63,461 nt of DNA, filler included, from Folioceros fuciformis (GCA_049999805.1; 22 parts of 22 records of this genome joined end to end with filler, not necessarily neighbours in it), one strand, 5' to 3'. Positions 1-63,461 are shown, counted from the whole stretch's first letter. Translations and numbers: made by a program. The notes: a model not told the origin generated them from the letters alone.

Positions 1-2955
1 GGTTCGATAAAACTCAGATGTTCTTCTGGTCAAATCCTTGTTCTTTCCAATGTTCTTCATGTACCAGCCATGTGTAAGAATTTAGTGTCAGCTACTTGTT
101 TATGCATAGAACATAACATACAAGTCATTTTAGATGCAGATAGTTGTGTTCTCACTTACTCTCCTAGTGAATCTCTCAATATCTGCACAGGCACAATAGA
201 GGACGGGTTATATAAACTTGCAGTCCAAGTAGAATCATCACATGATAGAGTTAATTTAGCTTCTCAGAACTCTATCACGTCCAACACTACTTTACTTGGC
301 ATTGTAGATTAGGACATCCTAATAGCCAAAAGCTTGTCCAAATGTCTAAGGGAAACCTTTATAGACACCCTTCCCTTCCAAAGATAGAACCATTATCATG
401 GTGTGAAGCTTGTGTCCTTACTAAAAGACATCAAGTCCCTTTCAAAAAAAATTCTCCTCAGCGGGCCAAGGTACCCTTAGAGTTGGTTCACACCGACATT
501 TGTGGCCCAATTTCTGCACCATCTTTCAGCGGCTGCAGATATTTTATTACTTTTATTGATGATTATTCCCGTTTTACCACAACATACATCCTCAAGCACA
601 AAAGTGAAGCTTTTCAATACTTCAAGGATTACATGATCTGGGCAGAACGACTTACAGAGAAGAAACTCAAAACCCTCCGTTCCGATAATGGAGGCGAGTT
701 TATCTCCAATGCTTTTACAGATTTTTGTCGAGCTCAAGGTATTGCTCAGCAATTCACGGTGGTTTATACCCCTCAGCAAAACGGCGTAGCAGAAAATAAG
801 AATCTACGTCTTCAAGAGATAACAGGTTGCTTGCTTTCCCAAGCCCGGTTAGTTAAACCATATTGGGCAGAAGCAATGATAACGGCAACATATCTTCTCA
901 ATCGACTGCCCACCTCAGCAGTTCGGGGTATGACACCTTATGAAGCATTCATTGGCAGAAAGCCTTCCATCGACCACCTTCGGGTTTTTGGCTGTACGGC
1001 ATATGTTTATATTCCTAAAGCACAGCGTAAGAAGTTCGATGATAAGGCTGCCAAGTACACCTTTATTGGTTATACAGAAGGTATTAAAGGATACAAGTTA
1101 TTTGATCCAGCTACAAGGAAACTCATTTATGCCCGCAGCGTTACTTTTCATGAGTCTCCACTCTTATCCCCAGTGGACTCCTACTCTTCTGTCTATGTTC
1201 CTGACGACAATACTGTACCCACATCTTTTGATGATGATGAGTTTATCAGCATTCAATCTTTTCCTTCCTCTCCTCCAGTTGAACCTATTGTGCAGGAGGA
1301 GGAGGAGCCATCTTCTCCGCGACGACCTACTACTCCAGATCCAGATCTGGAAATTCCTCAACACCTGGATGATATTTATGTGGTTCCGGATGATGAACTT
1401 CCCGAGCCTGACTATCCGGATATTGAGGAACTGGTTCCTTCATTACAAGAACCAGCACATGAAGATATTGTACACACAGAGAATCCAATCGTCGACGACG
1501 TAGAGCAACCTGCACCAAGGTACAACCTAAGGACCAGACCTGTTATTTCTGGCCCTGCAGGATGGAAGGAACCACCTTTAGGATACCTCACCACTTTTGA
1601 TGATCCCTCCTCACCTTTCTCCCATTTTTATCAATCTGTTTACAAAGCTACAGTTGATCCTGAAGAGCCACTGACCCTTAAACAAGCTTTCACTTCTCCC
1701 GAGAAGGACTTATGGAAAGCTGCAGTGGACTCTGAGTATGATTCCCTAGTTAAGAATTCTACATGGGAATTAGTTAAACCACCCAAAGGGAGAAAAATCG
1801 TAGGGAGTAAATGGGTCTTTAAAATTAAACGAAAGGGTGATGGTTCCATTGAGAGATATAAGGCAAGACTAGTAGCCAGAGGTTTTACCTAGATACCGGG
1901 TTTAGATTACATACCCTGGGCTACTTATGCTCCAGTAGCTAAGTTTGCCTCTCTCAGAATTATAATTGCCTTATCCGCTCAGCATGATTTGCATCTTCAT
2001 ATGATGGACGTTAAAACTGCTTACCTGCATGGACGCATTCAAGAAGAAACATATATGAAGCAACCTGAGGGATATGAAGTTAAAGGCAAAGAAAACATGG
2101 TATGCAAATTAATAAAAGGCATTTATGGCTTAAAGCAATCTGGCAAGGAATGGAACAATGTAATACATGATAAGCTGATTACATATGGTTTTGTTCAAAG
2201 TAAGGCTGATGCAAGCTTATATATATTGAAGACAAAACAAAATACAGTTTATCTATTACTTTATGTGGATGATTTATTTTTGGCATCATCCTCCCTTTCA
2301 CACCTAGCTGAGATTAAAGCTTGGTTAAGAAGTCATTATGAAATGACAGATTTGGGAGAACTTACCTATGCCTTAGGAGTTAATATTATTAGAGATAGAA
2401 ATGACAAATCTATCTCCCTAATTCAAACAAAATATATAAAAGAGAGTTTAGCCAAGTTTGGACTAGAAGACGCTAAACCCGCTGCCACACCTTTTCCTAG
2501 TGGCATCAAGCTCACTTTACAAATGAGCCCTAAGACTGAAGCTGAAAAAATCGAGATGTCAGCAGTACCATATAGACACGCTGTTGGTACATTAATCTAT
2601 TTGAGTAACTTCACAAGACCTGATATATCTTTTGAAGTTAGTGCGGTCTCACAATTTTTGGAGAATCCTGGCAAACAACATTGGCAATGCGTCAAGAGGA
2701 TTTTCAGGTATCTCAAAGGGACTATGCACACAGGGCTCAAATATAAACAAACATCAGGCATATCCAAGTTACAAATAAAGGCATATGCCGATGCTGACTA
2801 TGCTGGAGACCCAGATAGTCGAAAATCAGTATCAGGTTACGTCCTACTACTTGCAGGTGCTCCCATCTCATGGTCAAGTAAGAAACAACCTACTATTGCT
2901 TTGTCAAGTACCGAGTCAGAGTATAGAGTACTAACCTCAGTCTCGAAGGACATAG
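1..2955 (+). mobile_element. Ty1/copia element A, degenerate pol (GAG-pre-integrase, integrase, RT, start of RNase H)
   Basis: Motifs LVHTDICGP, LRSDNGGEF, YTPQQNGVAE, YKARLVARGF, MDVKTAYLHG, LYVDD, DADYAG and ISWSSKKQ occur in INT-RT-RH order. Frameshift near 297 (WHCRLGHP) and in-frame TAG at 1890. Confidence 0.97.
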
Positions 2956-3050
2956 TCGAAGGAAGACTTCCCAGACCCACTGAAAGATTTGAAGTACACC
3001 TTTGAACGTCCTGGGACGTCAGGGACGAGAAGGCACAAGACCTTATCATC

Positions 3051-3150
3051 NNNNNNNNNNNNNNNNNNNNNNNNNNNNNNNNNNNNNNNNNNNNTTAATT
3101 AATTAANNNNNNNNNNNNNNNNNNNNNNNNNNNNNNNNNNNNNNNNNNNN
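3051..3150. other. Artificial contig spacer N44-TTAATTAATTAA-N44 (first of 21 identical spacers)
   Basis: The same 100-nt unit, with a six-frame-stop core, separates every contig. Confidence 0.98.
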
Positions 3151-3159
3151 GTCCGAGCC

Positions 3160-4767
3160 ATGGTGGCAGCCAGTGTGGATCCCTTGGAACCTGTCACCCT
3201 CACACAAGCATTCACAAGATCAGAATCAAAGCAGTGGAAGAAGGCCGTGGATGATGAATATGCTTCCATCATGAAAAATGGTACCTGGTCACTTGTGGAA
3301 CTACCGAGAGATAGGAAACCCATTTCCTGCAAATGGGTCTTCAAACTGAAAAAGAAGGCTGATGGTAGTATAGAACGCTACAAGGCACGACTTGTCGCTC
3401 GTGGCTTTTCTCAAGTACCAGGTGTAGACTTCAATGAGACATTTGCTCCAGTTGTCAAATTCACAACTTTGAGGATGGTGCTTGCACTGGCAGCCCACCT
3501 GGATTTGGACCTCGAGCAAATGGACGTAAAGACGGCTTTTCTGCATGGTGAGTTGCAAGAAGAAATCTACATGCAACAGCCGGAGGGTTATGTGCAACCA
3601 GGCAAAGATCACCTAGTTTGTAAATTAAACAAGACCCTGTACGGACTCAAGCAGAGTCCAAGAGCATGGAACCATCGAATTGACGCGTACCTGAAGAAGC
3701 TAGGCTTCAAGCAAGGGACGGCTGATCATGGACTGTACATGTTGAGAGAAGGAGAGAGCTTTCTGATCTTACTGCTATACGTAGATGATCTTGTCTTGGC
3801 CGCCACCAAGGGAAAGAGCAGCTTGATGAGCAAAGTGAAAGCACTTCTAAAGCGTGAGTTCGAGATGACTGAGCTGGGAGAGCTCACGTGGTGTTTAGGC
3901 ATAGAGATTGCAAGGGACAGAGCAGCCAGGAGACTGTCAATTTGCCAGAAAAAGTACATTAGAGAAGGTCTGAAGCGTTTCAATCTGGCTGAGGCAAATG
4001 GGTGTGCAACACCTCTGGCAATGGGACTGAAGCTGACAATGGTACAGGAACCTTTAATACCTGAAGATTCTGCAGAGATGGCCAAGATTCCATATAGGCA
4101 TGCTGTAGGCACTCTCATATATCTGGCAAACGTGACAAGGCCGGATATTGCATATGCTGTCAGTCTTAAGTCACAGTTTCTTGAAAATCCATGCCCTGAG
4201 CACTGGAGCCAAGTCAAACGCACGTTCAGATACCTCAAGAACACATCTACTGAAGGGATTGTTTATTCAGGCACAGAAGGAAAGAACCTGATTCTTGAAG
4301 GATTCGGCGACTCAGACTGGGCCTCTGACCTGAACAATCGGAAGTCACTGTCAGCATACGTACTGATGCTAGCTGGAGGACCAATTTCTTGGTCGAGCAA
4401 GAAACAGGGAACAGTTTCCACATCAAGCACTGAGGCTGAGTACAAAGCATTGACGGTTGTAGCAAAGGAAGTAATCTGGGTAAGAAGGAACTTATCTGAC
4501 GTTGAGGTCGTCCAAAAAGATGCAACAGTGGTGTACTGTGATAATCAAGGCGCCATAGCGCTTACAAAGAACCCGGTATTCCACTCAAAGACGAAGCACA
4601 TAGAAATCCATCACCACTTTATAAGAGAAGTGGTGGCGGATGGACAAATAACTGTGACCTACATCTCAACAGTAGAGAACCCAGCCGATCTACTCACAAA
4701 GGCCCTGTCTAAAGAGCTGCATATCAAACATGCAAGAAGACTAGGCCTGACTGCCTGCAATCCCTGA
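3160..4767 (+). CDS. Ty1/copia RT-RNase H, open to its stop (probably family B)
   Basis: 535-aa ORF with MDVKTAFLHG, LLYVDD, DSDWA, YCDNQGAI, KHIEIHHHFIRE and ADLLTKAL. Confidence 0.96.
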   Translation: MVAASVDPLEPVTLTQAFTRSESKQWKKAVDDEYASIMKNGTWSLVELPRDRKPISCKWVFKLKKKADGSIERYKARLVARGFSQVPGVDFNETFAPVVKFTTLRMVLALAAHLDLDLEQMDVKTAFLHGELQEEIYMQQPEGYVQPGKDHLVCKLNKTLYGLKQSPRAWNHRIDAYLKKLGFKQGTADHGLYMLREGESFLILLLYVDDLVLAATKGKSSLMSKVKALLKREFEMTELGELTWCLGIEIARDRAARRLSICQKKYIREGLKRFNLAEANGCATPLAMGLKLTMVQEPLIPEDSAEMAKIPYRHAVGTLIYLANVTRPDIAYAVSLKSQFLENPCPEHWSQVKRTFRYLKNTSTEGIVYSGTEGKNLILEGFGDSDWASDLNNRKSLSAYVLMLAGGPISWSSKKQGTVSTSSTEAEYKALTVVAKEVIWVRRNLSDVEVVQKDATVVYCDNQGAIALTKNPVFHSKTKHIEIHHHFIREVVADGQITVTYISTVENPADLLTKALSKELHIKHARRLGLTACNP

Positions 4768-5111
4768 ACAAAGAAAGACTACGAGCTGCTGGATACTAGT
4801 CACTGAGCGGAGCCAAATTGTTGCCCTTGCAGTCCAGAACGCATCCATGCGGAGTACCTGTAGGCAAGAGGTGGTGCTGGGCCAAGCTTAACAGCTGTGA
4901 AGTCGAGAATGAAAGAGTGGCCTCAGCCCTAATTGTCTTAAAGAGCAGCGCAGCAGTGGCCGAGTGCGGCGGCGGACAGTCCAATTGCAGTGCAGCATCC
5001 ATAACCCTAAACTCGGAGGTAAGCAGATCAAGTTTCACAAGAATGGAGCAGCCGCCGGAGTAAAGACACAAGCCGGAGCGTAATTGCCATGTTCAAATTA
5101 GGGCTAAGCTC

Positions 5112-5165
5112 AAGTGGGGGTGTTGGATGAGGATTCGCTTACCCTTTAAATAATAATTGTATTAA
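5112..5165 (+). mobile_element. Polypurine tract (5112-5120) and start of the 3' LTR (TG at 5121)
   Basis: AAGTGGGGG directly followed by TGTTGG, about 350 nt after the RNase H stop. Confidence 0.8.
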
Positions 5166-5265
5166 NNNNNNNNNNNNNNNNNNNNNNNNNNNNNNNNNNN
5201 NNNNNNNNNTTAATTAATTAANNNNNNNNNNNNNNNNNNNNNNNNNNNNNNNNNNNNNNNNNNNN

Positions 5266-7107
5266 CGCTAACATTCAACGGAGTGGTTAGTGCGATGCTG
5301 CAGGAAGAAGCCACACGGCTGTCTTCACGCTCTGCAAAACAGCATTCACAGGGTCAGCAAGCCCTCTATGCAGGCAGAGGCAAACCATTTAAGAGAGGTC
5401 GAGGTAGCTGGAGTGCTAACCGTGGTGGTAGGACAGCTCCTAGTGGACCTGGTCAGAGTTCAGGCAGCCAGAAAAGGAGTGGAAACTGCAATTGGTGTGG
5501 CATTCCAGGCCACTGGGCACGGGACTGTCGCAAGAGAAAAGCCGGTGAGCCTAAAAAGGAAGGTGCAGGAGGTACGGGCTCTCCTGAGGCACACAATGTG
5601 CAGACACCGAAGAAGAAGCAGGCACAAGTCATTTTGACTGTATGCCTTACCACCTCTGGTTCCCGTACACCAGCGTGGTTTATTGATTCAGGAGCCTCTG
5701 CGCACATCTGCCACAACAGAGCTTCATTTAGCGAGTATAAACCATATATGGAAGCACAGTCTGTGCTGTTAGGTGATGAACGCACTCTACCTATTCTTGG
5801 GGTGGGAAGAGTGGTTTTACCTTTACATAATGGAGGGAGCCTGGAATTAAATGAAGTCCTTCATGTACCTGCCATCACCAAAAACCTGCTGTCAGTCAGG
5901 CAGCTTACAGCAGATAGAGCACTGCAAGTTTCTTTCCGCGAGGACAAGTGCACGATAGTGAGAAGTGTGGCACCAGGTGTGGCCATTGCTGAAGCATTTC
6001 CAGTAAATGATATCTATCAATTAAGTCTTCCTGGTAGCAAACTACCTATCTTGAATCTTGCTGGCCTGGGAGGCAGTAGTACTTCGCAGGAGGTAGCCAC
6101 TGTTTGGCACTTGCGGTGTGGTCATCCCCATGGAAAGAAGTTGCAGGCTATGGCCAACAGCACCTTGTACTCTGACGGGATTCCAGATCAAGTGGGGGAC
6201 CTGCCACTTTGCGAAGCATGTGTTTATGCAAAACACCACGAATTTGCATTTGACAAGTCAGGAGCTCACCGGGCTGCAGCACCTTTGGATTTGGTGCACT
6301 CAGATATTTGTGGTCCTATTTCTGTTCCAAGCATCGGTGGTGGTTCCTACTTTATGACCTTCATTGATGATGCCACCNNNNNNNNNNNNNNNNNNNNNNN
6401 NNNNNNNNNNNNNNNNNNNNNNNNNNNNNNNNNNNNNNNNNNNNNNNNNNNNNNNNNNNNNNNNNNNNNNNNNNNNNTACCTATCTTGAATCTTGCTGGC
6501 CTGGGAGGCAGTAGTACTTCGCAGGAGGTAGCCACTGTTTGGCACTTGCGGTGTGGTCATCCCCATGGAAAGAAGTTGCAGGCTATGGCCAACAGCACCT
6601 TGTACTCTGACGGGATTCCAGATCAAGTGGGGGACCTGCCACTTTGCAAAGCATGTGTTTATGCGAAACACCACGAATTTTCATTTGACAAGTCAGGAGC
6701 TCACCGGGCTGCAGCACCTTTGGATTTGGTGCACTCAGATATTCGTGGTCCTATTTCTGTTCCAAGCATCGGTGGTGGTTCCTACTTTATGACCTTCATT
6801 GATGATGCCACCCGCTATTGCATGCTGTATATACTGAAGCACAAGAGTGAGGCCCTGGAAACATTCAAGGAATATCAACTTCTGGTGGAACGCCAGCATG
6901 GACGGTCGTTAAAATGCCTGCGATCCGACAATGGTGGGGAATATACCTCACACGCCTTTGATGAGTATTGTCGGGGTCTTGGCATTCAACGCCAGCTCAC
7001 TGTTCCATACACAGCTCAGCTAAATGGAGTCGCTGAAAAGAAAAATCAGCTGCTGCAGGAAACTGCCAGAGCCCTCCTGAAACAAGCACGGCTGCCACGT
7101 TCTTACT
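5266..7107 (+). mobile_element. Ty1/copia family B copy 1 (gag zinc knuckle, protease, integrase)
   Basis: CNWCGIPGHWARDC knuckle, WFIDSGAS, WHLRCGH and LVHSDICGP. Near-identical to 7208-9633 and 10786-13053. Confidence 0.96.
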
Positions 7108-7207
7108 NNNNNNNNNNNNNNNNNNNNNNNNNNNNNNNNNNNNNNNNNNNNTTAATTAATTAANNNNNNNNNNNNNNNNNNNNNNNNNNNNNNNNNNNNN
7201 NNNNNNN

Positions 7208-9633
7208 CTCCCATGACATGGCGGCGTCCATGTCAGCCTCTGTGAAATATCACAGCTTGCGAATGGTGGAAGGGGAGACAGTTGAACACTACATAGCAAG
7301 ATTTAGGATTGCCCGTGCAAAACTAAGTTCAACGGGAACGAAGATCACAGACTATGAAGCAGCCTGTAGATTATTGAGTTCCTTACCACCAAGTTATGGC
7401 CCCTTCGTCACTAGTCAACAGGCCATGGCGAAGGTGGAGGACAGGATAGCCAAGGCCTTGAAATTGGACGCAGAATCGCTAACATTCAACGGAGTGGTTA
7501 GTGCGATGCTGCAGGAAGAAGCCACACGGCTGTCTTCACGCTCTGCAAAACAGCATTCACAGGGTCAGCAAGCCCTCTATGCAGGCAGAGGCAAACCATT
7601 TAAGAGAGGTCGAGGTAGCTGGAGTGCTAACCGTGGTGGTAGGACAGCTCCTAGTGGACCTGGTCAGAGTTCAGGCAGCCAGAAAAGGAGTGGAAACTGC
7701 AATTGGTGTGGCATTCCAGGCCACTGGGCACGGGACTGTCGCAAGAGAAAAGCCGGTGAGCCTAAAAAGGAAGGTGCAGGAGGTACGGGCTCTCCTGAGG
7801 CACACAATGTGCAGACACCGAAGAAGAAGCAGGCACAAGTCATTTTGACTGTATGCCTTACCACCTCTGGTTCCCGTACACCAGCGTGGTTTATTGATTC
7901 AAGAGCCTTTGCGCACATCTGCCACAACAGAGCTTCATTTAGCGAGTATAAACCATATATGGAAGCACAGTCTGTGCTGTTAGGTGATGAACGCACTCTA
8001 CCTATTCTTGGGGTGGGAAGAGTGGTTTTACCTTTACATAATGGAGGGAGCCTGGAATTAAATGAAGTCCTTCATGTACCTGCCATCACCAAAAACCTGC
8101 TGTCAGTCAGGCAGCTTACAACAGATAGAGCACTGCAAGTTTCTTTCCGCGAGGACAAGTGCACGATAGTGAGAAGTGTGGCACCAGGTGTGGCCATTGC
8201 TGAAGCATTTCCAGTAAATGATATCTATCAATTAAGTCTTCCTGGTAGCAAATTACCTATCTTGAATCTTGCTGGCCTGGGAGGCAGTAGTACTTCGCAG
8301 GAGGTAGCCACTGTTTGGCACTTGCGGTGTGGTCATCCCCATGGAAAGAAGTTGCAGGCTATAGCCAACAGCACCTTGTACTCTGACGGGATTCCAGATC
8401 AAGTGGGGGACCTGCCACTTTGCGAAGCATGTGTTTATGCGAAACACCACGAATTTGCATTTGACAAGTCAGGAGCTCACCGGGCTGCAGCACCTTTGGA
8501 TTTGGTGCACTCAGATATTTGTGGTCCTATTTCTGTTCCAAGCATCGGTGGTGGTTCCTACTTTATGACCTTCATTGATGATGCCACCCGCTATTGCATG
8601 CTGTATATACTGAAGCACAAGAGTGAGGCCCTGGAAACATTCAAGGAATATCAACTTCTGGTGGAACGCCAGCATGGACGGTCGTTAAAATGCCTGCGAT
8701 CCGACAATGGTGGGGAATATACCTCACACGCCTTTGATGAGTATTGTCGGGGTCTTGGCATTCAACGCCAGCTCACTGTTCCATACACAGCTCAGCTAAA
8801 TGGAGTCGCTGAAATGAAAAATCAGCTACTGCAGGAAACTGCCAGAGCCCTCCTGAAACAAGCACGGTTGCCACGTTCTTACTGGGGTGAAGCAGTAAAT
8901 ACAGCAAATTACTTACTGAACCGGCTGCCTACAAGGGTCTTACCNNNNNNNNNNNNNNNNNNNNNNNNNNNNNNNNNNNNNNNNNNNNNNNNNNNNNNNN
9001 NNNNNNNNNNNNNNNNNNNNNNNNNNNNNNNNNNNNNNNNNNNNAAGCTGTATGACCCTGTTACAAGAGTTGTGAGTCATGCCAGAAGTGTTGTTTTTGA
9101 TGAACGCAGTTTGCTGCAAGCATCGCGCCCCGTGGTTTCTGGACCTGGACTTGCTAGTGCACTGATGCACGATGATACAGAGGTTGAGGACGATGATGCC
9201 TTACAGTCTGCATACAGTCAAGGAAGATGTCAGGATGCTGTGGTCTCTCATGTTGACCAGACTGGTGATCCAGAAGAGGACACGTCTGAAGAGAATGCAG
9301 AAACTGAAGGTCTCTCGACAGAGGACGAAGTAAATGAAGAGGATGTACCTGAACAGGCTGACGTGGACGTCTTGGATCAGGAACCTCCAGATGTGCACAA
9401 CCCAGTATCAGAACAACTGCCTCATCGGTATAGTCTGAGAGATCGAAGTAGGCCCTAGAAGGAGCCTCGGCTTGAGATGGAGGACTGGCGACCAAATAAG
9501 TCCAAGTCACGATCCCATGCTACAAGGAGTGAACCAGTTACTGCTGCAGACACATCAGTGGGGGCACAAGCTGCAGAGGGGTCATCATCTGGAGCTGCAG
9601 AAATGCATGGCGAAGCACAACCCTCGAGTGCAT
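7208..9633 (+). mobile_element. Ty1/copia family B copy 2 (gag-protease-integrase-linker), defective
   Basis: 746-aa ORF. Protease DSG has become DSR. TAG at 9456, after which the same frame continues. Confidence 0.95.
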
Positions 9634-9733
9634 NNNNNNNNNNNNNNNNNNNNNNNNNNNNNNNNNNNNNNNNNNNNTTAATTAATTAANNNNNNNNNNN
9701 NNNNNNNNNNNNNNNNNNNNNNNNNNNNNNNNN

Positions 9734-9793
9734 TAGCGCGCGTGCGCCTACTACAATCTACTTGCTGTTCATAAACGACATGGTATCAGAGCC
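9734..9793 (+). mobile_element. End of 5' LTR (...GACA at 9780) and tRNA-iMet primer-binding site
   Basis: TGGTATCAGAGCC at 9781-9793, the canonical iMet PBS, directly after CA. Confidence 0.92.
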
Positions 9794-10167
9794 TGGTTCA
9801 GGCGTTGAAACAATCTACCCGCTTTCTATCAAGTAGCACAAATCTCTGGAGGACAGAATGCAAATAGATTGTTTCAACACCCTGCACAAACAACCGAAGT
9901 AAGATGGATTCCCCTGCTGCCAAGTGTGGCTGGTTGCTCTACCTTGCGAAGTTTGTGGGACCAGAGCTCGAGCCGCTGGTCTACAAGCTGGTCGCCCAGA
10001 CAGCCAGTCGTGCGGAGGCGCAGGAGAGACGCAAATGCCTGAAATTGCACAAGAAAGTTGTTAAAATTCAAGTACGTCGATCTTGGAACAAATAGGAAGA
10101 TTCATTCCAGAGCATACCTTCCAGGGAGCTCTGGGCGCTGCTAGTAGAGCGGCGTTGAGGCGCGCAT

Positions 10168-10782
10168 TTGGCTTGCGGGTGTACAGTTGGTGGCGTGCAG
10201 CAAGGATGGTCCAAGATCTCTCGGAGGGAGAACTGTCAGAACCTTAGCATGGCACACCGTCACCGTGGTCACAGAGGGAACTCAAGACGAGTCTTCCAGC
10301 CTGTACCACCCTACGAAGTGTCAAACCTGCCTGTTGGGAGAGGCAGACACACAGAGACACGTACCCATAGAGATAGAATCCCAAACCTGCACATTCCGAA
10401 CCCGAGCATTCATCAGTATCGAAGGGTCGTGCTCCAACGCCACCAAGGACCAGAATCTGTGCACCCTAAGCCAGTCACAAGAGATAGCGAGGAGACACTC
10501 ACCGTTGCTATACAGCACCTTACACAAAGGCTTGACAATATAAACAGCACTGCACTTTGTCGCACACAGCATATCCTTACCACGTTAGACAGTCTCACAG
10601 ATCGGATAACTCAATTTGAAGATCACCTGCAACAAACAGATGTCAAATTATTTATCTTGTTAAATCCACAGTTGCAGGAAAGTGACAGACTTACCCGTTC
10701 AATTGTCTCAGTTTATAGACGGGCAAAGTGTGCTGTGTGCCAGTCCAGGCCAGTGGAGTCCACCAATGCTGGTAGCTGCTGA
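10168..10782 (+). CDS. Extra ORF in the copia B leader (first ATG near 10249): basic N-terminus, coiled-coil-like segment, CxxC
   Basis: 204 open codons between the PBS and gag, in the gag-pol frame. No recognised family. Confidence 0.45.
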   Translation: MACGCTVGGVQQGWSKISRRENCQNLSMAHRHRGHRGNSRRVFQPVPPYEVSNLPVGRGRHTETRTHRDRIPNLHIPNPSIHQYRRVVLQRHQGPESVHPKPVTRDSEETLTVAIQHLTQRLDNINSTALCRTQHILTTLDSLTDRITQFEDHLQQTDVKLFILLNPQLQESDRLTRSIVSVYRRAKCAVCQSRPVESTNAGSC

Positions 10783-10785
10783 TTC

Positions 10786-13053
10786 ATGAGTGGACCAGGA
10801 TCATATACCACTCCAGAATGGCTGAAGAACTTAGCCCAAGAAGTTGGGCTGATTGACTTTGATGATTTTGAGGAAGCAGTGGTCGCAGAGGAAGAGGTTG
10901 CAGATGGTGACTCTGGACGCGCATCTGTAAACACAAACCAAGAACACGAAGATTATTCTTGGTTTTGGAAAGCTAACAGAATGGATGAAGATGATAAAGC
11001 ACGAGATAACATGATGAATGCGTTACAGTCACTGACCAGCGGCGGGTTCAAGGAAAAGGACCGACTGGTCACAGGGGCTGAGTACGATATCTGGGTCATG
11101 AGGATGCAAGGCGCATTAGAGGAGAAAAATCTGTGGGAACTTGTGACTGGGGACGTACCCAAACCAGCAGAGGATTCAGCAGACTTAGCTGTTTGGAAGC
11201 TGGATGACATTCGAGCAAGGAACCTGATAAGGTCAGGTCTTGCTCCAGAGATGATGCGTCAGGCATCAGATGGACCAGGTGACTCAGCACGTGACATGTG
11301 GAACCATCTTGCTATGATGTTTGCCTCCCATGACATGGCGGCGTCCATGTCAGCCTCTGTGAAATATCACAGCTTGCGAATGGCGGAAGGGGAGACAGTT
11401 GAACACTACATAGCAAGATTTAGGATTGCCCGTGCAAAACTAAGTTCAACAGGAACGAAGATCACAGACTACGAAGCAGCCTGTAGATTATTGAGTTCCT
11501 TACCACCAAGTTATGGCCCCTTCGTCACTGGTCAACAGGCCATGGCGAAGGTGGAGGACAGGATAGCCAAGGCCTTGAAATTGGACGCAGAACCGCTAAC
11601 ATTCAACGGAGTGGTTAGTGCGATGCTGCAGGAAGAAGCCACACGGCTGTCTTCACGCTCTGCAAAACAGCATTCACAGGGTCAGCAAGCCCTCTATGCA
11701 GGCAGAGGCAAACCATTTAAGAGAGGTCGAGGTAGCTGGAGTGCTAACCGTGGTGGTAGGACAGCTCCTAGTGGACCTGGTCAGAGTTCAGGCAGCCAGA
11801 AAAGGAGTGGAAACTGCAATTGGTGTGGCATTCCAGGCCACTGGGCACGGGACTGTCGCAAGAGAAAAGCCGGTGAGCCTAAAAAGGAAGGTGCAGGAGG
11901 TACGGGCTCTCCTGAGGCACACAATGTGCAGACACCGAAGAAGAAGCAGGCACAAGCCATTTTGACTGTATGCCTTACCACCTCTGGTTCCCGTACACCA
12001 GCGTGGTTTATTGATTCAGGAGCCTCTGCGCACATCTGCCACAACAGAGCTTCATTTAGCGAGTATAAACCATATATGGAAGCACAGTCTGTGCTGTTAG
12101 GTGATGAACGCACTCTACCTATTTTTGGGGTGGGAAGAGTGGTTTTACCTTTAGCTAATGGAGGGAGCCTGGAATTAAATGAAGTCCTTCATGTACCTGC
12201 CATCACCAAAAACCTGCTGTCAGTCAGGCAGCTTACAGCAGATAGAGCACTGCAAGTTTCTTTCCGCGAGGACAAGTGCACGATAGTGAGAAGTGTGGCA
12301 CCAGGTGTGGCCATTGCTGAAGCATTTCCAGTAAATGATATCTATCAATTAAGTCTTCCTGGTAGCAAATTACCTATCTTGAATCTTGCTGGCCTGGGAG
12401 GCAGTAGTACTTCGCAGGAGGTAGCCACTGTTTGGCACTTGCGGTGTGGTCATCCCCATGGAAAGAAGTTGCAGGCTATGGCCAACAGCACCTTGTACTC
12501 TGACGGGATTCCAGATCAAGTGAGGGACCTGCCACTTTGCGAAGCATGTGTTTATGCGAAACACCACGAATTTGCATTTGACAAGTCAGGAGCTCACCGG
12601 GCTGCAGCACCTTTGGATTTGGTGCACTCAGATATTTGTGGTCCTATTTCTGTTCCAAGCATCGGTGGTGGTTCCTACTTTATGACCTTCATTGATGATG
12701 CCACCCGCTATTGCATGCTGTATATACTGAAGCACAAGAGTGAGGCCCTGGAAACATTCAAGGAATATCAACTTCTGGTGGAACGCCAGCATGGACGGTC
12801 GTTAAAATGCCTGCGATCCGACAATGGTGGGGAATATACCTCACACGCCTTTGATGAGTATTGTCGGGGTCTTGGCATTCAACGCCAGCTCACTGTTCCA
12901 TACACAGCTCAGTTAAATGGAGTCGCTGAAAAGAAAAATCAGCTGCTGCAGGAAACTGCCAGAGCCCTCCTGAAACAAGCACGGCTGCCACGTTCTTACT
13001 GGGGTGAAGCAGTAAATACAGCAAATTACTTACTGAACCGGCTGCCTACAAGG
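10786..13053 (+). CDS. Ty1/copia family B copy 3 gag-pol, open up to the contig end
   Basis: Gag motif EYDIWVMRM..LEEKNLWELV, zinc knuckle, DSGAS protease and integrase core. Confidence 0.96.
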
Positions 13054-13153
13054 NNNNNNNNNNNNNNNNNNNNNNNNNNNNNNNNNNNNNNNNNNNNTTA
13101 ATTAATTAANNNNNNNNNNNNNNNNNNNNNNNNNNNNNNNNNNNNNNNNNNNN

Positions 13154-14312
13154 GAGTGCTTGGAGACATAGAGGAACGTAATCTCTCACCAGTTTGCATG
13201 GGAGTGTCGAGAGGTTTGCAATGCTGCATCTGATATTTATCTAGCATGTCTATTACATATCTTTCTTGATGAAGACTGATGCTATTGGTGTTAATGATAA
13301 CCTGTACGCCGAGGAGGGATTTGAGGACGCCATTGTCAGTCATCAGAAACTCCTTGCTGAGTTCGCTTTTGATCAAGTTAAGAAAACTAAGATCGTTGCA
13401 ACAAAGAACAAGGTCATCAATGTGGAGACCCAAGATAAGGTGAAAATTACCTTGTCTTCTTATGAGGACACTTGAATCTGCATGGGATTTGACGAAGCCC
13501 TTACTAAGCAAATGGAGTTGAAATCTTTCGTACCAGCCACGAGGTGACTGTTTTAAACCGTATAGGGTCTTGTGGAGTTTACATACTTTGTGGGCTTCCT
13601 TAGGTTTAACATAGCCCTTCGATTGTTGTAAATAAATTTCCTCTCGAAGAACACCGTTCAGAAAAGCTGTTTGCACATCCATTTGAGGTACATGCAAGTT
13701 GTGCATGGCAGATAAAGCAAGCATGACCCGCAAGGAGGTAAGCTTGACCACTGGACTGAAAGTGCTTTCCTTTTGATAATCTAAGCCATCCTTTTGAGTA
13801 AAACCCCGTGCAACGAGTCTAGCTTTGTACTTGGAAAGACTTCCATCAGCATTATACTGCTTTCTTAGTACCCATTTACTGATCACAATGCTTCTGCCGG
13901 GAGGAGGGTCTACGAGGGTCCAAGTTTCATTAGCAATGAGAGAGTTGAACTCTCGATCCATGGAAGCTCGCCACTCAGTGCCTTCGTCACCATTAAGTGC
14001 TTCTCGCACGGCATGAGGGTCACTGGTGATAGAGACGGAATTAGCTACAAGTTCTTTGGAGTACTCTAGGTCATCAAAACGTGTACCTGGTACTCCTTTA
14101 TTTGTTTTTGTCGAACGTCGTAATCGTGGACCATGTAGCTCTGCAGGTGCAGAGCTTAGTAACACTTCTTCAGGAGCTTGTGCAGCTAAATCTGATCCTT
14201 CTGCAGCTAAATCTGATCCTTCTGATCCTTCTCCCCCCGATAGCTGCACAGGTCTGCAAGGAATTGGATGTCGAGCCATCTGAGGAGAAGATAACACATG
14301 ATAGGGCGAGGG
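13154..14312 (-). mobile_element. Ty1/copia element E, RT region
   Basis: YKARLVARGF, MDVQTAFLNG, YGLKQSPR, and HIDD in place of YVDD. Confidence 0.95.
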
Positions 14313-14592
14313 NNNNNNNNNNNNNNNNNNNNNNNNNNNNNNNNNNNNNNNNNNNNTTAATTAATTAANNNNNNNNNNNNNNNNNNNNNNNNNNNNNNNN
14401 NNNNNNNNNNNNGCTTCCATGAAATCTTCTTCCTTCTTTTGTTTACTACTCATAACCCCATACAACCACCAATAGCGCGGCCGACCAAACGGATCAAAAT
14501 GCGAGGCCGGCATGAGCCATGCATGCTCTATCGCAATCGGCATGATTACATTGGCGGGCCACGCCGGTCGTAGCTAACTCGCTGCCCCTAGC

Positions 14593-15446
14593 CTACGACT
14601 GTTTTCTCTTGCGCGAGGCCCTGGCTGCCAGCGATCGCACCCTCCGAGGCACGCCGGGGTTCACTAGCGCCCTCCTCTTCATTCAGTGTGCCATCATGAC
14701 GGGATGCAGCTGCTCAAACACGCTGTACAACGGTGCAATGGTGCTTTATCCGGCAGCGATGTGGAGGCGTCCCGAATGGAAGATGGTGACAGTCATCTCG
14801 GTGCTGCCCTCGAACTTCGCTATCAACCCATTGAACCCCTCTCAATGCCGGTGGGTCCAAGCGCACTTGTTTCACCTCGAGCGCGCTCATGCCCTCAACT
14901 AGGGTTGCGTGAAGCCCTGCCAAGTCGATTGCGTCCGCACCTGCGTCGTCTTCATGCAGTGTGGCATGCACCACAATGTCGGTGACCTTGAGGTCGTTGG
15001 GATCAAAGCGTGCATCGTACCCCAGCCTCTTCACCATCGCGACAAGCTTCTCGCAAGCACCATTCTGCTGCTCGCGCCATGCTGGTCCTAGCACGACCAC
15101 ACGCCCTGTCCTCAACACGCGCAGCGTCAGGTAAGGCCCCGAGGATCCGCTGAGTCGCACCCTCACCGTTGCCATGGCTCCACCATTTTGCTCATGATGG
15201 TACTCCACGTTCGGAAGGTGGAGAGCCAAGTGAGTCAAGTCGAATCGCACGTGAAGCGTGGTGCTTGCCACCACGTTCACTAGCTTGGGTATCACCCCCG
15301 ATGGATGCTCTCTTCAAAGTGCGCACGCGTCCTCGTCAGCGTCGACCAATGCTAATCCCCGTGGGCGTGTCTTTATACACGTACCGCGCCATGGTCCTCG
15401 TCCGGCTCGTCTCGGCTGCGACGGCCACATCGTGCGGGTCATGCAT
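14593..15446 (-). pseudogene. Divergent intronless TATA-binding-protein-like gene, copy 1
   Basis: IPKLVNVVASTTLHVRFDLTHLALHLPNVEY..TGRVVVLG..MVKRLGY..KVTDIVV..FNGLI..VTIFHSGRL..FEQLHPVM aligns by eye with both TBP repeats. About two frameshifts and three stops. Confidence 0.85.
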
Positions 15447-15660
15447 CTCCGCATTGGTCGGGCCCGACTTAACGCACACGTGCGCGCGAGCGACACCGAG
15501 TGCCGCACGGCGTCGTCCTTTCGTTGGAGCGCTGGCACGTGCTGAAGCGATTCCAAGTGCGCGAAGGGACGTCCTTTGGATTTTGCTGCAAGAGCACGTT
15601 AGTACCGGCCCACGGCAGCAACTACTAGCTCTAAGTGCATACACCGCATGCCAACACAAG

Positions 15661-15668
15661 TATATATA
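15661..15668 (-). promoter_or_regulatory. Candidate TATA box upstream of the TBP-like gene
   Basis: TATATATA in GC-rich context, about 215 nt upstream of the inferred ATG. Confidence 0.35.
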
Positions 15669-16043
15669 GGACCACTCGCCCTTGGTCTTTGGCGAGTGCT
15701 TTGCGCGCAGGCTAGAACTTGTATCTCGATAAATCTACGTGTCGTACGTGATGAATATCGCCACGCACCGTTACCCAAGGACAACCGTGTTCAGGGAATG
15801 GTACCGCCCCTCCCATGTGCAACCCTTTTCCTGGTTTTCCCTCTAGGCCCTGACCCTCAGCGCTGCAGGGTTCCCGAGCATGACCAACGTTTTGTCGCTT
15901 CCATGAAATCTTCTTCCTTCTTTTGTTTACTACTCATAACCCCNNNNNNNNNNNNNNNNNNNNNNNNNNNNNNNNNNNNNNNNNNNNTTAATTAATTAAN
16001 NNNNNNNNNNNNNNNNNNNNNNNNNNNNNNNNNNNNNNNNNNN

Positions 16044-16382
16044 GTCGGGAAGGGCCTTGAAGCGCTGGAAGGCCAGGTCCAGCTGGCGGAGGTAGGTGGC
16101 GTTGTCAGCGATCAAATGGGCGGCAGGCCGGATCCTCATGGTCAGATTTCGCAGCCCGGTCTGCTCCACATACTCCTTCCAGGTCTTGAAGATGGGCTTG
16201 GGCTTGCGCATCAACGAATCCAGAGAGCAGCAATTGGGATTAAGAGTTACCAGGTCTCCCACGGGGGCTGGATTGGGATTGCAGTCCCAAAAATCGGCTT
16301 CCAGGGGCCCTGCTTCCGCGACTAGGGCGAGGGTAGCACACAGTAGCGTTGTCAGCAACAGCATCTCCGCCTGCCGGTCCAT
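16044..16382 (-). CDS. PPO: Polyphenol oxidase, 5' part, with signal peptide
   Basis: Hydrophobic leader MLLLTTLLCATLALVAEA, conserved C..CC, then MRIRPAAHL..Y..AFQRFKALPD, which precedes CuA. Runs off the contig. Confidence 0.85.
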
Positions 16383-17811
16383 CTGGGATCGGTGCGCGCA
16401 GGCTGGAAGGGCTTTTGCGATTGCGATGCATTTGTACTAGAAGCTCCGTATTTTTATCTCCTCCATGGTTTCGTGGATGAAAATTTGACAATGTCAAATG
16501 TCCCCTCCCATCGTCTTTCACTTCACCGCATGCTGAATTGTTGGGTAGTGCAGGTGCTGCTGCGAGTCACGGTACAGATCAATAATTCACCCCAAACCAG
16601 TACAATGCAGCGGCAGGTACAGAACACGAGACTGCCTTGCACACCGTTCCTTGCGGGATGGTCCAAGACTCCAGGTAACAGTCAAGGGACAACGCATTCC
16701 ATGTAACACATATGGTAGGCGTCATCCCACTGAACGGTCATCCAGCTCGTGACAGTCGGGAGCTGGTGACGTACACGACTCTGCTCTTGCAGTGTACGGC
16801 ACGCGGGCCCTGGTCTACGAATCGATACCCAAGGGATCGACTTTGGTATCGATGTCGAGAAATGAACGGCCCCAGAACATGGCGGCAGCCTCCATACTCC
16901 AGACTACGTCATGTACATCGTCAGGTCTGCGTGCACGATTTACAGAAGAGAAACTGCAGGGTGCAGGCACGCAGCAACTAATGAAGCCAAAAGCGATGGA
17001 TGTCAATCGTCAATCGTGATGACGCGGCATTCCGGCTCACACTCCTGTTCTCCACTTTCCAGGCCAGCCTCACATCTCCAACACTGCGCTCGTGCTCAAA
17101 AGGTCGGCTCCGATTTCGATTCGGCATGTGTTTTGGACTATCCCTGACAGGCTGAAAAGCAAAGCTTTAGCAATTCGTATTGCTGTACGCTGTCCCGGAC
17201 CTTGGACAGCTCTGCTGTTACGGCGACAAATGCAAAGAGCCGTCTTTCCAAGCACTTGGCTCCAACCCCTCTCGCTCCTTCTCAGTGGAGTGAGTCGTTT
17301 GCGGAGCCCTGTCACCGCCTCGTCAGGAGCAGGGGCCGGGAGGGCCCGGCCGCACACCGCTCAAGTCCCAGACGAGTGCATCAAACCTGGTGCCCACCAG
17401 CTCACCGCCAATCCACGCTCTCGCCCATTTCCTCGCCCTCTTCCTCCTCCCCTTCCTTGTCCGGAACAACCAACAGTCCAGGATTCGGGCTGCAGCATGT
17501 CCCATTGTCCCTCATTTCTCGTCTTTTGTGCACCAAGCACGCCACATACCATCTGTACAGGATCTTTCCAAAACCTAAACAGAATTTATATCTAGTTTTA
17601 TATTTTAGCTCCTTTCGAGATCTAGACAAGACATATGCCAAATACCGAATGACCCCACAATTTATTTTTAAGATCTCCCACTAGCTTTGCACGGTTGATG
17701 TATAGTCCGCTTCATACATGAGCGACAATGACTGACTACTTATGGTACAGCTGTCTACGTTTGATACGGAGTGGACTTCATTGAAAGAAGCAATTTAGAA
17801 TCCTTCTACCA

Positions 17812-17870
17812 CTAAGTCCCATGAGGATCCTAAGTCCCATGAGGATCCTAAGTCCCATGAGGATTCTAAG
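17812..17870. repeat. 18-bp tandem repeat x3
   Basis: CTAAGTCCCATGAGGATC repeated three times. Confidence 0.9.
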
Positions 17871-19357
17871 ATTCCAAGGGTCTCCGTGGTCACTAAGGGA
17901 CAAGTTCTTTCCAATACCAAGATCTTTACACTTCTTGTTCAATTTTTAAGTAGTAGTAGGAAGTTCCTATGGACCATGTAAAAAAATGAAGCAACAGAAA
18001 TATCATAAAAATATTCAATACTATTAAATATACAATTTATTTAACATTTCTTTATATCAAATAATAGAATCGAAAGCATTTGCAAGAAAGTATCATAGAA
18101 TGTTTCCTAATATCAAGGAATGTTTCCTTCCAAGAGTAGGATTGGCCTCCCTTTTTTAAGCATTCTAGCTTTCTACATATAAAAAGTATTCTACATATAA
18201 AGAGTATTCATCACCCTTGAAAGGGTAGTCACTAGGGTAGTCACTATGGCGATGCCATGTGTAGGATGACAACAAGTGCTATACAAGCAACATCTTTGGC
18301 ACACCCTAATAGTAGGTCCTTTCCTAGTCTGAGCGTTTGCCACCCTCTGTGCCGTAGGCAATTACAATTTAGTCAACAATTACAATGAGCATTAGTCTCT
18401 CATGATTTAGTGTTGCTCTTCCAAGTGGTTGTTCCCTTCCATGTCTTCGTCTACCACGTTGATGGCTCCGAAAGACTGCCCCGCACACCGGTCATACTCT
18501 ACTAACGACTCGGTCTCACGGTGACCGTTGACAATCTGTTGCGTGTCCACCCCGCCGTTAAGAACCAAATTTGTCCCATGGCCTCTGCAAATGTCATTGC
18601 AAGTGGCGGCCACAAGCAAGCACGTCACAGTTCTTGGTGGAAGCATGTGGATCCACATCGCCGCTTTGGCCACAGAGTGCTTCACGAACGTCGCTGCTAT
18701 TATCTGTCTGCTGGCCGAGGAGCATCCTTCTGAAATCGCTTTTAGTTATCCCCGTCGTCCTAGTTCCAAATCCTCGGACGTGAGGAGTACTTTGTGGGCA
18801 GACTGTGGAAAGAAAACAAGGTGGAGGAAGGTATGAAGGTAAAGAAGAAGAAAATGTACATACGTATCTGAGTGGATGAATCTGGTCCTAAGGAAAGGAA
18901 CTTGTTACATGCTTCACCAGCTGCTGTACTGTAACATGTGGACTGAGATCTGAAGGCCCACGGGTGGCCTTCGATTCCTTAGTTGCCTGGCTTTTACCAA
19001 TTAGTTCACCAGTCTCAAGACTTTGAAGACTTTGAGAATGCTTTCTCCAGGGTCGTGGCTTGCCAGCCACTCGGCTTCATGCTCCGGCACCAAACAGTGG
19101 TAGTACCACAACACATTCATGACGTGGTGTCCCTCACATTGTGACGTCATAAGTAGATTGTTTTCATTAACCTTTCTCAAGTTGTGAACAACGGGAGTCT
19201 GAACGACGACTCTCCACTTTGATTGAAATGGTCAAATGAAGATCCTCAAATGTTCAAATGCATTGAGGATCCTCAAATGCTCACTTCAAAGGACACTGCA
19301 ATTCCCTGAATTCCCCTAGCTTCGAGCGAGATCACGTGAACCAGACGCCTCTACGCT

Positions 19358-19418
19358 TCTCCGTAACAGGCACCTACCGACGTTGTGAGACAACGCAGGT
19401 AGGTGCCTGTTACGGAGA
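19358..19418. repeat. 61-nt near-perfect hairpin
   Basis: 21-bp perfect arms TCTCCGTAACAGGCACCTACC/GGTAGGTGCCTGTTACGGAGA, a 2-nt mismatch, a 6-bp inner stem and a 3-nt loop. Confidence 0.9.
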
Positions 19419-20230
19419 CAACCGGGGCAGTCGCTGACGCCGTGGCAATACTAAGTAGACTCTCGTTGAGGGCTACACGGAGCATCGGGAATTGGAGACT
19501 TGCAAGACCTTATTTTTGAAGTCCACAGCACGCCCAACCTACCAAACGCAGAGCACAGGTTGCAGATGCCGAGCTCAGGTTGCAGATGAGAGAGAAACAT
19601 TGTTATGACATCTTCCGCAAGATATGCACTCGATTCTTCTACCTCGTTGAGAAGCGCTCTCGTGTGCGTTGTAGGCTGCGACTTCACGGGGAATTCTGGA
19701 GCACAGGATACAGATGTTGCGCACACATGATTTGATGCGGAAGCGGCGTAGGTGAACCAGGAATCCGCCTCAGGACTGCGCACCAGTCTCAATTTGGTGG
19801 CGACCCTGACTCACCTACGACGCCTCAGCATCAGAGCTTGTGCTGTGAACCCGACCCATTCGTGATATGCTCAGTTCAGGGCTCCTCGCATCGTCGAAAG
19901 GCCGCAAAGCCGCATCTTCAACTGACCACGAAAGTGCCACAAACTCGAGAAGTGAAAACTGCTTGTAGAGTGCTTCGTGTATCACACGAATCTTCTCATC
20001 TCATCTACGGCATGACAAGGAGAACAAGCGTCTAAAAGGGCACATTCAAGCCCAGAAGGTACTAGTCCCGAGATAGCGGATTTTGAACGACCTCCTGTGA
20101 TAAGAATGTCGTGGTCCGAGAAGAAAGGACCCACCTACCACCAGCCTCCCCAAGATGTCGCCTTCCCGCGCTTGATCCACACATCGCTTACGCATTACCT
20201 TGATAAAAGGTACATCGCGTACGCCACCGG

Positions 20231-20972
20231 ACATGCTTGTACTTTGCAAGCAAACCTTTGCCCAAGCAAGGGCGCGCTCCCATCCATGCGGTGTTTGAGC
20301 TTTTGGTATGGCACGCCAAAGCGGACACTCTCTCACTATACAACATTTTTTAATGCTTTGTCATACGTATCTATCAAAATATCTTTTTTTCATCTTACAT
20401 TTTTTATGTCGTTTTCAAGGGTTACAGCCCTTTTGAGCTGGATGTGGGCGTATGGTATACCAAAGGGGACACGGCCATGTTGAGCCATGTCCCCTTTGGT
20501 ACGGCGTCCAGTTCAACATGTCCCCTCCCCTTTGGTGCGGCGTACAGTTCAACATGTCCCCTCCCCTTTGGTGCGGCGTCCAATTTGGTTGATTTATTAA
20601 AAAGACAAGAAAAATATAAATATTGAAAGGGAATATTCAATTAAATATCTTAGAAAAAAAAAATGTATAGCATAAATGTATCTCATACCAAACATCGCCA
20701 TGTAACCATGGGGGCTTGGGCAAGGTTTGCTTGCAAAGTGCAAGCATGTGCAATTTGGTTTTGGCCCTCAAATTCGCATACGCGCCAAAGCGGACGTGTC
20801 CCTTTAATGCGGAATTCGACCCAAGCGGACGTGTCCCTTTAGTGCGGAATCCGGTCGGTCTACCAAAACCGACACGGAAAAAGGATCAAAGAGAATATTT
20901 GAGTAAATATTCTATGGAAAAGCATTAAAAAATATATAGTGAGAGAGGGTCGCTTTGGCATGCCATATCAAA
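20231..20972. mobile_element. Non-coding foldback-like repeat, probably a non-autonomous DNA transposon
   Basis: Inverted pairs 20231-20267/20714-20749 and 20302-20340/20935-20972, with internal 36-bp tandem units. The motif GGACACTCTCTCACTATAC recurs near 32757. Confidence 0.55.
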
Positions 20973-21322
20973 TTCGCAGACCCGCCAAAAGGTCTAACCT
21001 TTCTTTGTAAAAGAACCGACAGAGAGGAGCCGCGTCTCCTTTGGCATGCCCAGCTCAATTATTGTGGGCCCTTGAGCTCTTGTGGTACTTCCTTCTACAA
21101 AGTTGCAGGCATCATGAATGGTGTGGAATCTGCCGCCAGTGACCACGTGACATCATGTATTCTTAGTCGAGTCTGGCCCATTCAAATCCAATGCCACTTG
21201 TTATCAACTCTGGGCCAAAATGCAGTCAGTCCCAATTCAAAGAGGTGGTAACCTCAGAGAAAGGACGCACATGGCAAGGTGTGAATCTGGGCAGAAATAG
21301 GCGTACTTGTTTATATCAGTCC

Positions 21323-21966
21323 CTATACCATGGCAAGCGACTGATCTACGTCCCACCCCCCCATTGTCTCAAATATGGAAGGAGGCTCATGCTTGGAAAT
21401 GCCCTTAACAGGCTTGGCTTGAGCAGCAGCAGAGGCGTCGTAGGTGAGCCAGGGATTCTCCACCTCCTGGTATTGGTATCTGAGGGGTTCGGTACTGAGA
21501 CAGTCAGCGACGGTAACCTTCACAATCTCACCATTCTCATCGTAGAAGTAAAACGCAGCATTCAAGAAGTCGTCATCGTCGTAGTTGTTCCTGCCCGGCT
21601 GCGCCTGCAACAACCTCACGACGCACGTACAGACTGGTTGGTGAATACATGGAAGCAAATAGCCTTTGGAGGACAGGAAACAGAAGAAAGCAAATCCCAC
21701 ACCCACCAGCCAGACATCCCACAGCCTGTCCACATTGGCGTGGTGCGGGAAGAAGAGCGGGTCCCTGACAGCGTGGTAGATCACTCCCATATCCGCAAAA
21801 GCGTAGGCCGCGTCTCCCAACCAGAAATGCACCGCCATGTGCGCCCTCCTCTCAAAAAACCCGTCGTTGTCCAGCTTTGTTCTCCCAGCCCGCATTGGGT
21901 TCGACAGAAACGGTGCTTGCTCCCCGTTGGCTGTGCTGTCCAGCAGGTATCGCATGATCGCGTTGT
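21323..21966 (-). CDS. PPO: Polyphenol oxidase, 3' part (CuB + DWL domain), with intron 21605-21706
   Basis: HMAVHFW..DMG..RDPLFFPHHANVDRLW, then DFLNAAFYFYDENG..VKVTVADCL..LRYQY..PW. The 102-nt intron has GT..AG ends. Confidence 0.93.
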
Positions 21967-22283
21967 NNNNNNNNNNNNNNNNNNNNNNNNNNNNNNNNNN
22001 NNNNNNNNNNTTAATTAATTAANNNNNNNNNNNNNNNNNNNNNNNNNNNNNNNNNNNNNNNNNNNNATACGTGTGTTGGCGTGCGGTGTATGCATATAGA
22101 GCTAGTAGTTGCTGATGTGGGCCGGTACTAATGTGCTCCTGCGGCGGAATCCAAAGGATGTCCTTGCGTGCACTTGGAATCGTTTCCGCGTGTGCCAGCG
22201 ATCCAACGAAAGGATGACGACATGCGGCACTCGGGATCGCTCCCGTGCGTGCGTGCGTCGTGTTGGGCCTAGCCGATGTGGAG

Positions 22284-23134
22284 ATGCATGACCCGCGCGA
22301 CGTGGCCGCCACAGCCGAGACGAGTTGGACGAGGACCATGGCGTGGTACGTGTATAAAGACACGTCCACGGGATTAGCATTGGTCGACGCTAACGAGGAC
22401 GTGTGCGCACTTCGAAGAGAGCATCCATTGAGGGTGATACCCAAGCTAGTCAACGTGGTGGTAAGCACCACGCTTCATGTGCGATTCGACTTGACTCACT
22501 TGGCTCTCCACCTTCCCAACGTGGAGTACCATCCTTAGCAAAATGGTGGAGCCATGGCAATGGTGAGGGTGCGACTCAATGGGTCCTCGGGGCCTTACCT
22601 GACGCTGCACGTGTTAAGGACAGGGCATGTAGTCGTGCTAGGGCCAGCATCGCGCGAGCAGCAGAATGGTGCTTGCGAGAAGCTTGTCACGATGGTGAAG
22701 AGGCTGGGTACGATGCACACTTTGATCCCAACGACCTCAAGGTCACCGAGATTGTGGTGCATGCAGCACTACTTGAAGACGACATGGATGCGGACGCAAT
22801 CGACTTGGCAAGGCTTCGCAAAACCCTAGCTGCGGGCATGAGCGCACTCAAGTTGAAACTAGTGCACTTGGACCTACCGGCATTGAGCGGGTTCAGTGGG
22901 TTGATAGTGAAGTTCGAGGGCAGCACCGAGATGTCCGTCACAATCTTGCATTCGGAACGCCTTCACATTGCTGCCGGAGAAAGCACCATTACACCGCTGT
23001 ACAACTTGTTTGAGCAGGTGCATCCCATCATGATGGCACACAGAATGAAGAGGAGGGCGCTAGCGAACCCCGACGCGCCTTAGAGTGTGCGATCGCGGGC
23101 GGCCAGCGCCCCATGCAAGAGAAAGCGGTCGTAG
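22284..23134 (+). pseudogene. Divergent TBP-like gene, copy 2
   Basis: Colinear with copy 1. TAG at 22536, -1 frameshift near 22708, TAG at 23081. Confidence 0.85.
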
Positions 23135-26100
23135 GCTAGGGGCAGTGAGTTAGTTACGACCGACGCGGCCTGCCAATGTCATCATGCCGATTGCGATAGA
23201 GCATGCATGGCTCACACCGGCCTCACATTTTGATCCATTTGGTCGGCCACGCAATTGGTGGTTGTACTTGGTTATGAGTAGTAAACAAAAGAAGGAAGAA
23301 GATTTCATGGAAGCAANNNNNNNNNNNNNNNNNNNNNNNNNNNNNNNNNNNNNNNNNNNNTTAATTAATTAANNNNNNNNNNNNNNNNNNNNNNNNNNNN
23401 NNNNNNNNNNNNNNNNCCCATATACTTCTTTTCTAATTTCCCTTTTCTATTTTTCTCTTATTTTTTTGGATTTAATTCCAGAAATTTTGACTCTACTCTC
23501 TCACATGCTTTCTTCCCCTCATAGTCCGGGACCTATCCCAGCGCCTCGAGATCAGTTTCCCAAGGCCAAAAAAACCATTTCGGCTAGAAGCCAATTCTGC
23601 TGAAAAAGCTGCTGATTTCAAGTCAAGGTCCGACTGCTCATCACACTTCTTCTCACCTCTTCCCTTTTCTTCTCCCATTGCTTGTACTCCGCCCATGAAG
23701 GCAGGCTCAGCCACCATGGGGAAAAATTGCAAGGGAAGGCTTTGAGGGTAGCCATCCAGCAAGAAAGAGGTGGTGTCCGCAAGATCTTTGAAGATCCAGC
23801 ATCGTTCAAGGTCTCAGGATAGTTTAATTGGTGGTGGATACTTATGGTGGTAGGGTCAGCAAGTTGTCGGGCTAGCTCATCAATATTGGCGGCAGGACGT
23901 GCCAGGAAAGTCTAAATAAGTGGCTAGTGATAGTTGGCTAGGCTAGTTGTCTTATTAAAGTAATAATTGTCAAGCTAGAGAGAGGTGAGGTAAGAGAGAG
24001 AGGCTCCTATAAGATAGAGTGAGCCCCTAGGAGGCAGGGTGTTACTTTATGATTTTTCTTGGGCTGCCCCTGCTTGGATACAGCAGTGTGTGTCGGCTAT
24101 GCATGTGTGCAGCGTCTGGCAAAGCTTTGAGAAGTAGTGACCATGGTTAAGGGCTGGGTCCCTTTAATTCTTGATCGTGCTCTTCGTGTCGTGCCCCATG
24201 ATCTGTCATAATTGTTTCCTCGCAGGGCTGGAGTGAGTGTTGACCATGCTTGCATGGTATCCAGTAGGATGGTGGGTGGCGGCATGCTCCTCTTTGGAGT
24301 TAGTCTAGTGACTTTTGCCGAGTGGGGGAGTCAAGACGGAAGCGTAGAAGGTAGTGGTGTTGTTGCTGGTTACTGGTGCTGGTACTGGTGCTGGAGAGAG
24401 TGAGTGAGGGAAGTCGCAGATCTGAGAGGTTAATGTCATCGTACTGACTGGAGTACATTTGTGGGCACCGAGAGAGGTGTAGTTGACTGCTAGACAGCGA
24501 GGACTGTCCCATGTCTGATCAGAGCTGGAGGCGAGTCTTCGAATCCGTCATCGAGTCGATTGAGTCCGACCCTCCATCCATAGTAGTGAGGAACTCCATC
24601 GCTCCTTCGTGGGAACAAAACCCTATGTTTCAACGATAGTGGCATAAGTGTAGCCACTAAAGGTTGAACTCGTTGGCAATCAGTGCTCGGGGTTTTGCCG
24701 CCACACTAGGAAACATTGTTTGACTTAGCACACCTACCACCTTGGGAAGGTCCTATTACTGAACCACCTACGAAGAAAGAGGGGAATATACCTACGAATG
24801 GTGGAGGGGGACAGTTGGAGAAAGGAGGACCTACTACGGAAGGAAAAGGATGAGAAGAGGCACAAGAGACAATAGAGGGCAAAACGGTACAAACAAAGAC
24901 TAAGCCTACAGGCGCCGATTGTGGTCCTAAGCGTTTGGAAGGAGAAAATCAGGGATTGAAGAAAGACATCCAGCTGATGCATCCAACTATCTTGGAGGCT
25001 CGAGGGGTAGAGGATCTTCCTATGCCAAGTGATTCAGACCCAACCAGACCTCCTATAGTGGCATCCAAGGAAGTGAAGGACCCCTTTTCCAAAGAAATCA
25101 CGTTTGCAGAACCCCGAGAGACAATAGCAAGGAGATTAGGAGGAGGAAGCAATGAGAGGATAGCGTTTGCCTACACAATGGCTAGAGGAGGAGGATAGCT
25201 TGGCTGTGAGTGACAATTTGATCTCTAGATATAGAAATAGCCAATTGCCTCTTAGTTAGACGAGATACTTAATAGATTGCTTTTTGGTTTTGCTTTAATT
25301 ACACCATCGGTGCCTAGGTACCTAGCCTAGAATAGATAGCAGGCTAGGTGTTGAGAAAGAGTTTGTTGTGGCGTTTTCAAACTTGGTTGTAGAGCCCTTT
25401 CGATGCTGAAGGATTTCTCAGAAATGAAGGATTCCATCCTTTATTATGAGACATTGAGCTCTTCTCTTCTAACTTCTTGTCGATCATGTTGTTTTGTTTC
25501 TGACACTAGAGACAACCACTTGCTCACAGCGATAGACTAGGGAAACCTACAATGATAGTGGGTGTGGCCACTCAGCAAAGTTCCTCGGGGTTTGGGGATC
25601 TTAAGCAACCACATATATCATGTGCATAATTTTGTCTCAATTTCTGTAATTTTTGCCTATGTAATTTCTGCAACTTGGTGGACTCACAATAATTATACTC
25701 TTGAGTACAAGCTTGGAAGATGTTGAGGAGATTCAAAGCATGGCCACATGTACTACTACAAGTGTTCTTTCATCTATTATTGCCCACGTTGCTCAATGAC
25801 CGACCATCGATAGGATTCCCAAGACAATGGAATGTGTAAAACTACATGATTTCTTCATCTTGACTAATCATTGCCCAGGTAGCTTACAATGAGATATGCC
25901 TAGTTAATTGGCTTTTCTTGACAGCATGAGACTCATTGTTGTACTCAGTGCAAATGTCGGGCCCAAAAATTATGGTCCTGGAAAGGATATTTTTTGGAAT
26001 GTCAATTTTTGCAAAATTGTGTAACAGTCCGAAAATAGCGTCGGATCGGCGGTTCCGTTTCGGGCCGGCGTGGTTTCTGGACTAGGTCCGTTGTGACACC

Positions 26101-26780
26101 GGACTATATTCACATCCGAGAACCCGAGTACAACCCGGATCGGGCTGCATTTTCCAGTCCGGGATAACCAAATTCGTCCGGACTCGGAGCTGACCTGGTC
26201 ACCGGAGGCAGCTCCGGATGTCGACTTCCGGACTCGGGCCAGGGGCTGGAGACGGTTGGTTTGCTGCTGGAGATGAGCCTGGTTCGCATGGACTACTACA
26301 GAGAGTCGTCTAAAGCGGGCCAGACGATGAAGCGAGCAGGCCCGTTGATCAGGAGATGTGGAGTGGAGGCTGGCGATGCTCTTCCATACCGGATACATCC
26401 TGCAATTGAAATGAGTAGCCCCGGGGCCTGCTGACTCTGCGATTTCAGGTGAGCTGTGGACCGGAGTGGTCACACGACAGTGGGTGGTAGGATCCGGAGG
26501 CCTTGAATGAGCTGTGGGAGTCGTACCTCTGAAGATGGTCGATGCCGGACGCGTATGGTTGAGGGCATGGACTTGATAACCTTGTGGTGAGGACACAGTC
26601 AGTGTTCGAGGTCTTTTGCTGACGGCGCAGTCGTGGGCTATCTGTGAGGAGGGCATTGGATGCGCTCTGAGGCAAACGTCCTTGTGATGACGTACGATGG
26701 CGTGGTGACATCGTGATCAGGGGTATTGGATATTTGCTGCCTGTGCTGTGCAGTAGATCGTGGGACGCGATAGTTGGGTG

Positions 26781-27145
26781 GTGTGGTTCAAGGCCGGGTT
26801 GCAGATCTTTACCGATGGGGGCATGGACTATCTTGGCAACTTGTCCTTGGTGCATGCTCAAAGCATCTTGGTTATCTGGGCTGTTCAGGTTGTGCCCATG
26901 GGAGGGGCTGAGGTGTACCGCATCAACGGGCTCAACGGCGTCGGAATTGGCGAGGCAAGTATTCCAACCCCTTGGGTCTTGCCGACGACCCCGAGGTTGC
27001 CACGGAACTGAAGGTGAAGGAGATCGAGGACAGCCGTCTCGCCTTCATGTTCGGCTTCTTCGTCTTGGCCATCGTAACCGGGAAGGGCCCGCTGGAAAAC
27101 CTTCAGGATCACCTCGACAACCCCGTGGCCGACAATGCCTGGAGC
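26781..27145 (+). pseudogene. Lhcb3: Lhcb3-like chlorophyll a/b-binding protein fragment
   Basis: [47 protein letters not shown] and [20 protein letters not shown]. It is 5'-truncated and has internal deletions and a frameshift. Confidence 0.88.
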
Positions 27146-27704
27146 AAGCTTGGTGAGAGCTGGCGAACGACCCAAGGACAGGCGCGGTGAGTGCCAAATG
27201 TGGGGTGGATCAGGCCATGCAGCGGCTGCGGCAAATGGGAGGAAGGCAAGAGGCGGCCCTACCGGTGCTCGCTCTCCTACCCCTGGGCGCATTTTTCGAT
27301 TTCGGGTCCGGCGAGGAGCAGCAGGACGGACCGCTCACCACATACATCGTTGCTCTGCTCACGATTAGAGATGCGGACGATCCTGCCAAGATGTTTTTTT
27401 TGCCCTGGGACCCGACGGCGAACACCTGCCTCTGATCGGGATGAAGTGCAATGCGCAGAACAGGTGGATGCAGGAGATACTACGAAAAGCAGAGGCTGGC
27501 ACGGGACCTGGAGCTCCGAGGGCAAGAACAGATGCAAATGCGGGCCGGCGGGTGTTTACGGTGCCAAGAGCGCAACTGGATCTCGAGCCTGTACAGTGGT
27601 CCTGNNNNNNNNNNNNNNNNNNNNNNNNNNNNNNNNNNNNNNNNNNNNTTAATTAATTAANNNNNNNNNNNNNNNNNNNNNNNNNNNNNNNNNNNNNNNN
27701 NNNN

Positions 27705-28190
27705 GAAATGGCCGCCCGGGCTTACGACGTGGCCGCGCTCAGCCTCAAGGGCCCCGATGCGCTGCTCAATTTTCCGGAATCCCGCCCGTCGCTGCCCCGG
27801 CCTGCGTCTGTGTCGCCCAAGTCCATCCAGGCCACGGCTGCGCGGTACGCGTACGCGTACGCAGCGGCGATGCTGCCGGGCGTCGACATCGCCGGGCTGG
27901 AGTCTGAGGCTCGTGCTGCTGGCAACGGGCCCAGTACTTCACGGGCGCGGGAACGGGGTCGGGACCGGGATAGGGAGCGCGACTCGGAGCCGCAGCAGCG
28001 GCAGGAGGAGGAGGAGGAGCAGCAGCAGCAGCAGGACCAGCCCGCGTACCTGGACGAGGACCTCATTTTCGACATGCACAATGTGCTCAAGGCGATGGCC
28101 CAGGCAATGCTGCTGGAGCCCGAGCCCAGCCCACTCCCGCCCGAGCCTGAGGACGACGACACCGCTTGGGACCCTGCATTGTGGGATTGA
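27705..28190 (+). CDS. AP2/ERF transcription factor, DREB-type, 3' part
   Basis: End of the AP2 domain [22 protein letters not shown], then [26 protein letters not shown] and a terminal LWD. Confidence 0.92.
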
Positions 28191-30612
28191 TACGGCCTTC
28201 GGAATTTTTCCTCCACTGCTGCCAGTACCGGTACCGGTAACGGTACCGATGCTGGTGTGAGCTGCAAGCTCAGCCTGAATTGATTCGTCGTGAGCAGCAA
28301 GGAATGGCGCGCCCAGGAATTCAACGATCACTTCCTGCCTGGGATTCCCACTTCCCGGCTCTCACCATCTCGTGACGCCAATCATGGCGTTGCCAGGGTT
28401 GCTGCGTACCACCGAACTCTGCTTTGGAAGTGCGGTGCCACCTATTTGCATGCATGTGGTTGGTGTGGACCTACAGTAGACTAGTAGTAGAAGCATTGGC
28501 AGTGTTGTAGGTCCCCTGGGGTCGGTCTTGTACCCGCCCTGCGCCTGCTTGTGGGCACCACACGCTCAATCAGTAGCTTCCGATTCCTTTGTGTTTGCGG
28601 AATCTCTTACACACTTGTTTGGCTTTGCCTAAGCAAGCGTTTTACAAATATCAACAACCATGGAATGCCCCTTGTGTCTCTCTGCCAGCCACAGGTTGTG
28701 AAACCGTTCACTATGGGGCAACAGCCGCCATGGTGTCAACTGTATGCAGGTGAACAGGAAAAGATACAGTACCCCCATCCCTCCCGCCCTCTCCTCTTGC
28801 GCACCTTCTGCCAGGCTGACACATCGGATTCTCGCGCAATCTATGCACTGAGTCGACGGAATGGGGTGGAGGGAGATATTTCAAAATCTGCTCACTAACA
28901 GCAACCGGAGCAGGCTGGTTCACCGTATCATGGGGATTGTGTACTTTATGACTGCCCACGACGCGCTGCCTAAGCTATATTACTCCATCCACTCCCTCCC
29001 TCTAAGCGCCCCATCCAAGTACATTCTGTACCCAACCAAACCCAACCTCATGTGTTACAACCATGGGGCTGGAAGGCATCTCTTTGGGCGGGAGGCACCG
29101 TAACGCGGGAGACAGGGAAGGTAGGACCCCTCTCAGATCTGCTGTTGCGTATGAGGCTGCGTGTCAAATTCTCTGGGCCCGGGGCGTGTTGTCCACAGCC
29201 TAATCATATACAATAGCTTGTCTGATGAAGTCGGGGAAGGCCTGGACGATTTGCTCCAGCCATACCCTGCTTGAAGGAGTTCGGGTCTATGATCTTGGGG
29301 CCCCGTTTGGATGCACGCATGGCCAGGACATCGCCTACAGCGAAGTGAGGGTGATGGTCTTCACGTGCCATTGCAGCTCCCTGCATTTGTGGCCAGTGAG
29401 TCGCAGAGATTCAAGACTTTGCCTTTGGAAGACCCAGCGAACTTGGGGATCCCCCAGATGCAACCATCTGCCGACTACGGAACGGAGGAAACCGCGTCTT
29501 AAGAAGCTGTCATATACCCGGGCAGGCTCATCAACCACCGTGCAGGATCCAATGACCGTGCAGAGACTGCCAACATGAATGCTGTGAGCTTAAAGGATTG
29601 GGTCTGAGGGTGGTCCCATCCTCCAGCCCCACTTCCGTGTGGCCTCCGCAAGCTGAATCCTGCATGATAGACACCGCCTTGGAGATAGGGGCGCGAACCG
29701 TTTCATCAGGGATAGACGTACAAGGGGTTTCAGGATATCATTTCGACGCACATTCCCCGAACTTCATGTCGCCCGCCAGCACAGTGGAGGCTGAGGCTGT
29801 GGACTGAACCAATGCCTTCACAGTAGTCATATGACCTCGCAATGTCAAGGCCACCAGTCAATGTCCCCAGAACGTTCCATCCAGCTGCAGGTAAGTCTTC
29901 GCCCACATTCGCAGAAGGTGCAGCTGTAGTGGAGTGCCTCAGAGTTGGTCTGTGTGTGTCAGACGGCAACGTCCCTGATTGCTCTTCACGACGGTGCAAA
30001 GCTACTGCACCGGTGGCTCACAGGTCTTGAGAAATATGAAATCAAATTTTTTGGTTGCGTGCTTGACAGGGGAAAGACAGCACCTGCCATACGCGAGTGC
30101 AGAAGAAAGCACAGATCGATGTAGTTAGACTTAAGGCGTTGGGCAGGTTGAGCATTGAGCACATCCACCAGGCCGAGCCTCTTAGCCACTTAGTCGTCCG
30201 AACGACTATTGCTCTTGGGCTGTGCCAAACACAATTCAAAAGGAGACCCTTAGCCTTGTTAAGTGGAGATCGGCATGCTTTTCGATGTCTGGATGCATCT
30301 CAGTCCCACTTCTGTGCAACCAAGCTTGAAGTTTCAAGTGCAGCATGCAATGGACAATTGGACCGAACTTGGACCAGTCACTGTGAGAACCGCAACCAGT
30401 TCCTGTAGCCGGGATGCATGCGGCGCCCGGTTGAAGCCACGCAACCTGGGACAACTGAAGTGGACCTCCATTGCCAGGTCCAGTGCATTGATTTAGCCTT
30501 CCCTCCAACTTCAAATGGACCTCTGCAGCTCCTTGCAAGCTTCGACAAAATACTCTGTTGGAGCAGCATCCGTTTATGCTGTACTGAGTGTTGGCACTTC
30601 ATCGTTGAAGCG

Positions 30613-32174
30613 ATGACTTCGAAATGGGCACTTGCACTGGCCCTGGCCTTGTCCTTCGTGTGTGCTGCACTGGCCCTGAGAGCCGAGCTGCAGCTGGAGG
30701 AGCCTCGGGAGATTCTGCGAACGGATGGAGGCCGCGTTGAGCTTGGTCCAACATCAAGGTCCTAAGGGGTGCCAATCTTGCTGCTGCCAGGGTCACTATA
30801 AGGCAGCGCGGTCTTGTGCTGCCCCAGTACGCCGATTCTGCTCGCATCGCATAGGTTGAGGATTGTGAGTCCAGACTGTTCACGACTGCAGTGCTGCAGT
30901 CATAATTCGAATAACCCTAGACCAACAGGCCTAGCATTGAGAGGTAGCTTGTGTTGATATACATAAACTTTGCAGGCGAGGGATACGCTGGAATCCTTAC
31001 CGGATCTTGCTGGGAGGATCCTCCAACGTGAGGCGTGTAAGGCGTGGTGACATTGTGGCCGTGCCTCGCGGTGTTAGTTTCTGGTGTTACAATTCTGGCA
31101 ACCGCGACCTCCGGGTCCTTGGCCTTGCAGATACCTCTACATCCCTCTCTGCAGGCAAACCCAGAGTAAGCTGTTGAAGCCGGCATGATTCCCCATTTTG
31201 CAGCCATTTGCGTCTCCCTGTCGAGGCGGTTCACGCTGATGAGGCATGCATTGTAAACGTGTGGCGCAGGGATTCTTCTTGATCGGTGGAGGCCGGAAGG
31301 GAGGCGAAGAGGAGAAGGGCCAGCAGTATACAGGCATTCTGCACGGATTCCGTAGGGAGTTCCTGGCCGAAGCCTGGGATGTGGATGAGAGGCAGGTGGA
31401 TGACTTTCTCAACCGACAACAGGGCGCGGGTATCGTGCTGGCAGAGCGCGAGATCAGAATCCCAGAGTCCTTCAACGCAGTCGAGGGCGGACAGCGAGAC
31501 AGCGCTAGCCAAGCCCACTTCCGCGAGCACATCCATGGCGATTTCGTGTACAACATTCGTGAGGGCTCCCCCGAGGTTCGCGTTCGTGATGCTGGCATCT
31601 TCAACAGCGCCAACAGATTCAAGCTCCCCATCTTGAGGAACTTCAACTTGGGTGCCACCTTCGGCCGTCTGGAGAGTGTATGAGCCTTCCACGAAACTCA
31701 TCAAATCTGAGCCTTTGTCTCATGGCGTTCACTGCAGTTGTACCTGTCCGATGTCCTCTGATGGGCGTGCATTATACGGTGTGCTTGGTATCTGACCTGG
31801 CCCCCCAGTGGAACGTGAACGGGCATGCTATTCTCCTTGTCCTTGAAGGCAATGGTGAGCTGGAAATTGCGGGCAACCACGGTGAAAGTTTAGTGAGCCA
31901 GGAGGTGAACGAAGGTGATGCCTACGCAGTTCCTCGCTTCTACCCACACGGCATCAGGGCTGGACACAAAGGGCTAGAGTGGGTTGCCTTCCACACCACA
32001 GACCAGTAAGCCTTCTCCCCTGCTTTTCCAGACCAGTTCTTCAGTCCATTATTCTGCTGCCCGGGTACTGAGCAATTGGATTGGTGCATTTGCAGGCCAT
32101 TGGTTGAAGCTCTCGCCGGTAGGACCTCGGCGTACAAGAAGCTTCCTGAGGAAGTGGCAGCAGCAGAGAAATAA
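30613..32174 (+). pseudogene. 11S-globulin/legumin-like bicupin, disrupted
   Basis: Signal peptide, TDGGRVE, RGLVLPQYADS, FRREFLAEAWDV, APQWNVNGH and EGDAYAVPRFYP. Frameshift near 30746 and TAG near 30851. Confidence 0.78.
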
Positions 32175-32213
32175 GGAAGAGGTGGCAGAGGGAATCCATC
32201 AACCTCCCGGCAC

Positions 32214-32284
32214 GCGGTCGTGGTCGCCAATTTTAGATTCTGCTTGTGCGGTCGTGGTCGCCAATTTTAGATTCTGCTTGTGCG
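32214..32284. repeat. 34-bp tandem duplication
   Basis: GCGGTCGTGGTCGCCAATTTTAGATTCTGCTTGT twice. Confidence 0.9.
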
Positions 32285-32825
32285 TTCAGGCGATAGGCTT
32301 GTAGTAGCAAGCAACAACTCTACCGGAGGCATCACCCTTCTGGGTCGTGTTCAACTCTACATATTGCCTCACGCCTATGGGATGCCAAACCGGCCACTCT
32401 CTCTCTCCACGTTTTATATTATTTTTCCCGGGGTTTGTATCAGGATATTCCTCTTAGATGCTACAATTCACAATGTCCGGTTTGGGCATCCAACCAAACA
32501 GATACCGCACCAAACCGGACACGTAAGTCATGAATACCAACGCAAACACCACGTCAACTTAGAGTTTACAGTTGGCGGCGGTGCCCTGTTCTTTGCAACG
32601 CATGCATGCCTTTCTCTCGATCGCGATGCAACGGTGTCCATGCGATTGCGATTATGATGGCCAACATTCAGACAACACGCGTCCGCTAGGGCGTACATGA
32701 ACAGCTCCCCCTATGGCATGCCGGGGACACGCCCCCTCCCCGCGTACCCGCGTAAGGGGACACTCTCTCACTATACTTTTTACTTTTTTTCAAAGGGGAC
32801 ATTTTCTCACTATACTTTTAGGATG

Positions 32826-32911
32826 GATGGCAGGAAGGGACTAGATGGCAGGAAGGGGCTAGATGGCAGGAAAGGGGCTTAGATGGCAGGAAGGGGCTTA
32901 GATGGCAGGAA
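32826..32911. repeat. 18-20-bp minisatellite x5
   Basis: GATGGCAGGAAGGGGCT(T)A units. Confidence 0.9.
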
Positions 32912-34082
32912 TCTGCTGAGNNNNNNNNNNNNNNNNNNNNNNNNNNNNNNNNNNNNNNNNNNNNTTAATTAATTAANNNNNNNNNNNNNNNNNNNNNNNN
33001 NNNNNNNNNNNNNNNNNNNNCAAGAGGACACAGCAGGGGCAGGGTAGGCTGATAAGCGCAGCCACGCTGTAAGCAAGTGGAGAAAGGCACGAAAGCCCTG
33101 CCTTCCCTTTCCGCTCTTTCTGCCTCAGATCCAAAACGGGACCGAACCACGGCCGGACTGGACCGGCTAGCGAAACCTGGCGTGTAAGATGAGTCTTCGA
33201 AACTCGAGATTCGTCATGAACGATGTAAAGAGTTAAGAAATGCTATCACGAAGGTTCGTAAATGACTCATATTTTTAAGCTTGTTCCTTAACCCCACAAG
33301 GCCTAAGCCAATTTCCGCGCATTTTGGGCTTTAACAGTTACATCACATAATCGAATTAAAAAAGAATCTGATGGCTTTTTTTTCTGTTTACTAAAATTAC
33401 AATCAACTTTAAAGAATCTGATGACTTTTTCCTCTTCACCATAATTACTCTCAACTTTACACAATTTGATGCTAGCCTAATCCCTTCTCTTCCCCAATTT
33501 GAAGAGCATAGATTACGTTTGACATTCCTAAGAGTCTCCCAATCTTGAATGGACAACAGACCGCAATACGAGTTTCAAGGCCATGTGTTATGGCTTCACC
33601 AAATCGTAGGCCTTAGGGCTGATTAGTGATGATGGATGTCAAGAGGTTTGATCCATTAATCATGGTGAGCTGATCACACTGTTGGCCTCCTTGAGAAATT
33701 GAGGTAGGAGTCAAGAGTTTGGAGACTACAAGAGTGAGTAGGCCCCTTCCTATACTACTTCAGAAGGATCTAGTGGAACCAATGCGTCATGGTAGATCTT
33801 GAAGCAGTTTAATGGAAAAAGAACTCCCTCACTATTCAAACAATTTGGAATCTTGTTGACAACTATAGTATCAACAGAAGCAATTGGAACCAGCAACTAG
33901 TGCAATGAAGGGCAAATCCGACTAATGGCATAGCATCCATGAATAACCTGAGTTCCAAACAGCCATAGAACCATTCGAGTACAGGTGCAAAGGGGGGAGG
34001 GACATTGAAGACAAGTCCAAAGCTACAAGTGTCTTTCATCTATACATTACTAAAAAGTTTAGGAAATGCTACTATGAGGTGA

Positions 34083-34373
34083 CCACCCCGTCGTCGCTTG
34101 GATCTAGCAAGGAATACAATGTTGACATTGTCCCTAAGGTTTGTCTTACTTTTGACTGATGTGTGTCGGGAGATTATGTATGCAGATGCTTGCTTGTTTT
34201 TCAATTCTCCTTGTAAGTTTCCCCACATGTACTTTGTTTCCACTTTGGTCATCTTACCCATAATCTCTCTATCCTGTGTAATTCATGATGGCAAATGGAA
34301 CGCTGAGAAGGTTCTAATCCACACTAATGTGACCAAGTATCTTTCATTCAAAGCTGTAGATGGCAGCTATGTC
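34083..34373 (+). pseudogene. Truncated, frameshifted duplicate of Rab-GDI exons, with its intron
   Basis: Highly similar to about 35206-35497. 1-nt deletions and a damaged splice acceptor. Confidence 0.85.
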
Positions 34374-35015
34374 NNNNNNNNNNNNNNNNNNNNNNNNNNN
34401 NNNNNNNNNNNNNNNNNTTAATTAATTAANNNNNNNNNNNNNNNNNNNNNNNNNNNNNNNNNNNNNNNNNNNNAGATGAATGTGAGCCAGTTCCTCCTGT
34501 GCTGCCCGCCCTCCGATTGGTGGAGATCGCAATTTCCTGGTGTTCTGTCGCCATCTCGGGTGCCGGGCTCCGCTAGAAGCCCTGTTTGGGCTGGCTGTGG
34601 GTGGGGGAATGAGTGGATCGTGGGTGGTAGGGCAAGCCGACGGTTTTCTCAAACCTGTACTGGTGGCGGAGACGGGCTCTGTGCCTCATCTTGTGTGAGC
34701 GCTTTCCAGGGCCCACCTCTTGGTAACCGGTGATGGCACCAGATGGCTGAATTGGTTGGTGAACTCCGTGCAAAGGTCTCGCTTCGTGCTGATTTTGGGT
34801 TTTCGCGAAGAAGTGATCAAATTAGTTGTATTGGCGGGGATCTCTCGTTCGCCTCTCCGGCTGGTGGCCCAGACACCGGTTACTTGATCTTCGTACATGG
34901 AGAATGAAGTGCTGGCAATGTCGTATGAGACTTGAGGTCCATTGACACTGAAGTTTGGTTGTAGCTGCGATAAGGTGATTCGGAGGTTGACCATGCTGAT
35001 TGGTGTTTGCTGTAG

Positions 35016-35497
35016 GTTTTGCACATGGACAGGAATGACTACTACGGAGGCGCCTCTGCGTCCCTTACTCTCAATCAGGTGAGGTGTGCTGGTGGTTTTC
35101 TCGGTGTCGACTGCCGAGAGCTCTTTCGGTCTCACTTGATTCCACTCGGTGAAACTGAGAGACATGACATTTGCAGCTATGGAGTAAGTTTAGGAATGGA
35201 GAGAAACCACCCCCGTCGCTTGGATCTAGCAAGGAATACAATGTTGACATGGTCCCTAAGGTTTGTCTCACTTTTGACTGATGTGTGTCGGGTGATTATG
35301 TACGCAGGATGCTTGTTTGTTTTTCAATTCTCCCTGTAAGTTTCCCCGCATGTACTTTGTTTCCAGTTTGGTCGTCTTACCCATGATTCCTCTATACTGT
35401 GCAGTTCATGATGGCAAATGGAACGCTGGTGAAGGTTCTGATCCACACTGATGTGACCAAGTATCTTTCATTCAAAGCTGTAGATGGCAGCTATGTC
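35016..35497 (+). CDS. GDI: Rab GDP-dissociation inhibitor, internal exons 35016-35078, 35177-35260 and 35405-35497
   Basis: [21 protein letters not shown] / [15 protein letters not shown] / [31 protein letters not shown], with GT-AG introns. Confidence 0.93.
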
Positions 35498-35654
35498 NNN
35501 NNNNNNNNNNNNNNNNNNNNNNNNNNNNNNNNNNNNNNNNNTTAATTAATTAANNNNNNNNNNNNNNNNNNNNNNNNNNNNNNNNNNNNNNNNNNNNCCA
35601 ACTGAAAGAGGAACTTGGCTCCTAGGTCGCCGGAGTCAGTGGCCCCTTTCTAGG

Positions 35655-37247
35655 ATGGCTCGTGTGTCCCTGCAAGCGACTTCAGGTTGCCTCACCCGCT
35701 CTCGCCAGGCCCAATACTTGCACTGGAATATTCGTCTTGCAATTGCCGGGTCGTCCCTTCACTATCTCAAAGCACGATTTCTAGGTCAGAGGAATCGCAG
35801 ACCGATAGGAGTGAGTTGTTCTCTACATCATGGCTCACGGCTGCATCTTGAAGGGCGGTCACCAGCTCCTCTGCCAACTTCCCTAGCCTCTCTGGATTTT
35901 GATACCGAAGGCCAGCCTAACTCTGTGACTTCGGCATACGTGCACATCCCGTTCTGTCGGCGGCGATGTCACTACTGCGACTTCCCGATCGTGGCAATTG
36001 GGGAGAAGGAGTGGACAGGGCCAGGGCAAGACCATGTCAACAGCAACATGGCAGATTATGTGGACCTGGTCTGCAGAGAGATATCCACTACTGCAAAAGC
36101 CCATCAGAGGCATGCTCTCAAGACGGTATTCTTTGGTGGTGGAACTCCGTCCTTGCTGCCTCCACGCATGCTCTCAACCATCATGGACTGTCTTCGGCGT
36201 CACTTTGGTATAAGAGATGGAGCTGAAGTGTCCATCGAGATGGATCCAGGGACATTCGATGCAACGTCTCTCCAGCTCTTGGTCGACACGGGGGTAACAC
36301 GAGTGTCACTCGGCGTGCAGGCATTTCAAGAGCATCTTCTGAGGAGGTGTGGTCGAGCTCATGGGCTCGAGGATGTCTATGATGCAGTGAATTTACTCCG
36401 ATCAAGCGTCATCAAGAACTGGAGCATGGACATCATCTCGTCGCTGCCGGGTCAGACTCTGGAGCTTTGGGAGCAGACACTGCAGGAAGCCCTTCGAGCT
36501 GGACCAAGTCATATCTCCGTGTATGACTTACAGATCGAGAAGGGCACACAGTTTGATCGCTGGTTTAAACCGGGGCAAGCTCCTCTGCCAACCGATGAAC
36601 TATCTGCTGATTTTTACAGGGTGGCAAGCAAGGTGTTATCAGAAGCAGGATTCGTGCACTACGAGATTAGCAACTATGCCAAGCCAGGTTTTTGCTGTCA
36701 GCACAACAAGGTCTATTGGCTCAACCGGCCCTACTACGCCTTTGGGCTAGGCTCTGCAAGTTATATCGACGGGGTAAGATTTTCCAGGCCTCGGAGGTTG
36801 AAAGAATATGCAGCATTCGTTGACAACCTGGACTCGTCGGCCATACAGGTTCCTCTTGGCCAGCAGAGTGTGGAAGACAGCTTTTTAGATACCATCATGT
36901 TATCCATGAGGCTTGCTCGTGGATTGGACATGCAACAACTCCTGCTCAACTATGGCCATCTACTCACCGTGACGACATTGAAAGCGGTGTTGCCGTATGT
37001 GACAAGCGGACATGTGTTGGTGCTCGATCCTTCCAGAAAAGTACTACCTGTCATGACGCTTATAGAAATTTGCCATGGATGTGGTGATGTTCCGTCTACA
37101 GGAACTGATGTTCGGAACCCTGGCTCGTCTGGTTCGGAACTTCACAGGTTCGCAGTTGTTGGGTTTGTGCGGCTCACTGATCCCGAGGGTTTCTTGTTTT
37201 CCAATGAGGTGATATCGGCCATGTTCGCAGCAGTAGGTTTTCCCTAA
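35655..37247 (+). CDS. HemW/HemN-like radical SAM protein with organellar-type presequence, intronless
   Basis: YVHIPFCRRRCHYCDF, FFGGGTPS, RVSLGVQ, HISVYDL, HYEISNY and HN..YW. Confidence 0.94.
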   Translation: MARVSLQATSGCLTRSRQAQYLHWNIRLAIAGSSLHYLKARFLGQRNRRPIGVSCSLHHGSRLHLEGRSPAPLPTSLASLDFDTEGQPNSVTSAYVHIPFCRRRCHYCDFPIVAIGEKEWTGPGQDHVNSNMADYVDLVCREISTTAKAHQRHALKTVFFGGGTPSLLPPRMLSTIMDCLRRHFGIRDGAEVSIEMDPGTFDATSLQLLVDTGVTRVSLGVQAFQEHLLRRCGRAHGLEDVYDAVNLLRSSVIKNWSMDIISSLPGQTLELWEQTLQEALRAGPSHISVYDLQIEKGTQFDRWFKPGQAPLPTDELSADFYRVASKVLSEAGFVHYEISNYAKPGFCCQHNKVYWLNRPYYAFGLGSASYIDGVRFSRPRRLKEYAAFVDNLDSSAIQVPLGQQSVEDSFLDTIMLSMRLARGLDMQQLLLNYGHLLTVTTLKAVLPYVTSGHVLVLDPSRKVLPVMTLIEICHGCGDVPSTGTDVRNPGSSGSELHRFAVVGFVRLTDPEGFLFSNEVISAMFAAVGFP

Positions 37248-37718
37248 AAGCGGACAACGCTGGAGCCGTCGTCATCTGGGCAGACCATAATTTGCTAAAT
37301 TCAATCTCGCCGGATATTGTTGGGCTAGGGGACTCCAGCGTTGTCTAAAGGGCAATGCACTACCCGACCTGAGATCCCGCCTTTGGTACCTCCCGTTACA
37401 GGGTCAACCTCCACCTGCACCGACCAACCTACCGACGTAACACTCGTCTTACCACGGGTGAATACTCAGACCGGTTGATCCCCCACTACATATGTTGTTT
37501 GACCCTTCGTTGCTTCTGGGGCCATGGCGGACGCCGTGAGGCAGAAGGGGGAGGGCANNNNNNNNNNNNNNNNNNNNNNNNNNNNNNNNNNNNNNNNNNN
37601 NTTAATTAATTAANNNNNNNNNNNNNNNNNNNNNNNNNNNNNNNNNNNNNNNNNNNNGTGCTGCCCGGGCCTGCCGCTCCCCCGCCTGCGCCGCCTCTTC
37701 CGCCGCCGCCATGTCCGC

Positions 37719-38885
37719 ATGCGGGCTTCAGGGCAGGAGGCAGGGCGTCCGCGGAGGGTGGGGGAGGCGGCGCTCTTGCCGCCAGGCGCGGTGCTCTGCG
37801 TGCCTGCTTCCCTGGAGGGCATGGCTGTGGCCATGGCTTCGCCTGGGACAAGGCGGCGTGGACTGGAGGAGTCGGACGCAGTGACGAGGGCAAGGGCGCG
37901 CGACATGGCGGCGCGGGTGCTGTACAGGGACGCGGCCATGGTGGCCGTGGACAAGCCGTGGGGCGTGGCGGTGCAGGGCGGGACGGGGGTGTCGTGGAGT
38001 CTGGACGACGGCGTCATGGCCCGGGCCATGGCGTGCTTCGGGGACGGGGACGGTGACGGTGATGGAGATGTCGGGCCTCTGCGCCTGGTGCACCGGCTGG
38101 ACAAGGACACCACGGGAGTGCTGCTTCTGGCGAGGACGCGGGATGCCGCCACCTTGCTGCACTCGCTCTTCCGGGCCAAGGACCAGGGTCAGGGTAGCGA
38201 GAGCGGGAGCGTGGAGCGCCGCTACTGGGCGCTGGTGCTGGGAGAGCCTGCGGAGCGGGAGGGCAGGATTTCTGCGCCTCTCGTCAGGCTGGTGCTAGAC
38301 GGCGGCGCTTCTGACCGGATCGTGGTGAGTCAGGGATCTGCCGGTCTGTCTAGCTTTGCGCAGAGCGCAGTCACGGAGTATAGGGTTCTGGGGCCTTCCT
38401 TGCTGGGCTGCACCTGGCTGGAGCTGCGGCCTCTCACGGGTAGGAAGCACCAGCTGCGGGTGCACTGCGCGCAGGTGCTGGGCGCGCCCGTTGTCGGGGA
38501 TTACCGATACGGCTGGAGGGCGCACAGGGAGTGGCCGTGGGAGCAACGCTTGAGGGAGGCCAGAGACATAGTTCCCGAGGAGGGCAGGGAGAAGGGGGAT
38601 CTTCTCTCGGCGCAGCCCTGGCTGCACTTGCATTGCCACCAGACTTCTGTTCCGGACGTCGCTGCCTTGCTCCGGGGTGTAGACGTGGCTCTGGCGGAGG
38701 TGTTGAGGTTTGTGGCGCCCTTGCCTCCGCATATGCAGGCAACATGGAATTTCACTATGCCAAAAGGATTGTCAAGGATTAAGAATGCTCCAGAGCCAGC
38801 CCAGGCCAGTTCAAGAAGAGGTATGTTATTAAGCCGGTCGGAAACAGCAACAAAGTCTCATCAGATACAAAGAATCCTCTGGTAG
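37719..38885 (+). CDS. RluA-family RNA pseudouridine synthase (start may lie upstream)
   Basis: DKPWGVAVQGG, LVHRLDKDTTG, TGRKHQLRVH, VVGDYRYG and LHLHC. Confidence 0.93.
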   Translation: MRASGQEAGRPRRVGEAALLPPGAVLCVPASLEGMAVAMASPGTRRRGLEESDAVTRARARDMAARVLYRDAAMVAVDKPWGVAVQGGTGVSWSLDDGVMARAMACFGDGDGDGDGDVGPLRLVHRLDKDTTGVLLLARTRDAATLLHSLFRAKDQGQGSESGSVERRYWALVLGEPAEREGRISAPLVRLVLDGGASDRIVVSQGSAGLSSFAQSAVTEYRVLGPSLLGCTWLELRPLTGRKHQLRVHCAQVLGAPVVGDYRYGWRAHREWPWEQRLREARDIVPEEGREKGDLLSAQPWLHLHCHQTSVPDVAALLRGVDVALAEVLRFVAPLPPHMQATWNFTMPKGLSRIKNAPEPAQASSRRGMLLSRSETATKSHQIQRILW

Positions 38886-38904
38886 CTGGCCATCAAATAT
38901 GACT

Positions 38905-41343
38905 TCAGCCACACTGCTTCTTGAACGTCAAGCATTCTTCCGCCACGAAATCACTGTACAAGGCAAACAGACAGACATCCAGGTCAGAAGGCAACCTAGG
39001 TGACAACGTGGGAGAAGCTGCTGCCGCCGCTTACGAGATGCGCTGTGCCATTTGATTTACGTCCCATCTCGGACTCCAGGGGTAATCAGTGTAAATCCTG
39101 GAGGTAAGAGGCTTGCCCGGTCTGGGATCAAAATGCTGCAAAAAGACGCCACCGGTACTGCGTCACGTAGGCTCAAATTTCTGTTCCCATTGCCAGCCAC
39201 TTTGTCGACGACGCAACACTACCTGAGAGCTCTGGAAAGTAAGAGCGGGCTGCTGCTTAGGAAAGTTGACTGGCAACGCAAGGTGAACCTGCACCAGCGA
39301 GGCAATCGGTTATGAAGAGCGGCCATTTTTCTCCAGGAGCATCATCCGATGACGAAAAAAAAAAAAAGTTCAAGAGGGCGGGAACGATACGCACCAGGAA
39401 TGAGAAGACGCCTGAAGACGCCAGCAGTGTCACCCTCCGAAAGAGTGCCTGCGTTGCAAGTAGTCGGAATGAAACAACAACCGTCACATAACAATCCAAT
39501 CGATTCCCGTCAGACGAGTAATGATAAAAGATTCCTGGGTGAACAAATCATGAAGCGAGCGACCACCGTTTCTGCTTCAAGGGGTCTGCCGAAGTAAAGG
39601 GCCAAAGCTTCTATGAAATGTCGCCGCAGACTGACTGAATCGAAAGCCTCTAGTATCTGCAGGAACAAAAGACAAACATACGTCATCAACCTAGGTCCCT
39701 GGAAAGTATGCGAATTGTTCGCAACAGCTACGCAAACTATGACACGCACCTGTATCTTCAACAACTCCTGCACGTGAGGAAAATACTCCATCAAACAGCT
39801 GCCAGACGAAGAAGGGTGAGGGGTTGGCTGTTGTGCAATGTTTCACTGTTTCAAATGTCGGCCACAAATAGCCAACTTACGTGCGGTCAGGCCAGCCCGG
39901 GAGTTTCACTTCGTCCACATCGAAGATCTCCTTTAACTCAATGGGCGCGAGAAGTCTTAGTTGCGGGGGAGCAGCTCCTCCGTGGAGAGCATACCTGGCC
40001 TGTCACCCAAACATACACCATATTCCGTTATCCGCACGGAAAGACAGCCGTTATCCGCACTGAAAGACAGGGTTGGGCGACAGTTAGGGTTACGAGTAAT
40101 ACTGCAAGTTACAATTCCTAAAGCCAAGGAACCGAAAGGCCGTCTTTAAATCCACCCGACGAACAGGGTTAGCAAGATACGGTGCCGCATATGGCTCCAG
40201 GTGGAGAGGGCATCGAGGGGACCCAATCCCTCCTTACACAATCCGGACACTACTAGGCGTTGAAAGCAAGACATCCAAGAAAATCGGCTTTCGCTCGGAC
40301 AGTGGCACTGAATGATCATCACTCACTTACTTGCAAAGAGATGACAAGATCAGAGGCTGTCCCAGACACGCGAGGAAATCGTCGCATGTCGACGTTCAGC
40401 ACTGGAAAGGACATCAGAACTTCGTCGGCCTGCGATCAAATCTACAACACGATAACGTCCCCACGCATCTTCTGTAAAGTGCGATGAAAAGACTGGAGAC
40501 AGAGGCCAGTTGCGTCAAACTACCTTGTCAGATCCAGATACCAACCGCATCTCCAGGCCCTGTGGAGATATACAGCCATCGCACCAACAAGACACACATC
40601 ATCCAACTCGGCTGCAACAGGCTTAGAGTGGCAGAACATGGAAGAGTAACTGTGAAGTCAGAGAAGAACAACAAACAATAGTACAACTGTGAATGTACTA
40701 CTACGTCCATACAATCTGTGTCTGCAAGCTGTGAAAGTTTCTCCAGTGTACCCAAGAGGCACGGGGTAGGGAGGGAGGTGGAGACAGGTTGACGCAGCTC
40801 ACTCACCTCTGTGAAAGCCATAGTGCTGATCTCGAAACGGACTTGAGGATCCTCCACAGCCTCCACTCGTGACCGTTGATACTTCAGATATAAGTTTCTG
40901 CGTGATTGTGACCAGAATGCATAAGCTACGGCCATCACAAGCCACATCGCCTCAAGCTCTGAAATCAACAACCACCTGAGCTCCAGAATAAGGCGCAGCA
41001 GACGTGAGGGATCGGACACATTCCAATCACGTAGGATGGACCAGGCACCCTTGGGAATCCCGGACTCATCATCAGTCGGAGCTAGGGGCTGAAAATCTTC
41101 ATCATCTGGCCCAAAAATGAAATCTGGCGGAAGCGACGGGTACTCCAAATTGTACAAAACCTCCCCTGCAGAAACGGACAACCCACTAGGGTTACGCAAT
41201 TGCGGAAATGCCTAACAACTCCAATAGGGCATAAGTCTGATCCAGCCCACTTACACTTGAGCAGCTCTAAGCAACAGGGTACAAAGACAGCCAGACGGTC
41301 TGAAGCTCGAGAGTTTGCAGAGCCATCCCGAGGTTGCTCGATC
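38905..41343 (-). CDS. BRE: BRE/BRCC45 (BABAM2) homologue, multi-exon; first exon not located
   Basis: Exons PPDFIFGPDDEDFQPL, LRRHFIEALALYFGRPLEA, FPKQQPALTFQSSQ, DYPWSPRW and DFVAEECLTFKKQCG-stop, with GT-AG introns. Confidence 0.88.
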
Positions 41344-41783
41344 TGCCATTTTCAGAGCCATAATGTAACACATGAGCTGCGAGGAAGACAACCGCCAACG
41401 GACCATGACCGCACTGCACAAACCAGTCGGACTGAGAGTGCTTCCTAATTAACAGAATTCATCAGCCCTAGCCAAGAGCGGGAGCAGCAACCGACACGCA
41501 GGGAGAAATCGCATCCACTCCAAAATGCCACAATTGAGCTGCTGCTAAGGCCTCAAGCTGCAGCATGCCACCCTACAGAGAAGGATTAACGCGAAAACCA
41601 AGGCGAAGGATCCAAATCTCAAGATTTACAAATGTAACTCGACCCCGGCGGCCAAGAAGGGTCAGCGCGCCGAGGCTCGCCTANNNNNNNNNNNNNNNNN
41701 NNNNNNNNNNNNNNNNNNNNNNNNNNNTTAATTAATTAANNNNNNNNNNNNNNNNNNNNNNNNNNNNNNNNNNNNNNNNNNNN

Positions 41784-43579
41784 TGACGGACTTGTTCTTC
41801 CTGGTATAATGCTCCAATAACAGCACTGAGAGTTGGTATGGATTGGCCTACAGGGACAGGTTGACCAGGAACCTGGATAGGGACATTCTGAGTGGTGACG
41901 AAGGTCTGATAGCTAGGAGGAAGACTGAGAAGAAACTGTGACACCACTTCGATCTCAGTGAAGGTAGTGCCAAGGGAGGCTAGTTGAGCACGCAAGTGCC
42001 GGAATTTGCTCGTGTGAGCAGAAACCGAATCTCCCTCTCTCATCTTTAGGTTTATGAATTCTCCTCTAATAGCACACATTGTCATCAAGTTTACTACTTG
42101 GTAGGTAGAAGCTAACTAGTCCTATATAGCTTTGGAAGACTACAGGAATTCTATTTTAGGAACTAAATCAGAATCAAGGCCAGCGATAATCAGTGCAACA
42201 ACTACACTGTTTGCTGTATCCCACTTGATCTTCTGGCCTGGAGTAACGACAGCGCCAAAGACACTTGGATTGGAAGGAGTCCCAGGATTAGGGAAAATGC
42301 CATCCACTACTTTCCAAACTCCACGGGCAACTAATGTAGATTTCGCTCTAACTTTCCAGATATCATAATGAGTTCCATTAAATTGGTCTTTTTCTTTCAG
42401 GTCTCCTGTGAAGGATGGAGACACTGCTCTTAGTTGGATAGGAGAGGTGGGAGCAGCCATGAATGAGTCCACGACAAGCTAGACTATAGGGGAAGACATA
42501 CAGGTAAGAACCATTTCAGATGAAATTGGAAATTGAAATTAGAACCCTAACCGAAAGTCGTCTGACTAATTAGGGCTATTTCAAAATTGTTTATTGCTTG
42601 AAATAACTGAATGAGAGAATAACTGACATAACTGCTGTTCAGGGCGAGGAGAATTGAAGAGACAGCCCTGAATTTGTGGATAAAGCGAGCAACAACTGTG
42701 GTCAATCAGAAAACCCTAACTGCTGTCACTCAACCATCTCAGAAGAAATTCTCTCAAATTAGGTTGCAACAAGGCTTGCAGGCCTTGTGCAATCAGCAGT
42801 CTCATTCGGGATTACGTGCATCGAGTGCAACAATTATGTGATGTACTCAATGCCATGATCAATATCATAACTCATATTGTTTATTTTTCGCTGCAAACGT
42901 TCTTCCATATCATAAATTGATTCAAAAAAAGACTCCTAGAGCGCCTTGAGAAAATCTAACTTCAATTCTCTCCAAATATTTTTGAATTACATCTCCAGAT
43001 AAATCTCCTCCTCTCTTGGCCAGAAACTTGTGGAACGTCCAATTTCTCCTTCGATTTTGGATTTTTTGAACTCGAATAAAGATTCTACTTTATACAAGAG
43101 GGTGAGATTTTTGCTGTCTGGAAGTCATCTTCAAAATCTTGCTCACGTAGCTGAATTCGATGTTGTCTTCGCTCCTGGGCCTACTTGTGCCAAAATGCAC
43201 GGAGTTGAGTCCAATATTCGTCGAGATATTCTTGGCTCCATGGACCTTGTCGGGGTGGCGCAATCCATTCCACTCCTCGGCGAGTTTGATGTTGCAACTC
43301 CCGGGACAATGGTGGATCAACTACCCTCCTACGAGGCATGGTTGCAGGCCCACAAAGATCAGCATCTACAATTAGGCTCTGATACCATGTAACGGAGTCT
43401 CAAGCATCTAACATTAAGAAAAGTGCTAAGCGTGCAAGAGGCTTTGGGGCACACAAGTGAAGGTGCAAAATACTCAACTAAGTCAATAAACACAAAAAGG
43501 TCACATATATACATATAGGGTATGTGCCCTAACTAAAGTAGCTTTAAGTATGTTTATTTAACCCTAAGAGGTTATTTTT
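41784..43579 (-). mobile_element. Ty1/copia element C, 5' half: LTR (43388-43579), iMet PBS (43375-43387), leader and gag
   Basis: TGGTATCAGAGCC on the minus strand. Gag motif YDIWKVRAKSTL..VWKVVDG. Both ends overlap the next contig by 47 nt. Confidence 0.92.
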
Positions 43580-43679
43580 NNNNNNNNNNNNNNNNNNNNN
43601 NNNNNNNNNNNNNNNNNNNNNNNTTAATTAATTAANNNNNNNNNNNNNNNNNNNNNNNNNNNNNNNNNNNNNNNNNNNN

Positions 43680-46600
43680 CTAAAGTAGCTTTAAGTATGT
43701 TTATTTAACCCTAAGAGGTTATTTTTATCTAACACGCCCACTTAACCTCGAACGGGTTCATTATGTTAGAAACTCGATTAAGAATCGTGATACGAAACAG
43801 TGAAAACCCTAAACCCTGAGGCAAGCAGCGCTCCATGACTCACGAACGTTCTCACCAGCCTCATTCAAGGCTGCACGCGAAAGTTTACACCGGCTCCGCG
43901 TGTTGAATCCGTAGCACCCCCACAAGCTCCGCGTGGAGATGGATTTGATATCTAATAAGATCGTTCCCATGGCCTTTTTGGTGAGCTGCCTCCTCTGGCT
44001 GGTCCTTTTCTTGATCGCTGTAGTACCTTGGTTGCTCCCACCAGCTTTCAAAATGGTTAGAAACTAGATCTGTGGGCATACATCTTAGCCTAGGCTTCAG
44101 GTGGCAGGAGGAGCAAATGACTCAGATGATGAAGGGAGCTCCATCTCTGTGGTCTCAGTGGCCTCAGCGAATTCCAGCAAGAAGTGGCCAACAACAAAGG
44201 ACAAGCAGCTGATTCAAGACCTCTTGGGTTTAGACGACAAGTGTGCAAGGTTGGAGAAGGAGTTGGAGGCTACCAAGCTAAGTGCGACTCAACTCACCAA
44301 CATGATCTCTGCTAGACTCAACTCAGGAGGAGGTGATTGCGAGCTGACAGTTGAGGAGTTCGAAGAGGTTCTGGCTGAGCTCTCAAAAGGCGGCTATGAC
44401 ATGCGCAAGGCTTAAATCGCAGTCAGGAAGAAAAAGGAAGGGAAGTAAAGGGTTTGGCGAGGTAGGAAATTCGTTCTTTTGCTCATGACTGCTCCCACGA
44501 CTGGATGTAACTGTAAGGCTTGATCCACTGGGATAGATGTAAGGGAACAAACTCCCACTAACAATGTGCAGAGCTGTAAGCTAGTGAAACTGTTGTTAAG
44601 CAAACAGGGCTATTGCGTCATGATGTAAGTTGGGGAGAAAAATCAATGAGACCTAGACCTTCAACATGTGTCTCATGTTTGTGTCTGGGAAGAGTTTTCG
44701 TCAATATATCCACTATGTTTGCATGTGTATGGACATAGGTAGGGCTAACGACACCTCGTGATTTTACATCCCTAATGTAATGGTGTTGTATCTCTATGTG
44801 TTTGGTTCGAGCGTGGAAACGAGGATGCTCAACAAGTTCTAGGGTAGATGCATTGTCACAGAAGAGGAGGGTTGGCTTAGGCTGTTCAGTGTGGACAAAC
44901 TGGAGAAAAACTCTTTCCCACTCTACCTCTTTTGCTGATTCTGTCAAGCACTTATATTCTACTTTTGTGCTGGGCTGAGCTATGCTTGTCTATTTCTTGC
45001 AGGACCAGCTTATGGCAGCAGATGACAGTAAGAAGACATAGGCAGATAGGCTCCTACGGGAATCTGAATCTGAGGCCTAGTCAGCGTTTGCGAAACCCTG
45101 CAAGGTAGGGGCCAAACTAGTCCGCTTGTAACACAAGCCAAGGTGAGGAGTACCTTTCAAATATCTGAAAATATGTTTAACTGCTGTCCAGTGGCTGCGT
45201 CCAAGGCACTCCAGAAACTGAGAAGTAGTGTTGACAGCATATGTAATATCCGGCCTCGTCCAGTTGCTAACAAAGAGTAGGCTGCCAACGGCATGCCTAT
45301 AAGGTACATCCTTCATATTTGCCTTGTCAAGTACTGAAGTCGAGCAGTCATTCTTGCTGAGTCATGTTCCAACAACAGTAGGAGTAGCGGCAGGATGTGA
45401 TGTGGCCATATGGAATCGCTGTAAAATCTCAAAAATATACTTATGCTAATGGATAATGATCATGCCTTGCTCACAAACTCAAAGGACTTGAATTCCTGGA
45501 TAGAATTTTAGTTCTCCAACATCTATCATCTTGAACTCCTTGTGAAGCATGTCTCGAACTTTTGCTAACAGTGGTTTGTCGGTGGAAGCAAAAATGGCGT
45601 CATCATATATGGCCAGCAAGACATAAGCTTTTCCATCATCATAGATGTACACCGAGGGATCTGCGGGACTCTGCTTAAAGCCAAGGGACTTCGGGCAAGT
45701 TTCTAACCTAGCATTCCAGCGTTCTGCACGACGAATTGGTTGTATAGGAACAGGAATAAGATCAGGAGTATCTCCAGAGTCAGGAGAAGAAGCTATGGAA
45801 CTTTGCTCACTTGAGTCTCCTAAACCTGCATCAGGATTCTGGCCAGGTAACTCAAGATCACCTACAGGTTGTTCAGAGGTGACGTGTTCTTCTGGATTTG
45901 GATCTACGTCGTGATCTGGATTTGCATTGGCAGGAAGAAGCTGTTGGTCTGCAGGTGGAGGAAGGGCATCTTGGTCGACAGAACCATCATCACCATCTAC
46001 ATCACATGGATATTCAGCAAAGTCCTCGGCATACAGAAGATCAGTAGGATGTCCAGGTAAAGTGCCATTCTCTAAAACTAGTGGATTTATTATCTCAATG
46101 AAAGTAACACTCCTAGCGATTGCGGGCTACAAAGTCTTAGGATTAATAAGCTTATAAGATTTGGTTACTTCACTGTAACCAACAAAGAGTAGGGGAAGAG
46201 CCCTATCATCTAACTTTCGCCGTTTCTCTGCAGGCACATATGCAAAGGCTTTGGAGCCAAAAACACGAAGATATGAAATGCTTGGCTTCCGATTCAAGAA
46301 GACTTCATATGGGGTCTTATTGGACAGAGCCTTAGTGGTAAGTAGGTTTAAAAATATAGGTTAATGTGACCACAGCTTCTGCCCAGTATGGAGAAGAGAG
46401 TCCAGACCACAGCAGCATAGATCTGGTCATGCCCATCAAGGTTTGGTTCTTTCTCTTCGCTACACCACTCTGTTGCTGAGTGTAAGGAACAATAAGTTCA
46501 TGTATTATGCCTTTGTCTTCCAGGAATTGTGTGAATACATTACTGACAAATTCGCTGCCATTATCAGATCTGAAAACCTTGAGAAGACGACCAGTCTGCC

Positions 46601-47807
46601 TTTGAACCAAAAGCAACCACTCTTGAAAAAGAGTGAACGTATCACTTTTCTTTTGCATGGGATATGTCCAAGTATATCGACTGAAGTTGTCTATGAAGGT
46701 AAGATAGTATTCTGCTCCACCCAAGAATGGGACTTGCAGTCGTCCAGAAATGTCTGAATGTACTAAATCCAAGATTGCTATTGTTCTGTGAGTAGGTGTA
46801 CAAGGAAATGAAGCTTCACGTTGTTTTGTTAAAACACAAATCTTGCATGTGGGGAGTTCCTTGAAACTTGAAGGTAACAGCTCCCTGTACTTGTCCTGTC
46901 TAGATGATGCCAGGAGTTTAGTCTTGTTAGCATGGCCAAGGCGTGCATGCTAGAGCCTGGCCATCTGGGTAGCTGTTAGGCTGCCATTAGTTGCTGAACA
47001 GACTTGCTCTCGATGTATACAGGAAATGTCTAGGCGATACAACTCTGACTCCAGAAAGGCCTTAAAGATACAGACTTCAGGAGCACTATGTCTAGTGAAG
47101 CAACATACAATCCTTGATACAGTAAGTACTAAACTTTTCATTTTCATGAGTTTGCTCAAGGACATCAAGTTTTTCGCCATCTTTGGGACATATAAGACAT
47201 CTGGAAGCACTAACTCAGAGTCATTATGCAACAGGAACTTGCAGGTTCCATATCCTAAGATACTTAGACTAGTGGCACTACTCTCATCACCAAGGTAGAC
47301 TCTGTCTGGAGCAGAAGAAAAAGTAAGGCAAGTGAAAAGAGACTCGTCCCGACAAATGTGCGCTGTTGCCCCATTGTCCAGGTACCAACTGTCAACCTCA
47401 CTCGCTAGAGTATTTAGACAGATAGTTAGAATCTTTACAACTGGCTTGCCTGAATTTGGTGTTGAGAAATCCATTGTATGCTTATCTTTATTTTTTTAGG
47501 TTGTTGAATTCGCAATTGCTGGACGAGGTGCTATCCTTAGAGGTTTGCCAGCTTTCTTTTTGCGACATTCACAAGCCCAGCGACTAGGCAGTCCACACCA
47601 ATTGCAGTTGCCTTGACGTTTTTGTATATTTGATGAGGAACTCTGGCTGCCATTGTTGGTTGGTCGTTGAGACTGATTTCTTCCACGACCTCGGCCTCTG
47701 CCCCTCCAGGCAGAAAATACCTTGTCATTCTTGCCTTTATGTTGTCCTTGTCCGCGCATGTGACGGACTTGTTCTTCCTGGTATAATGCTCCAATAACAG
47801 CACTGAG
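43680..47807 (-). mobile_element. Ty1/copia element C, remainder: knuckle, PR, INT, partly deleted RT, RNase H, PPT (43735-43743), 3' LTR start (43734)
   Basis: CNWCGLP, WYLDNGAT, LVHSDI and KHIEIQHHYIRD, with many stops. AAGTGGGCG is followed by TGTTAG. Confidence 0.93.
43939..44415 (+). CDS. Putative spliced antisense gene inside element C (exons 43939-43980 and 44101-44415)
   Basis: A GTGAGC..TTCAG 120-nt intron joins the exons in frame. Acidic, coiled-coil-like product. Confidence 0.45.
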
Positions 47808-48317
47808 NNNNNNNNNNNNNNNNNNNNNNNNNNNNNNNNNNNNNNNNNNNNTTAATTAATTAANNNNNNNNNNNNNNNNNNNNNNNNNNNNNNNNNNNNN
47901 NNNNNNNAAGTTGGGAGTCATCATGTATAAAGTTGATTAAAGATGTTGTTTATATGGCCTAGTGCTACGAGGTTGAAATGAAATCAAATGATGTTCAATT
48001 CATTGTTTTTTGGTATTCCAGAATTTATACCCCGGAAGTTGTTTGTCGGATGTTTCAACATCACTTGAGAGATACGCAAATGAAGAAGACAAAATGGTAG
48101 ATGTCACCTCATATTACGTTCTTTTTGTTAAGGGGTGTAAGTGTGTTGCGCTTGGTAGGCTTGTGCAAGCTTATATTAAATTTGTCTTCTTACCATGATG
48201 CAGAATCTACAAAGTGGTCTCAAAGTTTTGGCAAAATATCAAGAGGAGCACAATGTAGACCACCATGAGTTTCTTACAACTCTTCTTCCGGAAGGAGACG
48301 GCAAACCAGTTTGGATA

Positions 48318-48750
48318 TAATAAATTGAATAACATGTGTATTATGATACAAGTTGTTAAGTACCATGTCCCATGACAGAATGTTTTTCGTCAGTGGACTC
48401 CGGTGGACTCCAAAAGACAGGACTGTCGCTAGCAACCATTTGTCTAACAACAAGAGGACTACAAACTAACATGTTGATGTCATGTTATCTCCGATGTTTA
48501 AGCCACGTGTAAGGATGAATAAAAGTTTAGCTAAAACTATATAATAAATTGAATAACAGATATATTTTACTACAAGTTGTTAAATACTAAGTCCCACGAC
48601 GAAATGTTTTCCTTAGTTGACTTCAGTAGACAAAATTATTGCTAGCAACTATTCTCTAATGACAAGAGGACCACAAAAATAAATAAAAAACCATGTTATC
48701 TCCGATGTTTTCATCACATGTAAGGATGAACAAAAGTTTAGTTTGAAACT
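48318..48750. repeat. Imperfect tandem duplication of about 220 bp, AT-rich
   Basis: ATAATAAATTGAATAACA..TACAAGTTGTTAA..CATGTTATCTCCGATGTTT..GTAAGGATGAA occurs twice. Confidence 0.8.
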
Positions 48751-49605
48751 AGGAAGAACAGTCATAATTGTAAGAAGGTAGGGAAGAGTAACATTGATGT
48801 GCTATATACACTAGTTATTTCTATGATAGTAAATAGTGTCACCAAGATTATCTACTATCACCAAGTTCTCTTCTTCTATAAAGTTTCCAGAAATTTACAA
48901 ATTTTGATAAAAAAAATAATAGAAATAATAGATTCTAAGGTTAATGCGTACCATGCATGTTGGTTTCTATGACAATACCCATAGTTATAAAGAGCCCCCT
49001 TCTAGTAATGTATTAGTGTAATCTATGTTAGTTATGTTATTTTTTAACACTATTTAATTTTGACAATGTATGAGATATTTTAAAAATAAATCATTACACA
49101 AGCTTAGTTATGGAATGGGTGTCACATATTATGCTTCTCTTCATCAAAAGTGTCGTGGGGTCATTGGGGAAGCGCAACCTTTCCCTATGAGACCCCAAAA
49201 CGTACAATGTTTCCTTCATGTATGAGAACACACCATAATTTTTTTTTAATTTTTAATTTTTTATTCTTTATATATTTTATTATAATTTATTGGGATTGAA
49301 AGTTTCACTTTGTTTGACACGTTGTAGCGGGAGACTACGTACTCCGTCACGGCGATGTTTTAATACCTGTGGATAAACCTTGTGCAGCGGTGGGTGCCGG
49401 TTTATACATCCCATGTTGTCTATCTGTCACTTTTGAAGCGGCGTAGTTACACGGGCTATGCAGTTGCCGAACGTCCAGACTTGTCGCCGACTTGTTGCAT
49501 GGGAAGAGCCATTTAGGGTTTCACTATGCTTTGATTCAGCATTTGAGCGAGGAAGAGATGCCGATTGAAATGACGTGTTGGTGGATTTGGAATTAACAGG
49601 ATGCC

Positions 49606-49921
49606 ATGGAGCCTGTGTTGTTGCTTGCACCAAGCACCAGTGTGGCATTGATGGTGCCAGACGACAAGGGAGCCAAAGATGCATCCTGTGCAGAAGACAG
49701 GAGAGTGTGCGCAACACAAGTGGGCCTGGAACAATCACGGAAAGGCTGTTCTTTCGAGCCTTCTTTGCCAGAAGAAGCAGGCGGTTGGGTGGAGGTGTCA
49801 GCTGATGGGACCGTTTCACAGGAAACTGATGGGACCTTGCGGAAGAAGGTGGCATTCAGCGTGCCTTTGGAGAGTGGCAAGAGTCAGAAGCCCGGGTTCT
49901 GGTCTGTTGTCAGGGACTCGT
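49606..49921 (+). CDS. 5' part of a gene, possibly an oxysterol-binding-protein-related protein
   Basis: Open to the contig end. The terminal KPGFWSVVRDS resembles the OSBP-domain start SLWS.IKD.IG. Confidence 0.35.
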
Positions 49922-50155
49922 NNNNNNNNNNNNNNNNNNNNNNNNNNNNNNNNNNNNNNNNNNNNTTAATTAATTAANNNNNNNNNNNNNNNNNNNNNNN
50001 NNNNNNNNNNNNNNNNNNNNNTTGCGCTCCACGTTCTCCAGCTGAGCATGATGAGTTCTGGTGGTGATACCGCCGCTTTCATAAAACTTAGCTGGTTCTT
50101 GTCCCTTGCATTGTCTGAGCTGCTGGAGCGCTGGATCTCGTGCCTTCTCTTCATC

Positions 50156-50996
50156 ATGTCTTCTGGTTCTGATTCCGATGCTCCCAAGCACCGCCGCCGT
50201 CACAAGCGTGACGCCCTAGGAAGATTTGCGACTAAGACAACTACCAGGAGTGATCAAAATGCTGAGACGAAGGCTTCTTGTAGCAAGCGAGCTGTCGGCA
50301 AGCCGAAGGGGACAACCAAAAAATTCTTGGAGCGGCGCAATGCTGAACTTGCTGCTGGTCAGCAATATATGGACACTCACGAGTCTTCTCCGCCGCCACA
50401 GACTAGATACACCCCTCTGGTCAGAGTTCTGAACCTTGATTTTGCTTACTACGAAGATGGCCCAGCACGGCGTGTGCCTGCGAAGCTCCCAAAGCCAAGG
50501 CACGGCTTCATGAAGACCCATATTGTCACTTGTGGATCACTGGAGCGTCCTTGCTCACCTTTCTGGTATTTGGTGTGGGTCGGTCTTACTGAACTGAAGA
50601 TGCAGCGCGTGAAGGTCGAAGTGTGTGAGAACATCCCTATCCATGTGGTCAGCACGTACAGTAAGTAGTTGCTGCTGTTCTTGCTTGCTGTATCAAGTCC
50701 TTTTGTTGCTGTTATCTTTTGCAGGATTACTTACAATCTTCTTGTTTCTCGGTTTACATACAGAGTCTACTCTCAGACTCAGGGAGGAGGCTAAGAAGGA
50801 AGAAAGGCTGAGAGTTGAAGAAACCCCTCTCAAGAAAAGAGTCCATCCTGGCTTTCCTAGAGATCTGTCACCTGGTGGCTGTCACAACCCTTACCCAATA
50901 GAAGATGAGTCTACTTCCGAATCCCAGCAGTCTGGAGACGAGATAGACTTTGGATGCTCTGCTTATTTTGATGGCTATGAGTCACCGGTGTTTTAG
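50156..50996 (+). CDS. Putative spliced antisense accessory gene of copia D (intron 50661-50763)
   Basis: An A|GTAAGT..CAG|AG splice joins two ORFs in frame. Present in both element copies. Confidence 0.6.
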
Positions 50997-51009
50997 GCTA
51001 GGTTTCTTG

Positions 51010-53474
51010 TTAGATTGTACTGGATGAGAAGGCTTGTGGCTCTCCCATACCAAGACGCTGAATGTGCTTGTTGTGAGCATCTCTGCTCAAAGCCTTTGTA
51101 AGTATGTCTGCCGGGTTTTCTTGAGTTGAGACATACTGAAGTTCAATCTTTCCTTCTGCTACCAGTCCTCTGATGTAATGGTATTCCACCTCCACGTGTT
51201 TCGTTCGTGCATGGAACACTGGATTCTTGGCTAAAGCCATCGAACCTTGGTTGTCGGTTTGTGTTGTGGTACAAGTTGGGATCGGGATGCCTAACTCCTT
51301 AAACAGTAGCTTACACCAAACTACCTCTTTTGCTGCTGCAGTCAGTACACGATACTCTGCTTCTGTCGAAGAAAGGGCGACTGTAGGCTGCTTTTTGCTT
51401 GACCAGCAAACTGGCCCTGCAGCAATTGTAATCAGGTAACCAGATACTGATTTTCTGCTATCAATATCACCTGCATAATCAGAGTCAGTAAAGACTTCCA
51501 GGTCCAATGCTTTTCCTTCTTGATACTTGTACGTGATACCTAATCTGGGTGTTCCTTTCAGGTATCTGAACACACGCTTAAGACTTGTCCAATGCTTCAG
51601 TCCTGGATCTTCCAAGAACTGGGAGAGTACACTTGTAGAATAAGCTATTTCAAGTCTCGTCGTGTTACTAGCGTATATAAGCTTGCCAACACCTTGTCTG
51701 TAAGGTACGCCCTTCATCTGTTCTTTCTCATCACGTGTAGTTGATGACATAGCCTTGCTAAGTTTCTGACCTGCTGCCATGGGTGTCGATGCAGGCTTGG
51801 CATCCTTTAAACCTAGCTGTTCAACACAATCAAGAAGGTAACGTGGTTGAGTAAGAGTCATAACCCGTTGTTTTCTATCCCTCTGAATGTGTATTCCAAG
51901 GCAGCTCTGTAAGGGTCCCAAACAGGACATTTTAAACTTAGTGGCCAACACATCTGTAATGCTTGTTATAAAGGCCTGACTGTTACTGGATAGTATCAAA
52001 TTGTCCACGTAGACTGCCAGATAGCATATAACCTCTCCTTTCGAGTATATGTATAGACTGCTGTCTGCCTGGCTCTTTGTGAATCCAAGCTGTAGAAGTT
52101 CTGTATCTAGGGCAACATTCCATTCATAGCTGACTGCTTTAACCCATATATACACTTGATCAGCTTACAGGCATAGTTTGCTTTACCCTTCACTACATAT
52201 CCAGGCGGTTGCTGCATGTATATTTCTGTGTCTAATTTGCCGTATAAGAAAGCTGTTTTGACATCGTACATTTGCAACTCATAATCGTAATGTGTGGATA
52301 TGGCAAGGATAATTCGAAGAGTGGACAACTTGCCTACTGGAGAAAACGTTTCAAGATAGTCCAAGCCAGGGATCGGAGAGAATTCCCTTGCCACCAAACG
52401 AGCCTTGTAACGATCGAAGGTACCATCTGCCTTAACCTTCAGTTTGAAAACCCATTTGCATGAAACTAGCTTTCTTTCTGGAGGTAACTCCACTAGTTCC
52501 CATGTTCCGTTCTCCATTAATGAGTCATACTCTGATTGAATTTCTTTTTCCCATTCTTTGTGATCAGGTCTACGCAACGCCTCTTCATAGGATTGAGGCT
52601 CAATGGGATCAAGAGAAGTGGCAGCATTGACAGTCACATGAGAAGAAGAAGCTCGGAAATCCGGAGCACGGTAGTAGTCAGGAGGTTGTCGCTGGCAGGT
52701 GGGATACCTTCTAACTGGTTCTTCAGCAACTGGAGGGTCAACAAGCTCAGCATCTAAGGTAGGCTCAGTCGGATCAGCAATTGGTTCTGGAGGATGATGG
52801 TCCTGTTGATCCTGATGATTGTCTGGAACATCTTGTTGTGCAGGTTCTACAGCTACATCATCAAAACCTGCTGAATCATCAATATCATCAGCCGGATCTA
52901 CCCCACCCACAGGGGCAACATCCTCAACAGGAACAACTTGAGTGCCATGATCAGTCTGGTCAAAGTGTGAATCTTGAAACGCTGATGCCTCTTCGTCACC
53001 AAGAGGAGGATCCTGGGATACTCCCACTGAGGCCCAAGTGCTACCTTCATCAAAAGTAACGCTCCTAGCATAGATAACTTTATTTTTAGGTATATCATAA
53101 AGTTTATATGCTTTGATGCCCTCTGTATAGCCTAACATCAGAAGTTTTCTAGCCTTGTCTAATAGCTTCTTTCTTTTCTCCTTAGGAACAAAGGCGTATG
53201 CTTTACAACCAAAGATACGCAAGTGAAGTATGGATGGCTTGCGCCCTGTGAACGCTTCATAAGGGGTAAGATCAACTACTGAAGTGGTAGGCAATCTGTT
53301 TTTGAGATAGGTTGATGTCATAATGGCCTCTGCCCAATATGGCAGGGGCAGCTGAGCATGATGTAGGAGAGAAGATGTCATCTCCTGCAACGTAAGATTG
53401 AGCCGCTCAGCCACGCCATTCTGTTGAGGCGTGTAGACAACTGTAAGCTGGCGTCCAATACCCTCAGTTAAACA
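51010..53474 (-). mobile_element. Ty1/copia family D copy 1, INT-RT-RNase H
   Basis: Copia motifs present. 1-nt deletion near 52124 and YVDD changed to YVDN. Confidence 0.96.
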
Positions 53475-53708
53475 NNNNNNNNNNNNNNNNNNNNNNNNNN
53501 NNNNNNNNNNNNNNNNNNTTAATTAATTAANNNNNNNNNNNNNNNNNNNNNNNNNNNNNNNNNNNNNNNNNNNNTTGCGCTCCACGTTCTCCAGCTGAGC
53601 ATGATGAGTTCTGGTGGTGATGCCGCCGCTTGCATAAAACTCAGCTGGTTCTTGTCTCTTGCATTGTCTGAGCTGCTGGAGCGCTGGATCTCATGCCTTC
53701 TCTTCATC

Positions 53709-55827
53709 ATGTCTTCTGGTTCTGATTCCGATGCTCCCAAGCACCGCCGCCGTCACAAGCGTGACGCCCTAGGAAGATTTGCGACTAAGACAACTACCAG
53801 GAGTGATCAAAATGCTGAGACGAAGGCTTCTTGTAGCAAGCGAGCTGTCGGCAAGCCGAAGGGGACAACCAAAAAATTCTTGGAGCGGCGCAATGCTGAA
53901 CTTGCTGCTGGTCAGCAATATATGGACACTCACGAGTCTTCTCCGCCGCCACAGACTGGATACACCCCTCTGGTCAGAGTTCTGAACCTTGATTTTGCTT
54001 ACTACGAAGATGGCCCAGCACGGCGTGTGCCTGCGAAGTTCCCAAAGCCAAGGCACGGCTTCATGAAGACCCATATTGTCACTTGTGGATCACTGGAGCA
54101 TCCTTGCTCACCTTTCTGGTATTTGGTGTGGGTCGGTCTTACTGAACTGAAGATGCAGCGCGTGAAGGTCGAAGTGTGTGAGAACATCCCTATCCATGTG
54201 GTCAGCACGTACAGTAAGTAGTTGCTGCTGTTCTTGCTTGCTGTATCAAGTCCTTTTGTTGCTGTTATCTTTTGCAGGATTACTTACAATCTTCTTGTTT
54301 CTCGGTTTACATACAGAGTCTACTCTCAGACTCAGGGAGGAGGCTAAGAAGGAAGAAAGGCTGAGAGTTGAAGAAACCCCTCTCAAGAAAAGAGTCCATC
54401 CTGGCTTTCCTAGAGATCTGTCACCTGGTGGCTGTCACAACCCTTACCCAATAGAAGATGAGTCTACTTCCGAATCCCAGCAGTCTGGAGACCAGATAGA
54501 CTTTGGATGCTGTGGAGTGAAACTTGCACCCAAGAACCACCAAGGGGCCACACTTCCCCTTATTATCGTTGCAGTCTTATGATTCGCTCCCAAGGGAGTG
54601 AACTAATGTCAAGGTTACCTACATCTCCCTAATCTCACCCTATCTATCAGCATATACCAAGTGCTACAGCAATAGGTCAGAAGCCTCGGTCCTGTCTTCG
54701 GCTCCTACCACAACACCAACCCCAGCCTCAACAAAATGAGAACTCCAGCATTGTCTTCAGCCTTCATTTCCAGTTCCAAGTATCAATCACTTCAGTGCTA
54801 AGAGGAGGCTCCAGCCCCAAGTCTGGCCTCCAACTCTCAGCACCTAGTGCTAGCTACCTCCGCAGCTGAATGAGAACCTCAACTTCAGCTAGCTCCTCAC
54901 TTCAGCTCCAACACTTCATTCCACCACTTCAGCACTTCACTTGAGCACTTCAGTCCTTCACTTCAGCTCAACTCCTCACTTCAACACTTCTACTTCCAAA
55001 ATCTGCAACTCAACCCTTCTCTCCTGCAATTTGGAACACAACAGCCTTCCCTCTTGTAGCCTTCAAGGCAAAGGCGAGGCCTAGGGCTGGGTAGTCTCCT
55101 TGGCTCACGGCCCTGCAACCTCACCTCAGCCAGCATGCAAGGTGGTTAGCCATTGCGGATCCGGCCACACGAATCTTGGCAGTCTTGGGATCCTCCGCGT
55201 TCCCCTAGTGGCAAGGGAAATCAAGACCTTGGTTTAGTCTCAACCAGCTCAGCGCCCTAAGCCAGGAGTTCTGTACCCAAGGTCTAGGGAAATCGCACCG
55301 TAGACAGCCCCCTCCTCAATGGCAGGTCTAGCCTCTTATACTACCTTGGCCCAAACCTCCATCTCTATCTATTAGGGTTAGCCTCAGTCAACCACCCAGC
55401 AATCTCTCTCTGACCTAAGCCGGCCCTAATTTTGACCTAAACCTAACTTTGACCTAACCCTAACTTTGACCCAAACCTAGTTCTGACCTGAAAGGGGTTG
55501 TGTCCCATGGACACCACTGGGTGCCCTTACCAAAATTGACCAACCTCTCAAGACTACCAAAATGGTCAGTGCCTCTTAACCCTCTCCCTCCTCTCTCAAA
55601 TCATTCCATCCCTTCTCTCAGATCATTCCAACAACCCTTCAAAGACACATCTCATCTCACCATTAATCTAGCTACTAATCTTTCCTAATCTTTTAACTAT
55701 TTCACCACAGGGTTCACTTAGAGATTCCCAAAAAGAGAAATCCTACCATTTTCCAAGGACCTATTCAGGATGTGGAGTCCACAGATGCTCTGCTTATTTT
55801 GATGGCTATGAGTCACCGGTGTTTTAG
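53709..55827 (+). pseudogene. Second copy of the antisense gene, exon 2 interrupted by a solo LTR
   Basis: Near-identical to 50156-50996 on both sides of the insertion. Confidence 0.6.
54511..55783. mobile_element. Solo LTR (1,273 bp) with 5-bp TSD GATGC
   Basis: TGTGGA...TCCACA termini. GATGC at 54506-54510 and 55784-55788. The empty site is visible in copy 1 near 50953. Confidence 0.93.
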
Positions 55828-55840
55828 GCTAGGTTTCTTG

Positions 55841-58305
55841 TTAGATTGTACTGGATGAGAAGGCTTGTGCCTCTCCCATACCAAGAGGCTGAATGTGCTT
55901 GTTGAGAGCATCTCTGCTCAAAGCCTTTGTAAGTATGTCTGCCGGGTTTTCTTGAGTTGAGACATATTGAAGTTCAATCTTTCCTTCTGCTACCAGTCCT
56001 CTGATGTAATGGTATTCCACCTCCACGTGTTTCGTTCCTGCATGGAACACTGGATTCTTGGCTAAAGCCATCGAACCTTGGTTGTCGGTTTGTATTGTGG
56101 TACAAGTTGGGATCGGGATGCCTAACTCCTTAAACAGTAGCTTACACCAAACTACCTCTTTTGCTGCTGCAGTCAGTACACGATACTCTGCTTCTGTCGA
56201 AGAAAGAGCGACTGTAGGCTGCTTTTTGCTTGACCAGCAAACTGGCCCTGCAGCAATTGTAATCAGGTAACCAGATACTGATTTTCTGCTATCAATATCA
56301 CCTGCATAATCAGAGTCAGTAAAGACTTCCAGGTCCAATGCTTTTCCTTCTTGATACTTGTACGTGATACCTAATCTGGGTGTACCTTTCAGGTATCTGA
56401 ACACACGCTTAAGACTTGTCCAATGCTCCAGTCCTGGATCTTCCAAGAACTGGGAGAGTACACTTGTAGAATAAGCTATTTCAAGTCTCGTCGTGTTACT
56501 AGCATATATAAGCTTGCCAACACCTTGTCTGTAAGGTCCGCCCTTCATCTGTTCTTTCTCATCACGTCTAGTTGATGACATAGCCTTGCTAAGTTTCTGA
56601 CCTGCTGCCATGGGTGTCGATGCAGGCTTGGCATCCTTTAAACCTAGCTGTTCAACACAATCAAGAAGGTAACGTGGTTGAGTAAGAGTCATAACCCGTT
56701 GTTTTCTATCCCTCTGAATGTGTATTCCAAGGCAGCTCTGTAAGGGTCCCAAACAGGATATCTTAAACTTAGTGGCCAACACATCTGTAATGCTTGTTAT
56801 AAAGGCCTAACTGTTACTGGACAATATCAGATCGTCCACGTAGACTGCCAGATAGCATATAACCTCTCCTTTCGAGTATATGTATAGACTGTTGTCTGCC
56901 TGGCTCTTTGTGAATCCAAGCTATAGAAGTTCTGTATCTAGGGCAGCATTCCATTTCATAGCTGATTGCTTTAACCCATATATACACTTGATCAGCTTAC
57001 AGGCATAGTTTGCTTTACCCTTCACTACATATCCAGGCGGTTGCTGCATGTATATTTCTGTGTCTAATTTGCCGTATAAGAAAGCTGTTTTGACATCGTA
57101 CATTTGCAACTCATAATCGTAATGTGTGGATATGGCAAGGATAATTCAAAGAGTGGACAACTTGACTACTGGAGAAAACGTTTCAAGATAGTCCAAGCCA
57201 GGGATCTGAGAGAATCCCCTTGCCACCAAATGAGCCTTGTAACGATCGAAGGTACCATCTGCCTTAACCTTCAGTTTGAAAACCCATTTACATGAAACTA
57301 GCTTTCTTTCTGGAGGTAACTCCACTAGTTCCCATGTTCCGTTCTCCATTAATGGGTCATACTCTGATTGAATTGCTTTTTCCCATTCTTTGTGATCAGG
57401 TCTACGCAACGCCTCTTCATAGGATTGAGGCTCAATGGGATCAAGAGAAGTGGCAGCATTGACAGTCACATGAGAAGAAGAAGCTCGGAAATCCGGAGCA
57501 CGGTAGTAGTCAGGAGGTTGTCGCTGGCGGGTGGGATACCTTCTAACTGGTTCTTCAGCAACTGGAGGGTCAACAAGCTCAGCATCTAAGGTAGGCTCAG
57601 TCGGATCAGCAATTGGTTCTGGAGGATGATGGTCCTGTTGATCCTGATGATTGTTTGGAACATCTTGTTGTGCAGGTTCTACAGCTACATCATCAAAACC
57701 TGCTGAATCATCAATATCATCAGCCGGATCTACCCCACCCACAGGGGCAACATCCTCAACAGGAACAACTTGAGTGCCATGATCAGTCTGGTCAAAGTGT
57801 GAATCTTGAAACGCTGATGCCTCTTTGTCACCAAGAGGAGGATCCTGGGATACTCCCACTGAAGCCCAAGTGCTACCTTCATCAAAAGTAACGCTCCTAG
57901 CGTAGATAACTTTATTTTTAGGTATATCATAAAGTTTATATGCTTTGATGCCCTCTGTATAGCCTAACATCAGAAGTTTTCTGGCCTTGTCTAATAGCCT
58001 CTTTCTTTTCTCCTTAGGAACAAAGGCGTATGCTTTACAACCAAAGATACGCAAGTGAAGTATGGATGGCTTGCGCCCTATGAACGCTTCATAAGGGGTA
58101 AGATCAACTACTGAAGTGGTAGGCAGTCTGTTTTTGAGATAGGTTGATGTCATAATGGCCTCTGCCCAATATGGCAGGGGCAGCTGAGCATGATGTAGGA
58201 GAGAAGATGTCATCTCCTGCAACGTAAGATTGAGGCGCTCAGCCACGCCATTCTGTTGAGGCGTGTAGACAACTGTAAGCTGGCGTCCAATACCCTCAGT
58301 TAAAC
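55841..58305 (-). mobile_element. Ty1/copia family D copy 2, INT-RT-RNase H
   Basis: Near-identical to copy 1. Private C>T stops near 57146, 56921 and 56807. Confidence 0.96.
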
Positions 58306-58644
58306 NNNNNNNNNNNNNNNNNNNNNNNNNNNNNNNNNNNNNNNNNNNNTTAATTAATTAANNNNNNNNNNNNNNNNNNNNNNNNNNNNNNNNNNNNNNN
58401 NNNNNTCGGAAAGGTCGGGAAGGGTGGAGGAGGGCCAGACGGACCTGGCAAATGTACGTAGCTGCTAGCTGTGCGCTCGCCTCTGCCATCGCCAACCCCG
58501 ATTCTCGAACCCCTTCCATATCCGGTAACCCCTGTCTGCCCGGACTGCTCCGAGTTCTGAGGCAGCTCCAATATCGATCGAGGCATGTCGCATTGCGCGT
58601 CATTGTGTTCGCGAATTTCTGAATGCAGGCGGGACGGGAGCGAC

Positions 58645-61311
58645 ATGGTGCGTTACTTGCTCGCAATCCGGAAAGCCCTAGCCAGCCGTTTCCATTCTGT
58701 TGCTCTCAAAGAAATGCATGCAGCAAATTGTTCTGGTTCCCGCGCTTTGTCGGCACCGCCTCTGCCTCGGTTCCCGCCGCATCCGGTGTCGGCGTCTCGT
58801 TTTCTTTCTGTCAACATCACCGGTTCCCCTGTTGAGCCGCTTCCCGACAGTGATCCGCCTCCCGTCAGCCCTCCGGAAGAGTGTAATCCGCCGGGGAAGG
58901 TGGTACTGGATCCTGATACCGTGGTGGAGAAGTTGCAGCACCCGGTCACGGACATCCGGTTGTTCTTTGGAGCTTTAAGTTCCAGCGCAACGCGCTACCC
59001 CGTAACTGCGATCGATTGGGATCGAGTTCATGCATCCACGGGTTTTGAAAAAGCTCGGCTCATCGAGTTCCACAAGGAGGACATGAACAATGAATCCGAC
59101 GCGATCCGAGCCGTCCAACTGTTCTTTCCGCCAGGCAGGGAATCACGAAGGACATCGCCACCCCTTTCGAGTCTGCAGAAAATCCTCATCAGGTAGTCTA
59201 CCTCCAGCTGATCGCTCCTTACATTTGATGACATCTGAGAAGGGGATATGATTTCATGCCAGGGCCCCTGCCGATGTATGTACATTTCCATTTAGTCATG
59301 CTTAAAGAGTGAAATATCGATGACGGGACTATATGATGACCAGTTTTTGCCTGTGGTGGATGAATCTCCGCTGCTCCAGTGAGCTGGAGCTGGGAAAGCG
59401 TCATGTAGGCAGGGTTTTGTCTGGCAAACTGTGCGTGACACCCATGCGGTTGACTCCCGTTCACACATTGGTGGAAGACGAAACTGGCCGGGCTATCATG
59501 CTCTCCTTGTTTCATATGGTGACCTCTACAGACAGCAAATCAGCCGTCGCGGCTCTGTTCCCGAAAGGTCTGAGGCTGGCAATCAAGGAACCCGAATTCA
59601 GGACGTACAACAATCAGTGCGTCGGCCTTCGTGTGGACAATCCGGTGGACGTTTCTCCACTCGAGCCAGGCGGCGAGAGCGATGTTGAGCTTGAGCTGAT
59701 GCGGAAGACGGCGGACAGATTTCTTGTAGCGGAGCAGTGGAAGGTGGCCATCGATCTATACACCAAGTATTTAAATGCGGGAGGCAAGTTATGGCAATAT
59801 GTGGAGCCTACACGGTGCCAGCTCGCCCTCTCCAACCGAGCGGAAGCGTGGCTCCGCGTCCGGCTGCACGAAAATGCTCTTCGTGATGCTGTTAAGGCCT
59901 TGAGTATAGATCCGCGCCATGAAGCCAGCATGTTCCGTAAGGCCAAGGCTCTTTGCGGGCTGCAACGCTTCTGGGAAGCCGAGACTTGCTTTAAGGAGCT
60001 CGAGCAATTGCCTGGAAGATTTGGGGCCTCTCCACTCTGGCGGAAGGAGGCCTCTGAGGGCCTTGCAGAGGCGAGGACATTCGAGCGGGAGAACCGGTTG
60101 GGAATTTATCCCACTAATGTTTTCTTCAGTCGCTCTCATGGAGTCCGTCCCAAGGGCAGCGACTTTGTTGGGCCTGTAGAGATCAGGCATGTGGAAGGTG
60201 ACAAGAGTATTGGCCGTGGATTATATGTGACTAGGAATGTGCGAGAAGGGGAGCTGCTGCTAGCCAGCAATCCGCTGGCTATAGCAGAGCTCGAGGCTCG
60301 TTCAGACGGGCGCCCAAACCCACAGTTCATATATGGTCCCAAAGGGTACGCTCTAAATACACTTGAGTATAACTTAGTAACAGACGTGATTCAGCTCGCA
60401 ATCGGTTTTTGCTACTGCTCTACAGTCTTACAGACGGCACTGACCACCCACCGGTGCCTGAAATGACACTTTTCAAGCCTGCTGAAGGACCCGGAGCAGC
60501 ACACCCCGGTTCGGGGCAGGAAGACTGGTCACCTCCGATCGATGTGGCTCGAATCAATCGTATTGTGAGGACCAATTGGTTCGAAAACCTTCAAGGAACC
60601 GAACCCCAAGCCCAACCACTGCGTGGTCTGTGGCTGCTGCCTTCGTTCCTCAACCACTCATGCGTTCCCAATGCCGCTTGGATGCCCGAGGGCGATCTCA
60701 TGTTTGTGCGGGCGATTCGTAACATTTCCGCGGGATCAGAGGCGACAGTGAGTTATATGTATATCAACAAGCCGGAGCAGGAGAGGGCCAAGATCCTGAG
60801 CATGTGCGGCTTTCGTTGCTCCTGTCCTAGGTGCTCTTTCGAGCGGAACATGGTTGACCGATTTCCGGTCCTCAAAAGGCTTGCGAGAGAGAGCCTCGGC
60901 AGCGTTGAGCATGACTGGAGCATGAACACTCCCGAACCCGAAGCTGCCGAGATTGTGTCAAGACTAGAAGAGATTCTAGAGCAATTAGGACCACAGCACG
61001 CGGAGGAGAAGGACTGGCTTAGAGCTTCGTACTTGGGCTGCTACTGGAACAGCCACCTGACACGAAATACGCCTCAATCGGTCACCTACATGATCCAACT
61101 TATCGGCCGTATGACTCCTTCACTGCCACTCTTGCAGCAGGTTGCGGGGCCGATGCACGACAGGACATAGCATCATCCTCACTTCACGAAGATGAGGTTG
61201 GCTGATCTTGCTATGAGAATGTGTAAACGCTTGTACGGACCACATCAAGAGGCCACCTACAAGGAGTTGATAGAAGCAGTCCGTCACGCCAAGCTCTCCG
61301 GACCTACATAG
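58645..61311 (+). pseudogene. TPR + SET-domain protein, frameshifted (intron 59193-59379)
   Basis: VEDETG..LSLF..IKEP..LRVDNPVD, TPR motif ALSNRAEAWL, SET motifs GRGLYVT, SFLNHSCVPNA, VSY and GFRCSCPRC. Frame breaks near 60405 and 61170. Confidence 0.8.
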
Positions 61312-62452
61312 GTCGGGGCTAGCCTCCTTCCCTTGACAAAGCACGTAGGATTAGCAGGCACATCAGCCATAGCATGTATTGCTTGAGGGCTTTAGGAGGT
61401 TTCCTTTCAAAGAGTCGTTTGTCTTCTTGAAAGGCCGGATGTGACCTGATTTTGAAGATTATGATTTGAACGTGATTGTGGTACTCGTGATTCGAGGCCA
61501 TATCAACTTCGAGGCAATATTTGTTGAAAGTTTCTGATAAATAAATAAATAAATCATGTTAGGTTATAGAAGTACAAGTTGTGGAGAGGCATGTACATGG
61601 CTCTAATAATCAGGTGACACACTTCCACACATCCATACCAAACTATTATGCTCACTACCTAGATGCATCACTGCGCGGGATGGAAAACGTTTGGATTGAC
61701 GAACACCCATCCAACTAACAAATCGCACGCGCCTTTGTAAGGCGCGTGCGACATGTTAGTTGGACTCTAGACAAAGAAAGATAGCGCCGAAACTCGACTT
61801 GGGTAGGGGCGCGAGTCACAAGCGAATTGCTGTGAAAACGCATTGGGCTGGGAGGAAACGGCAACTCGGATAAAGCTAGAACGTGTCGGGGCGTGCTTGG
61901 AGTTAGGTCACTCACCAAAGTTACCGACCTCAAACCTGAAACTTGAAACAACACGCCACACCAAATGGACGAACGCTATCGCTGCAGGCAAGCAGGTCCC
62001 AAGTGCAGTGTTGGGAGTGGCAGGGAGTCGCAGGGACACTGTGAGGCACACAACAGCGTGACGCAAGCAGAGGAGGATTGCTCGGTTATTTGGAGAAAGC
62101 TACACCACCTCCGACTCCTGTCTCTGACACATTGCATGACCAAGATTCCTCAAGATTCAATGTCCATGGCACTCACAGATTCATGCGGATTCCAGTCGCC
62201 GCTCAGGGGCCTTCAAGTTGCCTATGCTGGAACCCTCTGACACCTGAGCGACAGCGGCGGGCCCGCGCCCAAAACCGTTAGCATTTCGATCGTGCGCTAG
62301 CAGACATCCTCCCGAGGTATATCCTCCTTCCCTAGTCGCACATGCATGGCATNNNNNNNNNNNNNNNNNNNNNNNNNNNNNNNNNNNNNNNNNNNNTTAA
62401 TTAATTAANNNNNNNNNNNNNNNNNNNNNNNNNNNNNNNNNNNNNNNNNNNN

Positions 62453-62510
62453 GGCTAACGTTGAAGGTAAGCGGCTGCCGCAGGCAGTCCGCTTGACCGG
62501 CGGGTTAGCC
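62453..62510 (-). mobile_element. Integron attC site (58 bp)
   Basis: Minus strand GGCTAAC..TCAAGCGG..CCGCTTA..GTTAGCC shows the R''/L''/L'/R' imperfect palindrome. Confidence 0.9.
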
Positions 62511-62714
62511 GTGCGGAATGCGGTAAAGCCGGAACCGCAAGGCGACTGCGCGACCATAAAGCGCAATGCATGCCACGCGCCTTACGACAAAGACAGGCCG
62601 TGCGCGGGCTGCCGCAGGACAGACCGCCACGCACGGCGCCGCCACGACGGCTAACGAGATGCGCCCTACTCGAACGACGCGCTCCAGCTTGCATGAAAAG
62701 AATGAATTGCGGAC

Positions 62715-62792
62715 GGCTAACGTCTGACATGAGCGGAGAGACTAAAGGCGCGAAGCGGCTTTAGGCACGTCCGCTCGATGGAAGGGTTAGGT
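62715..62792 (-). mobile_element. Integron attC site (78 bp)
   Basis: Minus strand ACCTAAC..TCGAGCGG..CCGCTCATGTCAGAC-GTTAGCC, 8 nt after the gene stop. Confidence 0.92.
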
Positions 62793-62800
62793 CTCACCGC

Positions 62801-63403
62801 TCAATACACGCACGGCAGGACGCTAGGACCGACAGCTGGCTCACCGTACTTTGCTGACCGAACGTATTCGTCGAATAGCCTCTTGTCCTCCGCCGCCTCC
62901 GCCGCGGTGATGCCGATCCGCTCAAACGTGAGCATGTAGACCAAACCAGGCTCAGCAAGCAAGTATTGGATCGCGTAGTCATCTCTGTTGGCCTGCTCCT
63001 CATACACAACCACGGCAGAAGAGGCGGGGAAAGCTACGACTCCAAAGGGGGAGTGCGGCTCAAGCAGCTTCGTGCGTTCGATTTTCCTGAGACTCGCCAT
63101 CTTGAGAGCAGCGAACTCTTGAAGAGTGTCTTGCGCTGACGGTTCCCCGGTCTGACCTTCCGTTGGCGGGCGATGAAGGCTGACTACGCGGAACTTCTCC
63201 CCGCGCGATGCGCGAGCATCGATGCCGCCGTTGGCGATAGAGACTGACCAGTCCGAAGGGAGCCTCATACGGACGTGACCGAGGCAGACAGTCCGCTCAA
63301 GCGCAGCTGAGGTCTTCGAAGAGCTCTCAGACGCCGGAACCGAGGGCAACTGCGACGCGCAGCCACTCAGGGAGAGTAAAACAGTCGTCGCAATCTTGCG
63401 CAT
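62801..63403 (-). CDS. Bacterial lipoprotein of unknown function (integron gene cassette)
   Basis: MRK + hydrophobic stretch + LSGC lipobox. Fills the space between two attC sites, with no room for a promoter. Confidence 0.8.
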   Translation of the reverse strand: MRKIATTVLLSLSGCASQLPSVPASESSSKTSAALERTVCLGHVRMRLPSDWSVSIANGGIDARASRGEKFRVVSLHRPPTEGQTGEPSAQDTLQEFAALKMASLRKIERTKLLEPHSPFGVVAFPASSAVVVYEEQANRDDYAIQYLLAEPGLVYMLTFERIGITAAEAAEDKRLFDEYVRSAKYGEPAVGPSVLPCVY

Positions 63404-63412
63404 GGCATTGGG

Positions 63413-63461
63413 ACCTAACGTTGAAGGTAAGCGGCTGCCGCAGGCAGTCCGCTTGACCGGC
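63413..63461 (-). mobile_element. Integron attC site, truncated by the window end
   Basis: 47 nt identical to the first attC, with core site GTTAGGT. Confidence 0.85.

Follow-up and report, generated by a model that had tools for sequence, protein, structure and literature searches.

A broken and highly divergent TBP-like gene in a self-overlapping 1484-bp repeat unit

The window and its self-overlapping unit

The window, i.e., the whole 63,461-base stretch of DNA that was analysed, is composed of 24 short contigs (0.6–5.9 kb) joined by N/TTAATTAATTAA spacers and does not represent one locus; adjacent contigs are hence uninformative on genomic context. One contig of 1531 bp with a GC content of 0.57 begins and ends with the same 47 nt (Table 1). 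It is the only one among the 24 contigs of the window to overlap itself, and the overlap of exactly 47 nt gives a period of 1484 bp, in agreement with the preliminary description of a 1.48-kb unit whose contig ends in the same 47-mer. The unit harbors a TBP-like coding region on the minus strand, preceded by the candidate TATA box TATATATA, which had also been noticed earlier and could be located in the unit. An A/G-rich tract (TBP sense strand) lies ∼190–240 nt downstream of the TBP-like stop, where the unit closes; the closing 47-mer sits within this tract, for which a 23-nt duplication variant was found in other sequencing runs. The six other ORFs of the 1484-bp unit showed no Pfam family, and the unit contained no Rfam family, no tRNA and no inverted repeat of at least 14 nt, while the TATTAC nonanucleotide occurred 0 times on either strand. 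Rep, helicase, reverse transcriptase and transposase were likewise absent from the unit. The TBP-like gene thus stands as its only recognisable cargo, as had been proposed along with the absence of a transposase or RT.

Table 1. Features of the unit and of its second copy (window coordinates)
Feature	Position	Strand	Basis or remark
Self-overlapping contig, one 1484-bp repeat unit plus 47-nt repeated end	14413–15943	−	Identical first and last 47 nt
47-mer closing the unit (graph overlap)	14413–14459	.	Repeated at 15897–15943
Candidate TATA box	15661–15668	−	∼215–220 nt upstream of the inferred ATG
Former TBP-like coding region, inferred, not open in the window	14683–15446	−	Frame reconstruction, two-copy alignment
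Longest open frame of the unit, 193 aa: repeat 1, linker, first half of repeat 2, out-of-frame tail	14714–15295	−	Pfam PF00352
TBP repeat 1 (residues 3–90 of the 193-aa ORF)	15026–15289	−	Pfam, PDB matches, hhalign, AF2
Lesion 1: C-run one base longer, shifts the frame of the N-terminal extension	15357–15360	−	Versus copy 2 and the dominant X1/X2 variant
Lesion 2: in-frame TGA (codon 44)	15314–15316	−	CGA in copy 2 and in runs X1–X3
Lesion 3: C-run one base longer, shifts the frame inside repeat 2	14836–14839	−	Versus copy 2
Lesion 4: TAA (codon 233) within repeat 2, immediately ahead of the final helix	14746–14748	−	GAA in copy 2
Second, diverged copy (copy 2), also a pseudogene (unit positions 1–1251)	22067–23316	+	Opposite orientation to the unit copy
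Copy 2 lesion: TAG in repeat 1	22536–22538	+	Two-copy alignment
Copy 2 lesion: 1-bp deletion	between 22705 and 22706	+	Two-copy alignment
Open piece of copy 2 with the whole TBP repeat 2 (P0177, 125 aa)	22706–23080	+	hhalign, AF2, VIA

The length of the overlap is that seen elsewhere in the window. Contigs 41784–43579 and 43680–47807 overlap by 47 nt at both ends, i.e., in both directions, as the preliminary description had implied, and together form a 5.8-kb cycle with pieces of copia reverse transcriptase. These shared overlaps at both ends identify 47 nt as the overlap used by the assembler and show that graph cycles are present in the assembly. The LTR-element cycle is split over two contigs, and the TBP-like unit closes within a single one. 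Closure within a single contig is the outcome when the graph cycle of a homogeneous tandem repeat is pruned; the only other way to obtain it would be unique DNA flanked by direct repeats of exactly 47 nt.

Ty1/copia domains (RVT_2, rve, and gag) were found in many contigs throughout the window. An uninterrupted HemW-like radical-SAM ORF (35550–37247) shared 51–55% identity with proteins of mosses, liverworts and lycophytes, and ∼47–51% with those of seed plants and ferns. The host is hence a streptophyte, since this ORF is closest to bryophyte and lycophyte proteins, and it stands apart from every annotated plant in the collection compared. A dinoflagellate origin was also considered, as a TBP-like factor and tandem gene arrays are known there according to the accessible part of that literature, and was rejected because the window genes are closest to land-plant proteins.

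TBP homology of the cargo and its broken reading frame

The 193-aa ORF matched the Pfam TBP family (PF00352) over repeat 1 with an E-value of 2.5e-11 and 43.7 bits, above the gathering cut-off of 22.9. All 35 PDB sequences retrieved at E ≤ 1 were TBPs or TBP fusions, the best being those of M. jannaschii (9.2e-10) and yeast (4e-9), and profile–profile comparison of the ORF with 38 TBPs by hhalign gave 99.2%. The AF2 model of the ORF, built with the TBP alignment, reached a pLDDT of 85–98 over residues 1–110 and was under 50 for most residues beyond 148; in Foldseek, 43 of 43 matches of this model at E ≤ 0.001 were TBP chains. The profile match, the profile comparison and the TBP-like model of repeat 1 thus all came out in favor of the TBP homology for which these checks had been proposed. 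The archaeal TBP models of NCBIfam were matched with an E-value of 2e-10 but with only 40 bits versus cut-offs of 181–347, and gave no domain assignment.

The second copy noted in the preliminary description was found at its place, showing 88.7% identity to the unit over 1251 nt with three 1-bp gaps. Its pieces scored 21.3 and 17.8 bits against PF00352, just under the gathering cut-off, because a stop splits the repeat. Repeat 2 showed no Pfam match at E ≤ 1. The open piece of copy 2 that contains the whole of repeat 2 (P0177) aligned with the TBP alignment in register with repeat 2 (hhalign 48.5%, P 1.8e-4). Its AF2 model showed the order strand–helix–four strands–helix with modest confidence (pLDDT 61), and Foldseek returned no match of this model at E ≤ 0.001. 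In VIA the model scored a Z of 6.4–7.2 to TBP second repeats (e.g., 7o4i_O: Z 7.2, rmsd 2.9, 80 residues aligned), a score that other proteins, some with a TBP-like fold, reach equally. From the alignment and the model, it is probable that a second TBP repeat was present in the founder protein; no single frame across both repeats exists in the window. In comparison with TBPs, repeat 1 carries a 7-residue insertion and repeat 2 a longer one. The four DNA-intercalating or kinking phenylalanines of TATA-binding TBPs, at the positions known from yeast TBP, align with N and L in repeat 1 and with F and L in repeat 2, i.e., one of the four is kept and three are replaced. If it was ever functional, the protein probably did not bind TATA boxes in the canonical manner.

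The former coding frame could be reconstructed from the alignment of the two copies. It would start at an ATG at 15446–15444 on the minus strand (a second in-frame ATG lies at 15392–15390) and run through an N-terminal extension of ∼50 residues, repeat 1, a linker and repeat 2, comprising ∼253 codons when the two extra bases are discounted, for an original gene of about 250–266 codons; the TGA at 14685–14683, where the TBP core normally ends, may be the native stop. In the window unit, this frame is interrupted by two 1-bp insertions and two premature stops (Table 1). The 193-aa ORF accordingly starts at a GTG directly after the in-frame TGA and leaves the TBP frame at about residue 150, while repeat 2 continues in another frame with a TAA. 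Both insertions fall in C-runs, where assembly errors are possible. Judged by their sequences, both copies in the window are pseudogenes and are predicted to yield no functional TBP-like protein. Of the one intronless TBP-fold reading frame announced earlier, the TBP homology and the absence of introns hold, and the frame itself is broken by frameshifts and stops. The lesions are not common to both copies, and therefore the founder of the family would have had an open two-repeat frame. Since the copies bear different lesions over one common, otherwise open frame, the founder gene was presumably functional.

Divergence of the copies and variants in independent runs

Between the two copies there are 138 substitutions (101 transitions, 37 transversions), of which 71 lie in a CpG context; copy 2 has lost 38 CpGs versus 17 in the unit. 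Within the former coding frame, the differences are distributed 23/29/21 over codon positions 1/2/3, and the codon changes include 16 synonymous versus 52 non-synonymous ones. Divergence between the copies amounts to 9.4% within the coding part, compared with 10.4% downstream of it and 18% upstream. Neither the codon positions nor the comparison of synonymous with non-synonymous changes gave a sign of purifying selection since the split of the two window copies, which look to have diverged as in neutral, methylation-driven decay. The proposal of a selfish or stage-specific transcription module is thus not borne out by the window, where both copies are pseudogenes that diverged neutrally.

Independent read sets were used to follow the unit beyond the window. 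Six runs under one species label were found, and the three that hold parts of the unit (X1–X3) share one sample and one study; the share of unit words was 0.28 in X1, 0.22 in X2 and next to none in X3. The numbers of Logan pieces placed on the unit were 47 (X1), 36 (X2) and 49 (X3), with a likeness ranging from 99+% to under 90%, and therefore many sequence variants exist. No RNA run was among those containing the unit; X4, which may be an RNA run, gave 0 pieces, a blank without bearing on expression. The dominant pieces had a word depth of 111–128 in X1 and 57–72 in X2, versus 8–14 and 7–9 for the minor variants, giving a dominant-to-minor ratio of ∼9–10. These are word depths of Logan contigs (k = 31) in runs chosen for holding the unit and lacking a single-copy baseline, so that a copy number of ∼10–20 would follow from the ratio to the minor variants.

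A record joining the tail of the unit to its head (15943→14438) was present in X1 (depth 14) and X2 (depth 7.6). It consists of the tail, the 47-mer, one extra letter, the repeated 22 nt and head-specific sequence, which continues for 60 nt; the shorter side of the joint measures 82 letters. This junction comes from another data set and another assembler, and the record shown is a single, low-depth variant. The earlier claim of a unit amplified head to tail is supported by this record, by the many variants and by a dominant variant ∼9–10 times deeper than the minor ones. In addition, loose ends pass from the unit into unrelated sequence at 14519, 14817, 15257, 15308 and 15719. Such ends would be expected at the borders of an array, in truncated copies or where units are inserted into a chromosome, and they speak against a free circle.

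The window itself shows merely one contig with identical ends, and an LTR element also gives a cycle here (contigs 41784–43579 and 43680–47807). Without an array, such a picture could also arise from an extrachromosomal circle or replicon of small size, or from single-copy DNA that was assembled into a loop because a short direct repeat surrounds it. A structure of this kind is nevertheless very unlikely, as the independent contig runs from the tail into head-specific sequence, the diverged copy is linear and unrelated sequence is joined to variants in X1 and X2. An assembly loop would further need a direct repeat of exactly 47 nt, and a circle would have to do without Rep, the TATTAC nonanucleotide or an inverted repeat.

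That the unit belongs to a contaminant or an associated organism and not to the plant appears highly improbable. Its GC content is at the upper end of the range of the window contigs (0.39–0.61), although the other genic contigs are at 0.53–0.61. The unit is present in runs of a single sample and study, and next to no unit words occur in three small runs under the same label from other studies; however, these are so small (49, 6 and 4 million letters) that nothing follows from their blanks. A plant nuclear repeat would also account for the decay at CpG sites and for their apparent methylation.

Comparison of the variants with the window copy showed that, of the four lesions in the window unit, the dominant variant lacks lesions 1–3. 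The extra base at 15357 was absent at 129.6 of 129.6 depth in X1 and 95.2 of 95.2 in X2, the extra base at 14836 was absent at 124.9 of 124.9 and 80.2 of 80.2, respectively, and 15316 A>G, giving CGA for TGA, was found at full covering depth in X1, X2 and X3. Among the differences listed, the coding indels of the dominant variant relative to the window copy were −1, +3 and −1, which keep the frame, whereas those outside the coding part, at +4, +1 and +1 together with several small deletions, are not frame-keeping. The absence of three lesions, together with coding indels that keep the frame, is hence a hint of coding constraint in the main array, and the term "decaying" may suit the window copies better than the whole family.

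These variants bear on the possibility of a functional ampliconic family, in which the main array would consist of intact, near-identical units expressed in a life stage, in the germ line or under genetic conflict, and the window copies would be dead members. In its favor are the lesion-free positions of the dominant X1/X2 variant, whose remaining coding indel among those listed is +3. Conservation between the two copies also peaks in repeat 1 (92–97% vs. 80–87% upstream). The founder frame, open and very far from any TBP, had moreover presumably evolved as a coding gene. On the other hand, no change of the TAA at 14746–14748 was seen in the dominant variant among the 40 of 237 differences listed, the two available copies show no codon-position bias, and most of the DNA-kinking phenylalanines, at their yeast TBP positions, are replaced. 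We consider a functional array of this kind rather unlikely, although it is the foremost rival of the reading preferred here.

We lean moderately towards a lineage-specific, intronless TBP paralogue that was amplified head to tail and is now largely decaying, methylated repeat DNA. The unit would be one copy of a nuclear repeat with a period of 1484 bp, amplified in this orientation in a copia-rich streptophyte genome, and each unit would originally have held one intronless gene and a spacer of ∼0.7 kb. The gene would have encoded a very divergent two-repeat TBP-fold protein with the N-terminal extension described above, and its founder would have been functional, either as a TBP paralogue that had diverged long before or as a TBP-like gene that had been acquired. 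Amplification would most likely have proceeded by unequal exchange between neighboring units. Thereafter, the copies would have lost constraint and accumulated substitutions dominated by CpG transitions, frameshifts and stops, as methylated repeats do.

Relatives, origin and comparison with known systems

An exhaustive phmmer search of 1.84 billion protein representatives gave 54 hits at E ≤ 1e-3, none of them below 1e-30. The best match had an E-value of 2.2e-11 and 39% identity, which agrees with the characterization of the gene as highly divergent. The top matches comprised archaeal-looking TBPs with lysine tails, ordinary eukaryotic TBPs and a duplicated Penstemon TBP model. Identity was 24–39% to any TBP and 29–35% to canonical plant TBP. 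A word-index protein search with residues 1–150 gave 162 candidates, none at E ≤ 0.01, and 30 of 30 feature hits in the Protein Atlas were TBP clusters, offering no lead on the origin. In a maximum-likelihood tree of residues 1–148 with 37 hits, the terminal branch leading to the query measured 3.9 changes per site, against a median of 0.52. The query fell outside the 100/100 archaeal-like clade, beside divergent eukaryote-type TBPs from metagenomes, and in no starred group, its placement being without support.

Three origins had been proposed for the gene, namely, viral, retrocopy and rolling-circle capture. The last found nothing in its favor, as the unit contains no Rep, helicase, CRESS-type TATTAC nonanucleotide or inverted repeat of at least 14 nt. 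Helitron termini, if present, would be unrecognisable in a cycle. As regards a processed retrocopy, the gene lacks introns and its stop is followed by an A/G-rich tract, a target-site duplication being undefinable in a cycle. With only 29–35% identity to plant TBP, a recent retrocopy of the canonical plant gene is unlikely.

An endogenised piece of an NCLDV or another large DNA virus, with its TBP-like gene amplified later, would explain an intronless, extremely divergent gene that has no cellular orthologue among the 1.84 billion representatives, and giant-virus footprints are described in a moss and a lycophyte in the accessible part of PMC4083422. No viral relative was found in IMG/VR or among the protein representatives, however: the IMG/VR scan gave 15 pattern matches and 0 confirmed relatives, the JGI metagenomes gave 398 pattern matches by protein with 0 confirmed and 0 matches by a conserved 32-mer, and nothing in the whole library exceeded 39% identity. 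The unit holds no other viral gene, and the tree puts the sequence with eukaryote-type TBPs on its long branch, in no starred group. Intronless, divergent, methylation-prone and foreign-looking DNA would fit the NCLDV insertions of non-seed plants, but those are, in the portion of PMC4083422 available, large multi-gene regions, unlike 1.5-kb tandem units. A viral fragment thus seems distinctly unlikely as an explanation of the locus; regarding the origin of the gene as such, a virus may have been the source, and so may a retrocopy, neither being supported.

TBP is among the most conserved and lowest-copy genes of eukaryotes, and TBP-related factors with altered promoter specificity have been described mainly from animals. 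The likeness of the present gene to the TBP family and to TBPL1 (TRF2) consists in the Pfam match of repeat 1, the TBP-like modelled fold and a probable second repeat in register. It differs from TBPs in its low identity, in being tandemly amplified and in being broken in both copies. In TBPL1, the universally conserved DNA-contacting phenylalanine of the N-lobe is replaced by tryptophan, as stated in the part of PMC7221094 available; the conserved N-lobe phenylalanine is replaced here also, the aligned residues being N and L. The gene is not orthologous to TBPL1/2, which are described for animals only in the available main text of PMC7221094, where the word "plant" occurs 0 times. Similar to the present gene, the Fragaria "TATA-box-binding protein 1-like" sequence (P0053 cluster), found with an E-value of 9.6e-4 in the same search, is a plant TBP core that has drifted from the canonical one. 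It is ∼25–27% identical to the query, a kinship at the family level, and is not known as tandemly amplified.

Gene-derived tandem and ampliconic repeats are familiar from multi-copy sex-chromosome or testis genes such as Drosophila Stellate and the repeat of the Marchantia male chromosome with its embedded gene, which a functional array would resemble. The Stellate and Marchantia arrays resemble the present one in their kilobase-scale units with one small gene each and in the presence of dominant near-identical copies along with diverged or truncated ones. They differ in that the cargo here is a paralogue of a basal transcription factor and the window copies are pseudogenes. Full-text literature, as far as it was accessible, contained no tandemly amplified TBP-like gene in plants; the supplementary paralogue tables of PMC7221094 may list plant paralogues.

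The window offers pseudogene copies only, and the finding is mainly a lead. It would be unusual for a core transcription factor to become repeat DNA, as this highly divergent TBP paralogue of a plant lineage would have done through head-to-tail amplification. It is possible, though rather unlikely, that a non-seed streptophyte keeps an array of some ten or more intact, intronless orphan TBP-fold genes that have lost most TATA-kinking residues and are expressed in a particular stage, with the window copies as its dead fringe. If intact units are expressed, they would represent a lineage-specific alternative core-promoter factor. An intact, stage-expressed array of this kind would be a plant counterpart of the animal TBP-related factors, amplified in the manner of germ-line or conflict genes.

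Probable CpG methylation of the TBP-like repeat

Contigs assembled from three sequencing runs (X1, X2, and X3) were aligned to the 1484-bp repeat unit carrying the broken TBP-like gene (contig 14413–15943). G>A substitutions were found at 71 places in X3 against 12–19 for each of the other transitions, unlike X1 and X2, in which transitions were balanced. By this excess, X3 looks like a bisulfite-type library. Among the rows listed, the G>A changes seen only in X3 (15081, 15438, 15443, 15462, and 15490) all fell on a G without a preceding C (5/5), and the G of CpG was retained in several of the X3 loose ends, i.e., contig ends that leave the unit for unrelated sequence. The confinement of G>A to non-CpG positions among these rows, together with the retention of CpG, suggests that the CpGs of the repeat are methylated. 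Such methylation and the CpG-transition-rich divergence of the copies are mutually consistent.

Contig ends, cycles, and variant paths

One variant in X1 and X2 carried a 23-nt local duplication inside the A/G-rich stretch at the unit end. This stretch, apparently a length-variation hotspot, is probably the graph branch that fixed the contig ends. Elsewhere, a 5.8-kb graph cycle arises from two contigs that share a 47-nt overlap at each end. It contains pieces of copia reverse transcriptase and is probably an LTR retrotransposon with its two LTRs collapsed; hence, a tandem array is not the sole source of cycles in the assembly. Identical 30-nt ends or starts were observed in two contig pairs. 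The members of each pair are variant (allelic or paralogous) paths through one graph, the second pair being one copia element in two versions.

Features discussed in the text
Feature	Position	Strand	Remark
A/G-rich stretch, looping contig	14413–14459	A/G-rich on sense strand	common end of both copies
A/G-rich stretch, second copy	23270–23314	A/G-rich on sense strand	common end of both copies
Copia cycle	41784–43579, 43680–47807		
First contig pair	33021–34373, 34474–35497		
Second contig pair	50022–53474, 53575–58305		
HemW-like radical-SAM frame	35550–37247	+	565 aa, uninterrupted

HemW-like gene and TBP paralogues in plants

The HemW-like frame showed 51–55% identity to its best named matches (moss, liverwort, and lycophyte) and 61% to one short contig. 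A HemW-like gene without introns is unusual in land plants; this one may be a retrogene or a lineage clue.

The protein cluster of P0053, a Fragaria “TATA-box-binding protein 1-like” protein, revealed a small family of 211–229 aa at several loci. These Fragaria proteins are divergent enough to rank among the distant matches of the unit’s TBP-like ORF. Lineage-specific TBP paralogues may be commoner in plants than is usually assumed.
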